Source of the DNA: a virus
Lineage: Duplodnaviria; Heunggongvirae; Uroviricota; Caudoviricetes
Length of the DNA: 64,000 nucleotides
Direction: 5' to 3' (one strand)
Virus record (IMG/VR): IMGVR_UViG_3300030035_000024
Shown: in pieces, positions 1-64,000 of the stretch
Layout: each line of letters begins with the position of its first letter
Numbering within the stretch: position 1 is the first letter of the stretch
The notes under the pieces: model-generated
Database searches by the model: none
What the model was told of the DNA's origin: nothing
What the model saw: the letters and a program-made list of their open reading frames with translations, nothing else
Made by a program: the position numbers and the translations under genes

Positions 1-1827
1 GGATTTCCAGTAAAATAAGTCACCCTCATGCTTCTTTCGTTCTTCGTTTGTAGTCCATCCAGAAGCCGGGATATTCTGTAAGGTTGGTTCATAGTCATAA
101 AAAAAAGTCTCAATCTGTCCATCGATTTGAGACTGTAAATTATTAATATCAGTTGTGTATGTATTGCTTATAAAATTATTTACTTCTGTTTCTGCTTTTT
201 CCTTTGCAATCGCATTAACATCTTTTCCCTTAACTTGTACGGAATCCGCATTAATAACAACCCTTCCTGTTGTTACATCAACCAGGAAAGTTGTATTTCC
301 GTCTTTGTCAATTGCCTTAATAGTTCCTGTGTTAATCCAGTCAGCATTAACACCTGTAGCAGTAAGGATTCTGGCAATTACATCACCATCAACTGTCATG
401 CCGCCATTCCAATGTTGTCCACCATCTGTAGATACAGCCCACGCTTCCGCAGTCATTTTCCATATAATATCAGAATCGGATAACTGTGGCTTGTTATGAA
501 GATAATAAATGTTGCTTCCGTCCGGCTGTGTTTCCACAGTAGTATATGTACCGGAAGATTCAGACAATCTTTGAGACAATTCTTCAATTGCCTTTTCTCT
601 TTCGGTGCGTTCATCTTTTAAGTTCTTTTTGCTTTCGGCTTGCACCTGTTGGCTTAGTGTATACTGCTTTTGCTTATTCCTAGATACGCTTTTAGCACTG
701 CACTCAAGTTGCTCAAATGCGCCTGGATTCAAAGTAACAGAAGTTAGGAAGCTCTTGTACTGTTTTCCATTTCTATCAGAAATTGCAATGGTGTCACCAG
801 CTTCCCATGCTATATTAGTCAATGCGCCTGTGGTAAATGGTCTGAATTTTAGCCCCACGCACCTGTCTGCGATAATCTGGCAGATTTTCTCCCCGGAGCC
901 CTCTTGGATTAGCCTATTATCACTGATTTCGATAACATAGCCAGATTTCCCCGACTGATATGTTTTTGCTTCATTTTTAGAAGAATTTTCAACGTATTCT
1001 GTAACTTTTATACCTGTTATTTCGATATCGTACAGCCATGGTGTAAATCCGTTTGTTTGAATTGCTGTAATCCCAGTCTGCATGATAGTAATGATTTGTT
1101 CACCAGTGGTATCTAATATGTCGTTACCTTCTACATCTTTCCATGGAGTTTCCACCAAATCATAAAAATTATCCGGGACTTCACGTTCATACCATCCAAA
1201 GCATAAGCGACCATATTCGTCACATTTCGCCCACTGGCAGCCCATCTGTGCTACCCATGCAATTACCTGTCTGAAAGTAATACTGCTATCGTCTGGTCGA
1301 TTCTGGATTATGAAATCATCGTTATCAAATCTTGTAGATTGCAGTGTTACTCCGCAGACTTTACAAGCATCTTGGATAATTTGTAATCTTGTTGCCGGAT
1401 AGGACAGCTTACTTTCTGAATAATCACGATCAAATAATCGCATGGAATCTTCACAAGTTAGGCTAATAATAGCTGTGTTCTGGTATGGAGCATCTGTTAC
1501 CGTCATAGTACAGATACGGATTTTTTCAATACCAGTAGATAATTCAAGTCCAATATAGCAAACAACCCTTGCTCCATCCCAGATGTAATCTGTGTACTTG
1601 CCAGAAAAGTTGTTGATCTGCAAAGTTAGTTTATTTATAATAGCTGCGCCAATATCAAAGGAACCATTTTGCGATACTGCATCCTCAAATTTAAAACCAT
1701 TAGACCATAAGTCTTTGTCGGTAATGGATAATGTGCTTCCGTCCGTAAAGGTAAAATCTGCATATTTCAGATAGTTGCGGTTCCCACTATTCTGTTGTTC
1801 TTTAAATTCCGTTGATAAATTTCGCAT
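1..1827 (-). CDS. Phage tail protein, Tal-like (tail-associated / prophage-tail family), N-terminal >600 aa; the ORF continues past the left window edge
   Basis: Own translation of the minus strand from ATG 1827 (RBS GAGAGG 6 nt upstream) gives MRNLSTEFKEQQNSG..., which stays open to position 1. Not in the ORF track because it runs off the edge. Beta-rich with a Thr/Asn-rich C-terminal part; sits directly downstream of a Dit-like gene. Confidence 0.5.
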   Translation of the reverse strand, partial: MRNLSTEFKEQQNSGNRNYLKYADFTFTDGSTLSITDKDLWSNGFKFEDAVSQNGSFDIGAAIINKLTLQINNFSGKYTDYIWDGARVVCYIGLELSTGIEKIRICTMTVTDAPYQNTAIISLTCEDSMRLFDRDYSESKLSYPATRLQIIQDACKVCGVTLQSTRFDNDDFIIQNRPDDSSITFRQVIAWVAQMGCQWAKCDEYGRLCFGWYEREVPDNFYDLVETPWKDVEGNDILDTTGEQIITIMQTGITAIQTNGFTPWLYDIEITGIKVTEYVENSSKNEAKTYQSGKSGYVIEISDNRLIQEGSGEKICQIIADRCVGLKFRPFTTGALTNIAWEAGDTIAISDRNGKQYKSFLTSVTLNPGAFEQLECSAKSVSRNKQKQYTLSQQVQAESKKNLKDERTEREKAIEELSQRLSESSGTYTTVETQPDGSNIYYLHNKPQLSDSDIIWKMTAEAWAVSTDGGQHWNGGMTVDGDVIARILTATGVNADWINTGTIKAIDKDGNTTFLVDVTTGRVVINADSVQVKGKDVNAIAKEKAETEVNNFISNTYTTDINNLQSQIDGQIETFFYDYEPTLQNIPASGWTTNEERKKHEGDLFYWKS

Positions 1828-1830
1828 ATC

Positions 1831-2196
1831 TTACCTCTCAATAAAATCAAAACTAATTCCTTCCATGCGCTCATTGCCTATCCACCAACACTTAAAAGGG
1901 GAATCCCTGTCACTAACATAAAATGTTCTGGTTTCGTGCTTATTTGCAGATAGCAAGTCTGGATATGTGACCTGTATGTACTCTGGATTTACTGCCTGTA
2001 TAATTTTGCAAGCAGTGTCCCAATCTGGGCCATTCCAACCTACAGACAGCTTTCGTTTCTGTCCAACTCTGTTTTTATGCATGGTCGTATCGTCTGTTCT
2101 GCCGGATTCTGATGCCGATATATCCTGTAATCCCCATGTAAAAGAAGAAGGACAGGGCATTGCTACCCCATCCACTTTTAAAAATGCTTCTGCCAT
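1831..2196 (-). CDS. Phage tail component, possible Dit-like distal tail protein (121 aa)
   Basis: ORF-track 121 aa immediately upstream of the Tal-like gene on the same strand. Has conserved-looking W/G/Y beta motifs. Assignment rests on position. Confidence 0.3.
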   Translation of the reverse strand: MAEAFLKVDGVAMPCPSSFTWGLQDISASESGRTDDTTMHKNRVGQKRKLSVGWNGPDWDTACKIIQAVNPEYIQVTYPDLLSANKHETRTFYVSDRDSPFKCWWIGNERMEGISFDFIER

Positions 2197-2296
2197 ATGC
2201 TAACCCTCATGTATTTTTACACACGAAAAAAGCGCCTACCCCGAAAGGTAAACGCTTTAAAAATTGCTTATTATGATTTTATATCATAGCATAGGT

Positions 2297-2328
2297 GGTT
2301 GGTATCATTCAGTATACTTCGGTATCAT
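2297..2328 (-). promoter_or_regulatory. Copy 1 of a 30-bp conserved motif GGTATCATTCAGTATACTTCGGTATCAT (minus strand: ATGATACCGAAGTATACTGAATGATACC); candidate late promoter or activator site
   Basis: A near-identical element recurs at 17410-17440 and 29301-29332, always intergenic and about 40-100 nt upstream of a minus-strand gene block. Contains TATACT flanked by a direct repeat TGATACC. Confidence 0.45.
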
Positions 2329-2423
2329 TTCAATAATCTTTTCACATATGCATAAACAACTTTCAGCCAGTGGCTATTATTGCAGTTCTGTACAAGATTA
2401 ATAATCTCAGTTTTATAATTCAT
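2325..2423 (-). CDS. Small ORF, 32 aa (MNYKTEIINLVQNCNNSHWLKVVYAYVKRLLK)
   Basis: ATG at 2423 preceded by GGTGGAG; TGA at 2325-2327. Paralogous N-terminus (MNYK...) to the adjacent small ORF. Not in the ORF track because it is under 60 aa. Confidence 0.25.
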   Translation of the reverse strand: MNYKTEIINLVQNCNNSHWLKVVYAYVKRLLK

Positions 2424-2427
2424 AGTG

Positions 2428-2535
2428 TTAGCTCCACCTTTCTAAAAACAGCTGAATAAAAGTATATAAGTATTCCAGGGTTCCTGGCTTCTCAATGCTC
2501 TCAATCATTGAAATAATTCCCTTTTTGTAATTCAT
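2428..2535 (-). CDS. Small ORF, 35 aa (MNYKKGIISMIESIEKPGTLEYLYTFIQLFLERWS)
   Basis: Its ATG overlaps the TGA of the upstream HNH gene (ATGA). RBS GGAGGAATTGTGG. Ends TAA 2428-2430. Tandem paralog of the 2325-2423 ORF. Confidence 0.25.
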   Translation of the reverse strand: MNYKKGIISMIESIEKPGTLEYLYTFIQLFLERWS

Positions 2536-2891
2536 TCCACAATTCCTCCTAACATTCTAATCAATTTCTGTTTTCGGTTATACTTCAAAATCTCGGAAAT
2601 CTGCCCCATCATATCATCCATTGTCATGTTGCTCTTCATGCTGTTGCAACGCTTACACGCCAGTTGCAGATTCTTAATATCATTGGTGCCGCCACGAGAC
2701 AACGGCATAATGTGGTCGATTGTCATTTTCTTGAATTTGACAGGCTTACCACATATCGCACATTTTCCGTTGCACTTGGCGTACACGCTCTTTTTCTGAA
2801 AGTCATTGAACTGGATTCTATTTGCCATACGATCACGCTTTCTGCTCCATAGATTCAAGAGCCTTAAATTTCTGTCTTGCTTTATTGGCAT
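2532..2891 (-). CDS. HNH homing endonuclease (119 aa)
   Basis: Translation contains CAICGKPVKFKKMTIDHIMPLSRGGTNDIKNLQLACKRCNSMK, the HNH motif with Zn-binding Cys pairs. Confidence 0.8.
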   Translation of the reverse strand: MPIKQDRNLRLLNLWSRKRDRMANRIQFNDFQKKSVYAKCNGKCAICGKPVKFKKMTIDHIMPLSRGGTNDIKNLQLACKRCNSMKSNMTMDDMMGQISEILKYNRKQKLIRMLGGIVE

Positions 2892-3084
2892 AATCGCTCA
2901 AAATCAACAGTTTCATTGTCATAAATTGCTTGTTATATGCAAAGAAAAGGCTTTTCTCTTTGTCCATCTCTTCTGTGCTGTTAAATCCATACTGTTCTAT
3001 GAAATCATCCACAAGAAACTTGATTTTATCAATAGTGTCCTCTACTTCGAACATTGTGTCTTCTCTATCCATATTTTCTGTCAT
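2833..3084 (-). CDS. Hypothetical acidic protein (83 aa)
   Basis: ORF-track ORF MTENMDREDTMFEVEDTIDKIK...; overlaps the extended HNH start, which probably initiates at an internal Met near 2828. Confidence 0.35.
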   Translation of the reverse strand: MTENMDREDTMFEVEDTIDKIKFLVDDFIEQYGFNSTEEMDKEKSLFFAYNKQFMTMKLLILSDYANKARQKFKALESMEQKA

Positions 3085-3120
3085 TTTATTTTCCTCCTGT
3101 GTATCCCTGTAAAAATCTAA

Positions 3121-3936
3121 TTATGCGATTTCTACTCTGTATGCAATCATCATTTCTTTAATCACGCTAACGTAAATATCTTTCAGCCGCTTATTCTGCA
3201 TAATCACGGACAGTTTGTTAATCTGGTTGGTCTGTGCCTTGGTGCAGCCTCTTTCTTCGGCTCTGGAAATCGCATTTCTAAGTTGCTGATCTAATCGGCA
3301 ACCAGCCCTGTCTGATAATCTGCGGTAGCTTTCGTTTCTGGCGGCGGCATATTTATTCCCGAATGAGTAAGAGAAATCATCGCTCTCGGCAATCTTTGAA
3401 ATACATCTGTTTACCCACTTCTCTGTGCCAACATCGGAATCCGTCCCCTTGAAAGTATCAATGATGGTTTTCATGTTCTTCTCTTGTTGGTCGGCACGTT
3501 CCGCAAGTTTCTTCTGTTCCAGTTCAGTCTTGGCTACTTGTTGAAAAATTTGATTGAACATTTGCAGTTCGGGTGACAGCTGATTAATGTTGATTGCTGT
3601 CTGCTTGTATTTCTCTTCCACTTGGATAAAATACTTGCGAACCTGTTTTCCTTTGTCGTTGCGTTCAAGCATTGCCATTTCTTTGGCAGTGTCGAGTTTG
3701 ATGAGGTATTCAATCGTGTGTTTACTGCCTGTTACCTGCTCCTCAATTTTGGGGAGCAGATCAAAATCTTCTTTTTCCTCAGCATCACACTCTGATAATC
3801 TCCTCTTTACCCATGTGGAAAAATCTGTTTTTACTGCTAAGCTTTTATGCAAGTCTTTTCCATATACAACTTTAATTCCTTTTTCGGTTTCGTACACAGG
3901 AACTAATTCATTTTCAATAACCTTTAAATTTGCCAT
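3121..3936 (-). CDS. Phage regulatory protein Rha / antirepressor-like (271 aa)
   Basis: N-terminus ELVPVYETEKGIKVVYGKDLHKSLAVKTDFSTWVKRRL matches the Rha-family pattern. C-terminal part is helical and charged, like ORF6C/KilAC antirepressor tails. Confidence 0.55.
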   Translation of the reverse strand: MANLKVIENELVPVYETEKGIKVVYGKDLHKSLAVKTDFSTWVKRRLSECDAEEKEDFDLLPKIEEQVTGSKHTIEYLIKLDTAKEMAMLERNDKGKQVRKYFIQVEEKYKQTAININQLSPELQMFNQIFQQVAKTELEQKKLAERADQQEKNMKTIIDTFKGTDSDVGTEKWVNRCISKIAESDDFSYSFGNKYAAARNESYRRLSDRAGCRLDQQLRNAISRAEERGCTKAQTNQINKLSVIMQNKRLKDIYVSVIKEMMIAYRVEIA

Positions 3937-4030
3937 AAAAAATCTCCTTTCGGTGTTTACAATTACACCGAAGGGAGATATAATGACAATATCAACCGCT
4001 TCGGTGTGTTGAGGGTTTTAAGAGTAACCG

Positions 4031-4276
4031 CTACTTGTCGAGGGTTTCGGTTGCTCTTATTTCGTTATAGACCTTTTCAATCCCAATTCTAATAATTTCT
4101 GCTTTTGATTTTCCCGTTTTGTCTGAACAATATTCTAATCTCTGGATATCATCGTCAGAAAGCCTTACTGGCATCGAAATCTTTTTAGGATTATCAGTAG
4201 GTCTACCAGTTCTAGGTGACACCTTATCATCTCCTTTCTTTTTTGTATATACATATATTAATATACCGATATACAA
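4031..4276 (-). CDS. Small ribbon-helix-helix-like DNA-binding protein
   Basis: C-terminal KISMPVRLSDDDIQRLEYCSDKTGKSKAEIIRIGIEKVY shows a beta-strand then two helices, typical of CopG/Arc RHH. The true start is likely internal. Confidence 0.35.
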   Translation of the reverse strand: MYIGILIYVYTKKKGDDKVSPRTGRPTDNPKKISMPVRLSDDDIQRLEYCSDKTGKSKAEIIRIGIEKVYNEIRATETLDK

Positions 4277-4377
4277 AAGTCAACCATTATTTTAACTTTT
4301 TTCAAATTTCCTATTCCACTATTCATTTTGGAGTGGTAAAATATGTATATCATACTGATTTAGGGAGGAAAACGCAT

Positions 4378-5535
4378 ATGAAAAAATCCAAAAAGTTACT
4401 GGCAGTTTTGACCATAATGTTACTGATTGTCTGTATGGCAGTTCCAGTATCGGCGGCTTGGAAAATTAGTAAGAGTAAGGCAACACTGTTTACTGGACAA
4501 ACTTTACAGTTGAAATTGTCTGGGACAAAGGGAAAGGCAAAATGGGCTTCCAGTAAAAAGGCTGTTGCAACTGTTAGCAGTACCGGAAAGGTAAAATCGA
4601 AGAAAGCTGGTTCAGCTACAATCACTGCAAAGGTCGGTAAAAAGAAGTACAGCTGTAAATTAACGGTTGAGTCTCCAAAGCTGAATAAAAAGTCATTATC
4701 CTTAACAGTCGGAGGAACAAGCACTTTAAAAGTGACAGGAACCAAACAGGTTGTAAAATGGAAGTCCTCAAAGAAAAGTGTTGTGGTTGTAAACAGCAAA
4801 GGTAAAATTACAGCCAAAAAGGCAGGGACTGCAAATATTACGGCTACAGTCCTGGGAAAGAAATTCACCTGCAAAGTTACTGTGAAAGCTGTTGATGATG
4901 GATTTAACAGCAATCCAGGGGACGATTTCAATGGCAATAACCGAAACAATGACAATAACAATAATCATGGAAATCAAAACACAACTCTCCCATCATACGG
5001 TGTAACTTATCATGCAGAGTCTACACCATATGGGGCTGTGGCGATTCTGGAAAACCATTATGATTACACCATAGAACTTAGAGTTGATTTTGTATATTTT
5101 CTGAATGGTTCTATGATTGGAAAGGAATCTGCTTATAATTATGCTTTTGCTCCACACTCAAAATGTGCGCTTCAGGGTTGGAACTATGACAAAACATGGG
5201 ATTCTTTTAAGATTAATTTAAGTATTGAAAAAGCTTCTTCCAGTATAATAGTTAATAATTCTGGAATACACTATTCAGCCAATTTTGGAGCTGGAAATGT
5301 CATGGTAAAAATAAATAATAGAGGAAGAAAAACCACTTCCACCACTATTGCGGTTGTATTTTATCAGAATGGTAAAATAATTGGATATGATTATCAGTAT
5401 GCTCATGTAGAAAATCCTGGTTCGACTGCTTATCTTGAATTTAGCTTTCCTTATGACAGAAATTATGATACAATAACGCCTGATAAATTTGAAGTATATG
5501 TAAACAACTCTTACACATATGACTGGATGAACTAA
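4378..5535 (+). CDS. Secreted surface protein with three Big_2-like Ig repeats and a C-terminal beta domain
   Basis: ATG 4378 with RBS AGGGAGG. Signal peptide MKKSKKLLAVLTIMLLIVCMAVPVSAAW. Three repeats of about 60 aa (KATLFTGQTLQLKL...ATITAKVGKKKYSCKLTV). One of the few plus-strand genes, so likely moron/lysogeny-expressed. Confidence 0.6.
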   Translation: MKKSKKLLAVLTIMLLIVCMAVPVSAAWKISKSKATLFTGQTLQLKLSGTKGKAKWASSKKAVATVSSTGKVKSKKAGSATITAKVGKKKYSCKLTVESPKLNKKSLSLTVGGTSTLKVTGTKQVVKWKSSKKSVVVVNSKGKITAKKAGTANITATVLGKKFTCKVTVKAVDDGFNSNPGDDFNGNNRNNDNNNNHGNQNTTLPSYGVTYHAESTPYGAVAILENHYDYTIELRVDFVYFLNGSMIGKESAYNYAFAPHSKCALQGWNYDKTWDSFKINLSIEKASSSIIVNNSGIHYSANFGAGNVMVKINNRGRKTTSTTIAVVFYQNGKIIGYDYQYAHVENPGSTAYLEFSFPYDRNYDTITPDKFEVYVNNSYTYDWMN

Positions 5536-5569
5536 GATAAAGGCTAGGGAGAAATCCCTAGCCAATTTT

Positions 5570-6295
5570 TTAATATAAACTTCTAATGTAAGTATTTGTA
5601 AATTCGTTATACTCTCCAACCATATCAATATTATTTACGGAAACGTATCTAGTTTCATATGTTCCTGTATATTCGTCTGTATTTGAGTAAGTAAATTGAG
5701 TAATAAAACTGTAGTCTTTTCCATCATAAGAAAAATCTCCACGTACTTCCGCTAATCCATCACATTCTTTAATTTCGAGTGAATTTTCTCCCCCTGTCCC
5801 GATTCCAAGATTAACCATAGGATTTATATTATACTGCATGAGTTCTTCTGCGGTTCTGCCAATAAATTTCTTAGTATCAGAATCTAAATCGTCTCCGTTT
5901 TTTATCAACCACGGAAACAGATTAGTCCCCATATTTGAAGTTTCTGTCCCATTGTCTACATCATATGTTACATCCAGTAACAATCGTCCAGAATCCGATG
6001 CAAAAACAAGTGAATAAATATCATTATAGTCAAACCAATCTTGATAAGCCATATTTCTAAGCATTTCATGTGATTGTTTAACATAATCCAGAGATTCTTC
6101 CCGTGGAAGAGATACCCTTACGAAAAGGCAAGAAACATTTTCTCCACAATATTCTTCCGCATAAAATGATATCGTGTCAGAACTATAATCAGCCAAATAC
6201 TCATTAACTTGGTCTATGGAAGCCATGACAGGTGTCGCAGTCACCAAACTCGCCATCACGGTTGCAGCAGCAATAACTCTTTTTACTTTCTTCAT
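5570..6295 (-). CDS. Secreted protein of unknown function (241 aa)
   Basis: Signal peptide MKKVKRVIAAATVMASLVTATPVMAS. Convergent with the Big_2 gene. Confidence 0.5.
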   Translation of the reverse strand: MKKVKRVIAAATVMASLVTATPVMASIDQVNEYLADYSSDTISFYAEEYCGENVSCLFVRVSLPREESLDYVKQSHEMLRNMAYQDWFDYNDIYSLVFASDSGRLLLDVTYDVDNGTETSNMGTNLFPWLIKNGDDLDSDTKKFIGRTAEELMQYNINPMVNLGIGTGGENSLEIKECDGLAEVRGDFSYDGKDYSFITQFTYSNTDEYTGTYETRYVSVNNIDMVGEYNEFTNTYIRSLY

Positions 6296-6358
6296 ACTTA
6301 CGTACCTCCCAATACTTGATACCCATATTGTACCACCTCGGGACGCATTCCGAAAGAA

Positions 6359-6583
6359 CTATTTCGCTTTTCTATCAATTTCCGCAGTTACGGCAAACAA
6401 AAGAGCTTCGGCAAATTTCGAACCGACCGAATCAGAGTATTTATCGTGAATCCGGTTTGCTTCCACGGTGAGATTTTCCCACTGCGGAATATCGTCCTTT
6501 GAGATAAAGGCGTACTTCTTGTGGAGGTTCCATATTTCTTGCCAGATGGAGAAATAAGTTTGCTTGAAATTCATCAATACCAC
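6359..6583 (-). CDS. Hypothetical protein (74 aa)
   Basis: ORF-track ORF; overlaps the upstream gene by 10 nt, suggesting translational coupling. Confidence 0.3.
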   Translation of the reverse strand: MVLMNFKQTYFSIWQEIWNLHKKYAFISKDDIPQWENLTVEANRIHDKYSDSVGSKFAEALLFAVTAEIDRKAK

Positions 6584-6906
6584 TTCTCCGTCAGTTGATT
6601 AATCGGTGTTCCGGCAACTCCGGCACTTTCTCCGCTGTCTGTTGCCTTAAAGTATGCACCTATAATCTGAGGGTACATAAATTCAAACATTAAATAATTA
6701 GCTGCATCGCAAAGATATTCTGTATTTCCTGTCTCACGATACTTTTTGATGCACATATCGTGGGATTCCAAGGCGTTTACCAACTTCTCCCCGAAGTTAT
6801 CCTTTGCCGTACCATACTTGTAAAAGCTTACCTCAACCCTATTCTGTCGTAATTTATCGAAACGGTCTGAATATTCTGTTGGAAGTTCTGTTCCTAGTTT
6901 GCTCAT
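6574..6906 (-). CDS. Hypothetical protein (110 aa)
   Basis: ORF-track ORF MSKLGTELPTEYSDRFDKLRQNRVEV...; no recognisable motif. Confidence 0.35.
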   Translation of the reverse strand: MSKLGTELPTEYSDRFDKLRQNRVEVSFYKYGTAKDNFGEKLVNALESHDMCIKKYRETGNTEYLCDAANYLMFEFMYPQIIGAYFKATDSGESAGVAGTPINQLTEKWY

Positions 6907-7025
6907 ATGCTTTAATTCTCCACAATTAATTAATTTCTTGACTCAAAAATCAGTTTTCTTGGCTTGTGCCTATATTTTATCTGGCAAGAGGTTTTGAAAC
7001 GTATTTGGTTATTTTATCATGTCAA

Positions 7026-7469
7026 TTAATTACCCTCATATGTCTCATAATCAATCGTTCCAAGATTACCGTACACATTTGGATAATAAATTCCAACCCA
7101 GAAGTTATCCTCCATTGCTTTGTAGTAAGTTACTTTTACATTCCATCTCTGTACCTCGTCAATAATTTCTTTGTTTAGAAGTCCGAATTGATCTCGGCAA
7201 GCTTCACTTTCCAGTTTGTAAGTCAATGCTTTGTATTTCTCGGCATTTGCCTGTCTGGTGGCGGTAACATTGGTTTTGGTGAGTAGTAAAATCAATCCAG
7301 CTACCAGGAACCATACTACACTGATGAAAGAAATTACCACGCCAAAAGACAATATAAATCCACTCACACTTGAACGCTCATATTCGCAGCTTAAAGATTC
7401 GCCTATTCTATTTGTAATCAGAATAACAACGCCGACCGCAAAAATGATTACTGATAGCCAAAATATCAT
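7026..7469 (-). CDS. Membrane protein, 2 TM helices plus cytoplasmic domain (147 aa)
   Basis: Hydrophobic stretches MIFWLSVIIFAVGVVILI and FGVVISFISVVWFLVAGLILLL. Confidence 0.45.
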   Translation of the reverse strand: MIFWLSVIIFAVGVVILITNRIGESLSCEYERSSVSGFILSFGVVISFISVVWFLVAGLILLLTKTNVTATRQANAEKYKALTYKLESEACRDQFGLLNKEIIDEVQRWNVKVTYYKAMEDNFWVGIYYPNVYGNLGTIDYETYEGN

Positions 7470-8530
7470 AGCATGTCCTCCCTGTCCTCAACTTTCATTA
7501 ACAAATTTTTCCGTATGTAGCCAGACATGAAATGCGAATAATGATGATCCGTGTACTCACTAAATGAAGTGCCAAAGTATTCATCAATCACTTTCATGTA
7601 TGTTTCAATTTCAACATTCTGGAAGTAATCTGGATTTGGCCCGAATCCAAACTTGTCCAGGATATTATCCAAAGCGTCTTGATTGATTTTTATGTGCGGT
7701 TTTCTGGTTCGTTCTTCATACCTCTTGAAGAAATACTTCGATACTACCAGGAAGCGGTTAGTTGTATATGGGCTTGTCGTATATCCCAATTCTTCAAGAC
7801 GCACTGAAACCTGGTTCTTGAATGCAGACCAGTTAAAAGATTTACGGTCTATTGGAGTATACTGGATGTTCTCCTCGGTCAACATATTTTTGATATGTTG
7901 AGAATTGAACCACTCGTTAGAGTGGTATGCATTTTTCTCTTCTTCTTTTAACTCCGTAGGAGATGTAGTATCTGGTTTATCATTAATGTCTGAAATATAA
8001 TCTCTGTTTGTAGTTTTTGGTATTGTTTGACGGTTTGAATCGTATTGATCGTTCATTGGTACTTCATTCATTGCGCACTCATGCGCATTGGAAAAATCAT
8101 CTGGCAAATTAATTTTGTAATCGCTTAAAGGATAACCTTTTTCTTTAAGTGCTTTTGCTATATTTACAAGGCTAACACGATATTGTAAAGTTCTGTCCCA
8201 TTTGTATTTTGGGTTATTTCTTTTTGAAATAAAGCCCATATTAACCAGTTCATTGATATACCGTCTTACTTGGCTTACAGACAAGCCAAGCATGATTTCA
8301 TTGGATAGTTCTTCTGCTGTTTTGTATATCCAGCCATAGAATAATTCCTTTTCTTCTTCACCATTTTTTCGTGCGATTTCATTTTCTTTTTCAATGAATT
8401 TATCTGCATCGGAAACTCTTTCAGACCAATAAATAAATTGTTTTAATATGATTGCTTTACGAAAATCTCCTGTAATAGCAAGCAAATCTTCACGCAAAAC
8501 TACTTTTTTAATTTTCTCCATCTTATTCAC
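7466..8530 (-). CDS. RepA_N-like winged-helix DNA-binding protein (putative replication initiator or regulator), 354 aa
   Basis: N-terminus ...ELFYGWIYKTAEELSNEIMLGLSVSQVRRYINELVNMGFISKRNN resembles the Firmicutes RepA_N winged-helix pattern. Family call is from memory of the motif, not a search. Confidence 0.45.
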   Translation of the reverse strand: MNKMEKIKKVVLREDLLAITGDFRKAIILKQFIYWSERVSDADKFIEKENEIARKNGEEEKELFYGWIYKTAEELSNEIMLGLSVSQVRRYINELVNMGFISKRNNPKYKWDRTLQYRVSLVNIAKALKEKGYPLSDYKINLPDDFSNAHECAMNEVPMNDQYDSNRQTIPKTTNRDYISDINDKPDTTSPTELKEEEKNAYHSNEWFNSQHIKNMLTEENIQYTPIDRKSFNWSAFKNQVSVRLEELGYTTSPYTTNRFLVVSKYFFKRYEERTRKPHIKINQDALDNILDKFGFGPNPDYFQNVEIETYMKVIDEYFGTSFSEYTDHHYSHFMSGYIRKNLLMKVEDREDML

Positions 8531-9341
8531 CTGCCGCTCTGTCTAATTTATCGTGAAATTTGCTATGGCAATTTTCGCATAACACTATGAGATCGTTATC
8601 TGCAACTGATCTCATATGTTCTCGTCCGTGATTTTCATATGTTTTATGGTGGACATTAAGTTTTCCGCTTTTTCCGCATAACTGGCAACGGTAATTTGCA
8701 CTTTTTAACTTATAATTTCTAACTCCATCCCAATACGGTGTATGTAAAAAATCGTTATAATCCATATTGTTAATCTCTTTGCATATTTCGTCTTGATCTG
8801 GGTTAGTTCCATATTTTTGATACATGATATAGTTAATTTTGTCTTTTGCAGATACTCCATCAGTAAAGCAAGCGTTAGGATTTAAATATTCCTTGTATCT
8901 GAGAGTGAGGTTTGCAAGTTCCTCTTTTCTTTCTTTTTCCCATTTTTCACGAGATATAGATTGTTCGATTTTTATCTGCTTCTGATATTCTGTCTCACAT
9001 TCTTCGCATCTGAAATACTCGTTATTAGTGTCTTTATTATTGATACATTTAATCATATTTAAAATTCTAGTTTTAGAAATCATCCGAGTATATATTTTCC
9101 CACAAATAGGGCATTTTATTTGATACTCATATAAAATTTTATCCGTAGGATCTAAATTATCATATCTATAAAATGCATTAGTGATTTCTGTTGTTTTTAC
9201 ATTCATTAGAATTTTCGTAAGTTCAAAGTCGATAAGATCTCCACGTTTTATTAAATTGTCATTTTTTCTGATGTCTGAAAAGACCACATTTTTAATAAAT
9301 TCTTTATTCATATAGATAACCTCCTTGTTGGTCGTAGACAC
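8523..9341 (-). CDS. HNH endonuclease with N-terminal zinc finger (272 aa)
   Basis: CPICGK...CEEC zinc finger. C-terminus CQLCGKSGKLNVHHKTYENHG...DLIVLCENCHSKFH is an HNH motif. Confidence 0.65.
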   Translation of the reverse strand: MSTTNKEVIYMNKEFIKNVVFSDIRKNDNLIKRGDLIDFELTKILMNVKTTEITNAFYRYDNLDPTDKILYEYQIKCPICGKIYTRMISKTRILNMIKCINNKDTNNEYFRCEECETEYQKQIKIEQSISREKWEKERKEELANLTLRYKEYLNPNACFTDGVSAKDKINYIMYQKYGTNPDQDEICKEINNMDYNDFLHTPYWDGVRNYKLKSANYRCQLCGKSGKLNVHHKTYENHGREHMRSVADNDLIVLCENCHSKFHDKLDRAAGE

Positions 9342-9442
9342 TCTCCGTATTGTGCCAGAATCCTTGATTTATAAAAACAGTGGACAGGCGCATCAAGGTT
9401 TACGCTTTTCGGCGGCCAACCTAGCCCACTGAATTTACCATA

Positions 9443-9913
9443 TTAAGCTAAAATCAATCTATTTCCATCATAATGACTCTTTACGTAATCAATTATTTTC
9501 TCGGAATCGTCGGATGTTATATAAAAAGCGTCTTTAATCGGAATATTGTTTATTTTCATAATTTTTACTATTTTCTTTATGTGAAAAACTGTACAACATT
9601 TAAATTCCGTTTGCTCTCTTATAATTTTTCTCACTTTTCCAAAAGAAAACTCATGTTTATCATCAACAATTTTTTGGTTGTATTTTGGCATATATTTTCT
9701 AATATAAAAAATTTCCAATGAATCCAAGTCTTCAAGTTTGCATTTAATAACGGAAACCGAAGTAAAGTGTTTATTTGAATGACTATATGGGCGGAAAAGC
9801 CCTAGCTTAGACTGTCCAATATAAACTACTTCATTACCATCTAAAAGGAAATAAATAATTGGTTCTCTTGCAATCGGAATACGAATGCAATTTGAATTTT
9901 CCTTAAATTCCAT
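9443..9913 (-). CDS. GIY-YIG-superfamily nuclease-like protein (T5orf172-like), about 157 aa
   Basis: PIIYFLLDGNEVVYIGQSKLGLFRPYSHS matches the GIY...YIG spacing followed by R/H. Start taken at an internal Met (MEFKENS...). Confidence 0.4.
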   Translation of the reverse strand: MEFKENSNCIRIPIAREPIIYFLLDGNEVVYIGQSKLGLFRPYSHSNKHFTSVSVIKCKLEDLDSLEIFYIRKYMPKYNQKIVDDKHEFSFGKVRKIIREQTEFKCCTVFHIKKIVKIMKINNIPIKDAFYITSDDSEKIIDYVKSHYDGNRLILA

Positions 9914-10176
9914 AGATTGATACCTGCCTTTCGTATAAAAGAGTGCCTTGAACTGTATGTAAATCAACAGGCAGGCGGCAAGGCATTTCCGCTTTTCGAT
10001 GATCGGTCTAGCCTGTTGGTTTTACCGAAATTTATCGACTTAATAAAAAAAGAGCCGCCAAGTAAGACAAAAAATTCCTCAAAATCGAGAAATATTAATT
10101 TCTTCTTAGCGGCTCAAAAATCAAGACCGTGTGTACTTCTTCATTAAAGAAATCATACCACACAATCAGTCAAAAA

Positions 10177-13100
10177 TCAATATGCCGGGGACGGATTGAA
10201 ACGGCTATTCGTTTCATTCTGGGCTTTTGTTACAGCTTTCGCAATCTCGCTTCCGTCTAAAATAATGCTGTTCATGATGTACTGCGGATTCTTGTTTCCG
10301 CTGTTCATACTCATTGCCATTGCAACTCCCTGGGCTACTGCTTTTGCCATTTCTTCTTTTGTAAGTCCCATGCTTCCGTCCGAACTGGAAACAATGCTGT
10401 CTGCAATCTTCTTCATGGTTCGTGGATTTTCCAGAGGAAGGACAGCTTCGGAACCGGCTTCACCGATACCAATTACCTGTGCGCCATTGAAAAGACCACC
10501 TTTGGCATACCAATTAGGCTTGTAAACTGGTGTAGAACTGGTTCTTCCACCGCCAAGATCATGTTTTCTCCACTCTGAAATATAATAAGTCAGAGTTGGT
10601 AAATGTACTTGTTTCATGCCATCAGCGAATGATTGAGCAGTTTCCCGACCAATTGATGTAAGATTAACATTAAATAGCCTTTTAATTTTATCCGAAATCC
10701 CAGACAAATTGGTTTCTGTATAAGATTTCATTTTCCCAGTTTCCGTGTCAACTTTACCAGAAGCCTTTTCCCAAATCTGGTTTGTATTGATTAGAACAGA
10801 AGACCAATAACTTTGAATGGTTGTCATAACCTTACCCATTACATCTTTTGTATCGGTGTCCATGGTTCCGAGAGCTGTCGATACAGCACTTGCGGAATTT
10901 CCCCAGTTTGTTTTGGAGTTTGTTTCAACATCATCATTCGTGTTCTTTATCTTTGACCAAATGGAAGGCATTGTGCTTTCTGTGCTTTTTTTCATCCCAG
11001 CCATTGCCGTGCTTACAGCTGCACTGGCTATTCCAAAACCAGTCTTAGAGTTTGAAGAAATGGATTTCGTAGCTGTTTCCACTGATTTGCTCATTGTTGA
11101 TGAAGATTTTGGAACATCTTCTGAAAAAGCTTTAATAACTTTTCCTGTGTCAATTCCCATCTCTGCCATTTTATCCATCAAGGCTTGGAATGCGGCTCTG
11201 GCTGTTGCACCAGATGATTCTTGTTGCTGAAGGACAGCACTTAATTCATCAAACTGCGTTGGAGTGATTACTGCTTGATTTGAAAGTCTTTCTAATGCAG
11301 ATTTCGCATTATCAAATTCTGTCCCCATCGTACCGATATATTCATTAATATTACTTACATGAGAATTTGTAGAAGTATCGGATTCTTCCATTGCCTGTTT
11401 TAATGCTTGCTTAAATGTATCGGAAGAAATTCCAAGATTTTCAAGTGATGTTTCTACGGTTTGGAGCTGTCCATCAAAATCAAATGCATTGTCTTTCACA
11501 TTTTTTAAATCACCGCCGAGTCCGATAAGTTTATCGCCAGAGATTCCAGTTTGTTCTTCGATGATTTTCAATGCTTTTCTAACAACTTCAAAATCGTTGA
11601 ATGCGTCAGCTGTGGAATCTTTAAAGTCCATAGCTTTTTTTACCTGTCCAAGACCTTCCACGACAAATGCAGTCGCGCCTAAATTAGTTGCGTATCCCCA
11701 AAATCCTTGGAATTGTCCACCAGCTGTTTGTGCGACATCACCGAGATTTTTTATCTTTTCTGCAAGTGTAGTAAACCCGCCATTTCCAGCCGTTTCCGCT
11801 GCTCCACCAATATCACCGATGATAGTGGGAAGAGAAGATGCGGTATCAAGTGGGAAATTTAAAAGTTTTGAAGCTAATGAACCGATTCCGCTAGCAAAGG
11901 AAAAGATTTTGGTGGCAATATCTTTGGCTATTTTGATTGCAAACAATGTTCCAAATGCAGCACCAACTTGTTTTATAAATTCTGGATCAATTCCACTTAA
12001 TTTTTCAGCCAACCAATTAATTGCATTTGCAATACCGTTAATTAAATCCGCTCCGATATTAATTATTCCTTCAAGCCCGGTAATCAACGCATCTGCAAAT
12101 CCCTCTGCAAATGGTTGGAATGCAGACCATAAATTTCCAAGAGCAGTTCCAACAGCATTCCAATCAACCTTATCAATAAAATTCTGTATTGAGGTTTTTA
12201 CACGGTCAATACTGCTCCAAATCCACTCCCAGTCAACATCAATAACTCCGAAATTATCAAGTGCAAGTACGATTCCACCGATGCCAAGTGCCATTGACGC
12301 ATAAGGATGTTTTGCCAGTAAAGAAAGTCCTTTTCCTAATGGGCTGTCTTTTCCAATGATTCCACCAATAAAGGTTAATCCTTTGAATCCTAGAATCGCC
12401 AAAGAAATTTGGCCGAGACTCTTTCCTATAGCTTGTGCTGTTTCGGGACTTATATTTTTTATTGCTTCTGCGATAGAATTTAGACCTCCAGGAACAGTTG
12501 AATTGATGAAATTCTCTCCGACATTAAGTAAATCTTTATAAAAATCCACAATGCCTTGTCCTACATTCTTTGCAAATGGAGCCAATGCATCCCAGAAATT
12601 TTTCAGTGATTTATTAAGTTCTTCCCAATGAATGTTGTTTCCGAAACTGGTCAACGCATCAACTAATTGTGGAATTGCGCCGTTCATCGTCCAAGTTCCG
12701 ACTGGAACGAGAAAATGCTCGTAAAAATCCATAAGTCCCGTCCAAACAAATTGTGTTGGCTTTTGGAGCATAGTAAACAATCCTTCTAAAGAAGTTTGGA
12801 GCTTTAACCAGTTGATTTTTGTCAGCAAATCATTTGTAATGTTAAAGAATCTTGGAAGTCCTGAGTTGTTTGATAATGACCATTTACCGATTGGCTGTAG
12901 GTAATTCTTCCACAAATTTTTCAAAGCATTAATCGAAAAATTTCCTAGTCTGCTTAGACCTTCATTATAAAGCTTCTTTATTGCGGCAGTGGTTGGCTTT
13001 GCATTCTTTCTGATTTGTTTAAATGCCTTGATAATCTTATCAGATACAGTTTGCGCTTTATTCTCAACATTTGCAAATGCTTGATCCCATGCTTTTTGAT

Positions 13101-15117
13101 AATCAGAAAGTGCTTTATCGAAAGCAGCGTCCAGTTCTGGTATATGGGCACTTCCCAGAGCCCCGCTGCCCGAGCTTCCACTTGAACTTGATGTCTTGTT
13201 ATCATTCAACTGGTTCAATTCATCGAAGGAAAGAACAGAAAGAGTTTTTTGTAATTTCTTCGCATTGTCGTTTGCATTGTCGAGCCCGGATGCAGCATTA
13301 TCTGTGCTGTCTGCAATATCTCCCATATCGACTGAAGCTTTTCCAGTTGAAGATACATAATCCGATAGCTTAATGCCAAGTAGTTTTGCGAGCCAAGAAA
13401 AAGCTCTTTCCAATGCCATAACAAGACCGTTAATATATGGAAGTACTTTTGCAACAATAGGGAGGAACAATGTTCCGATACTTCTACCAAGTGCTTCGAA
13501 ATTAGATTTCAACATACGAACCTGGTTGGCTGGTTGATTAATTGTTGAAGCCAAATCAGCCCATGCATATTTAGAACTATTCAATATTGTAATTGTTCTT
13601 AATATAGCTTTATCTGACTGGCTTAGACTTGATACAGTAGCGTCAATTCCAAGATTATAAAGTTCCTGTTGTAAATTTGCTACACGGATATTAATACCAT
13701 ATTTATCAAGTGCCCTGCTCATTCCGGTTATGCCAGAAGCCATATCATTCCAAACATCGTTGAATTCAAGATTTTTTACAGAAGCAAGGTCTGCTCCGAT
13801 TTCTGTTAAAGCTTGTGAAACCTTAGTTGATGCATCTGCTGTTGCCCCCATTGATGACGCCATCTGTGCATAAGTAGCTTGATAGTTCATCGTTTGTTTT
13901 GGATCAAGTCCAAGGCTCACGCCTTTTGTTCTAGTCAGATCACCTGCATCTGATACTTCAAATCCGGTCATTTTTTTTGTCAGCTCTTTTGCACGCTTTT
14001 CAAAGGAACCGACATATTCCTCTGCGGATTTTACTCCTGCATTCTGCCATTTGCTGATATCTAATCCATCAGTAACTTGATCGAACGCAGAATTAAAATA
14101 ATTAAGTGTTTCAACATAATCTGATGCAGAATTTACAGAATTCCAAAGTGCTTTAATTCCTCTTGTCACCGTGAAGAATTTCGCATATAATCCGGCAAGT
14201 TGTGAAGTTAATGAACCAACTTTTTTTGAAGTTACGTTTGCATTATTTCCAAATCCAGTTAAAGCAGAACTAGCAGCTCCAATCATGGATGATAACTTTT
14301 TCCCAGCATTTCCAAGTCCGTTTGTGGAATTTGATAATCTCGAAAATGAATTCGAAAGAGAATTTGTGGCTTTATTTATTTTTCCACTTGCAGTAGCTAA
14401 CTGTGCCAAAGCTTCTGTCATTCTTATTGTATTTTCGCTGATTCTTGGCGCAGTTTTCATTACATTGAAGAACGACAATACTTCATTCGCTAGTGTTCCA
14501 AGTTGGCTTGATGTTTGCCCGATTTTATTCCCAGCGCTTGCCAATTGTGCAATTGACTGAACAAACCTATTTACGGAATCTGAAATTCCATCAACACCAA
14601 TAAAGCTTTCTGTGATAAATTTCAAGTTACTTCCCAATGCAGGTAATTCAGCTGATACATTCGCAATATATTCACCGGAATTGGCTAATCTAGCCATTGA
14701 ATTGACAAAACGATTAACACTGGTAGATACATCCGGTATTTCCGATAAGCCTGATAATTTAGTGATTATTTCTCCGAGTTTCCCAGAATCAAATCCACTA
14801 ACATCAACCTGGCTAAGCCTGTTTATTGAGTTGATAACTGCATTCAGACCAGAGCCTTTATAATCTACTCCACCCATTGTCTTTATGGAATTTGAGAATT
14901 TTCCAATTCCATCAGCAATGCTTGTCATTTTCCCTATATCAAGTTCTTTTAGTTTTCCAAGTTCCCTTACACAACTACGCAATCCGTTTGTATTAACTCC
15001 GCTTAATGCGGAATTAACTTCTGTGAGTTTGTTTGAAAGATTAGTCAGCGCACGTACTGCTTTTTCTGTACTACTGCTAATCTGTATATCAAGGGTATCA
15101 ATGGTATTGTCAGCCAT
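10177..15117 (-). CDS. Tail tape measure protein (1646 aa)
   Basis: Very long, Ala/Gly/Ser-rich and helical with repeats; position downstream of the chaperone genes. Start placed at MADNTIDTLD, ATG 15117 with RBS AAAGGAGGG 9 nt upstream. Confidence 0.9.
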   Translation of the reverse strand: MADNTIDTLDIQISSSTEKAVRALTNLSNKLTEVNSALSGVNTNGLRSCVRELGKLKELDIGKMTSIADGIGKFSNSIKTMGGVDYKGSGLNAVINSINRLSQVDVSGFDSGKLGEIITKLSGLSEIPDVSTSVNRFVNSMARLANSGEYIANVSAELPALGSNLKFITESFIGVDGISDSVNRFVQSIAQLASAGNKIGQTSSQLGTLANEVLSFFNVMKTAPRISENTIRMTEALAQLATASGKINKATNSLSNSFSRLSNSTNGLGNAGKKLSSMIGAASSALTGFGNNANVTSKKVGSLTSQLAGLYAKFFTVTRGIKALWNSVNSASDYVETLNYFNSAFDQVTDGLDISKWQNAGVKSAEEYVGSFEKRAKELTKKMTGFEVSDAGDLTRTKGVSLGLDPKQTMNYQATYAQMASSMGATADASTKVSQALTEIGADLASVKNLEFNDVWNDMASGITGMSRALDKYGINIRVANLQQELYNLGIDATVSSLSQSDKAILRTITILNSSKYAWADLASTINQPANQVRMLKSNFEALGRSIGTLFLPIVAKVLPYINGLVMALERAFSWLAKLLGIKLSDYVSSTGKASVDMGDIADSTDNAASGLDNANDNAKKLQKTLSVLSFDELNQLNDNKTSSSSGSSGSGALGSAHIPELDAAFDKALSDYQKAWDQAFANVENKAQTVSDKIIKAFKQIRKNAKPTTAAIKKLYNEGLSRLGNFSINALKNLWKNYLQPIGKWSLSNNSGLPRFFNITNDLLTKINWLKLQTSLEGLFTMLQKPTQFVWTGLMDFYEHFLVPVGTWTMNGAIPQLVDALTSFGNNIHWEELNKSLKNFWDALAPFAKNVGQGIVDFYKDLLNVGENFINSTVPGGLNSIAEAIKNISPETAQAIGKSLGQISLAILGFKGLTFIGGIIGKDSPLGKGLSLLAKHPYASMALGIGGIVLALDNFGVIDVDWEWIWSSIDRVKTSIQNFIDKVDWNAVGTALGNLWSAFQPFAEGFADALITGLEGIINIGADLINGIANAINWLAEKLSGIDPEFIKQVGAAFGTLFAIKIAKDIATKIFSFASGIGSLASKLLNFPLDTASSLPTIIGDIGGAAETAGNGGFTTLAEKIKNLGDVAQTAGGQFQGFWGYATNLGATAFVVEGLGQVKKAMDFKDSTADAFNDFEVVRKALKIIEEQTGISGDKLIGLGGDLKNVKDNAFDFDGQLQTVETSLENLGISSDTFKQALKQAMEESDTSTNSHVSNINEYIGTMGTEFDNAKSALERLSNQAVITPTQFDELSAVLQQQESSGATARAAFQALMDKMAEMGIDTGKVIKAFSEDVPKSSSTMSKSVETATKSISSNSKTGFGIASAAVSTAMAGMKKSTESTMPSIWSKIKNTNDDVETNSKTNWGNSASAVSTALGTMDTDTKDVMGKVMTTIQSYWSSVLINTNQIWEKASGKVDTETGKMKSYTETNLSGISDKIKRLFNVNLTSIGRETAQSFADGMKQVHLPTLTYYISEWRKHDLGGGRTSSTPVYKPNWYAKGGLFNGAQVIGIGEAGSEAVLPLENPRTMKKIADSIVSSSDGSMGLTKEEMAKAVAQGVAMAMSMNSGNKNPQYIMNSIILDGSEIAKAVTKAQNETNSRFNPSPAY

Positions 15118-15165
15118 TTTATTTGTCCCTCCTTTTTTACAAAAAAAATAAAGGGCAGACAAGAC

Positions 15166-15579
15166 TTATTCATCCTGCCTGCCCTTTTCATGGTTAAGCT
15201 CAAAGCTTGCCTGCATGAGTTGCAAGCTTGCCAAAAGTGCGTTTCTCTGTTTTTTCTTTTCTTCTTCAGAAAGTATGCCTTCCTGTTTACGCTTTTCTTC
15301 CTCTGCTGATTCTAGTAAAGGTTTTTTCAAATACTCTGCCTTGGATTTTTTTCCCATTAAAGCATTTGCAACAGCTGTGAATGTGGCTGATGTTTCATAA
15401 ATGCCCGCTTGCCAAAGCTCGGCGTCTTTCCTCTTTTGGCGTATCTTTTCAGCTTCGAGATAAGGTTTTAATTCAGCTGGTGTAGAATCCATAAATTCTT
15501 CTTTAGATACGCCAATAGAGAGGTATAAAGGAAGAATCTCTTGGTAAACAGCTTCTCGAAAAGTTAATTTTTCTTTTTG
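15166..15579 (-). CDS. Tail assembly chaperone C-terminal extension (gpT-like), made as a G-T fusion by programmed -1 frameshift
   Basis: The -1 frame is open from the slippery run through MDSTPAEL... to a stop at 15166. It overlaps the last codons of the upstream chaperone ORF. Confidence 0.5.
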   Translation of the reverse strand, partial: QKEKLTFREAVYQEILPLYLSIGVSKEEFMDSTPAELKPYLEAEKIRQKRKDAELWQAGIYETSATFTAVANALMGKKSKAEYLKKPLLESAEEEKRKQEGILSEEEKKKQRNALLASLQLMQASFELNHEKGRQDE

Positions 15580-15992
15580 TGATCCTGCGGAAGCTTCGTT
15601 GCATTCTTCTCCACTGCCTGTGCTTCTGCTACTGCATTCAGCAGACCGGATAAAAAACCATTTTTCTCCAATTCTTTGTCAAGAAGTTGGTATAAATCAA
15701 ATCCGCTTTTCGGATTTTCCTCAGTTCCTTCATCTTCGTAATCATCCAAAAGGTCACAGACTTTATCAAGAGCAGCTTCTTTTTCAGAATCACTTTCATA
15801 CCCAAACTCTTCCTTGTGCTTCTTTTGAAGTCCGGCAAGAAGCAGTTCCGGGAGAAGAGAAATCATCTTCTGAAGGCTTCTCTCTTTTCCATCTGTAATT
15901 CCCTGTACCTTGTCCAGCACATCTGTTTTTGTAAGAAGTCCGTATCCGAATACAACCTTATATTCTTTTCCATGTACATTAAAAGTTACCAT
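15564..15992 (-). CDS. Tail assembly chaperone (gpG-like, 142 aa)
   Basis: Acidic 142-aa protein between the major tail protein and the tape measure. Ends ...QDHKKKN with the slippery sequence at its 3' end. Confidence 0.6.
   Translation of the reverse strand: MVTFNVHGKEYKVVFGYGLLTKTDVLDKVQGITDGKERSLQKMISLLPELLLAGLQKKHKEEFGYESDSEKEAALDKVCDLLDDYEDEGTEENPKSGFDLYQLLDKELEKNGFLSGLLNAVAEAQAVEKNATKLPQDHKKKN
15573..15579 (-). other. -1 programmed ribosomal frameshift slippery heptamer C_AAA_AAG
   Basis: Minus-strand sequence cag gat cac aaa aag aaa aat taa. The G-frame stop is 6 nt downstream, and the -1 frame continues for 138 codons. Confidence 0.45.
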
Positions 15993-16014
15993 TTTATAAT
16001 CCTCCCATTATTTT

Positions 16015-16488
16015 TTATAATTCTGATGTAGTTACAACCTTTGTATCGAGTCCTTTGTAATCATTTATGATTAATGATATCGGGATGGTCGCAGCTTCAT
16101 TTTGACCGATTTCTGGAAGCGGAATTGCTCGTCCTGTTTCGGCAACAATAAAAAATGCTTTTTCGAGATCTGGGAACGCAACTTCGAACCAGGTTGAAAG
16201 GCCTTTAGCTTTTGCGTCTTTAGAGTCTTTAAAAAGTTTTTCGATTGCAGTTATAACGTCAGCATTCATGTTAAAAGTAACTTCCCATGCGCCTCCAGTA
16301 TCCTGCCTTCCTGCCGCATATTGTGTGAAGTAATCTTCCAATGCGGAAACATCAATCTGTTCAGTATCAAGACTTATTCCACCGATTGCGCTACATCTTT
16401 TTATTTGAGTAAATGCAGTTGGCTTTGTTCCACTCACTGTTTCTACAGCATAATGGAAAGTTACGCCAAGTGTTGTTAAATCTGTCAT
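16015..16488 (-). CDS. Major tail (tube) protein (157 aa)
   Basis: Position immediately upstream of the G/GT chaperones and the tape measure. Size and beta-rich composition fit. Confidence 0.55.
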   Translation of the reverse strand: MTDLTTLGVTFHYAVETVSGTKPTAFTQIKRCSAIGGISLDTEQIDVSALEDYFTQYAAGRQDTGGAWEVTFNMNADVITAIEKLFKDSKDAKAKGLSTWFEVAFPDLEKAFFIVAETGRAIPLPEIGQNEAATIPISLIINDYKGLDTKVVTTSEL

Positions 16489-16563
16489 TTTAATAGGCCC
16501 CTTTCTTTAATTCATGTTTTATGCACGTAACCCTGTGCCGGGAGATAGCGGATCACCGCCTTT

Positions 16564-16857
16564 CTACTCTTCTTTTCCTGATTGCTTGATAAGTTGATTT
16601 ACATAATTACTTAATCCGGCAACGATAACGCCTTGTGTAATTGCGGTAAACAGTGCCATTGCAGCTTCCTGTGAACCGGAAACTGTAGATGTTGCAAAAA
16701 CATAAAGACCGCAAATTAATACACCAAGAATTCCTAAAATCATTGGAATAAATTTGTCAGAAATATTCTCTGACTTTTTAATCATTTCTCCGATAAAATA
16801 AAGAAATACAACGACAATAAGTAATTCTGGCTTTACATAACTTAAAATCTGATCCAT
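16564..16857 (-). CDS. Small membrane protein, holin-like (97 aa, 2-3 TM)
   Basis: TM segments LLIVVVFLYFIG, IPMILGILGVLICGLYVFA and ALFTAITQGVIVAGL, with a charged C-terminus. Confidence 0.35.
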   Translation of the reverse strand: MDQILSYVKPELLIVVVFLYFIGEMIKKSENISDKFIPMILGILGVLICGLYVFATSTVSGSQEAAMALFTAITQGVIVAGLSNYVNQLIKQSGKEE

Positions 16858-16915
16858 AATCTCACCTCGCTTTCGTTTTAAGCATAAAAAAAGAACGTCT
16901 ATGCGTTCATTGGTT

Positions 16916-17317
16916 TCAAAGTAATTTTCCTGTATATATCCGGCTGTATCGGCTTACAAGCTTTTTGATTCCACTGTCACCAAAAAACATAGGTTCCGGG
17001 CCATATGTACGACGGAATCCCATGTTCACCATAGCTTTGTGACTTATCTTGTCCAATTCATACACTCTGGTTAATGCTTTGCTACCAGATGTGAAGCAAT
17101 TTACTTGAAATGATGGCATTGTTGCGCATTCATCTCCTTCAAGGTCACCTCTCGTAATTGGATTTCCAAGCATATAAAGCTGTGCGTATGCTTTTTTGCC
17201 AGAAGCATTTGTCTCGCTCCCATCCATGGAATAATTGTCTGCGCCAGTAACCTTAGAAACAGCCGCTCCCCATTTTGAAAAAACTTCCAGTACAGGGGAT
17301 TCTATTGTGTCCGGCAT
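16916..17317 (-). CDS. Hypothetical tail-module protein (about 133 aa)
   Basis: Start moved to MPDTIESP, ATG 17317 with RBS GAGGTGA. Confidence 0.35.
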   Translation of the reverse strand: MPDTIESPVLEVFSKWGAAVSKVTGADNYSMDGSETNASGKKAYAQLYMLGNPITRGDLEGDECATMPSFQVNCFTSGSKALTRVYELDKISHKAMVNMGFRRTYGPEPMFFGDSGIKKLVSRYSRIYTGKLL

Positions 17318-17409
17318 ATCTGTCACCTCACAATAAAAAATGCGCCCACCTTCATAGTGAACGCATTGCATTTTATGCTACAATTTAACACTGTAATGAT
17401 AACATAATT

Positions 17410-17440
17410 AGTTGGTATCATTCAGTATATTATGGTATCT
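17410..17440 (-). promoter_or_regulatory. Copy 2 of the 30-bp conserved motif (AGTTGGTATCATTCAGTATATTATGGTATCT)
   Basis: Intergenic between 17444 and 17371, upstream of the 16916-17317 gene, holin-like gene and major tail protein block. Confidence 0.45.
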
Positions 17441-17443
17441 TCT

Positions 17444-17995
17444 TTAGGAAGAGAACACCTCTTTGGCGATTTTTCGGATATTCTGAATGATTTCTACGCT
17501 TGCCTTATACATTGGCATTGTGGCTTCTGTACCGTAAGAGCGAACCCATTCGCCAGAATCGGAGACATATACCCAGGAATCGTATTTTCCTTTTCCTTGT
17601 CCGTAAGAACCGATTGTATAACCAAATTCTTCTCCTTTTGGATGTGGGCTAGAACCGGCTGCACCATTGTAGTGAATACCAGCGCCGAATTCAATGAATA
17701 AAATGCTTTTGCCTTCGCATATTAAATGAGCTTCTGCATAGTCACCAAAACTGTTAATTTTGATATAAGTATTGTGGTTCTTATCGGAATCGCCTTGTGC
17801 TGCCAAAATATTTTGGTCAATAACTGGAATCCCTAATTCACATAATCTTTTTATGAAGATTTCATTTTTGCTCCTTAAAGATTTTTGATAATTTTTTATT
17901 TCATCAATAGCTTTTTGGATTGATTTCTGTGATAAGGTACACTTTATTGTCTTACCCATCTTCATTCCCTCTCTTAGAAATTCCGCATCTGGCAA
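17444..17995 (-). CDS. Hypothetical protein (183 aa)
   Basis: ORF-track ORF; Gly-rich segment NGAAGSSPHPKGEEFGYTIGSYGQGKG. Confidence 0.35.
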   Translation of the reverse strand: MPDAEFLREGMKMGKTIKCTLSQKSIQKAIDEIKNYQKSLRSKNEIFIKRLCELGIPVIDQNILAAQGDSDKNHNTYIKINSFGDYAEAHLICEGKSILFIEFGAGIHYNGAAGSSPHPKGEEFGYTIGSYGQGKGKYDSWVYVSDSGEWVRSYGTEATMPMYKASVEIIQNIRKIAKEVFSS

Positions 17996-18344
17996 TATTG
18001 CCTTTTTGTGTGTCTAAAATCTTCTTTAGTGTGTAGTCTGGCAATACTGTGGGCTCTCCATTTTCATCCAAAATAAGGCTTCCATCCTCGCTTATTTGTG
18101 GGATTCTGTCTATCCAAAATATATCTGCTTCCTGTGGATGGAAATTTCGATTAAAGCTTGTAATGTATCTGTCATAATCTGGCACTATTCCGGCTGCAAT
18201 TTCTTCTGGTGTTCCGGCTGTAGATGATACAGAAAAAGAGAACAGAACTGGCTTCTCATAAACTTTACTGCGGTCTAATCCTTTTGTTTTTTCAGTAATT
18301 CGTGACCAATATACTTTTTGCTTTTGACGGACTAATCCTCTCAT
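17952..18344 (-). CDS. Hypothetical protein (130 aa), possible head-tail joining or tail completion protein
   Basis: Size and position between the fiber and tail genes. Confidence 0.3.
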   Translation of the reverse strand: MRGLVRQKQKVYWSRITEKTKGLDRSKVYEKPVLFSFSVSSTAGTPEEIAAGIVPDYDRYITSFNRNFHPQEADIFWIDRIPQISEDGSLILDENGEPTVLPDYTLKKILDTQKGNIARCGISKRGNEDG

Positions 18345-18388
18345 ATTTCCTCTCTTTCTTAAATTTGGTTGCTTAACTAAAGCCCTCT

Positions 18389-20689
18389 TTAGTTGATTGT
18401 ACCACTAATTGTGTTAATGTTTTTTGGTGCATACAATAGCTCTGTACTATCATCTGTCAGTATTTGTGAGATATACGAGTTTATTGACGTTATAGCCCAC
18501 TGATTTGTTCTCACTCCATTAGGCTGTGTAAATAGCTTAACCTTGCCAATATAAGAATTGTCTATCAAAACACTGGACTTTTTACCATTTCCAGTATATT
18601 GAGAAAGTCCAATTGAAAAAGCATTTTCACGGTTATTAAATATGCAATTGATAAAGGCAAGTCTTGATATATTAAAATCTCTGCCATGTACATAGAATGT
18701 ATAGTCTGATGGTGTTTCGTTTTCAAATTCGCAATTTACAAATTCAACAATTTGCCCTTTTGAAAAGCCACATCCAATAGTGTTAGCGTTTACTGTTGGA
18801 TAATCGTATCCTGTGTAAGAAAATTTGCAATTGTTGTAAATATGCTTTGTATTAAACCATAAAAAGCTGTCTAAACTTTCTTCGTGTAAAACATATCTGC
18901 AATTCTTTCCAATACATTCTAAATCATTTATTTCTACATTTCCTTTAACATTAAGGCATGAATATGTATTACATACTTCGGGTTTTTCATTAAGAACCTC
19001 ACTTGGAATATTTAAGGTAATTTTTGCATTATTGCCATATATAATAACATCATGCAAGAAACTATCTATACTGAATTTTATATCATTAGCTATGTCTTTT
19101 TCAAATAACCCGCTATACAGATGATATTCTTTTGGATTTAAATACACTCTTGTAAATGGTGTTGGGCTTTTCATAAATTCATATAACTCGTTGCTTGAAT
19201 CGATGTGAACGTCAGAATAGCAATCTACTTTTCTTTTTATTGAAAAATAATATTTTTCATTATTATATGTTCTTGGAAAAGCTATAAAACGAATAAATAT
19301 ATTTTCTGCATTACTTGGAATAGTAATAAGTTGATTATCAACTTTCTGTGCATTAATTAAAGCATTGTCAGTACCATTATTAAATATCTGCAAATAAACA
19401 TTTTCGATTCCGTTCATAGGTTTAAAATCTATAACATATTCACCATCATTTTTAAGTAAACTATACTCGTTTGAAGAATAAAGTAAAAATGTAGAGTTTT
19501 CTGTTGGTGTGCCATTAAAAGTTACAACATTATTGGCAAAGCTTAATGACAAGCCATTTGCTTCAAAGTCTTTTTCAACCATAACAGATGTTATGTCAAT
19601 CAAGTTAGATAAATCAGATAATACAAGACTTTCATAATACTTCTCAACGCTAACACTGCCCTTATTTGCCACAGAGTTACATATAGCAAAATAATTTGCT
19701 TCACTGGGAATTTCTAATGTAACATCAACCGTCTCAATTTCAGCTTCCGCTAATGTAACACTTGATACTTTGCTATCCAGACTAAATTCATCATAAGTAT
19801 AAAATACTATATGTGTATAATAAGATTGTTCTGACAAGTTATTAAACAACCCTTTTACTCTTATATACTTGCAACCATTAACATCAATCATATTAGATGT
19901 TGCCCAAGATTCATTATTTTCTTTTCCACCATCTTTTTTTAGTAACGCCCCGTCTGTCATGTTAAGTTGTGCAATTACCGACGATGTTCTGTAAACTATA
20001 TCTTCCTTTAGCGAACCAATAGCTTCTCCCGTTGCTTTTGCTTCTGCAAGCCCACCTTCTATAGTCAATGTAGTGTCTGGCTGTGATACACTCTGGATGT
20101 CCTTAATAGCTTGTTCTTTTGCGGAATTTACATTTTGAACAGCTTCCGCAGATGTGTTTTTAGTAAGCTCCAAAAGCTGATTTATAACATCTTTTTCTTC
20201 CTGTCCTATCTGTGGTTGATCAATCTCGATACCCTCTAGCACTGGTACTTCCGCTATTGCGGTATTCCATTCAACACTAATATTTGAATCGGAATCCGTT
20301 TTAACAGCGCAAACAATAAAACGTACCGTTCCCATATACCTTGCTGCATTTCTTCCAATCAACCAAGAAAAAGTTACATTTTCGCCATCTACAGCTACAT
20401 CATCACAAATGTATTGGTCTTTGATAGAAACATTAAAATCCACACTGCTTACGTTTTCAAAGTTAATTCTGACTGAAAATTTGGATAAATCAAGATTATC
20501 TCCTACAATTTTGGGACATGAAAATTTAATACGTTCTGCATTCTTGTCAGATTGCACCCCACCAACTACGATTGTAGAGGGCACGAAAATAGTCCTTGTC
20601 TTAGCATCAATCGTGCATATATCGGATTCTTCAGAAAGCAAATTAACATCTTCTTTTGCGCTCATAAGTAAATCAAGTGCTGTTGCCAT
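18389..20689 (-). CDS. Large beta-helix protein, putative tail fiber or tailspike (766 aa)
   Basis: Asn/Ser/Ile-rich repeats typical of a right-handed beta-helix (...VNCEFENETPSDYTFYVHGRDFNISRLAFINCIFNNRENAFSIGL...). Confidence 0.5.
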   Translation of the reverse strand: MATALDLLMSAKEDVNLLSEESDICTIDAKTRTIFVPSTIVVGGVQSDKNAERIKFSCPKIVGDNLDLSKFSVRINFENVSSVDFNVSIKDQYICDDVAVDGENVTFSWLIGRNAARYMGTVRFIVCAVKTDSDSNISVEWNTAIAEVPVLEGIEIDQPQIGQEEKDVINQLLELTKNTSAEAVQNVNSAKEQAIKDIQSVSQPDTTLTIEGGLAEAKATGEAIGSLKEDIVYRTSSVIAQLNMTDGALLKKDGGKENNESWATSNMIDVNGCKYIRVKGLFNNLSEQSYYTHIVFYTYDEFSLDSKVSSVTLAEAEIETVDVTLEIPSEANYFAICNSVANKGSVSVEKYYESLVLSDLSNLIDITSVMVEKDFEANGLSLSFANNVVTFNGTPTENSTFLLYSSNEYSLLKNDGEYVIDFKPMNGIENVYLQIFNNGTDNALINAQKVDNQLITIPSNAENIFIRFIAFPRTYNNEKYYFSIKRKVDCYSDVHIDSSNELYEFMKSPTPFTRVYLNPKEYHLYSGLFEKDIANDIKFSIDSFLHDVIIYGNNAKITLNIPSEVLNEKPEVCNTYSCLNVKGNVEINDLECIGKNCRYVLHEESLDSFLWFNTKHIYNNCKFSYTGYDYPTVNANTIGCGFSKGQIVEFVNCEFENETPSDYTFYVHGRDFNISRLAFINCIFNNRENAFSIGLSQYTGNGKKSSVLIDNSYIGKVKLFTQPNGVRTNQWAITSINSYISQILTDDSTELLYAPKNINTISGTIN

Positions 20690-20692
20690 GTT

Positions 20693-21010
20693 CTACCCCC
20701 TCTGTGATACTTTGGTTTTACCAGTAGTTATAATGTATTTTCCGTTATCTTTCACTCCGGTAACAGATACAGAAAAATAATCCCAAGTAAGGGCTTCTGG
20801 CGGAATTTCACATTGATTGTTTTTCAGTATTACTGGGTATTCTCTTTCCATTCTCCAAAATGAAGCAGCTGTTTTACATCCGTTCCACTCTGGTGAAAAG
20901 ATAAACAATGCTTTAAGATATCCAGTCGTGCCCTTTACCAGTCCAGAGAAATCACACTTGGGATCTGGATAAATTCTTTGATTATTTACAATAAATCTTA
21001 ATACTCTCAT
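20693..21010 (-). CDS. Hypothetical protein (about 105 aa)
   Basis: Start at MRVLRFIV, in an ATGA overlap with the upstream gene's stop. Confidence 0.35.
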   Translation of the reverse strand: MRVLRFIVNNQRIYPDPKCDFSGLVKGTTGYLKALFIFSPEWNGCKTAASFWRMEREYPVILKNNQCEIPPEALTWDYFSVSVTGVKDNGKYIITTGKTKVSQRG

Positions 21011-21393
21011 GCAGTCATCCTTTCTGCTCCAACAGGGGCTACATATGTGAATTGGTTTCCCAAAATATCTCTGGCTGTGCCAATCACGAAATGGCTGTAG
21101 TCTGCCAGAATATTGCATATAAATTCCTCTGCGTCAACCCAATATCGTTTCTTGACCATGCGGTGGAGCTCTGGTAATAGACCATAGCTGAACATTACAC
21201 AATGTCCTAACTCATGGATAAATACACGGTTTAGAAGTTCTCCATGTAGGTTGTTCGCAATCGAAATTGTCATTGTGGAGTAATCAGATACAGCAAGTGT
21301 TCTATTTCCAGTGCGGTCAATTAATACGTTATCGTGTGGGGATACAAACTGTACTCTCCATAGGTCACCGTTCATGTAAAATTGCCTTAGCAT
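21007..21393 (-). CDS. HExxH metallopeptidase-like protein (ImmA/IrrE- or SprT-like), 128 aa
   Basis: Motif FIHELGHCVMF, an HExxH with downstream E. Confidence 0.45.
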   Translation of the reverse strand: MLRQFYMNGDLWRVQFVSPHDNVLIDRTGNRTLAVSDYSTMTISIANNLHGELLNRVFIHELGHCVMFSYGLLPELHRMVKKRYWVDAEEFICNILADYSHFVIGTARDILGNQFTYVAPVGAERMTA

Positions 21394-21468
21394 GGCTTAT
21401 CACCATCCTTTTCTCAACTAAAAAGCCCCTGTCGCACTACTGCAACAAGGGCTTAATCAATATTGTAA

Positions 21469-22095
21469 TCATGTCATCTGCTGAACCAAACGGCTCAGGT
21501 CAGTTTTCATCTGCTGTCTGAGCGTTGCATCTGCATCAGACCACATTTCCGTGAGATTACGGATAATGTCAGATGTGTACTCCTTCATGGAATCATCCAT
21601 TTTTCTTTTGGATTCTGTGTCTTTGGAATCATGATAGTGCCTACGATTCTCATCATATCTATCATAGGATTCGCCATATCTGGATTTCTTCCGATTCATG
21701 TCACCCATTTCCATATCACTACGGTCTGGATGATAACCCATTCGGTACATGTTGCGCTCAAATTCTGGATTGTTTAAATACTCATCCATCCAGTCATCAT
21801 CCTGCATATACAGATATGGTCTATAGCCTTTTCTGGTTCCCCTACCTTTTGGAGCGAAACGCCCATTAGAATAGCGGTAACGGTCATATCCCATGCGTCC
21901 AAGATACTTTTCTTCCTGTTCGCATTCGTCCATAGCTTCTACGATTCTGTAATCTTTATCTGCACAAATCGCGCACTTTACGGATTCCATGCAGTCTTTC
22001 AGATCGTCCCAGTCTTGAGCACTGAGATTATCAAAGCCATGTGTCTTGGCTTTTTCCATAGCCCATTTTCCCATTTCCATTGCAACTTTATGCAT
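21469..22095 (-). CDS. Low-complexity Tyr/Arg/Asp/Met-rich protein (208 aa), reminiscent of spore-coat proteins
   Basis: Segment GYDRYRYSNGRFAPKGRGTRKGYRPYLYMQDDDWMDEY...YDRYDENRRHYHD. Confidence 0.4.
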   Translation of the reverse strand: MHKVAMEMGKWAMEKAKTHGFDNLSAQDWDDLKDCMESVKCAICADKDYRIVEAMDECEQEEKYLGRMGYDRYRYSNGRFAPKGRGTRKGYRPYLYMQDDDWMDEYLNNPEFERNMYRMGYHPDRSDMEMGDMNRKKSRYGESYDRYDENRRHYHDSKDTESKRKMDDSMKEYTSDIIRNLTEMWSDADATLRQQMKTDLSRLVQQMT

Positions 22096-22520
22096 TACAG
22101 TGCCCCCTTTCTAACAGCCTGCGTAACAGGTGTATCTGCTGCTGGGGCTGTACCATTGATTGCAGTCAGATTATTGTTCGGACTACATGCCGGATTTCCT
22201 AACATTTTGAACGCTCCACCAGTAGCACTTGTTGTAACTCTGGTTGCATATTTTGTTCTGGTTCTTACGCCACATGCTGTTACCTGTGCACAGCAACGAT
22301 TCTCTAGCGGATACAATGTTGTTCCTGTTCCTATCTGAATCATAACTGGGGCAGTAATTGTGGTTGCATTTGGAATAGACTGTGCTAAAACAATGCAGTA
22401 TTTTTCTCCATTGTTGTAGCTTCCTTCCGGGATAGTAACCACAAGATTTCCACCTGTGAATGCAATTGCAGTAGACAGCACAAGGTGATTGCAAAGCTTA
22501 CAAACATTCTTACATGCCAT
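22095..22520 (-). CDS. Cys-containing Thr/Ala/Gly-rich protein (141 aa)
   Basis: MACKNVCKLCNHL...; paired cysteines CC, C..C. Confidence 0.35.
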   Translation of the reverse strand: MACKNVCKLCNHLVLSTAIAFTGGNLVVTIPEGSYNNGEKYCIVLAQSIPNATTITAPVMIQIGTGTTLYPLENRCCAQVTACGVRTRTKYATRVTTSATGGAFKMLGNPACSPNNNLTAINGTAPAADTPVTQAVRKGAL

Positions 22521-22598
22521 ATTTTTTACCTCTCAATCAATAAGAGGTGAGCCGCAACCCACCTCTTAGAATTTAGTCAACCTCTAAGGGTGAGTTAC

Positions 22599-23390
22599 TT
22601 AGCAACAACCGTTACCATATGTATTGCATCCTGCGTATGCATATGGAGCCGGAACCTGGAATGCAGGAATCGGAGCAGGATTGATTGCATTGATTAACTG
22701 CTGTGTCTGAGAAGCCATTGCAGTTGTAAGCAATGCAGACTGGCGATCCTGGGAAGCAGCACGTTTCAGATCAGAATTCTCTGCCTGTAATGTTGCAATC
22801 TTATCCTGAGTTAAGAAATCTAACAGCGCTCTCGTGTTGCTGTTCTGATTTTCCAGAAGGTCTCTGGTGTTGTTGTTCATTGTGTTCTGGAGAGCACAAG
22901 TGTTGGTAGCAAGGTTATAATTGATGCCTTGGATTGCTTCTCTTGTTTCGCAGCAACAGTTTGCTAACTGAGATTGTAATGCGTTGGTATTCTGCATACC
23001 GGCTACAGTATCAGCATTGATTGCCTGCTGAACGCCGTTGAAGCCTTGAAGCATTCCGACATTCATACCATTAAAGCCACTCTGCATGGTATTGTTAAGA
23101 GAATATGTGCTGTCACAGATACCCTGCTGAATACCTCTGATACCATTCTGAATATCATTAAGGGCGAATTCCTCATTAATATCTGAACGGGTAGCCCATC
23201 CTTGGAAGCCGGAACCATTTGTACCATTGCCACCCCAGCCACCAAAGCCGCCGAAACCGCCCCAGCCAAAGATAAGCAATATTATAATCCACCATGCCCA
23301 GCCACCGCCAAAGCCATAGCCTTCATCTGCACGGTTATTAGAGCCGCTTAATACAGCGACATCGCTTGCTGATAATCCACCATTCATCAT
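22599..23390 (-). CDS. Gly/Trp/Asn-rich membrane-anchored protein with coiled coil and Cys-rich C-terminus (263 aa)
   Basis: GGGWAWWIIILLIFGWGGFGGFGGWGGNG transmembrane/Gly-rich segment; Asn/Gln-rich heptads; C-terminus YAYAGCNTYGNGCC. Confidence 0.4.
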   Translation of the reverse strand: MMNGGLSASDVAVLSGSNNRADEGYGFGGGWAWWIIILLIFGWGGFGGFGGWGGNGTNGSGFQGWATRSDINEEFALNDIQNGIRGIQQGICDSTYSLNNTMQSGFNGMNVGMLQGFNGVQQAINADTVAGMQNTNALQSQLANCCCETREAIQGINYNLATNTCALQNTMNNNTRDLLENQNSNTRALLDFLTQDKIATLQAENSDLKRAASQDRQSALLTTAMASQTQQLINAINPAPIPAFQVPAPYAYAGCNTYGNGCC

Positions 23391-23467
23391 AGCGATTACC
23401 TCCTTATTGATTTTTGTAATTTATACAAAATCAAAAGACCGCGGCTCTTTTAATTATTGTAGCGAAT

Positions 23468-23707
23468 TTATTTTATTCCAAACTGGTTCTTAACCTGCGA
23501 CAGTATATCGTCTGGATTAATATTTCTTTCTTTACAAAGATTTCTTGCAAGTTTTTCAATTCCTGCATTATCACCTTTTTCCATCATGTTAATTGCATTG
23601 TCAATTACAGGATTATTTCCAGACTGTTGTTTCATCATATTGATTATGGCTTGTTGAGGATTCCCTCCACCACGTATCATCTGCATAAGTTGCATTGGAT
23701 TCATCAT
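23468..23707 (-). CDS. Small Gln/Asn/Met-rich protein (79 aa)
   Basis: MMNPMQLMQMIRGGGNPQQAIINMMKQQSGNNP... Confidence 0.3.
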   Translation of the reverse strand: MMNPMQLMQMIRGGGNPQQAIINMMKQQSGNNPVIDNAINMMEKGDNAGIEKLARNLCKERNINPDDILSQVKNQFGIK

Positions 23708-24201
23708 CTCTGTTTACCTCCATTCTGCTTGGGTTCCGGTGTTACCGACATTTGTGTCGGGAACATACTCTTTATTTCGGAAATCTCAGAACAAACATCG
23801 TTCCGAAGTTGATTAAACATAGCTTCTATGTCAATCGGTTTTTCTTCTGCCTTTGGTTGCTGTTGTTCTTCCGGATTTATAAGTCGATAAACAAAAATTC
23901 TACTTCTTCCATCTGCCTGTAATTGTTTTCTATATATTTCTGTTCCATCTGTTTTTGGATAATAAACAGGATTACCGGACATATCTACATCTTTTGCCTT
24001 TACAGTATCAATGCCATCAACCATCTGTCCTTGCAACATGGGGATTTGTGGTACTTGTGGCATTTGTTGTATTGGTTGCTGAATCTGTGCCTGTCCGTAT
24101 GGCATTGCCTGCTGATAACTATTCTGCAATTGTGCTAATCTATCTTGATACGGTTGTATTTGTTGAAATGGTTGTGCAAAATACGGATTACCATACTGCA
24201 T
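23704..24201 (-). CDS. Gln/Pro-rich low-complexity protein (165 aa)
   Basis: N-terminus MQYGNPYFAQPFQQIQPYQ...QIQQPIQQMPQVPQIPMLQGQ. Confidence 0.4.
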   Translation of the reverse strand: MQYGNPYFAQPFQQIQPYQDRLAQLQNSYQQAMPYGQAQIQQPIQQMPQVPQIPMLQGQMVDGIDTVKAKDVDMSGNPVYYPKTDGTEIYRKQLQADGRSRIFVYRLINPEEQQQPKAEEKPIDIEAMFNQLRNDVCSEISEIKSMFPTQMSVTPEPKQNGGKQR

Positions 24202-24291
24202 ATCTCAAACCTCCCTTGTTTTTATAACTATATTTTACAATAATAAGAGGTTAATTAACACGCCATGATAACGCCATAAATACGCCATTTT

Positions 24292-24531
24292 CTATGAATA
24301 CAAAGAAAAGCCCCGACAATACATCGGGGCAACTTTCACAATTTTCTTCTTTAATTTTCTGTTTATGCGGTCTACGGTTCTTGTGCTGTAGCCCATAATT
24401 TCTGAAGCTTCTGCAAGCGTTTTTTCTTCATAAACACGCAATCGGAATAACTCCTTTTCTCTGGAATCAAATCCAGCTTCACGCAAATAGAAGATTCTTT
24501 CATCTTCTGAAAAGTCTTTATAATCATCCAT
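24292..24531 (-). CDS. Sigma-70 region-4-like HTH protein (79 aa)
   Basis: LAEASEIMGYSTRTVDRINRKLKKKI, an r4-type HTH. Too short for a complete sigma factor. Confidence 0.4.
   Translation of the reverse strand: MDDYKDFSEDERIFYLREAGFDSREKELFRLRVYEEKTLAEASEIMGYSTRTVDRINRKLKKKIVKVAPMYCRGFSLYS
24305..24335 (-). terminator. Rho-independent terminator overlapping the last codons of the sigma-r4-like gene
   Basis: Minus strand GCCCCGATGTATTGTCGGGGC followed by TTTTCTTTGT. Confidence 0.45.
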
Positions 24532-24563
24532 TCCACTGTCCTCCCTGTTAGTGGAATCAATAT

Positions 24564-24875
24564 TTACACCGGGAAAATGCCTTTTATGGCAAAGCCTAAA
24601 ACAATACCAATTATGCCAGTTATGACATAAGCAATTATTTTGTCCTGTAACTTTCCTGGCTTTTCCATGAGTGATTTTAAATTGTCGTTCATTTCGTCAA
24701 CTGTATCTTTGATGTGTCCCAGGTCATTGTTGTATAAAGCAATTTTCTGTTCCAGCGCATTGATACGTTCAAAAAAAACTCCATCCCTTTTGGAATGCTT
24801 TTCTTTCATCTCATGGACGGCACTTTCCAATTCTTTTAAGCGGTGTTCGTTGACGCACTCGTGTTCACATCCCAT
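24564..24875 (-). CDS. XhlA-like protein (coiled coil plus C-terminal TM; PBSX haemolysin/lysis-associated family), 103 aa
   Basis: HRLKELESAVHEMKEKHSKRDGVF...ALEQKIALYNNDLGHIK coiled coil, then TM IIAYVITGIIGIVLGFAI. Confidence 0.45.
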   Translation of the reverse strand: MGCEHECVNEHRLKELESAVHEMKEKHSKRDGVFFERINALEQKIALYNNDLGHIKDTVDEMNDNLKSLMEKPGKLQDKIIAYVITGIIGIVLGFAIKGIFPV

Positions 24876-24982
24876 CGCTATTCCTTTCCATCACTCCCAT
24901 TTTTAAGATATTGCTTCTACCCACCTAATTTGAAGCACCCCTGCGATACGTGGGAGGATTGACGTATCACGCACACACCATC

Positions 24983-25303
24983 TTAGAATCCGATAAATGG
25001 AAAAACTCCATGATTTACATAGATTTCAGTTTCGGAATCCCAGCTTCTATTCACAGAGGATTCGGAATGTGATCCTTGAAACTCAGCTCCCTGCTTTACT
25101 AGAAAGAAAAGAGCCAAATCAAATATGCAGTCATAGCATTTCTCCATATCGGAATTTATTTTCTCATCACTGTAAGATGAAGGATAATTCCTTTTCTTCT
25201 TAAATGAACGAATAGCCCTCTTTGCTGAAAGAGGAATCATCCTCGCAGTTTCTTCATCATCTTCAAGATAATTTGTCAAGTCCTCTATAAGCTGTTCGTC
25301 CAT
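24983..25303 (-). CDS. Head-tail connector / DNA-packaging protein, gp6-like (106 aa)
   Basis: MDEQLIEDLTNYLEDDEETARMIPLSAKRAI..., an acidic N-terminus typical of gp6-like connectors. Directly downstream of the capsid gene. Confidence 0.45.
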   Translation of the reverse strand: MDEQLIEDLTNYLEDDEETARMIPLSAKRAIRSFKKKRNYPSSYSDEKINSDMEKCYDCIFDLALFFLVKQGAEFQGSHSESSVNRSWDSETEIYVNHGVFPFIGF

Positions 25304-25311
25304 TTAATCAC

Positions 25312-25500
25312 CTACCTTTGCTGAGATAAAATCTCTGATATTATTCCAGCCTTATTAGTTGCTGTCAGGGCATAGCCGTTATCACTTGCGAGTTGTCTTA
25401 ACTGAGATACAGTCATATTAGACAACTCGCTTTCTGTATACTTATGTATTGATTCATTGTAAGCACTTGCTACAGATGGTGACTGGCTGCTTTCATCGAG
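25312..25500 (-). CDS. Small protein with HeH/Rho-N-like motif (boundaries uncertain)
   Basis: C-terminus SELSNMTVSQLRQLASDNGYALTATNKAGIISEILSQQR. The ORF-track version overlaps the capsid gene, so the true start must be downstream of 25512. Confidence 0.25.
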   Translation of the reverse strand, partial: LDESSQSPSVASAYNESIHKYTESELSNMTVSQLRQLASDNGYALTATNKAGIISEILSQQR

Positions 25501-25511
25501 ACTATGCCCGG

Positions 25512-26549
25512 TTATTCCCCCGCCTTGGTACCGATCACGATACCGCCGTTGGCTTTGGGTACAACCGGGACGAACATACCGGATGCTTTTGTCCATACTG
25601 CAACTGGATCCTGTGTAGCCCACATGGAAAGAGTAACAAAGGAACGATTCTCTTCCTGAATGAACTGTCTGTATTCAAGTTCCTCAGGTGTCACACCCCA
25701 GAGACCAACACCGAAAGAACCGTTAGCATCTGCTTCATACAGAGTAAATACATCCTCTTTAAGGTATCTGGCTGTTTTCAGGGTTCCATCTGCTTTTCTG
25801 AAATTAAAGTTCTCATCACAACGATCAATTGTGATTTCATATTCCTGCATAAGCAGATTGGCAAGCTCCTGCTTTGTGAGAAGCCTTTTATTTGCAGCAC
25901 CCAGAACAGCTGTCTGCATTGCAGTGTTGTTCCGCATGTAGTTAATCATTTTAAGAGAAGTAACAGCTTTGTTCACTACATAGCCATTGCCTTCTGCCAC
26001 AGCTACCATTTTCTGGATATCGCCCATGATATCTGCATCTGGCTTAGACCAATCAGTAAGCGTTACTTTTGCACTTGCTGGAACGCCATAGTCAATTCCC
26101 ATGTCAACATGGTTCTCTTTGATTGTTACAGCGCCGGTGGAAAGGAACTGTCCTTTCATAACATTTGCTCTTGTAACAACGCCCTCGAACAGTCTGGCTG
26201 CATCATCAAATACAAAGTTTTTCAGTGCTTCATTATCCGGCACACCGTTTTCAATTGCCTGCCGTAAGTTTTCGGACTGATTGATTTTTCTCTTAATGAA
26301 GAGTTTTTCAGTCAGGACTTTTTCAAATCCAGGTCTTGTGCCGATTTCTGCTTCGCTATCAAGAGCGTGGACGAATGCAACTTCCGGGAGATTCTGTCCA
26401 GCCATAAGTCTGTAATACTCTGCTTTCAGATACTGGGTTTTTGTATCTGGGAAAATGGTATCGAGGATACCTGGTCTTTTAACGCTGAAATTCTGAGAGA
26501 AATTAAGTCTTTCTTCTTGGGTAATTGATTCCAAAATATTAAATGGCAT
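25512..26549 (-). CDS. Major capsid protein (345 aa)
   Basis: Size, and position after the scaffold and portal. Composition typical of HK97-fold major capsid proteins of the gpE-like type. Confidence 0.7.
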   Translation of the reverse strand: MPFNILESITQEERLNFSQNFSVKRPGILDTIFPDTKTQYLKAEYYRLMAGQNLPEVAFVHALDSEAEIGTRPGFEKVLTEKLFIKRKINQSENLRQAIENGVPDNEALKNFVFDDAARLFEGVVTRANVMKGQFLSTGAVTIKENHVDMGIDYGVPASAKVTLTDWSKPDADIMGDIQKMVAVAEGNGYVVNKAVTSLKMINYMRNNTAMQTAVLGAANKRLLTKQELANLLMQEYEITIDRCDENFNFRKADGTLKTARYLKEDVFTLYEADANGSFGVGLWGVTPEELEYRQFIQEENRSFVTLSMWATQDPVAVWTKASGMFVPVVPKANGGIVIGTKAGE

Positions 26550-26562
26550 TTGTCATACCTCC

Positions 26563-26907
26563 TTAAAATACTGGGTCTTCTGTGACTACAAAAACAATTC
26601 CGGATTTTTCAAGCTCTGTTTTTGCAGTAGTGTCAACTGTTACTGGAAGTCTTTTTTCGAGAACACGGCCTGCGACGATCACGGAAATTGGCCTCTTTGT
26701 ATCATCTGTCATATCAACATCTTCAAATACAATGCCGATTGCGCCTGTCGCATTTGTTGGATATACGGAACCTGCTTTAATAATTTTCTTAGTTCCAACT
26801 GTTTCAGCATTTGTTTGATCTGCTGTGTAGGTTTTAAGTACAAGTCCGACCTCGGATTCAAGAATATTTGGAGTGGACTCATACTGCTCTGTTTTCATAA
26901 AAGCCAT
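26563..26907 (-). CDS. Head accessory/decoration-like protein (114 aa)
   Basis: Position between the scaffold and capsid genes; beta-rich. Confidence 0.35.
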   Translation of the reverse strand: MAFMKTEQYESTPNILESEVGLVLKTYTADQTNAETVGTKKIIKAGSVYPTNATGAIGIVFEDVDMTDDTKRPISVIVAGRVLEKRLPVTVDTTAKTELEKSGIVFVVTEDPVF

Positions 26908-26924
26908 TTTTATATCTCCTTTAC

Positions 26925-27572
26925 TTAAATATTTACAGGGGCGTTACCGTCCACTGATTTAGTTTCCTGGTTCTTTTTTGCTGAGTAAGCTTTTGCAAAT
27001 TCAGCAGCATCACTTTTTACTGTAGGTTTGCCGCCGCTACCGCCTCCTGGATTAGGAGTATTTTCCAATGCTTCTTTCTCCCAAGCTGCTTTTGCGGTAT
27101 CAAGTGCTGTTTTATTTGCTTCGGAAACTCCCTTAACAAAAGTTTCGACTTCTTTCATTGCATCTTCTGGTTTCTCATACGGTGCAGATGCGTATGCTTT
27201 AATAGCACTCGCGTATGTTTCGGTTGAAAGTCCTGCATTTGCGAACATAGAAGTAATTTCACTGGTAAGGGCTTTTTTGTTGGATTCTGCAAGCGCAGCT
27301 TTCAAATCAGCTAACTCCTTATCCACTGCTTCCTTTTCTTTCTTGCGTTCAGCTTCTAGCCGTTCTGCTTCGGTCATGTTCTGCTTTTTCAACTCTTCCA
27401 ACTCTTTTTCCAGGGAATCTGCTTTTTCAGCTTTTTCCTTCAGAGAAACATTTTTGTCTTTCTCTTTCTTAGTTTCAGCAGAAATAGAATCAAGAAGCTT
27501 AGAAACCTGTTCCTCGGAAGGTTCTGCAACTCCCATACCGATAAGTGCCTGTTTTGCCTGTTCTCTTGTCAT
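26925..27572 (-). CDS. Scaffolding protein (about 215 aa)
   Basis: Highly charged Ala/Glu/Lys coiled coil. Start at MTREQAKQ with RBS AAAGGAG. Confidence 0.55.
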   Translation of the reverse strand: MTREQAKQALIGMGVAEPSEEQVSKLLDSISAETKKEKDKNVSLKEKAEKADSLEKELEELKKQNMTEAERLEAERKKEKEAVDKELADLKAALAESNKKALTSEITSMFANAGLSTETYASAIKAYASAPYEKPEDAMKEVETFVKGVSEANKTALDTAKAAWEKEALENTPNPGGGSGGKPTVKSDAAEFAKAYSAKKNQETKSVDGNAPVNI

Positions 27573-27737
27573 TGAAATCTCCTTTCTTCCAGTCCAATAC
27601 GCTTTTTCAACACGGTTCGCTCCGCACATGGTCTGTACCCGATTTACGCTCACGGGCTGTTGCAATTTATTTGATTTTGGGTATTAAAAAAGAAGCCTTA
27701 GATTTCTCTAAAACTCCTTAAATAATCGAAATTTGGT

Positions 27738-29222
27738 TCATTCTTCGTTAGATGGAGAATTTTCCATTGGTTCTGTTTTGGACGGATTTTGAAACTTTCC
27801 GTCAAGTAATTGCTGTGCTTTCTGCATTTCCGCTTCCGGGTCTGCCAGTTCCGGGTAAATAGTTCCCAGATACGGTAAACTCATTTCGTAGACTTTCTGC
27901 GGATCACTAAATAAACCGCAAGTAATCAGTGCAATAAGCGGATGAATTTTATTTTTAAACAGATAATCAAGTGCCTGTGCTTTTACAAGCATATTGTCTG
28001 TCGGGTTTCTGGTTATCTTTACATCGAAATCTCGCGTTGAGATATTAACATCATTTGATGTGCCGCGAATAATATTCAGAATAATTCTAGCAGATTCCTT
28101 TTCAGCTTCCTTGGTGAATGCTTCTACCAATTTTGCATCTCTTTCTGCGAAGTCCCATCCATTACGAAGGTATACAGCATTTCCTGTATCACCTCCGCTA
28201 TTGCTTTGGCGGTTTGGCATTGCTTCCACAATCAGCATGTTATTGTAGATATCATCCTTTGCAACCTGGCTCTCTGATTGATTCAATTCAGCGGTCATCA
28301 GTTCAACATCCGACTGACAGCCATTTCCAGTATCTTTAACAGAGATGGCACCAAGTTTTACCATTTTCAAAAACTCGTTTTCATCTACCTCGCAGTTCTT
28401 GAACTTCATAAAGGCTTGCACAAACTGTTCAACGCCATTTAATCTATCAGACTGGTATTTGTTAATTGCATCAAATAATGTGATTGCAATTTCAACGTCC
28501 GAAAGCCTGTCATGATTGTTTGGACATTCAACAATAGGAATCCCTCCAAAACCGTTGATGCCGTAGTTAGTCACTTTTCCATTCTTGATTTCAAAAAACT
28601 GGTTCTTTGAATAACATAAATAATATTGCTGTTCATCTTCATCTTTTAAAATCTGCACGGAAAGCATTGGTTTCCCATTTCTCTGTGAGTATACAATGTA
28701 ACAATCACCAGGATATGGAATAAAGATTCTGAACGGCGGTAAATCTCCGTTTTTTGTCCAATCCTCTTCTTTCAGTATGGCCTTATAAGAAGTTCCTGTT
28801 GCACTTTGGTATATTGCCCTTTGGATGTTTCTTGCATCTGCATTGGCTTCATCCAGATAATCATTCAGAAGGTCAACTTGCTCATTTATTTTTTTGTCTG
28901 CATTTTTCTTTTTGCATACATATTGGATTGGTTCCCCGCAAATCTGCCCAGCTTTAAATTTTACAGTTTCAAATGCGTGATTTTCTACCACTCTGTTATT
29001 AACTTCTGGACGGACTATTTTATTTCGGTACAATATTGGCTGATCGCCTTTCATGTACCGATACAAGTAATCAATCAATGTTCGGTTTCTATTATGTATG
29101 CCAATTGTATCTGATACTACTTTTACTACATTTTGTGGAGTGATTCGGTCAACACCTGTGTAGGCTACTTTTCGCCCGAACTCACCTCGGCATAAATCTA
29201 CAAAATTCATTGTATTTCTCAA
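27738..29222 (-). CDS. Portal protein (494 aa)
   Basis: Size and position next to terminase L. Start may be TTG 29222 or ATG 29210. Confidence 0.8.
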   Translation of the reverse strand: MRNTMNFVDLCRGEFGRKVAYTGVDRITPQNVVKVVSDTIGIHNRNRTLIDYLYRYMKGDQPILYRNKIVRPEVNNRVVENHAFETVKFKAGQICGEPIQYVCKKKNADKKINEQVDLLNDYLDEANADARNIQRAIYQSATGTSYKAILKEEDWTKNGDLPPFRIFIPYPGDCYIVYSQRNGKPMLSVQILKDEDEQQYYLCYSKNQFFEIKNGKVTNYGINGFGGIPIVECPNNHDRLSDVEIAITLFDAINKYQSDRLNGVEQFVQAFMKFKNCEVDENEFLKMVKLGAISVKDTGNGCQSDVELMTAELNQSESQVAKDDIYNNMLIVEAMPNRQSNSGGDTGNAVYLRNGWDFAERDAKLVEAFTKEAEKESARIILNIIRGTSNDVNISTRDFDVKITRNPTDNMLVKAQALDYLFKNKIHPLIALITCGLFSDPQKVYEMSLPYLGTIYPELADPEAEMQKAQQLLDGKFQNPSKTEPMENSPSNEE

Positions 29223-29300
29223 AGCCGAACCATCCTTTCTACAAAATAAAAAGCACTGGATGTTTTAATCCAATGCTCTACTTTATATTCTACACATATT

Positions 29301-29332
29301 AAAAGTATCTTTCAGTATACTTCGGTATCATC
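29301..29332 (-). promoter_or_regulatory. Copy 3 of the 30-bp conserved motif (AAAAGTATCTTTCAGTATACTTCGGTATCATC)
   Basis: Lies about 80 nt upstream of the portal start and overlaps the stop codon of the ArpU-like gene. Confidence 0.45.
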
Positions 29333-29750
29333 TTTCAAAACCTTTTATCTTTTTTATTTCTGCTATGGCTTTTAAATGCTTTTTTTTAATGTGAATCTCT
29401 GAATAACCCATCTCATCTGCAATGCGAACCAAAGATTTGTACTCAACATAGTGCTTAAATAATATGTCATACAGTAATGGGTCTTCAACCTGTTCTATAG
29501 TTCGGACTATTTCTTGCCTTTTTTGCAAAAATTCGGATATCATTTTTGAAATCTCTTCTCGCAGATCAAATATCTTTGCAACCATATCTCCCATCGGATC
29601 ACGTTTTACAGAAGTTTGCACCTTTTCTCCAACAGGGATTGCAGATACACTTGTGGAAAGAGAACTGAGCTGTTCTTCTTCAATAAGCTTATTTTTGATT
29701 CTGTTATCATAATTTTCAATTTGTCGTAAATATTGAGCTGTAGTCATCAT
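29328..29750 (-). CDS. ArpU-like / sigma-r4-like phage late transcriptional regulator (140 aa)
   Basis: C-terminal HTH LVRIADEMGYSEIHIKKKHLKAI. Size and placement next to the terminase are typical of the ArpU family. Confidence 0.4.
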   Translation of the reverse strand: MMTTAQYLRQIENYDNRIKNKLIEEEQLSSLSTSVSAIPVGEKVQTSVKRDPMGDMVAKIFDLREEISKMISEFLQKRQEIVRTIEQVEDPLLYDILFKHYVEYKSLVRIADEMGYSEIHIKKKHLKAIAEIKKIKGFER

Positions 29751-29753
29751 ACT

Positions 29754-31448
29754 CTATCTCCTTCCCCACATAAAATTTTTGGTTGCTTTTACTTCTGCAA
29801 ATCTTTTGCCGGCAAGCGTTATTGCAAGCTGTGTAACTCCATCGGCGGCGTCATCATGTTCATTATCGCCAATATAGACGAATGTAGTTAATTCATCCAT
29901 AGCCTTTTGATACTGTTTATCTTGATATTTCGGAGCCAAAAATATAAAATTTTGCTTAACATCACCGGAATATTGATTTATTTTTTCTTTTTTTGCTTGT
30001 TTTGAAGGTGCTTTTGTACTTGTCGTGCTGCAAGCGTATTTATGTTCTTTCAAGCGTTCATTTACATAATAGGCATACATATCTCCACCATTATTTGCTT
30101 CAAAATTGATGGATTGAATATTATTTCCCATGATTCTTCCAACAACTAATGGCAATGTTCCTTCTTTTGGTGCTGTGCTAAAAATCCAATCATAAATATA
30201 TACATCTCCATTTTCGTATTCTGCACCCACTGGCATTGATAAGCTATCGCCACCACCCCACGCAACATCGCAAGCAGAAACATTTTTAACAAATCCACCT
30301 TCTGGTAGAACGCCGTTATAATATCTCAATTCATCAGCTGCAAACACAATTCCTTCACGCAAGAAGGGCTTTTGCTGATATTTGGCTTCCCATTCGTTAG
30401 CGTCTAGCCTAGCTTTCATATCAACATAATATTTTGTTGAAAATCCAACACCATACTCATAATCGAAATTGGATTCACCATCATCATTCAAAGCTGGAAT
30501 TTTTCTAAACCGATACATTGGATTATCCCGATTTAGCTTCTCGATTTTTCCAAGAGGGTCATATAAATTCCATCTGGTTCCAACCATAAGTTCTCTTGCA
30601 CCATCAATCTTACGGTCAACCATCTTGTTCAGATATTCTTGATATGTATTTTCCAATCGGGTAGGGCTTAATGAATGTTGCCTATCTCTTACAAGGTCAT
30701 CCACGTACAAATACCCATCAGAAGAAATATCAACGGCACCTGTCCAAGTACCTTCAATACCACGGCAAGTCATTGTTGCAAATCGGTCTGGTTTGTCCAG
30801 GTTTATTTCAAAATCATCAGCACTCTGTTTTTGAAGTTTCGACTGTGGAAAAATTTCACTGTAGTTGTATTCCTGTGTATTAATGAGATTAAGAAGTTCT
30901 CCGTAAAATCCTTTTGCCAGTTTTCCAGAATGACCGCCCATTGCACTATGGCTATTCGGTCTTTTTCCCATTATCCATGACATAAAGAAAATACACATAG
31001 TAGATTTTCCAACACGGCTCGGAAGTGATAAGCCGTAAAACTCTATCTTTCTTTCTTCCAAATCTTGTAGGTCTTTGGCTACTACATGTAGTGTTTTTTT
31101 TCGTGGAATATAAAATTTCTTGCTGTCCGGTCTATTTTTCTCCATATAAAGCAAGTAACTTTCAAATAAATGTGGCGCTTCCATCAGCAAATACTGCCAG
31201 TAGATATCGTCAAAGTCACCACTACCAGTTAATGCAGCACACTTCTCTGCTATGTTATGTGAGTATTGACTTACTTTCATAGCCATTTTCCGTGCTTCTT
31301 GGTTCTTGTTGAAAGGAAGGTCAATATTCATATTTAAGAGCAAATCAAGGCAATCTTTTTGGTTCTGATAGATTGTCATATCACTACTGATAATTTGATT
31401 CAGCACTGCCCGATACCATTCAAGCGAGCCTTCTGTAATTTTTCCCAT
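29754..31448 (-). CDS. terL: Terminase large subunit (564 aa)
   Basis: Walker A GLSLPSRVGKST. C-terminal nuclease acidic motifs including DDAADG. Confidence 0.85.
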   Translation of the reverse strand: MGKITEGSLEWYRAVLNQIISSDMTIYQNQKDCLDLLLNMNIDLPFNKNQEARKMAMKVSQYSHNIAEKCAALTGSGDFDDIYWQYLLMEAPHLFESYLLYMEKNRPDSKKFYIPRKKTLHVVAKDLQDLEERKIEFYGLSLPSRVGKSTMCIFFMSWIMGKRPNSHSAMGGHSGKLAKGFYGELLNLINTQEYNYSEIFPQSKLQKQSADDFEINLDKPDRFATMTCRGIEGTWTGAVDISSDGYLYVDDLVRDRQHSLSPTRLENTYQEYLNKMVDRKIDGARELMVGTRWNLYDPLGKIEKLNRDNPMYRFRKIPALNDDGESNFDYEYGVGFSTKYYVDMKARLDANEWEAKYQQKPFLREGIVFAADELRYYNGVLPEGGFVKNVSACDVAWGGGDSLSMPVGAEYENGDVYIYDWIFSTAPKEGTLPLVVGRIMGNNIQSINFEANNGGDMYAYYVNERLKEHKYACSTTSTKAPSKQAKKEKINQYSGDVKQNFIFLAPKYQDKQYQKAMDELTTFVYIGDNEHDDAADGVTQLAITLAGKRFAEVKATKNFMWGRR

Positions 31449-31457
31449 AAAAACAGA

Positions 31458-31500
31458 GCCAGACCTCCTTTCTTTTTAGGATTTAGTCTGGCTCTCATGT
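31458..31500 (-). promoter_or_regulatory. Hairpin (9-bp arms GAGCCAGAC/GTCTGGCTC) between the SPFH gene and terL
   Basis: Perfect inverted repeat seen in the sequence; possible attenuator or processing site. Confidence 0.3.
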
Positions 31501-31522
31501 GGCTCTTTGACTGATTTATTTA

Positions 31523-32476
31523 TTATTCAGCATTCTCATCGGATGTCATATCTCTTGTATCTACGATGGTAGAAGTGTTACTTCCATAAATCTTCGGAAC
31601 TTCACCATTCCATTTATCAATTTTCTGTTTTTCAATCAGTTCGGGAGTAAGAGATTCTGCGATTTTTCTATTTGCTTCTGCTTCAGCTTCTGCTTTAATC
31701 TTAATAGCTTCAGCTTTACCTTCTGCATCAATTTTGGCCTGTTCCGCTTGGATAGATGCTTTCTCCTTTTCCTGTTCAGCAGCAATCAGTGCAACTTCTT
31801 TATCTTTATCAGCTTGTACTTTTGCTGTTTTAGCTTCAATGTTAGCAAGTTCAAGCTCCTGTTGAGCGTTCACTTTCTTCTGAATTGCAGCCTGTGTTTC
31901 ATCATCGGTGGAAATAGAAGTAAAGTTTACTGTATCAATAATAATTCCGTATGGCTCAAACTTCTGTTTAAGATATTCGTCAAGTGCTTCATTCAGTTCC
32001 TGGCGTTTATCACCGAAAACATCTGTTACTGGATACTTCGCAGTTACTTCCTGAGTCCATGCTTTCATCTTTGGTTTAATAAAGGTATTCTTCACGGATT
32101 CACCGGATTGTCCTTTGAACTGAGTAAATACATCAGTTACTCTGCTCTGATCGAATTTATAAGAAAATTCAAGGTCAACTTGAAGCGATTTACCATCTGC
32201 TGTTGGTGTCTTGAAGCTTTCATCTTTTGGAGAATCGCCCTTATCCTCAGATGTAAGATAAGACTGCTCGATTCCAACGGAATACAGTGAAGTTTTTACT
32301 GTAGGTGAAATCAAATGCCATCCCTGTGTAAGTACATTCTTAGAGATTCCTCCGTTCATTTTGTACTCTACCGCAATGTAACCAGCCGGAACTCTCACAC
32401 TGCACTTTGCAACACATATAAGTCCTGCAATGATTACAACAGCTAATCCAATTCCACCTAAAAGTCCTTTTTTCAT
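31523..32476 (-). CDS. SPFH/band-7 (stomatin/prohibitin/HflKC-like) membrane protein (317 aa)
   Basis: N-terminal TM, then VRVPAGYIAVEYKMNGG...GWHLISP, the SPFH core. C-terminal Ala/Glu/Lys coiled coil. Confidence 0.75.
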   Translation of the reverse strand: MKKGLLGGIGLAVVIIAGLICVAKCSVRVPAGYIAVEYKMNGGISKNVLTQGWHLISPTVKTSLYSVGIEQSYLTSEDKGDSPKDESFKTPTADGKSLQVDLEFSYKFDQSRVTDVFTQFKGQSGESVKNTFIKPKMKAWTQEVTAKYPVTDVFGDKRQELNEALDEYLKQKFEPYGIIIDTVNFTSISTDDETQAAIQKKVNAQQELELANIEAKTAKVQADKDKEVALIAAEQEKEKASIQAEQAKIDAEGKAEAIKIKAEAEAEANRKIAESLTPELIEKQKIDKWNGEVPKIYGSNTSTIVDTRDMTSDENAE

Positions 32477-32637
32477 TTATTATCCTCCTCTTTTTGACTT
32501 TCGTCTTTATTTAACTCATCAATAGCATTTCTTCCAATGTGGTTCAATAATTTACCTAGTGGTTGAAATAATTTGTAAAGCAGGAACCATACTACTGCCG
32601 CTCCGCATACCACTAGAAATATAAATACTGGGTTCAT
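32473..32637 (-). CDS. Small membrane protein (54 aa), translationally coupled to the SPFH gene
   Basis: MNPVFIFLVVCGAAVVWFLLYKLF... Its TGA overlaps the SPFH ATG (ATGA). Confidence 0.35.
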   Translation of the reverse strand: MNPVFIFLVVCGAAVVWFLLYKLFQPLGKLLNHIGRNAIDELNKDESQKEEDNK

Positions 32638-32841
32638 TCAATCACCTAACTTTCTACAAATTTCAATAAAATCTGGCTTACTAAGTTCTTTCAGCTTGTC
32701 AGCATATTTTGGAAATTCATGTGTATATATCGGATGACCTAAAAGTTTTTCTGCGTATTCGTATGCAAGTCTTCTGTCATCACCTGTAAGCATACAAATT
32801 CCTGTATAGGTTTCAATTACTACGGCTTCTTGTTTTGTCAT
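32638..32841 (-). CDS. Hypothetical (67 aa)
   Basis: ORF-track ORF. Confidence 0.3.
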   Translation of the reverse strand: MTKQEAVVIETYTGICMLTGDDRRLAYEYAEKLLGHPIYTHEFPKYADKLKELSKPDFIEICRKLGD

Positions 32842-32862
32842 ACATATCCTTTCTTGATAAAA

Positions 32863-33057
32863 TCATATTTTTAATTCCGTAAAAATATTTTCAATTACTT
32901 TCCATTCTGCGAATACTGCCATAAACAGTAATGGTACTGCAGAAAATCCCCAATGATTTTCAATCATCATTTGAATTGTGGCTATCAAATAATCTGCTAC
33001 CCATTTGGATATTATGAAATTCGCAATTATCCAACATATTTTTCTGATTTTGTTCAT
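32863..33057 (-). CDS. Small membrane protein (64 aa)
   Basis: Hydrophobic segments. Confidence 0.3.
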   Translation of the reverse strand: MNKIRKICWIIANFIISKWVADYLIATIQMMIENHWGFSAVPLLFMAVFAEWKVIENIFTELKI

Positions 33058-33338
33058 TTGGTCACCATCTTTCTTTTTGATTTCAAGTATTTTCTGTATT
33101 TGCGACTGTATTTACGAAGAATTAAATCGAGCATAATGCTATTTGTCTGTTCTACGTTTTCTGACATAGTTGTGAGATATGGATAATCTTCTCTATCATC
33201 TACTAATGTCTTGAAGATTAAGTCTAAAGCAAACTGAGCACTGACAGGTGGGTCGCACAGTTCAAAGTCTTTATCCTTGTACCACTCATCAATCTTCTTT
33301 TGGAATCCATCAAAGGATATTTCTTCGTTCCATATCAT
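33054..33338 (-). CDS. Hypothetical (94 aa)
   Basis: ORF-track ORF in a tightly packed operon with 4-nt overlaps. Confidence 0.3.
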   Translation of the reverse strand: MIWNEEISFDGFQKKIDEWYKDKDFELCDPPVSAQFALDLIFKTLVDDREDYPYLTTMSENVEQTNSIMLDLILRKYSRKYRKYLKSKRKMVTK

Positions 33339-33604
33339 ACATTCACCTCAAATTCTTTCTTGCAATTACTACCCTTGCATTTCAACTTCAAGTGCTGAAT
33401 CTTCGTGTTTGGGCTAATCAGAAGTGCTTTCTTCTGGCAAAAAGGACAACAGGCGTATTTCGTTCCGTTAATATTTCGTATCAATGCCTGTCCATTCCAT
33501 GGTTCTGGTGGGTTCATGTATTCAGAAAAATCTATTCCTTCGGATTCCAATGCTGATTTAATGCTCATTAAAAATCTCCTTAAATTTCTTCCTATTAAAA
33601 CCAT
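33335..33604 (-). CDS. Zinc-ribbon protein (89 aa)
   Basis: CCPFCQK...CKGSNC cysteine pairs. Confidence 0.35.
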   Translation of the reverse strand: MVLIGRNLRRFLMSIKSALESEGIDFSEYMNPPEPWNGQALIRNINGTKYACCPFCQKKALLISPNTKIQHLKLKCKGSNCKKEFEVNV

Positions 33605-33755
33605 TGTCTTGGTTTCCCCAATACGGATATTGCTCTAAGCATTTTCTCATATAATCGCATGGATGTGCTTTTGCAAAGTCAACAATTTCTTTGGCAGGTG
33701 CCTGTTGTACTTGTGTCTTCCATTCTGGACAACCTTTTGTTTTTTCTTGATCCAT
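33558..33755 (-). CDS. Hypothetical small protein (boundaries uncertain)
   Basis: Overlaps its neighbours; one of the overlapping ORFs may be spurious. Confidence 0.2.
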   Translation of the reverse strand: MDQEKTKGCPEWKTQVQQAPAKEIVDFAKAHPCDYMRKCLEQYPYWGNQDNGFNRKKFKEIFNEH

Positions 33756-34029
33756 TAATTTTCCTCCGTTTCGGAATGCCATGCTTTTTTCGGAAATTAT
33801 TCTGGTTTATTCGATTTGGGGCAACTAGTGTCCAAAATAGTTCATTACTTAATTTACATTCAAGTTCAATACTTAACGGCTTGCCTATGCTACAAAGTGT
33901 GCCATCCTCATTTTTGTGAAGAATACCACCTTTGATAACAACGCCATCCGAAATTGAAATCTCTGGTATTGTTTCAATAACTTTTCCATTACATGTAAAG
34001 AAATGCTTTAATTCTTCCTTTTCACCCAT
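33679..34029 (-). CDS. Hypothetical (about 116 aa)
   Basis: Start at MGEKEELKHFF, adjacent to the upstream stop. Confidence 0.3.
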   Translation of the reverse strand: MGEKEELKHFFTCNGKVIETIPEISISDGVVIKGGILHKNEDGTLCSIGKPLSIELECKLSNELFWTLVAPNRINQNNFRKKHGIPKRRKINGSRKNKRLSRMEDTSTTGTCQRNC

Positions 34030-34030
34030 A

Positions 34031-34420
34031 TCAGCACATTCCTTTGTTTTTCCGTAAATTCGCATATCGGTCAACAATGACATCCAATGCGGTCTGCAGC
34101 TGATTGATTGTAATGCAATCATCCTGGTGCTGTCTGCGACATTTTGCGATTTCTACAGATTCATCATAAAGTGGCGTATCTGCATTTTCACGCACCTGCC
34201 TTTTTAAGTCATCGTTGTAATCGCACATTTTATCAAGTTCAGCCTGAAGCTCATTGATTTTATCATTTTTATCCAAAATTTCATGTTGTTTCTTCTCGCA
34301 TTCATCAGATAACCGAACAACTTCATTTTTTAGCTGATCTACAGTCCAATTCTTTAAATCTTCAATTCTCATGGCATTCTCCTCAAATCTTAGTAAATGT
34401 TTCCATATCGTAGTTGTCAC
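34031..34420 (-). CDS. Coiled-coil protein (129 aa)
   Basis: Charged heptad-rich sequence. Confidence 0.3.
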   Translation of the reverse strand: MTTTIWKHLLRFEENAMRIEDLKNWTVDQLKNEVVRLSDECEKKQHEILDKNDKINELQAELDKMCDYNDDLKRQVRENADTPLYDESVEIAKCRRQHQDDCITINQLQTALDVIVDRYANLRKNKGMC

Positions 34421-34622
34421 GGATATAATCTACGCACTCTTGCAACTTTTCTCTCAAAAATACATCCTTTGCAATATCTGGGTGAAGCGCATATAACAAG
34501 CAGCTTCCATCTTTCCCATCTTTCTGAAACTTTCTCCAATTGAACATCATAATGAATAAAGGAATTTTTGTAAGATTGTCCGTTTTTCTTTTGAGCCAAA
34601 AATTAGAAAGTTTTTTAATCAT
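34383..34622 (-). CDS. Hypothetical (79 aa)
   Basis: ORF-track ORF. Confidence 0.25.
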   Translation of the reverse strand: MIKKLSNFWLKRKTDNLTKIPLFIMMFNWRKFQKDGKDGSCLLYALHPDIAKDVFLREKLQECVDYIRDNYDMETFTKI

Positions 34623-34776
34623 TTCTCTCTTTCCTCCCTGTGCTTCATCTGACAGGCAATCATTTTAGCTATGTTCTCACGTTCCTGTTTTATGCCATGC
34701 CCTTGTCTGAACAATTCGCATTCAAGAATGTTTCCGCACTTGGAACATTCATCGTTGATTTCTTTACCAAAAACTT

Positions 34777-35142
34777 TCATTTTATATCTCCGTACAGTAA
34801 TATTTTAATAAACTGTTCTTTTGTAATTTCTTTCGCATTAATTTCAAGCCATAAGTCTCCATAGTGCAAAGAATTATACAATTCATCAATTCTACTTATT
34901 CGCATTTCAAACGGTTTGTCGCTTTGCAAAAAATAACTGGCAGCACTACGAAGTGTTTTTGTTCTATGAGGTGAATTAATAATGAAAGTCCCTACAATGC
35001 ATGTTTCCGTTTCTAAAATAAGTGTTTTCTTATTGAACTGTATTATTGATGTTATGTTATGTATTTTATCGAATAATTCTGTTAGAAAATAATCTGCGTC
35101 TTTATAATTGACTGCAATGTACAATACTGATATTTTGTTCAT
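34777..35142 (-). CDS. Hypothetical (about 121 aa), paralog of the 35262-35639 gene
   Basis: Shares ILY(I/A)A...F.MRIS.I motifs with the downstream paralog. Confidence 0.3.
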   Translation of the reverse strand: MNKISVLYIAVNYKDADYFLTELFDKIHNITSIIQFNKKTLILETETCIVGTFIINSPHRTKTLRSAASYFLQSDKPFEMRISRIDELYNSLHYGDLWLEINAKEITKEQFIKILLYGDIK

Positions 35143-35293
35143 TTCCAACACCCTCCCAAAACTCGCAACAGCACTCTGGTTTCGTAAAGTCTGCACAATG
35201 CTCACTATCACCATTGAAGCAAACACATGTGAAGTTATCATGTTTTCTGCAGGTTTTGCAATTAATTTCCATAACTATTTTTCTCCTCATCAA
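35102..35293 (-). CDS. Cys-rich small protein (63 aa)
   Basis: CKTCRK...CVCF...CCCEFW. Confidence 0.25.
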   Translation of the reverse strand: MMRRKIVMEINCKTCRKHDNFTCVCFNGDSEHCADFTKPECCCEFWEGVGNEQNISIVHCSQL

Positions 35294-35639
35294 TTCCGTT
35301 AAGAATACTAATAAGCTGTTCTTGGTTAATTTCCTTTGTACATGGCAAAAAATGGTCTTTTATAGTCTGTAAAGCAAAAAACATAGGTGAAATTAATGAT
35401 ATTCGCATTGTAAATGTACATTCGCTTTGCAGAAAATATTTTATTGGATAAAGTCCGTGCGAAATGTGATAATCCGCAATAGCAATTGCTTTCACAATGT
35501 AATCTTTTGTTTCAATAGTTTTAGTTGAAAAATTAGTTTTCAGAACAAGTTCATTTTTAATTTGGAATAATGTTGTACGTAAAAATAATTCTACATCTCT
35601 TCTAGTAGGTGCAATGTATAAAATAATTGGTTTTCTCAT
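35262..35639 (-). CDS. Hypothetical (125 aa), paralog of the 34777-35142 gene
   Basis: MRKPIILYIAP...CTFTMRISLISPMF. Confidence 0.3.
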   Translation of the reverse strand: MRKPIILYIAPTRRDVELFLRTTLFQIKNELVLKTNFSTKTIETKDYIVKAIAIADYHISHGLYPIKYFLQSECTFTMRISLISPMFFALQTIKDHFLPCTKEINQEQLISILNGIDEEKNSYGN

Positions 35640-35757
35640 TTCTTATACCTTACATTCAAAATCCAGTGTGCCGACTTGAACGGCATAAATCTCCCAACGA
35701 GAAACACTGGAACTTTAAGGGGGAAAATGCAACTTCTGGCAATGGCAATTTGCCAGA

Positions 35758-35829
35758 TAGAAACAACAGGAATCGAACCTGTGTCACATGATATTCAATA
35801 TCATTGCTCTACCACTGAGCTATGTTTCA
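35758..35829 (-). tRNA. tRNA-like gene (72 nt): canonical D and T arms, anticodon loop AUUGAAU (anticodon UGA, Ser-type without a long arm), 1:72 U-U mismatch
   Basis: Minus-strand TGAAACATAGCTCAGTGGTAGAGCAATGATATTGAATATCATGTGACACAGGTTCGATTCCTGTTGTTTCTA. Followed by a structured region (TCTGGCAA/TTGCCAGA hairpin). Confidence 0.45.
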
Positions 35830-35882
35830 TATCACCGCCTGTCACGGTCAGTTTAGAAACTGAGTTGATTTTCACCCTTTAT

Positions 35883-37334
35883 TTATTCCACTTTGATACA
35901 ATCATATCTTTCTGAATTAATTACATTTTCCATAGCTTCAATCGGATTGTATCCAAGATTCTGTAAGATTTGTTTGAAAACTGTTACAGATTGACCACTT
36001 GCAAGTTGAACGCCTTTTCTTTTTGAATCCGCATGAAATACGTCATGTCTTCTTTTAACATTCCAGAAAATAATGTTTGGAATAACGTATCCGGCTTTAT
36101 GGAACTTGTTTGCCATTTTATCATAAAACGACCAATTTCGATTTCCACAATAATCAATTTCCATATCAGAAATTACGACAATAGCTTTCGGCATTTCTTC
36201 CTGTGAAATATTATTTTTTTCTGCTATATCAAGCACCTTTTCAAATGCAGCTTTAAGGTCTGTACTATTGCCCCAATCAGCCCTTTTAGCATTATTGATT
36301 TTCTGTGAAAGGGTTTCACCCTTTAAAACAACTGTTTCTGGATTACTGGAAAATGTCATAAACAAATTGTGGTATGCCCCAACATTTCTTTCGGCAAAGT
36401 ATATTGCCAATCCGATTGATGTTGCCATTGGTCTTCCATACATTGAACCGGATACATCAGCCATAATCAAAGCGTTTGTTCCCTGTTCTATGTAATTTGG
36501 GAGTGCTTTCCATTGTGCTTCAAGAACTTTATTGTTCTCTCGTCCGTAAAGGATTTTTTCCACGATGTCATAAGGATACAAAGTTGAAGCGTTGATTTTA
36601 ACTTCTCCTTTATCAGCCTTATTAATAAAATCATTAAATCCATCTGGATCATGTTTTGCAAAAGCCTTGCGATAAATCATCATTGCACGGCTCGGAACTT
36701 CTGGATATTTAATCTCATTCCATTTACCGGCAGACATAAGGCTTTCAACAACACCGATCTGTTTTCTCATGCTACGAACAATTCTCTTAAAGTTGTAGAC
36801 TGGATAACCCAACTTCTGTGCAGTCAAGATTCCTAACTTCCTAGTTTCTCTGCTACTTGCATCAGCAGTCTTAATCCATTTAGCAAGTAAAGAAATTGCT
36901 TTTCCATCATTGAGATTTTTCAAATCTTCCTCAAATTGTTTCTTCATAGATTTCCACATGTCATCTTCAAGTGGTGTTTCAATCAGTTCATACAGATCAT
37001 CGTATCTCCCGAATACTCCAATCAAATCAAGATTCGGTCTGAGTGCTTCTGGATGATGTTCAGCCATGTAACGGATAATGGTTCGAAAAGTTTTTCTCTC
37101 TCCAAGCCCACAACGAATATCTCTTGCATAAAAAGCAATCTTTGTGGCAAAGAGTTTATCCTGTGCAAATGCTTCTGAGAATAAAGTGGTGATTCTATTT
37201 TCATCAGCTTCTCTCAATGCACCAATAGTTCCGAACAGGTCAAGTCTTGCATCGCTTGTAGTATTCAGCGCAACTGCTCCGTTTTCGGTTCTTGTAAATT
37301 TTTTTTCTTGTTTCATTGCATTTGCAAAATCCAT
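35883..37334 (-). CDS. vWA-domain protein with N-terminal helical (TROVE-like?/DUF2828-like) region, 483 aa
   Basis: MIDAS motif DVSGSM (D-x-S-x-S) with downstream T and D in a vWA-like segment (aa 290-420). About 290 aa of helical N-terminus. Flanked by tRNA-like RNAs. Confidence 0.5.
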   Translation of the reverse strand: MDFANAMKQEKKFTRTENGAVALNTTSDARLDLFGTIGALREADENRITTLFSEAFAQDKLFATKIAFYARDIRCGLGERKTFRTIIRYMAEHHPEALRPNLDLIGVFGRYDDLYELIETPLEDDMWKSMKKQFEEDLKNLNDGKAISLLAKWIKTADASSRETRKLGILTAQKLGYPVYNFKRIVRSMRKQIGVVESLMSAGKWNEIKYPEVPSRAMMIYRKAFAKHDPDGFNDFINKADKGEVKINASTLYPYDIVEKILYGRENNKVLEAQWKALPNYIEQGTNALIMADVSGSMYGRPMATSIGLAIYFAERNVGAYHNLFMTFSSNPETVVLKGETLSQKINNAKRADWGNSTDLKAAFEKVLDIAEKNNISQEEMPKAIVVISDMEIDYCGNRNWSFYDKMANKFHKAGYVIPNIIFWNVKRRHDVFHADSKRKGVQLASGQSVTVFKQILQNLGYNPIEAMENVINSERYDCIKVE

Positions 37335-37487
37335 GTTTCTTCTCCTTTCAGGACACGAAAAATATAAAATATACGAATTAGATTTTATTTAAGTGAGTTG
37401 CTGCAAGCGTCCCATAAATTTCATGATGCTTTTTGGTTTCATAATTAACAGTTATGTCCAAAATGATTGCTGTAAGCATCACATAAT

Positions 37488-37577
37488 TGCCCCGACAGGA
37501 TTTGAACCTATAAAATTATTTGCAGTGAAGAACACAAACATGTTCTAATCGGTTTTCCGTAACCGATAACCGGGGCA
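37488..37577 (-). ncRNA. Aberrant tRNA-like RNA A (90 nt): acceptor, D and T arms retained, anticodon arm replaced by a 6-bp stem with a UGUUUG hexaloop
   Basis: Minus-strand TGCCCCGGTTATCGG...CCGATTAGAACATGTTTGTGTTCT...ATAGGTTCAAATCCTGTCGGGGCA. 7-8-bp acceptor pairing, T-loop TTCAAAT, and no 7-nt anticodon loop. Confidence 0.5.
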
Positions 37578-37578
37578 G

Positions 37579-37692
37579 TGACGAGGGATGGATTCGAACC
37601 ACCAACCTATGCCTTGTAATGGAGTAAATTGCTGTTATAGTCACAAACATGACTAATATTCTCATTGCTCTGTCCAATTGAGCTACCTCGTC
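37579..37692 (-). ncRNA. Aberrant tRNA-like RNA B (114 nt), 1 nt upstream of A; same CAUGUUUGUG hairpin plus a 27-nt insertion
   Basis: GACGAGGTAGCTCAATTGGACAGAGCA...AGTCATGTTTGTGACT...GGTGGTTCGAATCCATCCCTCGTCA. Perfect acceptor, D and T arms; AAUGAG/CUCCAUU long-range pairing encloses the insertion. Confidence 0.5.
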
Positions 37693-37751
37693 TAAAAACC
37701 AACAATAGATATGCTAAAGTAAGATATCCTATCTACACCTGGTAGATGGAA

Positions 37752-37823
37752 TTGCAGGAGACGGATTCGAACCGCCGTTCTCAAGGATATGAGCCTTGCG
37801 AGATTCCACTTCTCTATCCTGCC
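37752..37823 (-). tRNA. tRNA-Met(CAT), initiator-like 1:72 mismatch (G-A)
   Basis: GGCAGGATAGAGAAGTGGAATCTCGCAAGGCTCATATCCTTGAGAACGGCGGTTCGAATCCGTCTCCTGCAA; anticodon loop CUCAUAU. Confidence 0.6.
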
Positions 37824-38113
37824 GGAACCCGGAAAAACCGGGCTAGCAATAGGTTTATCGTGTTATGCTTTCCACTATCTACAAGTTTTAGTGCTGTAGA
37901 TTCACTGGATATTTTTATACGTCTTAGAACGGCATCTCTTGAAAACTCCTTTTATTAACGTGCGCTGCGTTAATATTTTTAACTCAGAGATATACCAGCC
38001 GGGAAATCAGATCCATTTAAGCTACGCCGTATCGCACCTAAATTTACCTAATCCACACGCTCAACTGGAAGTTTTTTCCACCCATATTACGGATGAATGG
38101 CATTTAGAAGAAA

Positions 38114-38186
38114 TGGAAACTCTGGGATTCGAACCCAGGACTTACGGCTTATGAGGCCGTTGCTCTTACCACTGAACTAAGCTTCC
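38114..38186 (-). tRNA. tRNA with CAT anticodon (elongator Met or Ile2)
   Basis: GGAAGCTTAGTTCAGTGGTAAGAGCAACGGCCTCATAAGCCGTAAGTCCTGGGTTCGAATCCCAGAGTTTCCA; canonical cloverleaf. Confidence 0.75.
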
Positions 38187-38335
38187 TGAGATACCAGAAA
38201 TAAGCCCGCCATAGATTTATTTCTGGCACTGTTGCAGTTCTTGACCGCCAGCCGCAACAAAGGTTTTCTGAAACGCTTTTGGATTCCAGAAAAGATTGTT
38301 ATAAAATGAACTTGCGGCGTTAGCAAAACCGCAAA

Positions 38336-38408
38336 CTGGGCTAACTGGATTCGAACCAGTAAATGCAGCAATCAAAGTGCTGTGCCTTAACCGTTTGGCG
38401 ATAGCCCA
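38336..38408 (-). tRNA. tRNA-Gln(TTG)
   Basis: TGGGCTATCGCCAAACGGTTAAGGCACAGCACTTTGATTGCTGCATTTACTGGTTCGAATCCAGTTAGCCCAG; closely matches the Bacillus-type tRNA-Gln scaffold. Confidence 0.8.
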
Positions 38409-38633
38409 TCAACCCCGGCGCACCATTAAAACCGGGGAAGTCGTGATATTAAGCTAAACAAGTATATAAAATAAGAGTTTCCGCTACTCTGGATGCCTCG
38501 ACTTATCACTTTCATAGGCTTTCCCGAACCTACATGGATTAAGTCGAAGCTGTGCTTTTATGAATTTAACCCTTTCGATTAATTCAATCGGGATAATTCC
38601 AATTGGAATCGGTAAATACATGGGGTTCTCCTC

Positions 38634-39149
38634 TTATTCTGCAAAAATCCAATCCTCTGCTAACATATCTGCTTGAGATGCAAGCCATCCCATCTGTACG
38701 CCAGATGTTCCGACAAAAGCAATGGCTTTGTTTCCGATTGCATCATGTTCACAATTTACAATTTCATTATCAGCAGTCTTATATGAAATTCCAGTGGCAA
38801 TCTGAATGTACTGTTTCTTTCCATTCCAGCCTTTACGAGACACTTTAAGTCCTCTTTTCAGATAACGGATAGCGTCACCAAATCCAAATGTTGACTGACC
38901 ACCAAGAACACCACAGTTATTCTCATCAGCAATCATCCAGTCATCTCGCTGTGTGTGCATGAAAGTATATTCTACTCTCTGTGTTTCACGGATATCGAGA
39001 ACTGCTCCCTGGCCTTGATCGGAATCTTTTGGTCTGTAATGAATCATAATCGTCTGTTTTTCATCGTCCCAACACCAGTAACCATTCCATCCTGGAAGTT
39101 TCACTTTTGCTCCCTGTTTCATAAGTTTTAATGCTTCTGAAAATTTCAT
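38634..39149 (-). CDS. Tandem DUF2829-like (W-x-G repeat) phage protein
   Basis: Two repeats: MKFSEALKLMKQGAKVKLPGWNGYW and FGDAIRYLKRGLKVSRKGWNGKKQYIQ. Start at MKFSE with RBS AAGGAGGA. Confidence 0.45.
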   Translation of the reverse strand: MKFSEALKLMKQGAKVKLPGWNGYWCWDDEKQTIMIHYRPKDSDQGQGAVLDIRETQRVEYTFMHTQRDDWMIADENNCGVLGGQSTFGFGDAIRYLKRGLKVSRKGWNGKKQYIQIATGISYKTADNEIVNCEHDAIGNKAIAFVGTSGVQMGWLASQADMLAEDWIFAE

Positions 39150-39163
39150 TTCTATATCCTCCT

Positions 39164-39340
39164 TTACCTCGTGCAAATTAAGAAAATATTCAGTGCGAAA
39201 CATATTTCTAAACAAATGCAGAATAAAATCTGTATTACGCTTGTCTTTCCTTCTTCGTCCAGTATAGCCAAAGTACCGGCAAGAACCAGAACGAAAAATG
39301 CAAGATTTACAGCTGCTCCAATTACATTAAGTGCATTCAT
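39164..39340 (-). CDS. Small membrane protein (about 58 aa)
   Basis: MNALNVIGAAVNLAFFVLVLAGTLAIL... Confidence 0.3.
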   Translation of the reverse strand: MNALNVIGAAVNLAFFVLVLAGTLAILDEEGKTSVIQILFCICLEICFALNIFLICTR

Positions 39341-39728
39341 TTTCTTTTTCCTCCCCAATTAAGAAATCCAGAATTTTTTCTGCAATTTCTTCCTCTGGCT
39401 CAAATGGCATTCCGCAGTAATTGTAGGATTCTAAAGCCGATTTTAGGCTTGATTTGAAGCCATTGTAAATTTCTCCATGTTGTAACAGTTCGTGCCTTAA
39501 AACTAAAATTGCATCAGTAATTGATTGAGAAGTGACACTAATTTGTGCCAAGCACTCCATTTCAATGTCTGGAACAGCCATCATTTCAAAATCAAATACT
39601 GGAATTTCATCTACTGCGGTATGAAAATTTATTGATCTTACTCTCGGAACTTCATTTCCATCAATGAAATATTTTGTGCCGAGCCAATCATAGGGGGTGG
39701 GGTTTGTGATTTTCACTATCGGCATCTT
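39327..39728 (-). CDS. Hypothetical (about 133 aa)
   Basis: Start at MPIVKITNPTPYDW. Confidence 0.3.
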   Translation of the reverse strand, partial: KMPIVKITNPTPYDWLGTKYFIDGNEVPRVRSINFHTAVDEIPVFDFEMMAVPDIEMECLAQISVTSQSITDAILVLRHELLQHGEIYNGFKSSLKSALESYNYCGMPFEPEEEIAEKILDFLIGEEKENECT

Positions 39729-40053
39729 CGCATCCCCTCCTTCGAAATTTACAATACAAAAGAATGTGTTTTGCGATTTCTTCAAGCTCATATATGCTGT
39801 ATCTTGGAACTACACGTGGCTCACGTTTCAATAATGGGGATAATGGTGAAAATGGCTTTGGCGGCTCATATGTTATAGTCGCGTTAATAATCATGGGAGC
39901 TACATCTGTAGGAGATTGCAAAAGATTTTTGCCTTCTGAACCAATCACCTGTTCCCATTTTCCATTCACCATTAAAAAGAACTTCCCGTCTTGCGCCTTA
40001 ACTGTCCCATCTGGGAAATTTTCTTCGTTGTTGCGAGTATTGTAATCTTTCAT
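39688..40053 (-). CDS. Hypothetical (121 aa)
   Basis: ORF-track ORF; its 3' end overlaps the next gene. Confidence 0.3.
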   Translation of the reverse strand: MKDYNTRNNEENFPDGTVKAQDGKFFLMVNGKWEQVIGSEGKNLLQSPTDVAPMIINATITYEPPKPFSPLSPLLKREPRVVPRYSIYELEEIAKHILLYCKFRRRGCEDADSENHKPHPL

Positions 40054-40478
40054 CCCTCTTCTACCTCCCCGAAATATTTCTTGTAAAGCTTATGGTTGTA
40101 ATACCACAGATGTTGCATCGCAAAAATTTTATCAATACATTCCAAACCATAATACATTACTCTGTACTCGGCGGTTCTGTCTCCGTTTTCATCAACACTA
40201 TAACCAGCTAATTCAGATTTTGATTTTGCGCCAAACCATCTACCGTTCTTTGTAACAAACAAAGAAAGATTCCCATATTCACAAACATATGTGGCAGTTT
40301 GAGTATCATACAATCTTCCATCAGCTAATATTGCTTTTGCGTGAATTGGCTTCACCAGTTTCCGAATTTCCGGGGATTCCTGTCCAACATTTTCATATGC
40401 TTGGTTTGTTTCCGAAACACCTTTTTTATTTTTTGAGAAAAATTTAAGCACGTCTTTTCCTCCCGAAATATTCATCAA
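40050..40478 (-). CDS. Hypothetical (142 aa)
   Basis: ORF-track ORF. Confidence 0.3.
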   Translation of the reverse strand: MMNISGGKDVLKFFSKNKKGVSETNQAYENVGQESPEIRKLVKPIHAKAILADGRLYDTQTATYVCEYGNLSLFVTKNGRWFGAKSKSELAGYSVDENGDRTAEYRVMYYGLECIDKIFAMQHLWYYNHKLYKKYFGEVEEG

Positions 40479-40610
40479 CTGCCTGTCTCACAATATCCGA
40501 TACGCTCCTGTCTGTCCGGTTCTTCTCTTCCAGGAGCCTTTTTTTCTGTTTTTCGGAAAATCGGATGCGGATGGATTCGGATTGCGGGTTTGGTTTCATA
40601 AGCATTTACC

Positions 40611-41078
40611 TCAACTTACAATTTCAATTGGATATCCTAAGTATGCTTCCAGCTCCGAAACAGTCAGTTTGCGTGGTTTCTTTATTTCAACATCAACACG
40701 CTGTATGATATTGTCTGTTGTCTTTGCGATTGCCTTTCCGGTATAACTTTCAAGCTCTTCGTTTGCATATACATTCAAATGTTCATATCCATATGCCCGG
40801 CACCATCTTGCAGCTGAATCAACAATTTTTCTTAGCTCTTCTTGCTCATCACCAAACAACTCCGAATATCTAACCGCCTTGTTGGGGTCGTTCAAACTTA
40901 CTCCGCAAGAAGCCACAACATGTTTATATGGACTTCCAATAAAATGAAAATATCTATTCGATTCCATTGCTTTTTGGCCTTTTGGCAAGTTGAACCCTTG
41001 AGCTATTGCTTTTTTAAGCAGCTGTTCTGATTCAACGTTATTTTCTGTAACAATACACTTGTTTGTAAAATCAATCAT
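40611..41078 (-). CDS. Hypothetical (155 aa), translationally coupled to the invertase gene
   Basis: 8-nt overlap with the upstream recombinase ORF. Confidence 0.35.
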   Translation of the reverse strand: MIDFTNKCIVTENNVESEQLLKKAIAQGFNLPKGQKAMESNRYFHFIGSPYKHVVASCGVSLNDPNKAVRYSELFGDEQEELRKIVDSAARWCRAYGYEHLNVYANEELESYTGKAIAKTTDNIIQRVDVEIKKPRKLTVSELEAYLGYPIEIVS

Positions 41079-41661
41079 CTTTATCCCCCTCTAAAAGTTT
41101 ATATAGCGTGCTTCTTGAAACTCCTATAGTCTCAGCAAATTGTGCTTTTGTTATTTCTCCCATTTGCCAACTTCGTTTGGTTTCTTCAAAAAGGTCTTTG
41201 TTTATCTCTTTTTTGGAACGACCTTTATATTTGCCCTGGGATTTTGCAATTGCAATACCTTCTTTTTGACGCTGCCGAATATTTTCTCTTTCTCTTTGTG
41301 CTACATATGAGAGAAGCTGCAAAACTATGTCTGCAATCAGTGTTCCTGTCAAATCTTTGTTTTGCGTAGTATTAAGCAACGGCATATCCTGTACAATGAT
41401 ATCCGCTTCAATCTCTTTTGTAATTTTTCGCCATTCAGCAATAATCTCTTCGTAGTTTCTTCCAAGTCTATCAATCGAATGGATTATCAGAATGTCACCT
41501 TTATGAAGAGAAGCAATCATTTTCTGATACTCTGGACGATTAAAGTCTTTCCCAGATTTTTTATCCATATAAATTTTTTCAACACCATCTGTTTTCATTG
41601 CTTCAATTTGTCTCGCTTCGTTCTGATCTGCTGTTGAAACTCTTACATATCCTACTTTCAT
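41071..41661 (-). CDS. Small serine recombinase (resolvase/invertase family, about 196 aa)
   Basis: MKVGYVRVSTADQ...DKKSGKD...IDRLGRN catalytic motifs. C-terminal HTH ITKAQFAETIGVSRSTLYKLL. RBS AGGAG. Confidence 0.8.
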   Translation of the reverse strand: MKVGYVRVSTADQNEARQIEAMKTDGVEKIYMDKKSGKDFNRPEYQKMIASLHKGDILIIHSIDRLGRNYEEIIAEWRKITKEIEADIIVQDMPLLNTTQNKDLTGTLIADIVLQLLSYVAQRERENIRQRQKEGIAIAKSQGKYKGRSKKEINKDLFEETKRSWQMGEITKAQFAETIGVSRSTLYKLLEGDKDD

Positions 41662-41798
41662 ATATACACGCTCCTGTTTCTTTATAAAACAATTATACAC
41701 TATAATGTGTGTGTTTTCAATAGCAAATTACACGTTTAAGTGAATTTTAATTGATTTTTATAACATTTGCGTTTATTATGTAAGTAGGAGGTGTTTAT

Positions 41799-42032
41799 AT
41801 GGTATCTCAAAAAATTAAACAAATAATGAAAATGAAAAAAATTACAAATATTCAAGTTGCTGAACATCTAGGAACTTCACCACAAGCACTAGCTAACAAG
41901 TTTTCCAGAGAAACGCTTTCTGCATATGATCTTATAGCCATCCTTGACTTTCTTGGTTGTCAAATTTCTGTTGAAGCATTTCCAGATATCATAGTAAAAT
42001 TTAATAGCAATGATCTGAAAAGAGAGCCTTAA
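41799..42032 (+). CDS. XRE-family HTH regulator (77 aa)
   Basis: ITNIQVAEHLGTSPQALANKFSRE helix-turn-helix. Plus-strand, divergent from the invertase. Confidence 0.55.
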   Translation: MVSQKIKQIMKMKKITNIQVAEHLGTSPQALANKFSRETLSAYDLIAILDFLGCQISVEAFPDIIVKFNSNDLKREP

Positions 42033-42045
42033 TGGTTCTCTTTTT

Positions 42046-42789
42046 TTACTTTCTAATCAATCCTTGTCCTTGCAGTAAAAGTCTAAATGTTTCTTTACCT
42101 TTCACAGTGATATATGTCTGAACATTCGAATATCCAAACGGTGTTGAGAAATCTTTCATCTGGAAAAGCCCAGCTTTCCTATACGGTTCATAGGGTTTAA
42201 TAATATTGTGCCTATCACGGTAGATATAACCGTTTTCCGTAAGCCACTTATTAAACGCTTTAGGTGGAATGTGAAATTCCTTTGCTGCATCTCGAAAAGT
42301 TGTAAGGAGCCTATTATCTATCAGACTGTCGAAATAATCAGCTTTAGGCTTCTGTTCCTGTACTTTCTGTTCAAGTAACTGCTTTTCCTGTTGTTCTTCA
42401 ATCCATCTTTTAGCTCGTTCTATCGGATCAGCTATCTGGTAAGAATCTTGTTTCTGACCGACTTCATACTTCCCAGTCTTACGAATGGACGGAAGTACTT
42501 CTGATGTGACCCAATGTTTAAATTCTTTGGCTTTTTCAAGCTTACTACTAAAAATTAACGAGAAAAGACCGGATTCATTAATAGCTATGATATTCCTTGT
42601 CTGTGTCCCGTCATAAAATGGTACTTCTGCCTTATCTTCCAACTCTACATGCCTTTGTATATCTCGACTACCATTTTGGTACCCGAGGGCTGTTGCAACA
42701 TCAATTCCAACAAACCACGGAACACCATTTATCGTTACTGTTCTTACGCTTCCAAATTCTGGATTGCTAAAAATCATCATATCGTTCAT
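42046..42789 (-). CDS. Phage antirepressor (Bro-N N-terminal plus KilA-C-like C-terminal domain), 247 aa
   Basis: FGSVRTVTINGVPWFVGIDVATALGY Bro-N signature. Confidence 0.6.
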   Translation of the reverse strand: MNDMMIFSNPEFGSVRTVTINGVPWFVGIDVATALGYQNGSRDIQRHVELEDKAEVPFYDGTQTRNIIAINESGLFSLIFSSKLEKAKEFKHWVTSEVLPSIRKTGKYEVGQKQDSYQIADPIERAKRWIEEQQEKQLLEQKVQEQKPKADYFDSLIDNRLLTTFRDAAKEFHIPPKAFNKWLTENGYIYRDRHNIIKPYEPYRKAGLFQMKDFSTPFGYSNVQTYITVKGKETFRLLLQGQGLIRK

Positions 42790-42869
42790 CCGTTATACCT
42801 GCCTTTCTGAGTATTGCCTTGTTTTTAGTATGGCAGAGAAACAGTTAAGGCTTACTGCTTGTCGTGTTC

Positions 42870-43085
42870 GAATCACTATCCCTGCCATGTTAAGGAGAGC
42901 TTTTTTGTTTTTTCGGGCGGTTTCGGTGGTAACTACCGCTGACCGGAGGTTTATATATACCCCCTCCCGGTCATCCAGTACGGACGCTGGCAAGTCAGCC
43001 CACCGCCCAATGGGAACCGCTGCCCTTGCCCGGTCGCTGTTTATCGTAAGTCTTCGGCGGTGGTCAAGGAAATGCTATGCAAAAT
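42870..43085. other. GC-rich (about 60%) structured noncoding island inside a 425-bp intergenic gap
   Basis: Several G-C-rich hairpins (GACCGGAGG...CCTCCCGGTC; GGCGG/CCGCC) in otherwise about 35% GC DNA. No credible ORF. Confidence 0.35.
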
Positions 43086-43214
43086 CTATTGTCATATTGC
43101 ACAAAAAACAGTGTTTTATAGAATGTCTTTTTAGGGTGTACCCTATTTGCACATTGCGTATTACTAGATATAGAATCCGTTTTCTCGTAATCACAACATA
43201 TAGTGTTTTTACTG

Positions 43215-43805
43215 TTATAGTTCCGGCTTTTCCATCTCTGGAAGTTGTAAAGCGGCTTTGTGCTTCTCTGCGATCTGCTGCGCAGTCTGCTGTGGTACAC
43301 CATACTGTTGTGTAGCTTGCACCGGTGCAGTTTCTGCCATGCCATAGGCGGCTTTTGCAACAAATATCAAATTCGCATTTGTTCCGGTCTGATTATGTAA
43401 TCTATTGATTGCGCAGTTTTTACAAATATCAAACCATTTTTTAGCCGTGTCACCATGTGACGAGTTTGTTCTATACACTCCATTCATCCAGTCAGTAAAC
43501 GTTGTACGATTAATCCCAACTAAAAAGCTAAATACTTCTAGGGTTGGTAATACATGATATTTACTGCATAATCTCACATAAGTATTAAACATTTTATCTA
43601 ATAGCTCTATATTGTCATTACTTGGCTTTTGTATATGATCTGCAATATAAAAAATCATATCTACAAAGCTATCTGATACTTCTTTCTTATAGTTTTCGTT
43701 ATCTGGTGATATACATAATACAGTATTTATATATTCATCAGCATATATATTAATATTATCTAAATAGATATCTACGTCTTGTATATTTACTGTATTATCT
43801 TTCAT
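43215..43805 (-). CDS. Hypothetical (196 aa)
   Basis: ORF-track ORF, preceded by a terminator/attenuator hairpin. Confidence 0.35.
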   Translation of the reverse strand: MKDNTVNIQDVDIYLDNINIYADEYINTVLCISPDNENYKKEVSDSFVDMIFYIADHIQKPSNDNIELLDKMFNTYVRLCSKYHVLPTLEVFSFLVGINRTTFTDWMNGVYRTNSSHGDTAKKWFDICKNCAINRLHNQTGTNANLIFVAKAAYGMAETAPVQATQQYGVPQQTAQQIAEKHKAALQLPEMEKPEL

Positions 43806-43840
43806 ATTATCACCTCACTTTAGCACGTTAATTTGTAAAT

Positions 43841-43907
43841 AAAAAAGAGAATGTCACCAGGTAAAGCTTATTCCCGGAAAATTTCCGGGTGTTCGGGTAC
43901 ATTCTCT
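43841..43907 (-). terminator. Rho-independent terminator/attenuator (minus strand) in the 5' leader of the 43215-43805 gene
   Basis: AGAGAATGT...[nested CCCGGAAAATTTCCGGG palindrome]...ACATTCTCT followed by TTTTTTATTT on the minus strand. Confidence 0.45.
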
Positions 43908-44364
43908 AAAACTTAAAATAAAATATTCTGTTTTCTTTGTTGCTGATACCTTAACACAGTCTTTAATATCTTGTCAAATTTAATTTTGCATAAAATAAAA
44001 CCCTTTATTTTGTCAGTAATTAATAAATAATATTTGGCATATTATATTATAATCTTCATTTATATTTATATTATATATGTTATTATACGGTACTGTATAG
44101 AATATCTTTTAATAAACTCTTGCCTTAGGAATCTATGGAGGGGTAAAAGATATATTATATATAATACATTTAGACATAATAAAAACCAGACCATTACCGA
44201 GCTTTAATGCCTGGATGATCTGGCTTGTTAACTGCTACTTTATTCTGTTCAGGTGCAAACGATTTCACAATAACCACCCCTCCATGAGTTCCCGCAACCA
44301 TCGTTGATAATAACGTTACTGTAAGTTTTCCAGAAAGTCAAGCCAAAAATAAAAAACATTTTTC

Positions 44365-44395
44365 TTGACAAAAATTAAAAACCTGTGCTATTAAT
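44365..44395 (+). promoter_or_regulatory. Sigma70-like promoter (TTGACA-18-TATTAAT)
   Basis: Near-consensus -35 and -10 elements read from the sequence. Confidence 0.5.
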
Positions 44396-44401
44396 ATCTT
44401 A

Positions 44402-44530
44402 ACAGCTTCGGCGGTGGGGCTGTTAACCCCTCAAACGTCGTTACGCCGCCACAAATAAGCATTTTAAAAGCCCCGGGATGATTTCCAAGGGCTTTTTCTT
44501 TTGGTTGGGGCGATTGTTCGCCCCTTTTGG
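44402..44530 (+). ncRNA. Candidate small RNA (about 125 nt) between promoter and tandem terminators
   Basis: No RBS or ATG. Nested hairpins GGCGG[GGGGctgttaaCCCC]...CCGCC. Two consecutive intrinsic terminators. Confidence 0.4.
44468..44528 (+). terminator. Tandem rho-independent terminators (the second is bidirectional)
   Basis: AAGCCC-15nt-GGGCTTTTTC, then GGGGCGattgttCGCCCCTTTT. On the minus strand the second also terminates the 44531-44779 gene. Confidence 0.6.
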
Positions 44531-44689
44531 TTATTCGTTTTCCTTCGTGGTTTCTTTGAGCAGTCCGGCTGAGTGTTTACGGATTTCGTTGTTCATTTCT
44601 CGGACTTCCTCAATGGTTTCGCATTTGTCTGTCGCTGTTGTGATCAACCAAGCAATAAACTGTAACTGTTTGTCTGTCATGTTCTCCAT
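44531..44689 (-). CDS. Small hypothetical (about 52 aa)
   Basis: MENMTDKQLQFIAWLITTATDK...; start uncertain. Confidence 0.3.
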   Translation of the reverse strand: MENMTDKQLQFIAWLITTATDKCETIEEVREMNNEIRKHSAGLLKETTKENE

Positions 44690-44753
44690 TTTTTCTCCTT
44701 TCTGTGGTTTATAAGGTTCTTTGTTCCTTACAAGTATTATTATATCTCTATTT

Positions 44754-45017
44754 TTAGTGATTGTCAATATTTTGTTCACATATTTTAGAGATTATTTTTT
44801 CTCTATCGTTGTCTGTTTCAACATATTTTATAATATCTCTAGGTTGCATTTCAAGAACGGCACAAAGTCTATTCAAATTGTCTAAAGAAATCGTTGTGTC
44901 TCCTTTTTTAAATTTTTGCATTGTAGCTTGTCCGAAAAGCCCTGTATTTTTAGCTTTTGTGGTATTTATACCGACTTTTGCAAGCTCTTCTATAACATTA
45001 ATTTTATATTGTAGCAT
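44754..45017 (-). CDS. XRE-family HTH regulator (Cro/CI-like, 87 aa)
   Basis: TTISLDNLNRLCAVLEMQPRDII. Confidence 0.55.
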   Translation of the reverse strand: MLQYKINVIEELAKVGINTTKAKNTGLFGQATMQKFKKGDTTISLDNLNRLCAVLEMQPRDIIKYVETDNDREKIISKICEQNIDNH

Positions 45018-45111
45018 TTGTTTTCCTCCTAATCTTTTACTTTATATATAATGTAGCTTTTTTAATGCTGATTGTCAAGAATATTTTTCTCTATTTTTTG
45101 TGAATTATATG

Positions 45112-45140
45112 TTGACATTCTCTAATTTTAGTGATATTAT
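45112..45140 (+). promoter_or_regulatory. Sigma70 promoter TTGACA-17-TATTAT driving the J-domain operon, with a ~200-nt leader
   Basis: Read directly from the sequence. The leader contains the hairpin GCCCGGcagtcttccaaaccaaaCCGGGC. Confidence 0.5.
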
Positions 45141-45350
45141 AATTACATCAACAAAGGAACAAAAGAAACAAACAACTGGAACCGCCCGAACCACTCAACA
45201 CAATGAGGACATAGGGAGCCGGCACCGATTAATTGAAAAATTCTAGTTCCTAGGCAAAATAAAAAAAGCCCGGCAGTCTTCCAAACCAAACCGGGCACCA
45301 AACTAAAAAGAAAGGCAACCCTATTATAACAGGGGTGAGGGTGAAAATCA

Positions 45351-46430
45351 ATGAGTAAATATTTTAAGAGCGTAACAAGTTATCAAGATTTGAAAGATCA
45401 GTATAGAAAACTTTTGAAAGAAAATCACCCGGACAACGGCGGCGACCTGGAACAGATGCAGGAAATCAACGTAGAATACGATGCAATGTTTAAAATCTGG
45501 AAAGATCGCGCAGCTGTTGCAAATAATCTTTCAGAAGAAGAAAAAACAGAAACCGCAAGAAGCACAAGACGCCATTTTTACAGTGCTTACGGCTGGGAGG
45601 GTTCAAGATACGATGTTAATTTGTCATTAAAAGAGATTGCTAAAATTGTAAGAGCCTATGTAAAAGAAGAATACCCAACTTGCAAATTTAGCATTCGCAC
45701 TCATTACGCAAGTATGTGCCAGTCATTAAGCGTTGATTTGCTGGAATTCCCGGAACAGATGTATAAAACCGCTGCGGAACTTAAAGAAAACTATTATACA
45801 GAAAACACGTATATAGATAAAGACGGAAAAACTCAGAGCTACAAAACCATGTCGGAAGAAGTAAACGAGATGTGGAGAAAATTAAATAGAAATAATATTT
45901 TTACACTTGACAGCTGGACAGATGACGATCTATTGAAATGCTATGAAAAAGTTGTTTTTGAGGAAAACAAATCATTTTTCGGGGTACAAACTGAATATTT
46001 TAAAAGCGTTGTTGATGATGTAAACGCCTTTATTGCTTCTTATAATTACGATGACAGCGACAGCATGACGGATTATTTTGATGTTAATTTCTACGGCGGA
46101 GAAGTTGATTTTAGAAACTGTAAATATGTTCCAAAAGTCGCCAGAATTAAAAAGCAAAATACAGCCCCGGCAGCAAAAGAAAATAAAGAAGAATCAAGCG
46201 CCGCAGAAATTGAAACAAGCGGAAAAGCTTATACAGTGGAAGAAAGCCAGCACACAAAAACAGGCGAAAAGATTTATCTTGTAAAATGGCTCGATACTCT
46301 CAGCAGAGAAAGCTATAAAGAATTAAATAGCCAGATTAAAAAGTTAGGCGGCTATTATTCGAGATTTACACATAGTTTTATTTTTAAAGATGATCCTACC
46401 GAAATTTTGAAAGAGGTAAAAATCGCATGA
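45351..46430 (+). CDS. J-domain (DnaJ-like) protein with large C-terminal domain (359 aa)
   Basis: YQDLKDQYRKLLKENHPDNGGDLEQMQEINVEYD carries the HPD motif of J domains. RBS GGGTGAGGGTG. Confidence 0.6.
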   Translation: MSKYFKSVTSYQDLKDQYRKLLKENHPDNGGDLEQMQEINVEYDAMFKIWKDRAAVANNLSEEEKTETARSTRRHFYSAYGWEGSRYDVNLSLKEIAKIVRAYVKEEYPTCKFSIRTHYASMCQSLSVDLLEFPEQMYKTAAELKENYYTENTYIDKDGKTQSYKTMSEEVNEMWRKLNRNNIFTLDSWTDDDLLKCYEKVVFEENKSFFGVQTEYFKSVVDDVNAFIASYNYDDSDSMTDYFDVNFYGGEVDFRNCKYVPKVARIKKQNTAPAAKENKEESSAAEIETSGKAYTVEESQHTKTGEKIYLVKWLDTLSRESYKELNSQIKKLGGYYSRFTHSFIFKDDPTEILKEVKIA

Positions 46431-46954
46431 TAGAATGTAAAACAAATTGTTGCAGGTGCCAAAAATATGGCACCTGTGAACGATCACAAGAAAGATTATT
46501 TGAAAAGCTTTTTACTCGTTACGGATATGTACAGAAAGAAATGAGTAATAAAACAATACATATTTACGAACAACATCCGGAAAACTTACACAGTGAAAAG
46601 GAAATTTTAGAAAGATTCAGTCATGCAAAAGGAACTATTGAAGAATTAGAAGAAATGTTATTAGAATTAAAATCTTATCAAATAGAATTGTCAAAACGTT
46701 ATAATTATATTTTAACTTCTCCCATAAAAAAGAAGATAGAATTAAAAAGAGAAAAGCTCTATAGAAAAAACGTTATTTACTATATAAATTTTTATGATGT
46801 TAATTTAAATGACGGTCATGAGGAATTGACAAATTTTATAAAATATTCTGGAATTGAGCGAAAACAAGCGTTATTGCATTTTGAACAATTAAAAAAAAAA
46901 AATCCGAATGCTTTTTTTAAAAAAGATATTGAGCGTAATAAATGGGAAAAATAA
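46427..46954 (+). CDS. Hypothetical (175 aa), N-terminal Cys cluster
   Basis: MIECKTNCCRCQKYGTCE; charged helical remainder. 4-nt overlap with the upstream gene. Confidence 0.35.
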   Translation: MIECKTNCCRCQKYGTCERSQERLFEKLFTRYGYVQKEMSNKTIHIYEQHPENLHSEKEILERFSHAKGTIEELEEMLLELKSYQIELSKRYNYILTSPIKKKIELKREKLYRKNVIYYINFYDVNLNDGHEELTNFIKYSGIERKQALLHFEQLKKKNPNAFFKKDIERNKWEK

Positions 46955-46970
46955 TGTGGAGGTCTAAAAC

Positions 46971-47183
46971 ATGAAATATCATTACATAGCAATTTCAACA
47001 CGCACAGGCAATAAAAACTTTGCTTCTGTTCTTCGGGTCTCAAGCTCTGACAATTTATTATTTTCCTTGCAAGTCCCCGGCATTACTTCCGCAAATATTT
47101 GTAGCACAAAAAAAGAAGCTGAAAAAGTCGTTGATTTTTGGAACAAGTGTTACAAGAAAAATAAAACTTATGGAGGGTTTTAA
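46971..47183 (+). CDS. Hypothetical (70 aa)
   Basis: ORF-track ORF. Confidence 0.25.
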   Translation: MKYHYIAISTRTGNKNFASVLRVSSSDNLLFSLQVPGITSANICSTKKEAEKVVDFWNKCYKKNKTYGGF

Positions 47184-47250
47184 AATGAATAGAAAATTAA
47201 CTTACCAGCAATGGCAGCAGATACACTATAACATTGGCTATTAATATGCG

Positions 47251-47278
47251 TTGCCCGGTTGATTCCGGGCAAGTTTTT
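47251..47278 (+). terminator. Rho-independent terminator
   Basis: TTGCCCGGttgattCCGGGCAAgTTTTT. Confidence 0.5.
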
Positions 47279-47338
47279 GTACTGTTTATTTTTGGCTTAG
47301 CGTATGATATAATAACATAAAATGGGGGGGTAATACAT

Positions 47339-47767
47339 ATGATAATGTTAAAAATAGAAAAATGGGAAAGCGTTGTAAATGAAACTATTAAGCATTTTTT
47401 TGATAATTATAAAGTATTTGATGATAATAACAAAGCTTTAGAAAATAAAAGCCTGTATCAATACATTAATGATATTTGCGAAAAAGGCCCGGAAACAGAA
47501 ATCTTGCACTTTTTATTTACTGGTGAAAGTGAATATATCCAATTTGCTGGAAAGTACAATATTTCTTTGTACTATGAATTTACGCAAGAACTTGAAAACA
47601 AATTGATTGATGAATTTTATTCCCTTAATAAAAAGCAATTCTGTGACGATCTCGAAAATTTTACAGATTATTTTTTAAGCGAACACACAATTTTATTGAA
47701 AACATATATTTATGATATTCTTGATGGTTTTACGGCTAAAAAGTTAAAAAACCTTATTTTCAAATAG
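47339..47767 (+). CDS. Hypothetical (142 aa)
   Basis: ORF-track ORF with RBS GGGGGG. Followed by a GC-rich terminator-like hairpin CCGCTT...AAGCGGTTTTTTT (47780-47840). Confidence 0.35.
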   Translation: MIMLKIEKWESVVNETIKHFFDNYKVFDDNNKALENKSLYQYINDICEKGPETEILHFLFTGESEYIQFAGKYNISLYYEFTQELENKLIDEFYSLNKKQFCDDLENFTDYFLSEHTILLKTYIYDILDGFTAKKLKNLIFK

Positions 47768-47996
47768 TTTTCACCGCTTCCCGGTATCCAGTCCGGCGGC
47801 ACGTTCACGGCGTGCAAGCGGTTTTTTTGGCATTCTGCCAGATGCACCTTGCAAAATTAATATAATAAGTCAATCAATTAACGCGCTATTTTAGCCGTAA
47901 ATGGCTTTTAATGCTGTTAGCGGGGATTTATGCCACTGTTGATTTTTAATCCGTTTATGAGCCTTTAAAACGCTTTTTAGAGTCTTACATGGTTTA

Positions 47997-48025
47997 TTGA
48001 CTGTCTGCGGCTATGGGTGTATAAT
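47997..48025 (+). promoter_or_regulatory. Consensus sigma70 promoter TTGACT-17-TATAAT firing into the iteron array
   Basis: Exact consensus -10 and near-consensus -35. No credible ORF within about 800 nt downstream. Confidence 0.55.
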
Positions 48026-48064
48026 AGCCTTGTATAGCCTTGTATAGCTATGTACGGCTATGCT
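48008..48064. repeat. Iteron-like direct repeats (TAGCCTTGTA x2, TAGCTATGTA, CGGCTATGCT; further GGGCTATA/TATAGCC copies to about 48260)
   Basis: Tandem 10-bp repeats read in the sequence. A second repeat family ATGTGCGTA occurs twice at 48084-48115. Confidence 0.5.
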
Positions 48065-48354
48065 TTATTTGCGTACCGTGTAAATGTGCGTATTATGTCC
48101 GCTTATGTGCGTAGCTTGTCCAGTCTTCCCGGTGATCTGTCGCAGTTGACCGGGCTATATAACAATTAGGGCTATACGAATATATTGCGATATGCTTGTA
48201 TAACGCTGTATTTGCCATTTTAAGGCGTTTTATAATCGTAGCCAATAAAAATATAGGCTAAATACGTTACAAGCCATTTAAGGCTTATTTTGCAAGAGTA
48301 TTATTGTATTTTAACGTTGTGTTGTATGTTACTTGTTGCTATGGTCTATTATCC

Positions 48355-48535
48355 GTGGGTTATTGGTTCTGATCTGCCAGAGCTACGGCTGGCGGTTGAC
48401 TTCGTTGTCGTTCAATCGTTCCCGGCGCTGTCCAGGCTTCATAAGCTCGGCATGGTATCGGCTCCCGGTGCTGTCCCCTGGTTGATTTGTGGCAACGGAA
48501 AAGTCGCAGCTGTTCAAGGATTCAATAGTTGCAAC
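48355..48535. other. Second GC-rich structured island (about 55% GC)
   Basis: Hairpins GCCAGagctacggCTGGC and repeated GCTGTCC. Only a TTG-start ORF without RBS overlaps it. Confidence 0.3.
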
Positions 48536-48597
48536 TAACTTGTGGATGATCCCTAAATTTCAACATAATTTTAGAAGCCTAAAATCAAGGAAATCCA

Positions 48598-48646
48598 TAA
48601 AAAAAGTGGCAACCAGAAAAATTCTCTCATTTTCTAGCTGCCACTT
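48598..48646 (-). terminator. Rho-independent terminator (minus strand) downstream of the DUF4417-like/recombinase operon
   Basis: AAGTGGCA-27nt-TGCCACTT followed by TTTTTTTATGG on the minus strand. Confidence 0.5.
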
Positions 48647-48816
48647 AAATTTTAATTTTGCACAAATATTTCTATAGCGTAAAGTTCTGAATGATTCAAA
48701 ATTCACAATTTATTTAATCCTTCTTTCTTACGTGTTCCATATCTTCTGTGAGATGATTTCTCTAAACGTTCCGTCCTCTTTGGGACTTGGAAAGTTTCTT
48801 CTTTCTCTGGTAATTA

Positions 48817-49497
48817 TCAGTCGTTGTTCCCATTCGCGCCCTCCTTGTTAATCTTCTGGTTTCTGGTTTCAAAGTTTATAATTTCTGTGTCCGTTTCAAG
48901 TTCTTCCGGGATTCTTCCAACAATGATAACTCGCAGTGGATTCAGTCTACGTTCCATTTCCTTGAAACCAACGCAAAACTCCAACCGTGCTGCCTTGCTC
49001 TTTACTCTTCCATTGGTGCAACAGGCAACTGTGCTTCCCTCCGGCAGTCCATCAAAGCACCAGTCCCAACAGTATTCTGGTAATATGCTTACGTTCGGAA
49101 TTACTGGAATATCATTCAAGATCATGTAGTGAGACAATGCATGATTGCGGTATTTATTCCACAGGCACATTACCAGTGGCATTCCATTCTTTCCAACCGA
49201 TATGCTGAAATCTGGCATAATGACTGCATGAAAACATTTTAAATGCTTAATATACTTGTCTGGCTGATTCCATAATCTTTGAAACTGTACATCATCCACG
49301 TAGAAGTTTACATCCAGTTCCCGGTGGTTCTTAATCTTCCGGCTAAAGCTCTCCGCAAAATCTACAGTATTTTTCCCTGGATGGATAAAAGTCTTTGGAA
49401 TTTTAGGGATTCCGTACTGTCCAACAAGCTCTGCATCCGTGATTAAAAACTCTTTCATTACGTCATAAGCTGTATGTATCATTGATTCCACTCCCAT
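48817..49497 (-). CDS. DUF4417-like protein (226 aa)
   Basis: VDDVQFQRLWNQPDKY...CWDWCFDGLPEGSTVA resembles the DUF4417 pattern as remembered. Function unknown. Confidence 0.4.
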   Translation of the reverse strand: MGVESMIHTAYDVMKEFLITDAELVGQYGIPKIPKTFIHPGKNTVDFAESFSRKIKNHRELDVNFYVDDVQFQRLWNQPDKYIKHLKCFHAVIMPDFSISVGKNGMPLVMCLWNKYRNHALSHYMILNDIPVIPNVSILPEYCWDWCFDGLPEGSTVACCTNGRVKSKAARLEFCVGFKEMERRLNPLRVIIVGRIPEELETDTEIINFETRNQKINKEGANGNND

Positions 49498-49506
49498 TTT
49501 TTTCTC

Positions 49507-51219
49507 TTATAGTGCTAAAAGGTACTTATATTTGAAAAATACCATATCTTGTGTCTTAATGCAAGTTTTCCTACTAAATATCTTGTGTTGTTCTGGATGT
49601 AGAGTTAAAATCATATCGTCAGAACGGCACAAGGGAAACCCCCATTTTTCAAGGCCTCCAGACCTTAATTGAAATGTCAGTGTTGCACATGTAACCGCCA
49701 ACGGTTCAACGGTAATTTTCTCAAAAAGTTCATTAACAATCTGTCTGTTAATATCTTGTGGAGTAACGCCTTTGAACTTTTCTAGCTGTTCTTTAATAGC
49801 ACTTAATTGTATTTCTACTGGCTCTGGACTTTTGGTATTTTGGATTTCTAGAATATGGCTCTCAATCTGCTTTATCTGCTTCACGTATTCTTTATTTCTT
49901 GAAATAAATTCATCATCAGATATTTTTCCATCCAGATTATATTCCAGTATTTTTTCACGTTTTTGTTTTAACAGATCAATCTGTTTTTCAAGTCGTGAGA
50001 TTTCGTTTTTATTGTCTGGAATGTTTTTGATCGAGGACTGCAAAATTTCAAAATATTCCTCCAAAATGCTATCAATGTTTTCAGAAGATTTATTTATCAA
50101 TTCTGCAATTATTTCTTTCAGTTCTGATTCTGCCAGTCCAAATGAATCACATGAAGCTGCTCCGTTTTTTATCTTATAACTGCATACCCATCGAACATCT
50201 TCTTTTCCTCGAATATAATGCTGCTTCATCCAGTATGGAGCTCCGTCATTTGCGCAGAAAAGTTTTCCAGTGAAAATATTTTCGTTTTTAAAAGAGGTTC
50301 TTCTTGATTTTATAGCTTCTCCACGCTCTCTTAAATATGCGTTTGCCTTTTCCCAGGTAGTTTCATCAATGATCTGCGGTACTCTGGAACCATCATCCTT
50401 AAACATTATCCATTCTGACTGTGGAAGAAATTCTTGTTTCTTGGTGAACATATCGACAACCTTTACTTTTCCTCCACAATAGTATCCTTTGTATTTTGGA
50501 TTCCGAATAATATTTTTTATGACATCCCGGTTGATTTTCCCACCTTTGAAACTTCTGTATCCCATATCCCAGAGTTTTTTTTCTATTCTTGGCGTAGATA
50601 TTCCGGAAGCGTAATCTTGAAAAATCATTCGAACCATGTCCGCTTCTTCTGGAACCAGTTCGAGTTTTCCTTGATTGTTTGAGTATCCATACATTCTGTG
50701 CCCGAGAACAACACCATTTTTGATTGACTGTGCGTGTCCAAATTTTACTCTTGAAGAAAGCTTGCGGATTTCGTCCTGCGCTACCCCAGCCATAATAGTA
50801 AGTCTGAACTCACTATCATCATCAATAGTGTTAATTCCATCATTTTGGAACCACACGCATACGCCGTAAGATAACAATTCCCTGGTATATTGGATGCTGT
50901 CAAGAGTATTTCGTGCAAATCTTGAAATTTCTTTCGTAATAATCATGTCAATTTTTCCGAGCTTTGCATCTCTGAGCATTCTTTGAAATTCTTCTCTTTT
51001 ATCCGCATGTATTCCAGAAATACCATCATCAATGTAAGAACCAGCAAACTTCCATCTGTTGTTAGAATGTATCAGCTCTTCAAAATGTTCCTCCTGGTGC
51101 TTAATGGATGCTTGCTGTTCAACTTTTTCAGTAGAAACCCTGGCATAATAAGCAACATTTAGTTCAATGTCGTAAATAGAGCAATTTCTTAATTTTTCTC
51201 TGACATAATAAATATTCAT
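49507..51219 (-). CDS. Large serine recombinase (phage integrase, about 570 aa)
   Basis: YARVSTEKVEQ...DDGISG...SRFARN catalytic domain; recombinase domain; zinc ribbon CANDG...CSYK...C; coiled coil. Start at MNIYYV with RBS AAGGGAG. Confidence 0.85.
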   Translation of the reverse strand: MNIYYVREKLRNCSIYDIELNVAYYARVSTEKVEQQASIKHQEEHFEELIHSNNRWKFAGSYIDDGISGIHADKREEFQRMLRDAKLGKIDMIITKEISRFARNTLDSIQYTRELLSYGVCVWFQNDGINTIDDDSEFRLTIMAGVAQDEIRKLSSRVKFGHAQSIKNGVVLGHRMYGYSNNQGKLELVPEEADMVRMIFQDYASGISTPRIEKKLWDMGYRSFKGGKINRDVIKNIIRNPKYKGYYCGGKVKVVDMFTKKQEFLPQSEWIMFKDDGSRVPQIIDETTWEKANAYLRERGEAIKSRRTSFKNENIFTGKLFCANDGAPYWMKQHYIRGKEDVRWVCSYKIKNGAASCDSFGLAESELKEIIAELINKSSENIDSILEEYFEILQSSIKNIPDNKNEISRLEKQIDLLKQKREKILEYNLDGKISDDEFISRNKEYVKQIKQIESHILEIQNTKSPEPVEIQLSAIKEQLEKFKGVTPQDINRQIVNELFEKITVEPLAVTCATLTFQLRSGGLEKWGFPLCRSDDMILTLHPEQHKIFSRKTCIKTQDMVFFKYKYLLAL

Positions 51220-51300
51220 AGTGCATTTCTCCCTTAATAAACAGGGAGTGGAATCATATAAAGTATAACACCTCATATAACTCCACTCAATACATTTTCG

Positions 51301-51486
51301 TTACTTTCTAATGCTGATTTCAGCTTTAATTTTATCTCTTGTTTTCTCATCTATCAGACCAAGTGAGAACATTCTTTCGTTTATGGCATACAATATAGCT
51401 TTTTCCATTAATTGTCCCTCCATATAATTATCTCGTTTTAAGCGCTGTTTTTCTTTATCTTTTGTATGCCCTATAATTTCTACCAT
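51301..51486 (-). CDS. Hypothetical (61 aa)
   Basis: ORF-track ORF. Confidence 0.25.
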   Translation of the reverse strand: MVEIIGHTKDKEKQRLKRDNYMEGQLMEKAILYAINERMFSLGLIDEKTRDKIKAEISIRK

Positions 51487-51537
51487 TATTCTCTTTTGAA
51501 CGATTCTGCACTATTTTAAGTACACAATTATCACGTT

Positions 51538-51750
51538 TCACAACAAATCAAATATATTGACCTGTCCATCAATCTGAGATTCTTCCAGATTGTAAAATTT
51601 GCAAGCTATATAATCTGGGTTCCAATCAATTTCCAGTTCGTATTGTAAACACCGCGGATGCTTACCACCACGGAAGAATCTGCATTCCGAACAGGTATGC
51701 TGATAAGCTGTACCGCCAGATCGCTTATACATTTCGCTTATCTTCCTCAT
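51538..51750 (-). CDS. Small Cys-containing protein (70 aa)
   Basis: CSEC...C...C. Confidence 0.3.
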   Translation of the reverse strand: MRKISEMYKRSGGTAYQHTCSECRFFRGGKHPRCLQYELEIDWNPDYIACKFYNLEESQIDGQVNIFDLL

Positions 51751-52121
51751 AGAATCACTCGCTTTACTTTTGACTTTCCTCTCACTTTCTTCTTGAAGAT
51801 ACCATTTTTAACACAATCCCTCGGATCACATCCTCTGCTATGTTCTTCGATCAAGATATAATCACAGGTTGCATTTGTACTCCATGCATTTTCGCTCTTG
51901 CTGTAATAGTCGCATTTTGAGCATTGTCTCCGCTTTAAGCCTATAATTTCAGTGCTTTTTAATTCTCTCCATGGTTTTCTATCTGGCATTTTTCCACACC
52001 TCCCAATCTGGCAGAATCTATAATTTTTAAAAGGTCTGGACTTAGTTTTCTTCGTTCCTGTTCTCTCTGCACTTCTGCCCGATACGTCCTTTGAAAATTT
52101 GACTGAACTACACTCCACCAT
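51747..52121 (-). CDS. Cys-rich basic protein (124 aa; start uncertain)
   Basis: CQIGRCGK...CSKCDYY...C; overlaps the upstream ORF. Confidence 0.3.
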   Translation of the reverse strand: MVECSSVKFSKDVSGRSAERTGTKKTKSRPFKNYRFCQIGRCGKMPDRKPWRELKSTEIIGLKRRQCSKCDYYSKSENAWSTNATCDYILIEEHSRGCDPRDCVKNGIFKKKVRGKSKVKRVIL

Positions 52122-52519
52122 GTACCATCCACATTTTCAGATACCGCCCATTCTCTAAGCTGTGCCGGGCTTGATACCGCTTTCTGGATGATTTTTGGGA
52201 GCTTATCAAACTCCGTTTCTGCATATAATGCAGAGCTTTGAATGGCTCTGCGCACCATTTCCCATGCTTCTGTTTCGTTCAGTTCTTCTTTTTGAAGCAT
52301 AAGGCTCTGCGCGCATTGCCGTAATGCAGCTATTGTAGGCTCTTTACATTCTGTCTGCATATATTTCTTTAACCCAAAACTTAAAAGCTTGTAATCTAGG
52401 TCTTTCAGTAATCCGTACCAAGTATCAAAAGCATATTGATCTGGCAGAAATGATGGAGAAGTGTACACAGCTTTCATTGCCTTTACGAGTACCGCCCATT
52501 CTTCTCTTTTCATACCCAA
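51959..52519 (-). CDS. Hypothetical replication-module protein (186 aa)
   Basis: Follows the replisome organizer with a 10-nt overlap. Confidence 0.35.
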   Translation of the reverse strand: MGMKREEWAVLVKAMKAVYTSPSFLPDQYAFDTWYGLLKDLDYKLLSFGLKKYMQTECKEPTIAALRQCAQSLMLQKEELNETEAWEMVRRAIQSSALYAETEFDKLPKIIQKAVSSPAQLREWAVSENVDGTWWSVVQSNFQRTYRAEVQREQERRKLSPDLLKIIDSARLGGVEKCQIENHGEN

Positions 52520-53430
52520 TTATCCACCTCGCTTACTCTGTTTTGAATTTTCTCCATGTAGCTGCACGGTCTATTCGTAGACTTGTCTGCGTATTGCCCT
52601 TCAAATACTTTTGCGAAATTTCCAGGCTTTAAGAACCAGTCAAACGTAACCATCCAGCCATTTTTATTTTGCCCTTGTAGGAATGTGCTGTGTCGAATAT
52701 TTTCAATCGCTTCCAGAATATCTTCAACACAGTTCTGACGGATTCTAGCTTTTACTGCCTGTTCTCGTTTTGGTGTCATTCTTTTTACAGGAGTAATACC
52801 AAATTCTTCCAGAGTATTCCATTCATCAATGATTCGTTGGACGTCAGTCTGACGAATAGTATCTTTAGATACTATTAAATCATTCTCTTCTTCTATTTCT
52901 TTTTCTTTATTATCTAATTCTTTATTATCTAGTTCTTTATTATATACTTCTGCCGAGCTAACGTTAGTTTTACTGTTAACTTTACCGTAAAGTTTACTGT
53001 TAGTTTTACACTCTATTTTGTCTTTCTGCTTTTTTCGATATTCTTGCATATAGTTTCGCATATATTGGCTTTTTTGCTCAATTTTATCAAGATTTTGATA
53101 TTTTCCCCAGTTCGGAATTGTGTAAACACCGGAAACAATTTCAATCATTCCGTAGTTTTCAAATGTTTTTAACGCTAATCGAACTGTATTAATGTCTCTT
53201 CTAAATACTGTTGCCAACATTTCATCTGTATATGCAATTTTATCGTTTAAAATAAAAACACCACTGTTGTTATTTTTCCCGGCTAAGCATAATAATTTGA
53301 ACCATATTACGATAATGCTGTCTGCACTTGGCAAATTTTCAATCAGCATTATTTTTTCATCGTCGAAAATATCTGAACATATTTTTATCCATTTTACATC
53401 GCTTGCCAATTCTAAAATTCCTTTCTCCAA
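52510..53430 (-). CDS. Phage replisome organizer (DnaD-like), 306 aa
   Basis: N-terminus MEKGILELASDVKWIKICSDIFDDEKIMLIENLP fits the replisome-organizer N-terminal pattern; central low-complexity linker. Confidence 0.55.
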   Translation of the reverse strand: MEKGILELASDVKWIKICSDIFDDEKIMLIENLPSADSIIVIWFKLLCLAGKNNNSGVFILNDKIAYTDEMLATVFRRDINTVRLALKTFENYGMIEIVSGVYTIPNWGKYQNLDKIEQKSQYMRNYMQEYRKKQKDKIECKTNSKLYGKVNSKTNVSSAEVYNKELDNKELDNKEKEIEEENDLIVSKDTIRQTDVQRIIDEWNTLEEFGITPVKRMTPKREQAVKARIRQNCVEDILEAIENIRHSTFLQGQNKNGWMVTFDWFLKPGNFAKVFEGQYADKSTNRPCSYMEKIQNRVSEVDNWV

Positions 53431-53452
53431 TTCCTGGATTTTTCAAAAGTGT

Positions 53453-54574
53453 TTATCTCAATTCAACTTCAATTCCATTTATTTTCAGTTCTCCGTTTAC
53501 CGGGATTACAAGAGATGGAACGCCGTTTATTTCTTTCAGTTCAATCAGAGCAATTTTATCTGGCTGGATGCAGATTGTTGCATCTGGTGTTACAATTTTT
53601 GCAGTTTTTGAATTATGGATATTGTCAAGGGCAACAGGCTCATTGTTGAAATACATTCCCCAGTTTTCTTTGAAGTCCGATAACTTCTCGCCTGGAACTC
53701 CGCAATATTCAAAAATCTGTTCCATTTCGTCACATGATACAGTTATCATCTCCGGGCTGTCTTTCTTCTGTTCTTTCACTTCCTGTAATGATTCAACCAG
53801 ACTTTCCGTGAAATTGAATGTTGTGTTTCCATTGAAATTATCCATGATGAAATCCGAAAAAACATTGTTCTCATTCCCTGGTATACGTGGAACTGGTGTG
53901 CCAAGAACATTTTCGATGAAGTCTGGATGAATATACTTTACGTTTTTATTAAAATACAGGGTTCCGTGAATATCAGTGCTTCTGTCATTAAATACCGGGA
54001 ATAAGAATCCTGTTTCTGGTCTTGAGACTACCCAATCACGAATGCGGTCTTTGATGTTATTTTCAGTCACATCATAGCTAAGCCCAGCCTTTGAAAGATT
54101 TACCGGGCAAATGCTGCACAGAATGTGTTCATAAATTTCTTCTGATGCATCGTGCATTTCGGTTCCATCAGAAGCTTTTCCGGGAATGTCATATACTGCA
54201 TGAATGAGAACTATGTAGTAATTTTCGTTATAATCGTAATTTTCAATCACTTTGTCGTAGAACTCGTCCAAAAGCTCATCATCTTTAAGTTTACTTGCTC
54301 TAATCCGCATAAGAAATTCCTGTGTTCCGCCTTCTTTTTCCTGTACTAATGGAAAATCAAGGTTCATAAGGTTCTTTCCAAGTCTGCCAGACATGGTTTT
54401 CTTGAAAATATCAAAATACTTGAACGTTTCTTCCTCTGGAAGAGACAGGAACGCTTCTTTAATTTTGGTTTTCTTGTTCTTTTCTGCATCCACATAACAA
54501 CCGCAAATGCGTGTGATTGCACAATTGGCTGGTGTAAATTGTTTCTTAATTTCTGCGATTTCTTTCTTATTCAT
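53453..54574 (-). CDS. DUF4317-like protein (373 aa)
   Basis: Size and composition typical of this family, which is common in Clostridia phages. Confidence 0.35.
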   Translation of the reverse strand: MNKKEIAEIKKQFTPANCAITRICGCYVDAEKNKKTKIKEAFLSLPEEETFKYFDIFKKTMSGRLGKNLMNLDFPLVQEKEGGTQEFLMRIRASKLKDDELLDEFYDKVIENYDYNENYYIVLIHAVYDIPGKASDGTEMHDASEEIYEHILCSICPVNLSKAGLSYDVTENNIKDRIRDWVVSRPETGFLFPVFNDRSTDIHGTLYFNKNVKYIHPDFIENVLGTPVPRIPGNENNVFSDFIMDNFNGNTTFNFTESLVESLQEVKEQKKDSPEMITVSCDEMEQIFEYCGVPGEKLSDFKENWGMYFNNEPVALDNIHNSKTAKIVTPDATICIQPDKIALIELKEINGVPSLVIPVNGELKINGIEVELR

Positions 54575-54851
54575 TCTTTTCCATCCTTTCTGCTTCTCTC
54601 ACCTGTTTCTTTTCAATCCACTTATTAATTTTCTCATCGGATATCATGTACATTTGCTTTAGCATTTCGATGCAGATCAACACATCTGCAATTTCTTCTA
54701 TCATGTTATCACGGTTGATTTTTCCACGCTTTGCCTTGCTGATTGCTTGGATAAGTTCTGCGCATTCTTCCATGCAGACAGTTGACTGAATTTCTTCTCC
54801 GTAATTGTCAACGCTTCTATCAATAATGCTTTCGTTAATGTTATATGTCAT
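54567..54851 (-). CDS. MazG-like nucleotide pyrophosphohydrolase (94 aa)
   Basis: EECAELIQAI...EEIADVLI, the paired EExxE/EExxD helices. Confidence 0.45.
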   Translation of the reverse strand: MTYNINESIIDRSVDNYGEEIQSTVCMEECAELIQAISKAKRGKINRDNMIEEIADVLICIEMLKQMYMISDEKINKWIEKKQVREAERMEKNE

Positions 54852-55341
54852 TTTCTTTGCTCCAATCTAATTTCTGGCCGCATCTGGTACAGTATTTACT
54901 AACAACGCCTACGCTTTGTTTACAGCTCGGACAATTACCATAAGCACCAACTTTTATTTTTTTACGTTCTCCAAAGTCCATGTACATTTCACTTAAGTTG
55001 TCTACTTCCTTCGGAATCTGCTTTTCAATCGCCTTAATAGCTTCTTGTCTAGTTTCTAAATCAACCATAACTAATCCGTCTGGAAGTTCTGGGTATCTTA
55101 ATTTTTTGATTGTTTCTTGATAATTCTCCTTTACTAATTCAAAATATTCTTCTTTCCATTTCAGAACATTATGAAAATCAAACGAACTATATCCTACGTG
55201 GTAATAATCCTCGCCAACTTTCTTGTATTTTAATTCAAAATATGGCTTGTCATCTACGATTCTAAAAATCTGTTCTAATTCCGTTACAATTTCCTTTTCG
55301 ACTTCAACAGGAATACTTGCTTTTTCCATTTTATTCGCCAT
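54841..55341 (-). CDS. Zinc-ribbon protein (166 aa)
   Basis: C-terminus CPSCKQ...CTRCGQ. Confidence 0.35.
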   Translation of the reverse strand: MANKMEKASIPVEVEKEIVTELEQIFRIVDDKPYFELKYKKVGEDYYHVGYSSFDFHNVLKWKEEYFELVKENYQETIKKLRYPELPDGLVMVDLETRQEAIKAIEKQIPKEVDNLSEMYMDFGERKKIKVGAYGNCPSCKQSVGVVSKYCTRCGQKLDWSKENDI

Positions 55342-55792
55342 TCTTCTTCATCTCCTCCAACTTCTTCTCAGCTTCTTCACGGGTGAGAAATACGGTTTTA
55401 CCAAGTTCACTTACCTCGACATCTGTCGCATTAGTACACCAATCAGTAGGGTCTAAATCTTGTTCTGGGTCTGGACTTCTGTAAGGGAATAACTTTTCAT
55501 CTGTTGCGAGCGTAATGTAGGCTTTTCCGCTTAACGGGTCAATTCCCAATCCACAATGCACGCATTCAATAATTTCATAATCATAAATAAGATAAACGAA
55601 ATCTCCTGATCGTGAATATGCTTCTTTACACGGCAATCTTACAAGCAAGCCCTGTTCTTCTAAGTCTTCATAATCAGCAAGTTTTTCTAAAATCATTCTA
55701 CAATGATGTGAATTCATTTCGCATGGTTCAATTTTTAAGCCCTGATCTTTAAGCCAAATCATCTTATCTGATTTTTGCGTTAATCTCTCCAT
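55331..55792 (-). CDS. Hypothetical (153 aa)
   Basis: ORF-track ORF. Confidence 0.3.
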   Translation of the reverse strand: MERLTQKSDKMIWLKDQGLKIEPCEMNSHHCRMILEKLADYEDLEEQGLLVRLPCKEAYSRSGDFVYLIYDYEIIECVHCGLGIDPLSGKAYITLATDEKLFPYRSPDPEQDLDPTDWCTNATDVEVSELGKTVFLTREEAEKKLEEMKKNGE

Positions 55793-55806
55793 CTACTTCA
55801 CCTCGC

Positions 55807-56241
55807 TTATAATTCTCTACTCCATCTTATTTTTCTTTCCTTAGGCACTCCATTGTCTCTCTTTCTGCTTCCTGTCCAGATTTCTCCTCCTGCTACTCCG
55901 TCATTTTTAAAATTACTCGCTTTAAGGCTTGTTCCAGGTTCAGACTCTAAGGTGTATGTTATTATTTTTTTATATCCCATTGCTTTTCCCGCTCTACAAC
56001 AAGCACCATATAACATACTGCAAGCATTTTTCGTTCCATCTGTACATACTCGATTGATTTCACACGTCAAACCATTATCCAGATATCTACTAACAGGTCT
56101 TCCGCACACGGCAGATCCTATTAGCTTTTCGCCATTATATAAACCGATGCAAAATTTACATCCTACCGTAGCTTTATGGTGTCTGTGATTACGATTTATA
56201 AAATCGCTTGCTTCTCTAAATGTAATCGGTCTTATTTCCAT
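55807..56241 (-). CDS. Cys-rich hypothetical (144 aa)
   Basis: RNHRHH...GCKFC motif. Confidence 0.3.
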   Translation of the reverse strand: MEIRPITFREASDFINRNHRHHKATVGCKFCIGLYNGEKLIGSAVCGRPVSRYLDNGLTCEINRVCTDGTKNACSMLYGACCRAGKAMGYKKIITYTLESEPGTSLKASNFKNDGVAGGEIWTGSRKRDNGVPKERKIRWSREL

Positions 56242-56619
56242 CTACTTCACCTCTTCCATCTGACTTTCTATAGTATCTGCAAGTAACTTCAAGGACTTAA
56301 TAAGCGAGTCAATCAATGTTCTGTCTGGGTTTTTAGCAAATGCTCTGACAAGGTTTATAGCATCTTTGATCTTCTTCTCATCTTCAATTACGTCTGATGC
56401 TTCTACTAATTCATATCCCAGTGTAAGTCTGGCATTTCTTGTTAGTTCTTTATTGCCATAGAACTTTAATATATCCGGGATCTGCTGTTCTTCAAATGGA
56501 TATGGATACGCTTCTTTTCCGCCGTACCATCTATATCCTTGTTCCTTTGCTGCTTTCAGAATATTTTCATACTCTTCATGTGTTATGACTAATACACATT
56601 TATTCGCTAGATCAATCAT
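56242..56619 (-). CDS. Hypothetical (125 aa)
   Basis: ORF-track ORF. Confidence 0.3.
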   Translation of the reverse strand: MIDLANKCVLVITHEEYENILKAAKEQGYRWYGGKEAYPYPFEEQQIPDILKFYGNKELTRNARLTLGYELVEASDVIEDEKKIKDAINLVRAFAKNPDRTLIDSLIKSLKLLADTIESQMEEVK

Positions 56620-56874
56620 CTATTTCACCTCTCCTGTAATCTCAGCCAAGCACTTATCATATCCATCTTTATATCCAAGGTCATAACCGCTTGTAAGTTT
56701 TGGTGTTTTGATTTTGTCTGGTAACGGTCGCATTGGGCACCGCTCAGGTCTATCAGTTGAATTTTCAATTGTTTTACCAGTTATTAAACACTGAAATCTG
56801 TGATAGGTATAGCAAAACATACAGCAACCCTCACAAGATTTTGGCGTATCAATCACTAATACTGATTTACTCAT
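56620..56874 (-). CDS. Cys-rich small protein
   Basis: CEGCCMFC...C. Confidence 0.3.
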   Translation of the reverse strand: MSKSVLVIDTPKSCEGCCMFCYTYHRFQCLITGKTIENSTDRPERCPMRPLPDKIKTPKLTSGYDLGYKDGYDKCLAEITGEVK

Positions 56875-57325
56875 CTGATTCCTCCTGTAATAATTCTTTA
56901 TTGTCGAAAATGTTGCCAACCGGCATAGCGTATACCATGTCAATCCAATACCCTAAATCTTTTCTAAGACATTTGTCTCCCGTCCAATCTACATAGAATC
57001 CGAGATGTTCTGTTTTCTGAGAATCAAAACAATTTTGATAATATCCATATTTGATTGGAGCATAGATTTCTCCGAAATGATATTTGATAATATCATTCTC
57101 CCAAATTTTATTGCCGTATTTATCGTAAAGACCTGTGAACTGGCAGATGGTATCCGGAATAATTTCTATTGATCTCCAAATTGCATTCGTATTAGAAATA
57201 CTTCTCAGTCTCTGCGAATCGGTTTTTTCGGAACTAATCCATGCTCTATTGATAGATGTTATTAAGCTTCCTTCAATCCATTCTCCGTTATCTTTTCTTT
57301 TTCCCTTCAAAAGAATTTCTCTCAT
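56867..57325 (-). CDS. YopX-family protein (152 aa)
   Basis: MREILLKGKRKDNGEWIEGSL matches the characteristic YopX N-terminus. Confidence 0.5.
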   Translation of the reverse strand: MREILLKGKRKDNGEWIEGSLITSINRAWISSEKTDSQRLRSISNTNAIWRSIEIIPDTICQFTGLYDKYGNKIWENDIIKYHFGEIYAPIKYGYYQNCFDSQKTEHLGFYVDWTGDKCLRKDLGYWIDMVYAMPVGNIFDNKELLQEESDE

Positions 57326-57588
57326 TCAATCCCACCGCCTTTCACGATTTCTACCGCCCTGCTTAGTCCAGCATTGTATCCTTGATGTACATCAGATAAG
57401 ATACATTCTGATTCAATGAATTTATCTTTTTTCAATTCGCTAATAACTTTGTCCGAGTCAAAAGCTGTCGGCTGTTCATTGACACAATCAATAAATTCTT
57501 TCTGGTCGGAACTAATACTTGTCCCAATCTCCCAAGTTTTAATGTATTTAATTAATTCGTCCGCATCTATTAAGCGCATTTCTATCAA
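57322..57588 (-). CDS. Hypothetical (88 aa)
   Basis: ORF-track ORF. Confidence 0.3.
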   Translation of the reverse strand: MIEMRLIDADELIKYIKTWEIGTSISSDQKEFIDCVNEQPTAFDSDKVISELKKDKFIESECILSDVHQGYNAGLSRAVEIVKGGGIE

Positions 57589-57902
57589 CCTTCCTCGTCA
57601 AAATCCAGATCACCCCTAATCACATCCGTGTTTACCGCAGATAGAGATTTTACCTTCAAATCATAAAATGGTTTCAACAGTTCCGAACCAGCGTTAAATT
57701 CATCGTAATCTTCCCAATTTCTTCCTGGATGACATATTTGAATTTTTTTACAGCTTTCGGCATCCATTCCGATTGCCACCGCTAAATCAATCAGTCTCAT
57801 AATCCTCACACTCCTCCGCATATTCATAACTGTCCATATCATCACATTTGTACTGGCAGGAATCCTGCTTCTCACAGCAGATGCAGCACTTTGTTTCACC
57901 AT
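57585..57902 (-). CDS. Hypothetical (105 aa)
   Basis: ORF-track ORF. Confidence 0.3.
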   Translation of the reverse strand: MVKQSAASAVRSRIPASTNVMIWTVMNMRRSVRIMRLIDLAVAIGMDAESCKKIQICHPGRNWEDYDEFNAGSELLKPFYDLKVKSLSAVNTDVIRGDLDFDEEG

Positions 57903-57916
57903 CCGGGCAGTCTAAT

Positions 57917-58300
57917 TTACATTTTCCCATTAATCCAGTCTCCTTCTTTTTCAAAATAAAATCTCACTGGTTCATCAGAATATTTCAATATTCCAAATCT
58001 AGCCCCGACTTGAAATGGGATGCTATCTCTCTTTAACCTTGCTGGAATCTGATGTACATATTCTCTGAACTGTTCTAAATCAAGAGCGGCTTTGTAATGA
58101 TTGCAGCTTCTACATGCTGGAAGCATATTCGAAATGTCATCGTTCCCACCTACTCTTAGTGGAATTACATGGTCTACTTGCATATCTTTATAGTCAAGCA
58201 AGCATCCACAATATGCACAATGTCCATGACATTTCTTGTACACTTGTTCTCTCACAGATTTGGAAATTCTTTTCCTTTTCGTCTCATTTGTCATTGTCAA
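57917..58300 (-). CDS. HNH endonuclease (127 aa)
   Basis: CHGHCAYCGC...DHVIPLRVGGNDDISNMLPACRSCNHYK. Confidence 0.75.
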   Translation of the reverse strand: MTMTNETKRKRISKSVREQVYKKCHGHCAYCGCLLDYKDMQVDHVIPLRVGGNDDISNMLPACRSCNHYKAALDLEQFREYVHQIPARLKRDSIPFQVGARFGILKYSDEPVRFYFEKEGDWINGKM

Positions 58301-58689
58301 TCCTCCTTATATGGTTTTGGTAGTGGTCGCCATGCCATAATATCAATCCAATCATAACCGCCGTCGAGATAATATCCGTCACAATCAATAAAGCTTGTAT
58401 CCTGCCATGTTGTTTCTCCGTTAGTAACCAATATTTCTTGTCCGTCATCTGGCATTTTGCAGTCAAGCATATACCGTATATCATTTGATATGGATTCTTC
58501 CGCACGTTCTTTTTCTGATATCTGATGATATTTTACCGGAATCCAACCATTTTCTTTCTCGTCCTGTTCAAAATCATTTAGAAGAGTATTCACAATATCC
58601 AGCGCACTCCCTGGAAGCCCATGCTTATACTGTGATTTTTTTTCTATCTCAGCTTTGTATTGTTCTAATCTGGTTCGTACTCTGCTCAT
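58297..58689 (-). CDS. Hypothetical (130 aa)
   Basis: ORF-track ORF. Confidence 0.3.
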   Translation of the reverse strand: MSRVRTRLEQYKAEIEKKSQYKHGLPGSALDIVNTLLNDFEQDEKENGWIPVKYHQISEKERAEESISNDIRYMLDCKMPDDGQEILVTNGETTWQDTSFIDCDGYYLDGGYDWIDIMAWRPLPKPYKED

Positions 58690-58904
58690 ACAACCACCTC
58701 TTCAAAATGCTCATTTAGTATTTCTTGTGATATCTCAATCCATCTGTTAACATTTACTCCGTCAAGATGGATTTCTCCATCAATAATTTTTTCATTTCCT
58801 ACTTCGTAAACTTCGCCAACCTCAATTTCCATGTATCCGTCAACGTAAAATCCATCACCATCGTATGTATCTAACGTGAACGCTTTCACGCATTTATACT
58901 TCAT
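58686..58904 (-). CDS. Hypothetical (72 aa)
   Basis: ORF-track ORF. Confidence 0.25.
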   Translation of the reverse strand: MKYKCVKAFTLDTYDGDGFYVDGYMEIEVGEVYEVGNEKIIDGEIHLDGVNVNRWIEISQEILNEHFEEVVV

Positions 58905-59260
58905 GCTTCCACCTCGCTATCCTCTGGCATCTGGAACGTCATTCCATTTTTGAGCATTTCTCCAAGTTCTCCCGCATGTGCTTTGTTTTCTTCCGTTTTT
59001 GGCTTCATACTTAATATCCTACATACTTCTGGAATTACATATCTTGTGTATTCCGAATCTCCATAGGCTTCCTGAATCATATTCAGTACCTTCATGGCTT
59101 TTTCTTTGGTGGAATATTTTCCTAAAATAAAATATCCTCCACTTCTCTGTGCATCCTGCAAACTCCAACATATAACATTCAATGAATCTGGGAGTTTTAG
59201 ATTAACTACAATGTTTTCAAACTTTACCAGCGCTGTTTTATCCTGACTTCTGACTAACAT
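58901..59260 (-). CDS. Hypothetical (119 aa)
   Basis: ORF-track ORF. Confidence 0.3.
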   Translation of the reverse strand: MLVRSQDKTALVKFENIVVNLKLPDSLNVICWSLQDAQRSGGYFILGKYSTKEKAMKVLNMIQEAYGDSEYTRYVIPEVCRILSMKPKTEENKAHAGELGEMLKNGMTFQMPEDSEVEA

Positions 59261-59430
59261 TTTGTGTCCTCCTTATCTTTCTCGCAGAATCCTCTGTGTT
59301 CATGCACTGAATACTCGATTCCGCAACTCTGTTTCATGTATGTGAGTTTTTCTCCTGTCAGTTCGCATTTATGTTTTCTTTCGTTCAGATGCTTACAGGT
59401 CCCGTCACAGTAGCTCATTTTTCGCCCTCC

Positions 59431-59994
59431 TTATTCGATAAAATTTGTTCCGCACTGGAAATGATAACTAATGTGTCCGTTATACTTACTTACATTTGCC
59501 ATTACCTTTCTACCGCATGAAAAACACGTTACCTCTTTTGTCAGCGGCTTTTCGTATTCTTCTACTTCTTTATCTTGAATAAACCTCTGACCGCACCAGT
59601 GGCACTGCTTAGTGCTGTACGGCATCTCTCCACAAATAGGACATTCTGGAATTATTCCGTAACCATCATTTATGATTGGGAGTTTTATCGGCTCTCGCTT
59701 TGAATAGATATTCCAGAGTTCTTTTCTGCGGTTTTCTCCGTCTTGCTCTATTAAAGCCTTGTACTTCTCTTCCTCTTCTTTGTCCCAGTAAATGACACAG
59801 GCTTTGTCTTCTGGTGAAATGTCTTTGGTGTACGGCTGTGTCGTGCAATGATAGCCTGTTTCGCCCTTCCTTTTTCTTGACTGACATCTCATGCAGCCAC
59901 CGCATTTTTTATCCATCAATTCTTCTGGATAAATGCTTGTGCTGGAACGTCTTTCTCTTTCTGGCATTCCGTCACTGAATTTAATTTCACTCAT
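59431..59994 (-). CDS. Multi-zinc-finger protein (187 aa)
   Basis: Several CxxC pairs. Confidence 0.35.
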   Translation of the reverse strand: MSEIKFSDGMPERERRSSTSIYPEELMDKKCGGCMRCQSRKRKGETGYHCTTQPYTKDISPEDKACVIYWDKEEEEKYKALIEQDGENRRKELWNIYSKREPIKLPIINDGYGIIPECPICGEMPYSTKQCHWCGQRFIQDKEVEEYEKPLTKEVTCFSCGRKVMANVSKYNGHISYHFQCGTNFIE

Positions 59995-60188
59995 TATTTA
60001 CCCTCCTTTTTCAACATCGGAAATAGCCATCCGGTCTTTTCGTTCAATGCAATCCAATAAAAATTTAGCTCTGATAATTGGTACTCTTTATTGCATCTTT
60101 CACAGGTGAATCCTTTCGTTTTACTGTATTGCCCTATAATTCCACCGCATCCACATCTACAGTGTTTATAATCTATTTCCATCCTCAC
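59994..60188 (-). CDS. Small Cys-rich protein (64 aa)
   Basis: CRCGCGG...CERC. Confidence 0.25.
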   Translation of the reverse strand: MRMEIDYKHCRCGCGGIIGQYSKTKGFTCERCNKEYQLSELNFYWIALNEKTGWLFPMLKKEGK

Positions 60189-60575
60189 TTACGCTCCAAA
60201 TCTTCTGACCAATTCTTTATTCAAAACTGGAATCCGTACATCTGTTTCAGATTCCAACTCTTCAACCATGCTCATAAAACTTCTTTCTCCACGGTTCGCT
60301 TGTCCCACAAACTCATTTGCACAATTGATTACGTCTAAAAGCCTTTTGGTTGAAAATCCATGCAGTTTTCTTAATGCCAGCATCATAGTTACGGAATTGA
60401 TCGTATTCGCCCAGTCATCACCAGCATTGAATCCATCGTTATAGGCTTGATCTTGCATGATTTCCAACTCTTTACGTGAATTTTGCATGGCTCTGGCGAA
60501 TGCCTGTGACATTTGGTTATCGCATTCCAACACCCTATTTTTCTTTGGTGCTTTCATCTTTAATTTGCTTCCCAT
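60189..60575 (-). CDS. Hypothetical (128 aa)
   Basis: ORF-track ORF. Confidence 0.3.
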   Translation of the reverse strand: MGSKLKMKAPKKNRVLECDNQMSQAFARAMQNSRKELEIMQDQAYNDGFNAGDDWANTINSVTMMLALRKLHGFSTKRLLDVINCANEFVGQANRGERSFMSMVEELESETDVRIPVLNKELVRRFGA

Positions 60576-60834
60576 ATTTTTTCCTTTCGTATCTGTATTC
60601 CGTCAAACGGTATGCTCTTGATACTCCCGGATGTTCTGTGGCAATCAGAGAATCCATCTCCAATTGCCGCATATGTCTCTGTACGGTACACTTTGTGAGG
60701 TCTGTTCCATCCATGATTTCTTCATAAGAAGGCATATATCCGTGTTTCTCAAAATACTTGACAAGAAATCCGTAAATATCATTTCTAGCAGATTTCCCCT
60801 CATTATATTTCCTCTGACGGTAATTCATAGGCAA
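60535..60834 (-). CDS. LexA-N-like winged-helix DNA-binding protein (99 aa)
   Basis: IYGFLVKYFEKHGYMPSYEEIMDGTDLTKCTVQRHMRQLEMDSLI. Confidence 0.4.
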   Translation of the reverse strand: MPMNYRQRKYNEGKSARNDIYGFLVKYFEKHGYMPSYEEIMDGTDLTKCTVQRHMRQLEMDSLIATEHPGVSRAYRLTEYRYERKKYGKQIKDESTKEK

Positions 60835-61142
60835 AACGGATTTTCTTCCGCAGTATTGCTTTTTTCTGCACGCATTTTATTTAATCTTTCCGCAGCTTTC
60901 TTTTTCGCTTCATCGGAATATTTCCTTGGTGGATTGATTTTAATGTAGGAATACGGTAAGTGGGCGAAAATAGATCCATCATTATTTCTGGCAAGAATTT
61001 TCACATCGTCTGGAAATTCCTTTTCTAATTCCTCACATCTATTCTTCCAGGTGCTCCCATTCTTAGCAGTAAGCCCTACATAATCTCTTCCGGGAATCCA
61101 CTCAATTACGCATTCGTTTGTGTTTTCTGACACAAAACTCAC
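60825..61142 (-). CDS. Hypothetical (105 aa)
   Basis: ORF-track ORF. Confidence 0.3.
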   Translation of the reverse strand: MSFVSENTNECVIEWIPGRDYVGLTAKNGSTWKNRCEELEKEFPDDVKILARNNDGSIFAHLPYSYIKINPPRKYSDEAKKKAAERLNKMRAEKSNTAEENPFCL

Positions 61143-61206
61143 CTCTATTCATTTTTTTATTTTTTATCTTTGGAATTTAGCCAGTAGAACTACTGGTGTG
61201 TTAGAA

Positions 61207-61797
61207 TCAGTGATAGTTTTCTTCATTGAGTAAGTCGTTGAATTTTTCCAACGCCTTAATAGATACTTTGTTATTTGCTTTTTCTGGTCTGATTGATACG
61301 TTTAAGTGAGTATCAATAATGTGCTTCAACTCTCTTGCAAGTGTTTTCTTGCCTTGTTGAAGTCCATCTCTATAACCTTTTGCTGGGCGAAATTCATTTA
61401 TTTTTTCTTTTCCTTCTCCTTGGCTCCCAGAGGTTTTATTGTATCTGCATTGATATCCTTTTTTGGTATACTCTAATATCCAGAACTGTTCCATTTTATC
61501 AAGCTGTTCGACAGGATAATGGATAAAATTTATTTTCCACCCAAAAGGATTTTCTTCGCTGTAAAATCCTCTTTTCTTAATTGATAGGTCTATGTGCTGA
61601 TACCCGGTAAGATGAGAACACATCCGTTGAATTATATGTACTGCTTGCCCTATATAAAAGTATGGGATTTCGTTTTCATCGGTTCTGGTTAAAAAATATA
61701 TTCCGCTCCCATCGTCAAGTTTCGGATTGATTTTTAGAAGCCTTTTTCGGTTCGTTGCTTCAATAGCTTTTGCCTGTCTAAGTTTTTTATAATCCAA
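61207..61797 (-). CDS. GIY-YIG homing endonuclease (196 aa)
   Basis: GIYFLTRTDENEIPYFYIGQAVHIIQR, an explicit GIY-10-YIG motif. Confidence 0.65.
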   Translation of the reverse strand: MDYKKLRQAKAIEATNRKRLLKINPKLDDGSGIYFLTRTDENEIPYFYIGQAVHIIQRMCSHLTGYQHIDLSIKKRGFYSEENPFGWKINFIHYPVEQLDKMEQFWILEYTKKGYQCRYNKTSGSQGEGKEKINEFRPAKGYRDGLQQGKKTLARELKHIIDTHLNVSIRPEKANNKVSIKALEKFNDLLNEENYH

Positions 61798-61803
61798 CCG
61801 GAA

Positions 61804-62229
61804 TCACCCTTTTTCAATCTGGTCAATGAGTTTCTTGCATTCATCTTTAACATAGGCAAGTGAACGAATTTTGCAATCTGGATCTTTATTTAATTCTCGC
61901 CAGCAATCTCCCATTATTTTAAACATTTTTTTGAAGTCTGGTTCTTCCCCGAAATACTGTTCTGCTGTCTCAATATCATAACCATCGAAACAATGAGCAC
62001 AGTCAAATCCAATCCACCATGTATCATCATCGTCACAATCGTGTAGAAATGGTTCTGAATAAGTAACTCCACCATGGCAGTCAAGATAATATAAATCATC
62101 AACACTTTTCTTTGCTAGCTTATGGCTGTTAGGTATTCCAACGTATCCGCATCTGTATGCTCCCGGCATGAACAGGACTACACATTGGTAACCTTTATAC
62201 TCGAATTTAGTTTCTAAAACTGGTTTCAT
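61804..62229 (-). CDS. Hypothetical Cys/His-rich (141 aa)
   Basis: ORF-track ORF. Confidence 0.3.
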   Translation of the reverse strand: MKPVLETKFEYKGYQCVVLFMPGAYRCGYVGIPNSHKLAKKSVDDLYYLDCHGGVTYSEPFLHDCDDDDTWWIGFDCAHCFDGYDIETAEQYFGEEPDFKKMFKIMGDCWRELNKDPDCKIRSLAYVKDECKKLIDQIEKG

Positions 62230-62246
62230 TTATTTATCACTCCTCC

Positions 62247-62672
62247 CTAACTAAACGGAAATTCATCTTCCATACCGCCTAAATCTGGCACATCCATGAA
62301 ACTAGGTTCTGGTGGCGGTACTGGTCGTGTGTCTGTTTCCTGTGTTTGTGGTGACTGGCTCTTTCTTTCTGCAAATTCATGTTCTGCAACAAGGCAATCA
62401 TTTGAGTAAACTTTTTCGCCATTTTTGTTAGTATAATTTCCAGTCTGCCATTCTCCACGCACATTTACTTTCGTGCCTTTTTTAAGATATTTTTCTGCGA
62501 ATTCTGCATTTTTCCCAAGGCATACGCAAGTGATAAAGTCAGATTTTCTTTCTGTATTCTTTTTCACTCTTCTCTCGACAGCCAAAATATATCTTGCGAT
62601 TTTGGTGTCATTCGTTCCCATTCTGATATCTGGATCGGCAGTTAATCTTCCAGAAAGAATAACAATATTCAC
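62247..62672 (-). CDS. ssb: Single-stranded DNA-binding protein (141 aa)
   Basis: MNIVILSGRLTADPDIR...TKIARYILAV OB-fold pattern. Acidic C-terminal tail ending DEFPFS. Confidence 0.8.
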   Translation of the reverse strand: MNIVILSGRLTADPDIRMGTNDTKIARYILAVERRVKKNTERKSDFITCVCLGKNAEFAEKYLKKGTKVNVRGEWQTGNYTNKNGEKVYSNDCLVAEHEFAERKSQSPQTQETDTRPVPPPEPSFMDVPDLGGMEDEFPFS

Positions 62673-62678
62673 AATTTA

Positions 62679-62960
62679 TCACCTCTCAATCTGAATGTCG
62701 CACCTGATAAGTGCGTGTTTAATTTTCTTTGCATTCCCTGTTACGATTTCTTCTTTCCCGATAACAAAGGAAATATCATCTTTTGTTACATTGAATCCTT
62801 TTGTTTTTATATGCTCCATGATGATTTCTTTAATTTCATCTGCACAAATTCCGATTGTAATTTCCAATGGTGTTATCTCCCTGGCTTGTAAACTGGTGGC
62901 ATTGGTTGCCATGCAATGACTGGGTAATATGCAATTCCGTGTTCTTCTACCATGCCCCAT
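62679..62960 (-). CDS. Hypothetical (93 aa)
   Basis: ORF-track ORF. Confidence 0.25.
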   Translation of the reverse strand: MGHGRRTRNCILPSHCMATNATSLQAREITPLEITIGICADEIKEIIMEHIKTKGFNVTKDDISFVIGKEEIVTGNAKKIKHALIRCDIQIER

Positions 62961-63229
62961 CTTCCACCGCCTAAATATGTAAGGGTTGTTGGTAACTCGG
63001 CGTCTTTTATGGTAACGTTGTATTTTATCTTATCTTCTGGGCTTTCTCTCACATCTGGCTCTGGCGGTAACTTCACTTCTGTTGGAATCCACATATCCGC
63101 AGGACTGTAGGAACAAATCAGTTCTTCAACTTTCTCGATTGCATCATTCCATCCTTTATCGTACTTACATTCTTGTTCGGAAGGTTCTGGCTTTTTCAGT
63201 TTGTCAAGTGTTTTTAAGAAGATTTTCAT
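62873..63229 (-). CDS. Hypothetical (118 aa)
   Basis: ORF-track ORF. Confidence 0.3.
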   Translation of the reverse strand: MKIFLKTLDKLKKPEPSEQECKYDKGWNDAIEKVEELICSYSPADMWIPTEVKLPPEPDVRESPEDKIKYNVTIKDAELPTTLTYLGGGRWGMVEEHGIAYYPVIAWQPMPPVYKPGR

Positions 63230-63232
63230 TGA

Positions 63233-63562
63233 TTAATCCTCCTTGACTTTCTCAATAGTTTCTTTTATTGCTTCTTTCACAGCCTTGGTTTTAATCATCT
63301 TATCTGCCAAGGCTTTTGCCGCTTCCTGTACGATCACGTTTTTATTCTCTTCTAGTATCTCGGAAATATGAGAATGTATCATCCTACACAACGGCTCATT
63401 GGTTTCTCTACTACCATATAACTCTTTTTTATAAATAACTCCTTTGATTTCTTTGGTAATTTTTTCAACTACCTTGTCCTCAACATTTTTACGGATTTCC
63501 TTTGCAATTTCTTCCTCATTGACACCAATCGTTACTGGTACGCTGAATACGCTCATTTTCAA
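63233..63562 (-). CDS. Hypothetical (109 aa)
   Basis: ORF-track ORF. Confidence 0.3.
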   Translation of the reverse strand: MKMSVFSVPVTIGVNEEEIAKEIRKNVEDKVVEKITKEIKGVIYKKELYGSRETNEPLCRMIHSHISEILEENKNVIVQEAAKALADKMIKTKAVKEAIKETIEKVKED

Positions 63563-63936
63563 TTTCCCTCCCCTATAGCTATCACATCACATCCAATAAA
63601 TACCAATTCCTCATGTTCACTAATTCCATAGCCGACAGATCTTCTTCCTACTTTAAAAAATACATTATTTGTATTAACCGTAACTCCTTCAGTTTTTTCC
63701 ATATAATCAGAAACAATAGCTTTCAAAATATCTTCATTTAAGAAAGCCTTTCTTTCGACTATTTGATGTTCTTTTGGCATATATTCAAGCCATGTCTCTA
63801 TACCTTTGTATTCTTTTCCTTCTGTGTCAGTCCATTCGCCATTTCCAGTATATGCAAGCATGATGATTCTTTCAGAGTTTTTCAGCTTTACATAATACAA
63901 ACATGCGGTATCATCAGTTGGAGCTTCTGGAAGCAT
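63559..63936 (-). CDS. Hypothetical (125 aa)
   Basis: ORF-track ORF. Confidence 0.3.
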   Translation of the reverse strand: MLPEAPTDDTACLYYVKLKNSERIIMLAYTGNGEWTDTEGKEYKGIETWLEYMPKEHQIVERKAFLNEDILKAIVSDYMEKTEGVTVNTNNVFFKVGRRSVGYGISEHEELVFIGCDVIAIGEGN

Positions 63937-64000
63937 ATCTCTTACTGAGCGCCATGCACTAGTTGAAGGAATTGTTTTTCCTGCTTTACGGTCTACATGC

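What the first reader, a model, noticed from the sequence alone, without database searches (positions are those of the whole stretch)
35758..37692. vWA/TROVE-like gene flanked by aberrant tRNA-like RNAs: candidate phage Ro60/Y-RNA-type RNP module
Two abutting minus-strand elements keep a perfect tRNA acceptor stem, D arm and T arm but lack a functional anticodon arm. They are A (37488-37577, 90 nt) and B (37579-37692, 114 nt), separated by 1 nt, with T-loops GGTTCAAATCC and GGTTCGAATCC.

In both, the anticodon arm is replaced by a 6-bp stem capped with the identical hexaloop UGUUUG (conserved CAUGUUUGUG). B also has a 27-nt insertion closed by AAUGAG/CUCCAUU pairing.

They sit directly upstream, on the same strand, of a 483-aa protein (35883-37334). 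That protein has a vWA MIDAS motif DVSGSM and a ~290-aa helical N-terminal region. A third odd tRNA (35758-35829; UGA anticodon without the Ser long arm, U1-U72 mismatch) lies about 55 nt downstream of the gene and is followed by further hairpins.

Bacterial Ro60 orthologues (Rsr: TROVE plus vWA) are encoded beside Y RNAs (YrlA) whose effector domain mimics tRNA, often in prophages. This is established knowledge. The arrangement here fits that logic, but this hexaloop-bearing tRNA-like pair is not a form I recognise.
Basis: partly seen in the sequence, partly recalled or inferred. Interest (0 to 1): 0.78.

Follow-up and report, generated by a model that had tools for sequence, protein, structure and literature searches.

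The report
Phage Ro60-like protein with tRNA-shaped partner RNAs
A gut-bacterial phage encodes a distant structural relative of the Ro60 RNA-binding ring protein, preceded by four small RNA elements (two shaped like tRNAs) that share one conserved helix-plus-ACAGCAA module, which looks like a previously undescribed version of the Ro60/Y-RNA particle.

Summary

**RNA elements.**
- A is tRNA-like and has no anticodon arm.
- B is a complete cloverleaf. Its anticodon stem (AUG|CC / GG|CAU, loop AUUACAA) is split by a 40-nt insertion.
- The hexaloop is variable. What is conserved is an 8-bp helix followed by single-stranded YUACAGCAA.
S2 abuts the Shine-Dalgarno sequence.

**Comparative support.** Across 233 related loci the module occurs 340 times on the gene strand and 3 times on the other strand. 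All eight helix pairs covary. The module persists next to homologues only 30-50% identical. In one distant phage it flanks an RNA that matches Rfam YrlA.

**Verdict.** This is a new variant of the Ro60/Y-RNA system. Binding is inferred, not shown. The module also resembles Dictyostelium Class I RNAs.

The parts
37579..37692 (-). Element B: a tRNA cloverleaf (Val-UAC-like) with a 40-nt insertion in the 5' strand of the anticodon stem, between nt 29 and 30. The insertion carries the conserved core.
   Evidence: Rfam tRNA 49 bits with a 51-nt insertion; ARAGORN finds nothing. Homologues occur in 72 loci, 40 of them unique. The acceptor, T arm, P1 hairpin and split anticodon stem all covary. After deleting the insertion in silico, ARAGORN calls Val-UAC among its top solutions.
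37628..37655 (-). Core of B: P1 hairpin (UAGUCAUG-UU-UGUGACUA) followed by UAACAGCAAU.
   Evidence: 8/8 pairing. T41-G45, G49, G51 and A60-A64 of B are invariant in alignment A1.
37612..37622 (-). Anticodon-like stem-loop of B: CC-AUUACAA-GG. AUG (37663-37665) and CAU (37609-37611) extend the stem.
   Evidence: Conserved in relatives, with compensatory changes in the three outer pairs.
37488..37577 (-). Element A: a tRNA-like RNA with a 7-bp acceptor stem, a D-like hairpin and a T arm. In place of an anticodon arm it has the core, with a variant tail UCACUGCAAAU (core 37520-37546).
   Evidence: No Rfam or ARAGORN call. MFE fold z = -3.96. Homologues occur in 60 loci, 28 of them unique, with compensatory changes in the acceptor stem and D hairpin. 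Relatives such as L076 carry the canonical UUACAGCAAU tail. No in-silico deletion turns A into a tRNA.
37422..37483 (-). Element S1: standalone form. UGUGAUGC + UUACAGCAAU + an interior carrying an anticodon-arm-like hairpin (CAUAA-CUGUUAA-UUAUG, 37440-37456) + GCAUCAUG.
   Evidence: 8/8 helix. MFE fold z = -2.9 with P1 predicted. The same architecture, with loops of the form CU-NNN-AA, is seen in many loci.
37349..37414 (-). Element S2: standalone form. UGGGACGC + UUGCAGCAAC + an AU-rich interior + GUGUCCUG. Its 3' strand ends directly at the Shine-Dalgarno sequence.
   Evidence: 8/8 helix. Weak Rfam hit to Dicty_Class_I_RNA (19.5 bits). The position next to the SD is conserved across Lachnospiraceae loci. 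The fold energy is not distinctive (z = 0.0).
37342..37348 (-). Shine-Dalgarno AAAGGAG of the Ro60-like gene, immediately 3' of S2.
   Evidence: Read from the sequence. The gap between the element and the start codon is 13-15 nt in many loci.
35883..37334 (-). Ro60-like protein of 483 aa: a DUF2828 helical ring domain plus a DUF7788/vWA domain with a MIDAS site.
   Evidence: Pfam DUF2828 4e-41, DUF7788 7e-40, VWA_2 9e-7. PHROG 850 'RNA-binding protein' 4e-136. AF2 model pLDDT 86.3, pTM 0.85. Fold matches to Ro60.
35758..35829 (-). Downstream tRNA: anticodon UGA, short variable arm, U1-U72 mismatch. Probably an ordinary member of the tRNA array rather than part of the module.
   Evidence: Rfam 62.3 bits; ARAGORN calls it. 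It is homologous to tRNA-Thr(UGU) at the same place in L044, L062 and L070.
35735..35757 (-). Terminator-like hairpin followed by a U-rich tract; likely the end of the transcription unit.
37752..38408 (-). Upstream tRNA array on the same strand: tRNA-Gln(UUG) 38336-38408, tRNA-Met(CAU) 38114-38186, tRNA-Met(CAU) 37752-37823. B and A continue this array.

Best explanation
The locus encodes a Ro60-type ribonucleoprotein in a divergent form. The protein is a Ro60-like ring (helical TROVE-type repeats closed by a vWA/MIDAS domain) from the family Pfam calls DUF2828 + DUF7788.

**The RNA core.** Four RNA modules lie directly upstream on the same strand (B, A, S1, S2). Each carries the same core:
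- an 8-bp helix, strand a = NNNUC(A/C)UG paired to strand b = (U)G(U/G)GANNN;
- a single-stranded tail, YU(A/G)CAGCAA(U/C), immediately after strand b.

The core occurs in two circularly permuted topologies. In the embedded form the helix is closed by a short loop and sits inside a tRNA body (B, A). In the standalone form the helix is formed by the two ends of a roughly 60-nt RNA (S1, S2).

**Proposed mechanism.**
1. The core is the binding site of the Ro60-like protein, the functional counterpart of the stem-bulge of Y RNAs.
2. B and A are cut out of the tRNA-array transcript by the host tRNA-processing enzymes. They act as tRNA-shaped Y-like RNAs that tether a tRNA body or anticodon loop to the ring, as YrlA does for bacterial Rsr.
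3. S2 ends at the Shine-Dalgarno sequence, so the protein can repress its own translation.

**Shown here:** the fold, the conserved module, its covariation, its strand and position bias, and its co-inheritance with the gene.

**Inferred:** physical binding, processing, autoregulation, and the downstream role. That role could be recruiting a host exoribonuclease as in RYPER complexes, or acting as a decoy or guard for tRNA-targeting defence. I cannot separate these.
For: **Protein**
- Foldseek: the top six PDB hits are all Ro60/TROVE.
- BFVD hits include a TROVE protein of phage cr111_1 and a Ro-like protein of Gordonia phage VanLee.
- The MIDAS residues are invariant.

**RNA**
- Strict detector: 340 modules on the gene strand against 3 on the opposite strand, over 1.47 Mb in 233 loci. 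Hits occur in 80/80 close loci, 49/80 Lachnospiraceae genome loci and 21/73 distant phage loci.
- With a relaxed tail and a perfect helix, the counts rise to 67/80 genome loci and 33/73 distant loci.
- 290 of 385 upstream motifs have a perfect 8/8 partner, against 11 of 309 elsewhere.
- All eight helix pairs show changes on both sides. Frequent G-U pairs fix the strand.
- In the window, 3 of the 9 motif matches cluster in 240 nt just upstream of the gene.
- tRNA mimicry recurs in many forms: whole cloverleaves, anticodon-arm hairpins, T arms, and tRNA bodies in which P1 replaces the acceptor stem.
- In L213, the RNA enclosed by the module matches Rfam YrlA over the full model length (38.2 bits, E 2.6e-6).
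- The gene-proximal element abuts the SD in many loci.

**Precedents**
- YrlA RNAs lie near Ro60 on the same strand and mimic tRNA (PMC4201824).
- Phage phiLo Ro60 binds two Y-like RNAs encoded upstream of its gene (PMC12135203).
Against: - No binding, expression or processing data exist.
- The protein has no sequence-level match to TROVE or Ro60, either as a single sequence or as a family profile.
- The window RNAs do not match Rfam Y_RNA or YrlA even at E <= 10.
- The module's sequence differs from the known Ro60-binding stem. phiLo Yrl RNAs and other Y RNAs carry a CGAA-bearing bulge.
- The YrlA match in L213 is below the gathering score and rests mainly on the tRNA-like domain.
- About half of the distant loci show no module with my detectors.
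- S2 has no thermodynamic signal (z = 0.0).
- A second helix (P2) flanking the tail is not statistically supported.
- The pair counts come from instances selected for pairing.
Confidence: 0.65

Rival explanations
1. The elements are purely cis-acting leader structures (an attenuator, or an operator for a different regulator) that control expression of the DUF2828 gene. They would not be trans-acting partner RNAs of its product.
For: S1 and S2 lie in the 5' leader, and S2 ends at the Shine-Dalgarno sequence. This position is conserved. Most modules lie within 600 nt upstream of the gene.
Against: In distant phages, copies also lie downstream of the gene (L185 3511 and 3629; L193; L168; L175/L178). 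There are up to four or five copies per locus. Many are embedded in tRNA bodies with their own acceptor stems, which host enzymes would cut away from the mRNA. One instance is YrlA-like. Autoregulation by the protein is already part of the best explanation.
Confidence: 0.12
2. The insertion in B and its relatives is an intervening sequence. These are real tRNA genes (Val-UAC here; Arg, Phe, Asn, Gly elsewhere). The helix + ACAGCAA cassette is cut out to give functional tRNAs, and the motif is the processing signal.
For: Removing the insertion restores a canonical 5-bp anticodon stem and 7-nt loop. The loops carry different anticodons in different loci (UAC, UCG, GAA, UCU, GUU, UCC). ARAGORN calls those tRNAs after in-silico deletion.
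Against: The insertion point varies (28/29, 29/30, 31/32). Some loops have 8-9 nt or lack U33. A has no anticodon arm at all. Standalone copies and copies that replace the acceptor stem cannot be introns. No splicing enzyme is evident at the locus. From general knowledge, bacterial tRNA introns are group I introns of 200 nt or more inserted in the anticodon loop.
Confidence: 0.08
3. The module is recognised by another factor, host or phage (for example an RRM-type or tRNA-binding protein). It merely travels with the tRNA array in which the DUF2828 gene sits.
For: The gene is embedded in tRNA arrays in most loci. In Dictyostelium, the similar Class I RNA motif is bound directly by an RRM protein, CIBP/Rnp1A.
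Against: The module follows the DUF2828 gene across phages with unrelated neighbourhoods, from gut siphoviruses to environmental jumbo phages, and always on the gene strand. No other conserved neighbouring gene was seen. I did not test whether tRNA arrays lacking DUF2828 also carry the module.
Confidence: 0.1
4. A and B are decaying tRNA pseudogenes, and the shared sequences are leftovers of a recent duplication.
For: A and B abut each other and share CAUGUUUGUG.
Against: The elements are conserved, with compensatory changes, across loci down to about 70% RNA identity. The same core occurs in non-tRNA contexts and in phages with about 30% protein identity.
Confidence: 0.02

Closest known systems
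Bacterial and phage Ro60 (Rsr) with YrlA-type Y RNAs (Chen et al. 2014, PMC4201824; Rfam RF02553)
   Same: A ring-shaped Ro60-fold protein with a vWA/MIDAS domain. Small RNAs are encoded within a few hundred nt of the gene on the same strand. Each RNA is modular: a protein-binding helix plus a domain that mimics tRNA (T arm, D arm, acceptor). In the distant relative L213, the RNA enclosed by the module matches the YrlA model over its full length.
   Different: The protein is not detectable as TROVE by sequence; Pfam files it as DUF2828 + DUF7788. The helix + YUACAGCAA core is not the YrlA or Y RNA stem. In the window the tRNA body is not permuted: the acceptor ends are open and the binding helix branches from the anticodon stem. 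There are also short forms with no tRNA body. No Rfam Y_RNA or YrlA hit occurs in the window.
Thermus phage phiLo Ro60 with Yrl1/Yrl2 (NAR 2025, PMC12135203; PDB 9KOP, 9L5Y)
   Different: phiLo Yrl RNAs are stem-bulge-stem RNAs with a CGAA motif and are not tRNA cloverleaves. The proteins share 15% identity. Here there are four elements, one of them overlapping the ribosome-binding region.
Dictyostelid Class I RNAs (Rfam RF01414; Kjellin et al. 2021, PMC7919456)
   Same: RNAs of about 60 nt whose 5' and 3' ends form a short helix. The helix is followed on the 5' strand by CCUUACAGCAA, and the interior is variable. D. discoideum has GUUGAC-CUUACAGCAAU...GUCAAC-UG. The phage has UGUGACGC-UUACAGCAAU...GCGUCA-UG. 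The only non-tRNA Rfam hits on the standalone phage elements are to this family, at 18-24 bits.
   Different: The scores are far below the gathering score of 41.5. The distance from the GA/UC pair to the motif differs by 1 nt. Class I RNAs are eukaryotic Pol III-type transcripts with their own promoter element. They are reported as absent outside Dictyostelia, and the protein known to bind them directly is an RRM protein. Whether Dictyostelium has a DUF2828 protein could not be tested here.
tRNA genes with intervening sequences, and tRNA-like RNAs such as tmRNA
   Same: A tRNA acceptor/T-arm framework carrying a foreign insertion in or near the anticodon arm.
   Different: The insertion is 40 nt and sits in the 5' strand of the anticodon stem at a variable position. 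The same cassette also occurs outside tRNAs. There is no tmRNA call and no intron-type ribozyme hit in Rfam.

Membership tests
Ro60 / TROVE proteins | Ring of helical (HEAT-like) repeats closed by a C-terminal vWA domain | tested here: met
Ro60 / TROVE proteins | Sequence match to the TROVE domain or to Ro60 proteins | tested here: not met
   Pfam at E <= 1 lists DUF2828, DUF7788 and vWA families only. phmmer and a family profile against PDB sequences find no Ro60.
Ro60 / TROVE proteins | MIDAS motif (DxSxS...T...D) in the vWA domain | tested here: met
   D293, S295, S297, T358 and D390 are invariant in alignments A2 and A3.
Ro60 / TROVE proteins | Binds Y RNA on the outer surface and misfolded RNA ends in the central hole | not testable with these tools
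   Needs biochemistry or a structure of the complex.
Y RNA / YrlA | Reaches the Rfam Y_RNA or YrlA gathering score | tested here: not met
   No hit in 35300-38600 at E <= 10. The best hit in any related locus is L213 at 38.2 bits against a gathering score of 69.
Y RNA / YrlA | Encoded next to the Ro60 gene on the same strand | tested here: met
   Four elements lie within 360 nt upstream on the same strand. The gene-strand bias is 340 to 3.
Y RNA / YrlA | Conserved helix with an adjacent conserved unpaired segment that serves as the protein-binding site | tested here: inconclusive
   A conserved, covarying 8-bp helix plus the invariant tail CAGCAA is present. Its sequence differs from known Ro60 sites, and binding is untested.
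Y RNA / YrlA | tRNA-like domain | tested here: met
   B reaches the Rfam tRNA threshold. A has an acceptor stem, a D-like hairpin and a T arm. The topology differs from YrlA, which is permuted.
tRNA (element B) | Continuous cloverleaf with a 5-bp anticodon stem and 7-nt loop | tested here: not met
   The stem is interrupted by a 40-nt insertion. ARAGORN finds nothing. Rfam tRNA scores 49 bits only by skipping 51 nt.
tRNA (element A) | Any tRNA model match | tested here: not met
   No Rfam or ARAGORN call, and none after any in-silico deletion.
Dictyostelid Class I RNA | Reaches the Rfam RF01414 gathering score (41.5 bits) | tested here: not met
   19.5 bits (window S2), 23.6 and 23.7 bits (L074), 18.3 and 18.5 bits (L213).
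Dictyostelid Class I RNA | Terminal helix, 11-nt CCUUACAGCAA motif after the 5' strand, about 60 nt, variable interior | tested here: met
   S1 is 62 nt and S2 is 66 nt. The motif matches 9-10 of 11 positions. The median length of standalone elements is about 62 nt.
Pfam DUF2828 + DUF7788 | Scores above the curated cut-offs | tested here: met
   141.6 bits (cut-off 29) and 137 bits (cut-off 27.1).

The most novel reading that the evidence does not exclude
The helix + CUUACAGCAA module may be the ancient partner RNA of the whole DUF2828/DUF7788 Ro60-like family, which spans phages, giant viruses of protists and eukaryotes. If so, the Class I RNAs of Dictyostelium would be the eukaryotic members of the same RNA class. 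Class I RNAs are abundant, developmentally regulated, of unknown mechanism, and thought to be unique to dictyostelids. They would then work as Y-RNA-like partners of a Ro60-like protein.

Circumstantial support:
- The architecture and motif are near-identical.
- DUF2828 proteins occur in giant viruses.
- A 32%-identical homologue is present in the transcriptome of the myxomycete amoebozoan Echinostelium bisporum.

Against:
- The known direct binder of Class I RNA is an RRM protein.
- The Rfam scores are sub-threshold.
- A dictyostelid DUF2828 gene was not demonstrated.
- The Echinostelium sequence could come from prey bacteria or their phages.
Probability: 0.12. Interest if true: 0.9.

Novelty: new variant of a known kind. 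Interest (0 to 1): 0.72.

Why it matters
- **A function for two DUFs.** It would assign a fold, and a testable function, to a very large family of unknown function. DUF2828 + DUF7788 has 6,573 clusters at 50% identity with E <= 1e-3. The family occurs in phages, giant viruses and eukaryotes.
- **A second branch of Ro60/Y-RNA biology.** This branch is invisible to sequence searches, so it was missed by surveys that started from TROVE annotations.
- **A new structured RNA class.** The class is absent from Rfam and is simple enough to mutate. It comes in permuted and tRNA-embedded forms, including whole tRNA cloverleaves with a protein handle grafted into the anticodon stem.
- **An experimental entry point.** It offers a way to ask what Ro60-type particles do during phage infection: tRNA surveillance, decoys for tRNA-cleaving defences, or hijacking of host exonucleases. 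Cultivable hosts carrying related prophages exist, including Diplocloster hominis, Roseburia hominis and Fusicatenibacter saccharivorans.
- **A hypothesis for Class I RNAs.** It gives a concrete, cheap-to-test idea for the unexplained Class I RNAs of Dictyostelium.

Tried and rejected
1. **Rfam Y_RNA/YrlA on the window.** No hit even at E <= 10.
2. **Sequence searches against PDB.** The protein alone and a 44-sequence profile found only generic vWA domains. Only fold comparison revealed Ro60.
3. **The hexaloop as a functional motif or pseudoknot partner of ACAAGG.** Loop bases vary with no covariation. Rejected.
Not conserved. AUG/CAU plus CC/GG is conserved.
5. **A second helix (P2) flanking the tail.** Visible in S1 and several B-type RNAs, but 5/5 pairing occurs in 28% of standalone elements against 9-22% in shifted or shuffled controls. 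Not claimed.
6. **The motif as a genome-wide DNA signal (promoter or repeat).** There are 9 window matches against 5.9 expected. Those outside 37398-37637 have no helix context and lie in coding sequence. The strict-detector hit at 42078 is judged to be chance.
7. **Deletion scanning with ARAGORN.** It proved permissive, giving many alternative calls per element. Used only as supporting evidence.
8. **Promoter and terminator scans.** Counts are no better than shuffled sequence, apart from the hairpin after the downstream tRNA.
9. **Neighbouring ORFs.** PHROG and Pfam scans found no RNA ligase, nuclease or other partner.
10. **The Dictyostelium link.**
   - The AFDB library was unavailable.
   - The Avesson 2011 and Aspegren 2004 papers are not held.
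   - DDB_G0281243 is undescribed in the library.
   - The partial D. discoideum and D. firmibasis proteomes in a supplement contain no DUF2828-like motif.
   - A search seeded with a giant-virus homologue found Echinostelium and Closterium but no dictyostelid among the 120 proteins listed.
11. **The giant-virus locus L189.** It shows no module.


Full report
**What is at the coordinates.** All features lie on the minus strand. Reading 5' to 3':
- tRNA-Gln (38336-38408)
- two tRNA-Met (38114-38186 and 37752-37823)
- element B (37579-37692)
- one base
- element A (37488-37577)
- a 153-nt leader
- a 483-aa ORF (35883-37334)
- a tRNA (35758-35829)
- a terminator-like hairpin (35735-35757)

The window is a temperate siphovirus. 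It has an SPP1-type portal, an E-type capsid protein, a serine recombinase and an AntA antirepressor. Close relatives are phages of about 80 kb from human gut metagenomes. Related genes sit in genomes and MAGs of Lachnospiraceae, including a prophage-like copy in Diplocloster hominis.

**The protein.** Pfam gives DUF2828 (4e-41), DUF7788 (7e-40) and VWA_2, with no TROVE match. PHROG 850 calls it 'RNA-binding protein'. Neither the sequence nor a 44-member profile finds Ro60 among PDB sequences.

An AlphaFold2 model built on 46 homologues is confident (pLDDT 86.3, pTM 0.85).
- Foldseek against the PDB returns six full-length Ro60/TROVE entries first: phage phiLo Ro60 (9KOP, 9L5Y) and human Ro60 complexes. 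E-values run from 7.5e-8 to 3e-6. A gap then separates them from generic vWA domains at E > 2e-3.
- Against viral models, the family includes proteins of Pithovirus, Marseillevirus, CroV and other giant viruses. More distantly it reaches annotated TROVE or Ro-like phage proteins.
- The MIDAS residues are invariant across the family.

So the protein is a Ro60-fold ring protein that sequence methods do not recognise. The family is large: 6,573 clusters at 50% identity.

B reaches the Rfam tRNA threshold (49 bits), but only by skipping 51 nt. ARAGORN misses it. A is found by neither tool.

Comparison with 72 homologous loci changes the reading of B. The conserved CC-AUUACAA-GG, together with AUG before the insertion and CAU after it, forms a normal 5-bp anticodon stem and 7-nt loop. 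The three outer pairs change in a compensatory way: AUG/CAU, GUA/UAC, (A)CG/CG(U). B is therefore a complete cloverleaf with 40 nt inserted into the 5' strand of the anticodon stem.

Related loci carry up to five such RNAs in tandem. Their insertion points differ (28/29 to 31/32), and so do their loops: UCG, GAA, UCU, GUU, UCC, some with 8-9 nt. A truly lacks an anticodon arm.

The hexaloop is not conserved. Its central bases vary, and one lineage has seven extra bases there.

**The shared module.**
- an 8-bp helix, strand a = NNNUC(A/C)UG paired to strand b = (U)G(U/G)GANNN;
- a single-stranded tail YU(A/G)CAGCAA(U/C) directly after strand b.

In B and A the helix is closed by a short loop at the CAUG/GUG end. 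In S1 and S2 it is formed by the two ends of an RNA of about 62-66 nt, and the tail leads into a variable interior. These two forms are circular permutations of one unit.

**Statistics for the module.**
- The motif is enriched 0-600 nt upstream on the gene strand: 77 occurrences against 9 on the other strand in 80 genome loci.
- 290 of 385 such motifs have a perfect 8/8 partner, against 11 of 309 elsewhere.
- A strict detector finds 340 modules on the gene strand and 3 on the opposite strand in 1.47 Mb.
- All eight pairs show double changes. For example, pair 3 is UA in 49 cases, GC in 36 and AU in 8; pair 7 is GC in 46, AU in 25, CG in 17 and UA in 8.
- Frequent G-U pairs are compatible only with RNA of this strand. 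That alignment was selected for pairing, so one search is the fairer test.
- The module persists beside DUF2828 genes of environmental and jumbo phages that are only 27-49% identical to distant family representatives. It occurs both upstream and downstream of the gene, with helices such as UUAGAUGC/GCAUCUAG.

**tRNA mimicry is the recurrent theme.** The interiors of standalone elements often contain one of the following:
- an anticodon-arm-like hairpin, 5 bp plus a CU-NNN-AA loop (S1 has CAUAA-CUGUUAA-UUAUG);
- a T arm;
- a whole tRNA body in which the helix replaces the acceptor stem.

In L213, the RNA enclosed by the module is a permuted tRNA domain (T arm, closed acceptor, D arm). It matches the Rfam YrlA model end to end at 38.2 bits, E 2.6e-6, below the gathering score of 69. 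This is the design of bacterial YrlA RNAs: a Ro60-binding helix plus a tRNA mimic, encoded next to the gene on the same strand. It also parallels the phiLo Ro60/Yrl1/Yrl2 system, where binding has been shown.

**Mechanism proposed.** The module is the binding site of the Ro60-like protein. B and A are released from the tRNA-array transcript by tRNA-processing enzymes and act as tRNA-shaped Y-like RNAs.

The 3' strand of S2 is followed immediately by AAAGGAG, with 14 nt to the start codon. This arrangement is conserved in many loci. S2 would then let the protein repress its own translation.

The fold, conservation, covariation and linkage are shown. Binding, processing, autoregulation and the downstream role are inferred. 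I cannot say whether the particle recruits a host exonuclease, guards or decoys tRNAs against anticodon nucleases, or does something else.

**Rivals.** I considered four: a purely cis-acting leader, an intron-like cassette, a different binding partner, and pseudogenes. They are weighed in their own section. None accounts for all of the observations: multiple topologies, downstream copies, co-inheritance with the gene and the YrlA-like relative.

**Comparison with known systems.**
- It works like a Ro60/Y-RNA particle.
- It fails sequence-based membership of both TROVE and Y_RNA/YrlA.
- The RNA core is not in Rfam 15.
- The library of papers holds nothing on DUF2828 beyond incidental mentions.

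I therefore class it as a new variant of a known kind.

**An unexpected resemblance.** The only non-tRNA Rfam family that hits the standalone elements is Dicty_Class_I_RNA, at 18-24 bits against a gathering score of 41.5.

Curated D. discoideum Class I RNAs read GUUGAC-CUUACAGCAAU...GUCAAC-UG. The phage elements read UGUGACGC-UUACAGCAAU...GCGUCA-UG. The two share size (about 60 nt), a terminal helix with a GA/UC pair, the position of the motif and a variable interior. The spacing from the GA/UC pair to the motif differs by one base.

DUF2828 proteins occur in giant viruses. A 32%-identical homologue (E 1e-71) is in the transcriptome of the myxomycete Echinostelium bisporum. I could not establish whether dictyostelids have one. 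This remains a low-probability lead with a high payoff.

**Limits.**
- No expression or binding data exist.
- My detectors are regular-expression based and miss divergent modules. About half of the distant loci score negative.
- No calibrated covariance model was built.
- The control 'phage tRNA arrays without DUF2828' was not run.

Noticed in passing
window 37349-37483 (S1, S2); L074 2816-2985; L213 128-184: The standalone elements resemble Dictyostelium Class I RNAs: a terminal helix, CCUUACAGCAA and a length of about 60 nt. Rfam RF01414 is the only non-tRNA family hitting them, at 18-24 bits, which is sub-threshold.
   Followed up: partly
window 35758-35829; L014 and L020 about 4515-4590; L044 4498-4569: The downstream tRNA is homologous to a tRNA-Thr(UGU) in related phages. 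Its anticodon loop differs among close relatives: AUUGAAU here, ACUGAAU in L020 and ACUCAAU in L014. The L014 anticodon, UCA, would read the UGA stop codon. The tRNA has a U1-U72 mismatch and no long arm despite the 'Ser' anticodon.
   Followed up: partly
window 9362-9431 and 9946-10018 (minus strand): Two int-alpA RNA motifs are above the Rfam gathering score (53.6 and 45.4 bits). They flank a 174-aa ORF.
   Followed up: no
window 37440-37456 (inside S1): A hairpin has the exact proportions of an anticodon arm: a 5-bp stem and a 7-nt loop CUGUUAA. Equivalent hairpins in other loci carry other 'anticodons' (CUGCUAA, CUUUUAA, CUGUCAA, CUCUUAA, CUCAUAA).
   Followed up: partly
L223 888-1455; L185 5232-5428: In distant phages, the DUF2828 gene and its tRNA array lie next to other large structured RNAs: a ROOL RNA (197 bits) in L223 and a HEARO RNA (91 bits) in L185.
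   Followed up: no
L136 about 2750-2990: About ten tandem copies of a roughly 15-nt unit (AAAGATT[TC]AGAAGAG) lie between the last RNA element and the start codon of the DUF2828 gene.
   Followed up: no
window 37752-37823: The tRNA-Met(CAU) directly upstream of B has a non-standard 1-72 pair (G-A), marked by the Rfam alignment. The phage carries two CAU tRNAs.
   Followed up: no
P0424 (EukProt, Echinostelium bisporum); P0483 (Closterium); BFVD hits: DUF2828 + DUF7788 proteins occur in many giant viruses (Pithovirus, Marseillevirus, CroV, ChoanoV1, Bodo saltans virus), in a green alga and in a myxomycete transcriptome. The family is therefore not confined to phages. P0271 carries an extra PF01912 domain.
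   Followed up: partly
L013, L028, L039, L057, L062, L066 about 2250-2460: ARAGORN-92-nt 'tRNA-Tyr(GUA)' genes in related loci. Their Rfam scores are only marginal (32-36 bits), and the window has no counterpart. They may be further aberrant tRNA-like elements.
   Followed up: no

Follow-up and report, generated by a model that had tools for sequence, protein, structure and literature searches.

The segment 44365-44503(+) of the window, the whole 64,000-nucleotide stretch of phage DNA that was analysed, is very probably an independent small non-coding RNA gene of a temperate phage of ~80 kb, with a predicted product of ~100 nt, and it is highly likely that a functional structured sRNA is made from it. 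The family is very probably new to Rfam and conserved in a large group of ~80-kb human-gut phages, and the phage host is probably a Lachnospiraceae. A sequence-only reading of this DNA had picked out the unit as a candidate phage sRNA, and that proposal now has comparative support from the conserved unit and its promoter, from covariation, and from the lack of an ORF and of a same-strand gene downstream; the nested fold, the tandem terminator, and the link to an XRE gene that came with it do not stand. Judged by comparison with relatives, the conserved partner of the unit is the divergent P1 promoter and leader of a long minus-strand operon. The best explanation as a whole, which we favor tentatively, would be an sRNA gene whose product regulates that leader.

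The promoter sequence proposed earlier, TTGACA-18-TATTAAT, is borne out at 44365-44395. Its spacer holds a "-16" TRTG motif (TGTG, 44384-44387), the -10 region TATTAA(T) spans 44389-44395, and by this combination of -35, TRTG, and -10 the promoter is of the Gram-positive, strong sigma-A type. The 64-kb window has two occurrences of the pattern TTGACW-N12-14-TRTGnTA, this one and another at 43952-43977(-), where 0.14 would be expected, and across at least six sequence types the -35, the TRTG, and the TA of the -10 are constant and the spacer changes. Transcription is predicted from the spacing to start near A44401 and to end near 44500 at an intrinsic terminator. No ORF is conserved across sequence types on either strand of the unit, as the earlier description of a unit without an ORF had it.

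Features of the sRNA unit and of the divergent leader region, with positions in the window
Feature	Position	Strand	Remarks
sRNA promoter	44365..44394	+	-35 TTGACA 44365-70, 18-nt spacer, TRTG motif, -10 TATTAA 44389-94
S1, 5' strand UAACAGC	44400..44406	+	extreme 5' end of predicted RNA; partner 44419-44425
Loop L1, UUC	44407-44409	+	3 nt
S2, 5' strand GGCGGUG	44410..44416	+	partner 44444-44450
S1, 3' strand GCUGUUA	44419..44425	+	also loop of the non-conserved inner hairpin
Loop L3, ACCCCUCAAACGUCGUUA	44426..44443	+	hypervariable between types (alignments; duplex analysis against P1 leader)
S2, 3' strand CGCCGCC	44444..44450	+	partner 44410-44416
Linker ACAAAUAAGCAUUUU	44451..44465	+	A-rich, single-stranded; unpaired in folds
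sRNA intrinsic terminator	44466..44503	+	arms 44466-78/44484-96, U-tract 44493-44502; compensated hairpin variants in relatives
Second terminator, GGGGCGAUUGUUCGCCCC UUUU	44507..44528	+	hairpin 44507-44524; variable neighboring module
Divergent promoter P1	44313..44341	-	-35 TTGACT 44336-41, 17-nt spacer, -10 TAACGT 44313-18
P1 leader RNA, ending at T1	44176..44305	-	T1 hairpin 44185-44226, U-tract 44176-44184; from folds
Long-range helix, 5' arm GGAACUCAUGGAGGGGU	44276..44292	-	
Long-range helix, 3' arm	44128..44144	-	pairs with 44276-44292 in read-through P1 transcripts; encloses T1
Palindrome TATACGGTACTGTATA	44084..44099	.	near-perfect, 16 bp; between the two minus-strand units
Second minus-strand unit	43836..43977	-	P2 -35 TTGACA 43972-77, TRTGn, -10 TAAGGT 43948-53; then leader and T2

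A check for conservation in related phages, suggested with the earlier proposal, came out positive: nhmmer places the unit in 240 of 277 loci (many of which overlap on the same contigs), always 540-700 bp upstream of a gene for a 196-aa protein and divergent from it. The distinct RNA sequences number 131, and relatives of the neighboring 196-aa gene were found on 368 viral contigs. The unit is kept where the 196-aa protein is only 69-77% identical, and a relative in a Blautia MAG, at 58%, has the same architecture. No match to the region was returned by blastn against GenBank phages and PLSDB plasmids, and an exact-pattern scan of bacterial genomes gave 0 matches. A looser pattern (CTTCGGCGGYGG-N15-45-GCCGCCA) produced mostly chance matches from other environments, with 29 of the 115 loci it added identified by nhmmer as true homologues. 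The Rfam search that had also been suggested found no family: Rfam 15 gave no match at gathering score in the 64-kb window, matches to 43700-44700 at E up to 10 were at chance level (the best, His_leader, scored 18 bits where the cut-off is 49, with E 2.9), and eight relatives of other types gave nothing.

The conserved fold, as we read the alignments, is an H-type pseudoknot in the first ~50 nt of the predicted RNA, and this assignment is supported because S1 and S2 covary across types. The two helices are interleaved, and the loops (L1 of 3 nt, L2 of 1-3 nt, and L3 of at least 13 nt) have the sizes of such a fold. In S1 and S2 together, 90.8% of cells are paired compared with 76.3% in shuffles (0 of 500 shuffles reaching this value) and 29-61% in slid controls, and ten pairs have changes on both sides. 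All seven pairs of S1 changed on both sides across types, a count for which the 3' strand was chosen from three offsets at extraction and part of whose signal is a one-pair insertion common to one lineage; the S1 variants are AACAGC/GCUGUU, AACAAC/GUUGUU, AACAGAC/GUCUGUU, and CAGGAC/GUUCUG. In S2, 92.9-100% of cells are paired, with C-G to U-A and U.G/C-G/U-A variants, and the natural alignment A3 has 96.8% of cells paired. G.U pairs, valid on the plus strand only, exceed internal mismatches in S1 and S2.

Taken by itself, the window sequence does not fold with remarkable energy (z -1.9 to -2.6), and it is the comparison with relatives that makes the case for more than chance. The nested GC hairpins of the sequence-only reading, GGCGG/CCGCC (44410-14/44446-50) and GGGG/CCCC, are indeed present, but the conserved fold is the pseudoknot, and the inner GGGG/CCCC hairpin (44416-19/44427-30) is not conserved across types. 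Covariation links alignment column 25 to column 10 as well as to column 58, and S1 and S2 may form simultaneously or as alternating helices. Some types carry inserted hairpins in L3, which we consider a candidate recognition region. The linker is purine- and A-rich throughout, yet its sequence differs between subfamilies. Together, the 5' pseudoknot and the 3' terminator hairpin would shield the sRNA from exonucleases.

On the other side of the intergenic region, the -35 element of P1 lies 23 bp from that of the sRNA, and TTGAC(A/T)-17-TAnnnT is constant in three different sequence versions of the P1 segment. Transcription from P1 is predicted to start near 44305 (AACGAUGG...), and the leader is, on comparative grounds, a genuine structured RNA. 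The motifs AACGAUG and GGAACUCAUGGAGGGGU in its 5' part are conserved in all subfamilies. The long-range helix covaries, with 93.3% of cells paired compared with 79.9% in shuffles and four pairs changed on both sides, and its G.U pairs are valid on the minus strand. The 10-bp inverted repeat noted earlier in this region exists and corresponds to this helix, with its right arm at 44276-44285 as given, but the left arm lies at 44135-44144 rather than 44118-44127, making the two arms 131 nt apart rather than 148. Inspection by eye showed no antiterminator alternative to T1. The 16-bp palindrome is conserved in nearly all subfamilies, including a relative in a Dorea MAG, and is a possible protein operator.

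The order on the minus strand is P1 leader, second promoter-terminator unit, 196-aa gene, and long operon. The minus-strand terminator or attenuator of the sequence-only reading is real: T2 is a large terminator-like hairpin (43846-43907) with a U-tract, and the 196-aa gene, with its RBS and its ATG at 43805, follows ~35 nt further on. Searches with the 196-aa protein found nothing in Pfam or by PDB sequence search, one weak PHROG match to a small terminase subunit (E 0.0075), and, for an AlphaFold model with pLDDT 64, no Foldseek match with E <0.5, so the operon is not confidently called "late" or "packaging." The region 43806-44530 had been called noncoding, and the gap does lack a conserved ORF. 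A minus-strand ORF of 24-35 aa (44194-44270, with an RBS-like GGAGGGG) was considered as a sign of a leader peptide or of translational attenuation and rejected, as it is absent in other sequence classes; the GGAGGGG "RBS" is one arm of the covarying RNA helix. An invertible segment bounded by the inverted repeat was also considered, a DNA invertase gene being present at 41071-41700, and was rejected because all classes have the same orientation.

In the mechanism that we propose, the pairing partner of L3 (ACCCCUC...CGUCGUU) would be the 5' end of the P1 leader (AACGAUG...GAGGGGU), which is made ~100 bp away. Such pairing would change how the leader folds and thereby what share of transcripts reads through T1 and T2 to the 196-aa gene and on into the long operon. 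It is possible, and we hold it with some doubt, that the sRNA targets the P1 leader. When L3 was compared with the whole window, the leader 5' region ranked third of ~10,600 scanned windows. The sRNAs of type G have ~20 bp of near-continuous complementarity to leader nucleotides 1-25 (-41 kcal/mol, z -3.8, 1 of 300 shuffles), and it is only for type G that leader complementarity is significant (z -3.8 and -2.9), other types having z -0.7 to -2.0. For the window's own type, the sRNA-leader duplex (-22 kcal/mol, z -0.7) does not stand out from shuffled controls, 23% of which are as good, and for most types z lies between -1 and -2.

Three different L3 insert hairpins bear CUGAGU, which is complementary to the invariant leader motif ACUCAG, and in type E and the Blautia relative CCUCGUUA/CCCC-UCGUU is complementary to UAACGAGG/AACGAGGGG of the leader. 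Comparison of the L192-type sRNA and leader with those of type A2 reveals a U-A to C-G exchange inside the proposed duplex. The CUGAGU loops and this one intermolecular compensatory change are suggestive of leader pairing. Swaps of sRNA and leader between types gave no clean specificity; within type A, L3 and leader variants combine freely, and five loci are natural recombinants with a type-A sRNA beside a type-B leader. The UCGUUA segment is missing from types B, D, and F, and the internal GGGG/CCCC hairpin is another possible explanation for the CCCC in L3. An extended version of the mechanism, which we regard as unlikely, is an RNA-only control module in which L3 would capture the leader 5' end and the ACUCAG/GGAGGGG arm and so block a structure needed to pass T1 and T2, with the L3 and leader types forming heteroimmunity-like specificity classes in prevalent gut Lachnospiraceae phages.

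It is also quite possible that the RNA is real and its target lies elsewhere, in a host mRNA or another phage transcript reached through the linker or L3, or in a protein that it binds or sequesters (a nuclease, a chaperone, or a phage RNA-binding protein), with the proximity to P1 reflecting gene arrangement only. The invariant part of the RNA is the pseudoknot core, CUUCGGCGG...GCCGCCA, rather than L3, which fits a protein-binding or structural role, and L3 tolerates unrelated insertions. The statistical weakness of leader complementarity in most types points the same way, as do four loci in which the leader is kept and both the sRNA gene and the P1 -35 are missing, implying that the leader works without the sRNA in some lineages. 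Against a target elsewhere, no translation start in the window carried a site when the window was scanned with the linker, whose best matches are intragenic or antisense to genes, and the linker sequence differs between subfamilies; the ~20-bp complementarity of type G and the recurring CUGAGU loops are left unexplained. One candidate site, at 43052(+), where the 12-nt motif CTTCGGCGGTGG recurs, was rejected, the match being exact in few variants only; most relatives read CCACUGCCG(A/C)AGG there, and the site is part of a separate structured element. A third copy of the CTTCGGCGGTGG motif, at 23302(-), falls within Gly codons. The sRNA loop CUGUUAA resembles a tRNA-Asn anticodon loop, and mimicry of that loop was rejected, CUGUUAA not being conserved in other types.

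The boundary with the neighboring module bears on an improbable alternative, that the unit is mainly a transcriptional insulator in which a bidirectional terminator would end the neighboring minus-strand module and a strong outward promoter, through the transcription it drives or through a fully complementary antisense RNA, would block read-through from the module into P1 and the leader, the RNA sequence having no function in trans. Homology with relatives ends directly after the first terminator, and the second therefore belongs to the variable neighboring module; it occurs only in a few relatives, such as L048, L045, and L232, whose downstream module is the same. Thus, the tandem terminators of the sequence-only reading are two hairpins with U-tracts that do not form one unit, with a mosaic boundary between them. 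Nor is the second one bidirectional as had been claimed, since AACCAAAAG follows on its minus-strand side. The first, which sits exactly on the mosaic boundary, is the one flanked by both an A-tract and a U-tract, and the A-tract 5' of it could also stop minus-strand transcription from the neighboring module. In nearly all relatives and module types, the genes immediately downstream lie on the opposite strand and converge on this terminator, which would suit an insulator and also argues for a stand-alone sRNA rather than a leader. An insulator has no need of a pseudoknot, yet compensatory and G.U changes preserve S1 and S2 in the different types. On the minus strand, the closest ORF stops at 44531, beyond the conserved unit, and the neighboring module differs between relatives, so the earlier link to XRE genes and a "lysogeny switch" is not conserved.

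It is very unlikely that the minus strand is the functional one and that the XRE-containing module has its structured 3' UTR or terminator region in these hairpins. The window does fold slightly better on that strand (z -4.1 compared with -2.6 on the plus strand), but the G.U and U.G pairs of S1 and S2 would turn into A.C mismatches, the conserved promoter and U-tract point in the plus direction, and conservation covers the unit but not the module that lies upstream of it on the minus strand. We give still less credence to a very small protein or a DNA-level site (an operator palindrome or a packaging or replication site). Short ORFs exist, of 14 codons on the plus strand and 17-23 codons on the minus strand (start ATG 44463-61), but their frame, length, and sequence vary between types and the ATG is lost in several. 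TTAACAGC-N12-GCTGTTAA is also an inverted repeat in DNA, but asymmetric, G.U-type changes fit RNA pairing instead. Many metagenomic contigs end within 43865-44490, but these ends are spread over ~600 bp of AT-rich, strain-variable sequence, as fits assembly breaks, and a genome terminus in the gap was rejected because they are scattered. Least probable of all is regulation in cis, with the unit as a leader or riboswitch-like attenuator of a plus-strand gene downstream: riboswitches are typically laid out in this way, with a terminator after a pseudoknot, and in the window's type GGGGCU (44416-21) could, by eye, pair with AGCCCC (44468-73) as an antiterminator, but gene orientation largely refutes it, no regulated plus-strand gene lying downstream in nearly all relatives, and the flank is a mosaic boundary, the putative antiterminator is missing in type B, and a search with E up to 10 matched no riboswitch family.

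To our knowledge, nearly all the regulatory RNAs described from phages come from a few Proteobacteria model phages. The term "Gram-positive" is never used in a recent review (PMC12197685). The unit described here is a well-supported sRNA candidate, carried by uncultured phages that occur commonly in human-gut metagenomes. Its RNA combines a compact pseudoknot with loop variants that form a natural series, and the structured leader next to it is an obvious candidate target. Should the leader link be true, it would provide a testable model of RNA control over a structural and accessory operon in such phages; if it is false, a new RNA family and two further unannotated structured elements are left for phage annotation.

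Several known RNAs share parts of this arrangement. Lambda OOP RNA and P22 sar RNA (PMC12197685) are likewise compact, ORF-less promoter-to-terminator units of ~70-100 nt in the regulatory region of temperate phages, convergent with a neighboring operon. Unlike the present unit, which overlaps no ORF or opposite-strand target gene and whose partner is a divergent, non-overlapping leader, they overlap their target gene with perfect complementarity. The P1-T1 and P2-T2 units resemble lambda PR'-tR' (6S RNA) and StxS (PMC7547250) in having a consensus promoter and a strong intrinsic terminator within ~100-130 nt ahead of a long operon, a layout that implies control by read-through; in those systems the promoter is a constitutive late one. 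The differences are that no Q-like antiterminator or qut-like site was identified here, that the two units are in tandem, and that a covarying long-range helix encloses T1. Countertranscript-driven attenuation in the Gram-positive plasmids pT181 and pIP501 is a Firmicutes example in which an antisense RNA, by binding the leader as it is made, sets whether the terminator is used. The plasmid RNAs are encoded in cis with full complementarity, and a defined terminator/antiterminator alternative exists for them; neither holds here. The pseudoknotted antitoxin RNAs of type III toxin-antitoxin systems have tandem repeats and a downstream toxin gene, whereas the sRNA unit is present in a single copy per window with no same-strand gene downstream. 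It also differs from Y RNAs, whose two ends pair into a stem and whose gene adjoins that of the protein, as its 5' end pairs internally in S1 and its 3' end is a terminator hairpin; a phage gene for a DUF2828+VWA protein (PHROGs "RNA-binding protein") lies at 35883-37334, ~7 kb from the unit.

The closest functional parallels are found among RNAs that act on nearby leaders. The c4 antisense RNA of phages P1 and P7 (Citron & Schuster 1990, as cited in PMC12197685) is, in that account, a short structured RNA that pairs with non-overlapping complementary segments of a transcript encoded nearby and has allelic recognition sequences. As described there, c4 blocks icd translation and thereby ant expression; here, the proposed target site has no conserved RBS or ORF, and specificity between types is not clean. 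For the CI RNA of phage P4, antisense-RNA-dependent transcription termination is reported in the account given by PMC4825925, which cites Sabbattini 1995 and Briani 2000. CI is processed from the leader transcript that it regulates, whereas the sRNA described here comes with a separate, divergent promoter and a terminator of its own; the hosts, Enterobacteria and probable Lachnospiraceae, are unrelated, the two RNAs have no sequence or structure similarity, and an effect on termination belongs to CI and is for our sRNA a proposal only. For CI and for our sRNA alike, a small untranslated phage RNA is proposed to pair with the leader of a terminator-bearing operon and so decide downstream transcription, and the recognition sequences differ between related elements. 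In its action, then, the sRNA would functionally resemble P4 CI RNA or the c4 RNA of phage P1.

Comparison among relatives makes a solid prediction of a small RNA (sRNA) gene at 44365–44503 on the plus strand, where the sequence-only reading had placed its candidate. Nothing similar to the region was found among GenBank phages and plasmids, and IMG/VR holds hundreds of relatives, mostly contigs of ~75–85 kb from human-gut samples. The relatives bear out the expected conservation: a profile of 44360–44503 matches 240 of 277 loci, some of them in lineages whose 196-aa protein, the product of the gene that opens a long minus-strand array, is only 69–77% identical. In every matched locus the unit is divergent from that gene and lies 540–700 bp upstream of it; there are 131 distinct sRNA sequences, and the window has a single copy. 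The absence of an ORF also holds, with none conserved on either strand among the relatives, and a peptide is an unlikely product. In nearly all of 84 downstream sequence types the adjoining downstream genes run opposite to the unit, which argues that the unit is not a leader; a riboswitch is likewise unlikely. In the Rfam check of the unit, no family matched the window or eight relatives.

Predicted and annotated features of the sRNA region and adjoining genes
Feature	Coordinates	Strand	Description
sRNA promoter	44365–44370; 44389–44395	+	TTGACA, 18-nt spacer, TATTAA(T)
S1	44400–06/44419–25	+	UAACAGC/GCUGUUA; universal helix; 5' arm is the predicted RNA's first nucleotides
S2	44410–16/44444–50	+	GGCGGUG/CGCCGCC; universal helix
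First terminator hairpin	arms 44466–78 and 44484–96; U-tract 44493–44502	+	sequence/fold
Second terminator hairpin	44507–44524	+	followed by UUUU; sequence scan
P1 promoter	44336–41; 44313–18	−	−35 TTGACT, 17-nt spacer, TAACGT; sequence comparison
T1 terminator	44185–44226	−	with U-tract; strong; ends predicted P1 transcript (fold)
Palindrome	44084–44099		16 bp, near-perfect, TATACGGTACTGTATA; conserved
P2 promoter	43948–43977	−	second consensus promoter; sequence
T2	43846–43907	−	large terminator-like hairpin, ~35 nt before RBS of 196-aa gene
196-aa protein gene	43215–43805	−	first of long array
Bro-N/KilAC antirepressor	42046–42789	−	accessory part of long array
Hin/Gin-type DNA invertase	41071–41700	−	accessory part of long array
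Tad2-like (anti-Thoeris) domain protein	38634–39215	−	accessory part of long array
53–82 aa ORF	ends at 44531	−	small module
HTH_26 protein	44754–45017	−	small module

A reading of 43500–45000 confirmed the sRNA promoter, which a consensus scan had missed; that scan requires a −10 ending in T, and TATTAA ends in A. Its spacer ends in TGTGc, which we take to be the "−16" (TRTGn) extension that Gram-positive promoters typically have, and TTGACW-N12–14-TRTGnTA has two matches in the 64-kb window (this promoter and 43952–43977 on the minus strand) against 0.14 expected. TTGACA, TRTG, and the TA of the −10 are constant across types (sRNA sequence classes among the relatives) and the spacer is wholly different between them; such fixed elements around a changing spacer are, by comparison, a promoter signature. 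The GC-rich stretch followed by two hairpins, each with a U run, is present as described, but its description as one tandem terminator fails. Intergenic homology runs from 43806 to ~44501–44506 in nearly all relatives and ends right after the first U-tract, between the terminators, and the second terminator is common only to relatives with the same neighboring module. This pattern argues for two separate things, the sRNA's own terminator, whose hairpin shows compensated variation among relatives, and a terminator of the variable module. Nor is the second one bidirectional, as had been claimed; it is the first that has AAAA and UUUUU flanks.

The single-sequence fold energy of the sRNA is unremarkable (z −1.9 to −2.6 on the plus strand, −4.1 on the minus strand). 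Of the nested GC hairpin first described, the GGCGG/CCGCC pairing is universal and lies in S2, whereas the inner GGGG/CCCC occurs in some types only. S1 and S2 are interleaved, so that together they form a predicted H-type pseudoknot with an L1 loop of 3 nt, an L2 of 1–3 nt, and a long, variable L3. Between types, S1 is compensated as AACAGC/GCUGUU, AACAAC/GUUGUU, AACAGAC/GUCUGUU, and CAGGAC/GUUCUG; AACGAGC/GCCCGUU is a further between-type change, and several G·U variants occur. In a five-segment extraction, which picked the S1 3' strand from three offsets, 90.8% of S1 and S2 cells paired versus 76.3% when shuffled (0/500) and 29–61% in slid controls, with both-sided changes at all seven S1 pairs and three S2 pairs; much of this covariation signal consists of a few lineage-level events. 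The natural alignment of 18 in-register sequences has 96.8% of cells paired. Within S1 and S2, G·U pairs, valid on the plus strand only, outnumber internal mismatches, and a minus-strand function is unlikely. Because RNAalifold column 25 covaries with both column 10 (S1) and column 58 (an S2 extension), S1 and the extended S2 may alternate instead of coexisting.

The window is that of a phage, and its minus strand carries genes for large terminase, portal, and major head proteins; it also encodes an antirepressor, a DNA invertase, XRE-type regulators, a large serine recombinase (49507–51276), a Tad2-like protein, and four to five tRNAs. The gap at 43806–44530 separates the long minus-strand array from a small minus-strand module. 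Sequence and structure searches assigned no function to the 196-aa protein; Blautia and Dorea MAGs encode its more distant relatives (54–59% identity), and the host is therefore probably a member of the Lachnospiraceae. The Blautia relative has matching architecture and a different sequence. In the Dorea sp. MAG, a different ORF-less unit (TTGATT-17-TATTAT, ~125 nt, G+C-rich hairpins, terminator) stands in the sRNA gene's place, ~500–700 bp upstream of the 196-aa homologue, and this position may act as a small-RNA gene hotspot. Between the 196-aa and antirepressor genes, a 425-nt gap (42790–43214, minus strand) reaches 58% G+C against ~30% around it, is 86–99% identical in relatives, and has covarying helices (GGCAAG.../...CUUGCC, CCAGGGAAGC/GCUUCCCUGG, UCCGGU/ACCGGA); it shares GGCGG(U/C)GGGCUG with the sRNA, matches nothing in Rfam at E up to 1, and is probably another unannotated structured RNA. 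Within the tRNA cluster, a 483-aa DUF2828 + DUF7788/VWA protein (35883–37334, minus strand; "RNA-binding protein" in PHROGs) adjoins a 114-nt tRNA-model match with a long insertion (37579–37692), not called by ARAGORN; this match may represent a tRNA with an intron or else a tRNA-like RNA that partners the protein. The Rfam int-alpA motif occurs twice on the minus strand, at 9362–9431 (53.6 bits) and 9946–10018 (45.4 bits), flanking a 174-aa ORF.

P1 lies 23 bp from the sRNA −35, and its pattern TTGAC(A/T)-17-TAnnnT is kept in three different segment versions. The predicted transcript starts with an invariant AACGA and includes GGAACUCA(U)GGAGGGG; no 24–35 aa ORF of this leader region is conserved among relatives. 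The 10-bp inverted repeat noted earlier exists, with its left arm corrected to 44135–44144 and its spacing to 131 nt, as a helix (44276–44292/44128–44144) of the predicted P1 read-through RNA that encloses T1. This helix covaries extensively (GGAGGGGU/ACCCCUCC, GGAAGGGC/GCCCUUCC, GGACGGGA/UCCCGUCC, GCAAGGGC/UCCCUUGC, AAGGAGUA/UACUUCUU), with 93.3% of cells paired versus 79.9% shuffled and G·U pairs that suit the minus strand. Two serial units, P1-T1 (44176–44341) and P2-T2 (43836–43977), precede the long minus-strand operon and thus suggest its read-through (antitermination-type) control; no antiterminator gene was found and, by eye, no alternative RNA structure. The palindrome is kept in nearly all subfamilies and the Dorea-MAG relative, in some as a perfect TATACAGTACTGTATA, and may be an operator. 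Four loci (L134, L171, L176, L178) retain the P1 leader starting with its −10 and lack the sRNA gene and P1 −35; the recombination breakpoint is inside the P1 spacer, and the replacing module is transcribed in the leader's direction. Contigs of many relatives (L040–L116, L002–L031) terminate in 43865–44490, with clusters near 44046–44092 and 44171–44182; since the ends are scattered, they more probably reflect breaks in the assembly of AT-rich sequence that varies between strains than a genome terminus.

The pseudoknot core is invariant and L3 (44426–44443) hypervariable, and L3 complementarity to the P1 leader was tested across sRNA types with shuffles and type swaps. Across the whole window, only two sites rank above the leader 5' region as a match to L3. 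Type-G sRNAs have ~20 bp of complementarity to leader nt 1–25 (−41 kcal/mol, z −3.8), three unrelated L3 insert hairpins show CUGAGU, the complement of the invariant leader ACUCAG, and in type E and the Blautia relative ...CCUCGUUA in the sRNA pairs with UAACGAGG... in the leader. Between the L192 and A2 types, one compensated exchange (U-A to C-G) involves a base in the sRNA and its partner in the leader. In the window's own type, the predicted duplex does not beat shuffled controls (z −0.7), and z for most types is only −1 to −2. Type swaps gave no clean specificity, L3 and leader variants combine freely in type A, and sRNA/leader recombinants and sRNA-less lineages occur among relatives. 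Targeting of the P1 leader would be the single most likely mechanism, tentatively held; other targets or a protein partner are, taken collectively, about equally likely. Insulation as the sole role is unlikely, and so is a DNA site. It is doubtful that the region switches the phage's main operon through RNA alone.

Overall, small regulatory RNAs encoded by phages in compact promoter-terminator units are a known kind of element. Rfam 15 contains neither this sRNA family nor its pseudoknot or genomic partnership, and we found no mention of these in the literature on known analogues. The serial promoter-terminator arrangement has a known analogue in lambda PR'-tR' and StxS (PMC7547250). Control of the leader by the sRNA, as proposed, would be functionally like that by P4 CI RNA, whose pairing with seqA and seqC brings about termination (PMC4825925), or like that by the c4 RNA of phage P1.

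Follow-up and report, generated by a model that had tools for sequence, protein, structure and literature searches.

A conserved, family-specific locus with a near-consensus promoter in a temperate gut phage, a candidate non-coding transcription unit

In the plasmid ColE1, RNA II is a long untranslated RNA made from a strong promoter, and a facing promoter gives rise to the antisense transcript RNA I. Transcriptional interference and retroregulation are known from coliphage 186, with the promoters pR and pL, and from phage lambda, where sib is located downstream of int. An untranslated RNA also has a role at the replication origin of the lactococcal phage c2 (Ceduovirus). This origin is a non-coding region flanked by promoters, and the untranslated transcript PE1-T is needed for its function (PMC7150918). 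ORF and RBS are both lacking there, the sequence differs strongly from one phage to another, and no phage proteins are needed for function (PMC7150918).

Here we analyzed a phage DNA stretch of 64,000 nucleotides (the window) together with its relatives. A sequence-only reading had marked a region of about 1 kb without ORFs and had proposed a replication origin or a regulatory RNA locus. What it had observed was partly confirmed and its interpretation was partly supported: a regulatory RNA fits the data, while an iteron origin is unsupported. The ORF-free region is real, with no ORF of at least 100 aa between 47768 and 48816, but is closer to 0.9 kb. As had been stated, it holds no credible ORF; the only one present is an 82-aa ORF with a TTG start. 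To the left lies a plus-strand block with a J-domain/LPD29 protein (45351-46430) and ORFs at 46427-46954 and 47339-47767. The right neighbor is the 3' end of a long minus-strand operon, which comprises genes for DUF4317, a replisome organizer (52510-53430), a loader-like gene, a large serine recombinase (49507-51276) and DUF4417 (48817-49497). The unit itself is thus placed between convergent operons.

The window belongs to a family of uncultured human-gut phages of 80-85 kb, for which over 200 contigs were found in IMG/VR and over 130 in metagenomes, with a coverage of several hundred-fold in some contigs. DNA and protein searches of cultured phage records revealed no close relative and no annotation to borrow. 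Scanning GTDB genomes with DUF4417 gave distant, non-syntenic matches only, and a second DUF4417 scan with L046 as seed returned the same family. In a 16-mer scan of viral contigs the element was detected in this family only, besides presumed chance matches. The ORF-free region was present and collinear in essentially all relatives, with 81-94% identity, and the unit was free of ORFs in all relatives examined. We also observed a contig of 1535 nt (L398) in which 522 nt of unrelated sequence connect window position ~45353 with ~49022. It lacks the non-coding unit together with the plus-strand block and some of DUF4417, and represents a deletion variant or else a chimera of the assembly.

Third codon positions of DUF4417, with a pairwise identity of 0.855, served as the neutral benchmark. 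Conservation of the unit was patchy. The two terminators at its ends reached 0.94-0.95 and 48200-48300 was also well conserved, while the transcript body, with 0.81-0.87, was approximately neutral or lower. Many indels in the two least conserved segments (48076-48199 and a GC-rich island) are not multiples of three. Thus a reading as a pseudogene or as a gene in an alternative code was rejected.

Conservation of the unit begins at the intrinsic terminator of the J-domain/LPD29 block (47772-47828, plus strand), a hairpin with a T-run that had a structure conservation index (SCI) of 0.82 on the plus strand and an identity of 0.949; identity between relatives resumes exactly at 47768. The 142-aa ORF directly upstream (47339-47767) was replaced or absent in ~60% of the relatives. 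It behaves as a variable accessory cassette adjoining the conserved non-coding unit, and the unit was kept where this ORF is swapped, as in most relatives. Next to the terminator lies a conserved upstream block (47831-47990, no strand assigned), with an identity of 0.890 against the neutral benchmark. It contains a small hairpin, AGCCGTAAATGGCT followed by TTTT (47893-47906).

At the other end, the minus-strand terminator that had been assigned to the integrase/DUF4417 operon was found as a hairpin at 48604-48646. On the minus strand it has a folding energy of -24.9 kcal/mol, a U7 tail and an SCI of 0.8-0.9. On the plus strand the folding energy is -15.4 kcal/mol, with two mismatches, a displaced U-tract and an SCI of 0.26-0.32. 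The hairpin is thus optimized for the minus strand; it is also the likely 3' boundary of a plus-strand RNA. Further to the right, 48700-48816 is strongly conserved because a small basic ORF is located there, and the true non-coding span shrinks accordingly. This ORF (48762-48833, minus strand; identity 0.958) has the RBS AAGGAGG and an ATG at 48833. Its product is very basic and 23 aa long in the window, and the ORF overlaps the DUF4417 stop. A 44-aa gene was called at its place in the near-identical contig L121 (4256-4390), and the window copy may have been shortened by a stop codon or frameshift.

Inside these boundaries, the predicted promoter P(+), TTGACT-17-TATAAT (47997-48025, plus strand), was present as described and matches the sigma70/sigmaA consensus in 11 of 12 positions. 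It had been called the best sigma70 match in the window, which was not the case: a 12/12 site is located at 44767->44739 (minus strand), and six sites score 11/12 in all. Conservation was evaluated in 343 related loci with 48 unique variants. The -35 hexamer TTGACT was found in every variant, the -10 hexamer TATAAT in 47 of them, and the spacing was 17 throughout. In contrast, the spacer sequence was variable, including the GGCTAT copy inside it. Pairwise identity of P(+) among the relatives was 0.925. With its near-consensus hexamers, the 17-nt spacing and the conservation relative to the spacer, P(+) has the sequence characteristics of a sigma70/sigmaA promoter. The pattern indicates purifying selection on the hexamers and on the 17-nt distance between them, with drift in the spacer sequence; position and direction of P(+) are under selection as well.

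Further promoter-like sequences were noticed elsewhere. The perfect 12/12 sigma70 promoter at 44767->44739 sits at the 3' end of a Cro/C1-type HTH gene, and an 11/12 promoter at 45112-45140 (plus strand) with a leader of ~200 nt precedes the J-domain block. Together, these two look like a phage switch region. A second ORF-poor region (43806-44530) has a TTGACA promoter-like site on the plus strand. Downstream of this site come ~100 nt of GC-rich hairpin sequence that end in a clear terminator, AAAGCCCCGGG...CCAAGGGCTTTTTCTTTT. We regard 44357-44500 (plus strand) as a candidate small RNA.

The unit was also compared with a sister clade (L393-L397), in which DUF4417 has 83-85% amino-acid identity and the flanks have ~76% nucleotide identity. 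Blastn homology to this clade ends at 48654. An ORF-poor region of 0.8-1 kb is retained. It has a same-strand promoter, TTGACG-17-TATCAT, whose distance to the DUF4417 stop is 771-924 nt (820 nt in the window). Partial profile homology to the unit was detected with nhmmer (E 1e-16 to 1e-20). The region is likewise G+T-rich and A-poor, and its terminator is bidirectional, with U-tracts on both strands. Hence a selected promoter, freedom from ORFs in the relatives, terminators as boundaries, and a position and direction kept in the sister clade speak for the regulatory RNA locus that had been proposed.

The locus might instead be an intergenic spacer mostly devoid of function, perhaps left over from a decayed gene, with promoter-like sequence in it by chance. 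Most of the body is neutral and has frequent indels, six further sites in the window score at least 11/12, and neither a conserved fold nor an Rfam match was detected (see below). A mere spacer is difficult to reconcile with hexamers and a spacing that are essentially invariant across 48 variants beside a drifting spacer, or with a promoter whose place and strand are maintained in a clade where the flanks are only 76% identical. Moreover, the region survives swaps of neighboring genes, and conservation in several blocks clearly exceeds the synonymous rate. We therefore consider a non-functional spacer very unlikely.

Directly after the promoter, four tandem 10-bp repeats had been described as iterons. 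A 10-bp tandem repeat is indeed present, with 2.5 perfect copies at 48024-48048 and 3.2 copies at 81% at 48031-48062 according to Tandem Repeats Finder (TRF). However, the number includes a strain-specific duplication: the second TAGCCTTGTA unit, a 10-bp duplication, was confined to 3 of 334 loci, each of them belonging to the strain of the window. Of the further GGCTATA/TATAGCC copies, the enrichment of GGCTAT was reproduced (six copies in the 167 bp of 48009-48175 versus 27 in the rest of the 64 kb), but several copies are degenerate or deleted in relatives. Most of them have TAGTC instead of TAGCC at 48241, and the copy at 48170 was lost by a 25-nt deletion in 8 of 37 aligned sequences. A second repeat, ATGTGCGTA, was found at 48084 and 48105 as reported, but its second copy is no repeat in most relatives.

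When modeled as RNA, the putative iterons fold into a 5' stem-loop followed by a U-tract. The predicted 5'-terminal stem-loop (48032-48063) with UUUAUUU occupies 48032-48070 on the plus strand and includes the strain-specific 10-bp duplication. It was calculated to fold with -14.6 kcal/mol in the window and with -9.6 kcal/mol in a typical relative. Across 78 sequences the stem was 98.9% paired on the plus strand and 83% on the minus strand. Variation was mainly found in the loop, and most changes in the stem were wobble-compatible on the plus strand only. We infer a transcription start at ~48032, where the stem-loop begins. The segment 48032-48070 was flagged as terminator-like, and a hairpin with U-tract 30-40 nt past the start could cause early termination of most transcripts. 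Repeats after a promoter can mimic iterons in a single sequence, and caution is advised: only the relatives revealed a strain-specific duplication that forms a 5' hairpin.

Iterons are conserved direct repeats in at least three copies, typically of 17-22 bp, to which the initiator binds, and their cognate initiator gene is adjacent or contains the origin. The units here are 10 bp long, with 2.5 perfect copies, and are not conserved, and no such initiator gene is linked to 48.0-48.3 kb. The 'RepA_N-like' gene at 7466-8530 that had been pointed out gave only sub-threshold wHTH and RP-C matches in Pfam. An iteron origin is thus not supported, the repeat number being strain-specific, the motif unconserved and a better candidate located elsewhere. 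The two top-scoring tandem arrays of the window lie inside the replisome-organizer gene (minus strand), in the linker after the N-terminal Phage_rep_org_N domain. One is at 52903-52951 (period 15, 3.3 copies, TRF score 77), the other at 52963-53009 (period 12, 3.9 copies, TRF score 52). Relatives carry distinct repeat alleles of these linker arrays (52888-53009). In lambda O-type and SPP1 G38P-type modules the origin lies inside the initiator gene, at the position that the arrays have here. The phage's real origin is probably inside the replisome-organizer gene, at ~52903-53009.

A transcription-dependent origin of the c2 type, in which a non-coding transcript primes or activates replication, was weighed separately. 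Similar to c2, the unit combines a conserved promoter with a variable body and has neither ORF nor RBS. Its non-template strand is G-rich (GC skew +0.08 to +0.2), and one 8/9 DnaA-box-like sequence, TGTGGATGA, is located at 48541-48549 (~0.2 expected by chance). In contrast to what a c2-type origin would lead one to expect, the phage has its own replisome organizer and loader, its best tandem arrays are those in the organizer linker, and these vary allele-wise like initiator/iteron pairs. In addition, the region lies between convergent operons and not between divergent early and late ones, the repeats at 48.0 kb are strain-specific, and no AT-rich unwinding element stands out. An origin of this type, which a strong promoter could also serve, is distinctly unlikely, although it is one of the main rivals of our preferred reading, together with the trans-acting or sponge RNA discussed below.

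Downstream of the stem-loop follows the variable part of the transcript body (48076-48199, plus strand), with indels of 9, 23, 25 and 30 nt and an approximately neutral identity of 0.867. It contains two further GGCTAT copies that are deleted or degenerate in relatives. The RNAalifold consensus contains a helix, GGCUAUAUA / UGUAUAA..GCU, around a dispensable loop (48153-48207, plus strand). Its arms (48153-48161/48197-48207) were 96.3% paired on the plus strand and 79.5% on the minus strand, with an SCI of ~0.5 and a z of 0.24 for the window sequence alone. It is a weak candidate for an RNA element. The block 48200-48300 is the best conserved of the transcript body. Within it sits a putative second promoter, P(-), which faces P(+): TTGGCT-17-TAAAAT at 48245->48217 on the minus strand (9/12). 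Most relatives have TTGACT-17-TAAAAT there, which scores 10/12, as in L088. It is possible that 48217-48245 works as a promoter on the minus strand. P(-) was not found in the sister clade and is therefore not a core feature.

Further downstream, a GC-rich structured island had been noted. The GC content of 48300-48599 is indeed 0.46-0.50, but no conserved structure was detected (SCI 0.00-0.12). The segment 48355-48520 (plus strand) is GC-rich, G+T-rich and A-poor and carries CGGCT and TCCCGG repeats. Its identity of 0.815 is below the synonymous benchmark, and it is absent or replaced in five relatives (L046, L350, L359, L369 and L376). It is followed by a block with an identity of 0.915 (48527-48545, plus strand), which contains the palindrome AGTTGCAACT and a candidate hairpin, UUGCAA-CUAAC-UUGUGG. 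This hairpin (48529-48545) was 95.4% paired on the plus strand and 58% on the minus strand. In L094 and L096 five of its positions are changed and all six pairs are kept.

Coding potential was evaluated in the relatives. No ORF in the unit was conserved in more than 48 of 78 sequences, and no small ORF led by a Shine-Dalgarno sequence was conserved across relatives. Thus a hidden gene and a type I toxin were ruled out. A type I toxin-antitoxin locus would combine a conserved small RBS-led ORF with an antisense RNA, and this combination was not found. An exact-protein look-up of the 82-aa ORF for transcript-like contigs returned no record. Rfam gave nothing relevant for the whole window at gathering thresholds and only chance-level matches for the region at E<=10. 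ROOL, GOLLD and other known Rfam RNA families were rejected, as no covariance model matched. Elsewhere on the minus strand, two matches to int-alpA RNA (9362-9431 and 9946-10018; 53.6 and 45.4 bits) were above the gathering score. A tRNA cluster (35758-38408, minus strand) comprises Ser-TGA, Met twice and Gln-TTG. ARAGORN did not call a fifth Rfam tRNA match of 114 nt (37579-37692), in which an intron may be present.

Taken alone, the window sequence of the unit folds well on both strands (z about -2.8). With RNAalifold the consensus reached -68.9 kcal/mol, compared with -180.7 kcal/mol for the single sequence. The covariation term for the whole unit was -2.06, and any double change was found in 9 of 124 pairs. 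In sliding windows the SCI was high only at the terminators and ~0 over the GC-rich island. A generic structured ncRNA, with a conserved fold supported by covariation, was accordingly rejected, and the lack of a conserved fold in the body makes a classical structured trans-acting RNA unlikely. The three short helices (5' hairpin, 48153-48161/48197-48207 and 48529-48545) were 95-99% paired on the plus and 58-83% on the minus strand, values that reflect one-sided wobble changes only and carry an ascertainment bias, the helices being derived from the same sequences. They modestly suggest that the plus strand is the functional RNA strand. A covariation helix search on the unit gave hundreds of wobble helices on the G+T-rich strand and was for this reason uninformative. 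Complementarity of the RNA to the rest of the 64-kb window was at chance level only, and no target was found there.

Motif content was considered with regard to a trans-acting regulatory or protein-sponge/decoy RNA. Such an RNA of ~630 nt would be G+U-rich, its motifs would titrate a host or phage factor, and its divergence would result from an arms race. CGGCT occurs four times here versus 0.45 expected, and six times versus 0.8 in L395 of the sister clade, in a strand-specific manner. Together with TCCCGG, TACGGCT and TGTCCAG it is found on the plus strand in both clades. CCGG reaches 7 per kb, compared with 1.9 per kb in the whole window. Furthermore, some segments evolve faster than the synonymous rate, and the unit adjoins a variable accessory gene block near the prophage end. 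However, motif sharing between homologous sequences is not independent evidence, and the strand bias of CGGCT is a consequence of the overall scarcity of A. The predicted transcription start leaves one CGGCT copy upstream, outside the RNA, and the GC-rich part is dispensable in some relatives. A PADLOC scan of the neighboring proteins revealed no defence system, and no partner protein was identified. We regard a sponge as unlikely. The narrower proposal of a new class of phage long ncRNA, acting in trans through CGGCU/UCCCGG repeats as a sponge or decoy for an RNA- or DNA-binding factor of host or phage, for example in defence or anti-defence, is more doubtful still.

The GGCTAT/ATAGCC half-sites, together with inverted 11-mers on either side of the unit, could also act at the DNA level. 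The region would then be a protein-binding cluster, consisting of operators, a partition centromere or an invertible switch, in which they are bound by a repressor, a ParR-like protein or a recombinase. Local enrichment of GGCTAT and a palindrome, GGCTAT-N9-ATAGCC, that overlaps the -10 hexamer are consistent with this. The 11-mer TGCAAAATTAA occurs in three exact copies in the window (43980-43990, minus; 47850-47860, plus; 48652-48662, minus; ~0.15 expected) and may be a regulator-binding site. The copies at 47850 and 48652 are inverted relative to each other and flank the non-coding unit. Fusions of DUF4417 with ParB-CTPase folds are frequent in phages (bioRxiv 10.1101/2025.10.10.680097), which was counted in favor of a binding cluster. 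On the other hand, the half-sites mutate without compensating change in the partner half, the copy at 48241 being altered in most relatives. Finding an AT-rich inverted repeat of 11 bp within 1.1 kb is close to what chance would give, and in the sister clade the left 11-mer has a different orientation. The neighborhood contains no par genes. Despite the 11-bp inverted repeat, none of ~340 loci was inverted and all were collinear; thus an invertible promoter switch was rejected. A binding cluster as the function of the region is highly improbable.

The position of the unit within the prophage was derived from two relatives, L336 (117 kb) and L343, in which bacterial genes abut phage DNA at window position ~49618, near locus position 5889. 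The host genes beyond the junction encode galactokinase (GalK), a DinB-family polymerase, a GntR regulator and an ABC ATPase. The phage of ~82 kb is temperate. Within the serine integrase gene, the junction (...GATCATC|TTTTTAACTCTACATCC) falls in the last ~37 codons, which places attP at ~49618, in the 3' end of this gene. Integration would consequently alter the C-terminus of the integrase, as is the case for intP of Mx8. The ORF-free region is therefore not the attP of the serine integrase; the unit lies 1-1.6 kb inside the DUF4417-proximal prophage end. It also follows from this junction that integration separates DUF4417 and the small ORF from their operon and leaves them at the prophage edge. 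Both are then co-directional with the host genes, and P(+) points outward, convergent with them. A transcript antisense toward the integrase/DUF4417 operon had been predicted; the geometry proved right, and the junction adds weight to it. In a group of relatives (L357, L371-L377 and L379-L392) a tyrosine integrase of the Phage_integrase family (436 aa in L357) replaces the serine integrase, compared with window 49480-51524. DUF4417 and the non-coding unit are unchanged in these.

Taken together, we favor, as slightly more likely than not, that the region is a conserved, family-specific non-coding transcription unit that acts by antisense or transcriptional interference or as a regulatory RNA. 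In this model, an untranslated plus-strand RNA would start at ~48032 from the near-consensus sigmaA/sigma70 promoter P(+). It would open with the 5'-terminal stem-loop made of the so-called iterons, run for ~0.6 kb through a fast-evolving, G+U-rich, A-poor body, and end at, or read through, the hairpin at 48604-48646. The 5' stem-loop would stabilize or attenuate the RNA. Since the promoter is conserved and most of the transcript is neutral, the unit most likely functions through the act of convergent transcription or through cis-antisense pairing. It could interfere with, or insulate against, transcription of the int-DUF4417 operon and read-in that crosses the attachment junction from the host, and in the main clade the facing promoter at 48245->48217 may modulate this interference. 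An abundant gut phage would thus carry a family-wide invariant promoter and a fast-evolving untranslated RNA at the prophage edge. This makes the unit a candidate for RNA- or transcription-based control of lysogeny, of integrase-operon expression or of the prophage-host boundary.

Compared with described systems, the unit resembles ROOL and GOLLD in its size of ~0.6 kb and its occurrence in Firmicute prophages, but it has no Rfam match even at E<=10 and no conserved secondary structure. With the c2 origin it shares a length of several hundred bp free of ORF and RBS, a strong conserved promoter and a divergent interior. However, c2 is strictly lytic, lacks its own initiator and has its origin between divergent early and late blocks, whereas the unit described here belongs to a temperate phage with convergent operons and a replisome organizer with internal repeat arrays. 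Similar to ColE1, a facing promoter is located ~100-200 nt downstream, from which a transcript would arise that can pair with the 5' part of the long RNA. In contrast to ColE1, this facing promoter scores only 9-10/12 and is absent in the sister clade, an antisense structure of three stem-loops is missing (SCI ~0 on the minus strand), no downstream origin is evident and the host is a Firmicute. Unlike in coliphage 186 and lambda sib, neither promoter drives coding genes here, and the attachment site lies inside the int gene and not between int and the element; a conserved hairpin of the RNase III type was not found. What the unit has in common with these two systems is a non-coding element downstream of int, next to the attachment junction and convergent to the operon, with a geometry that changes on integration.
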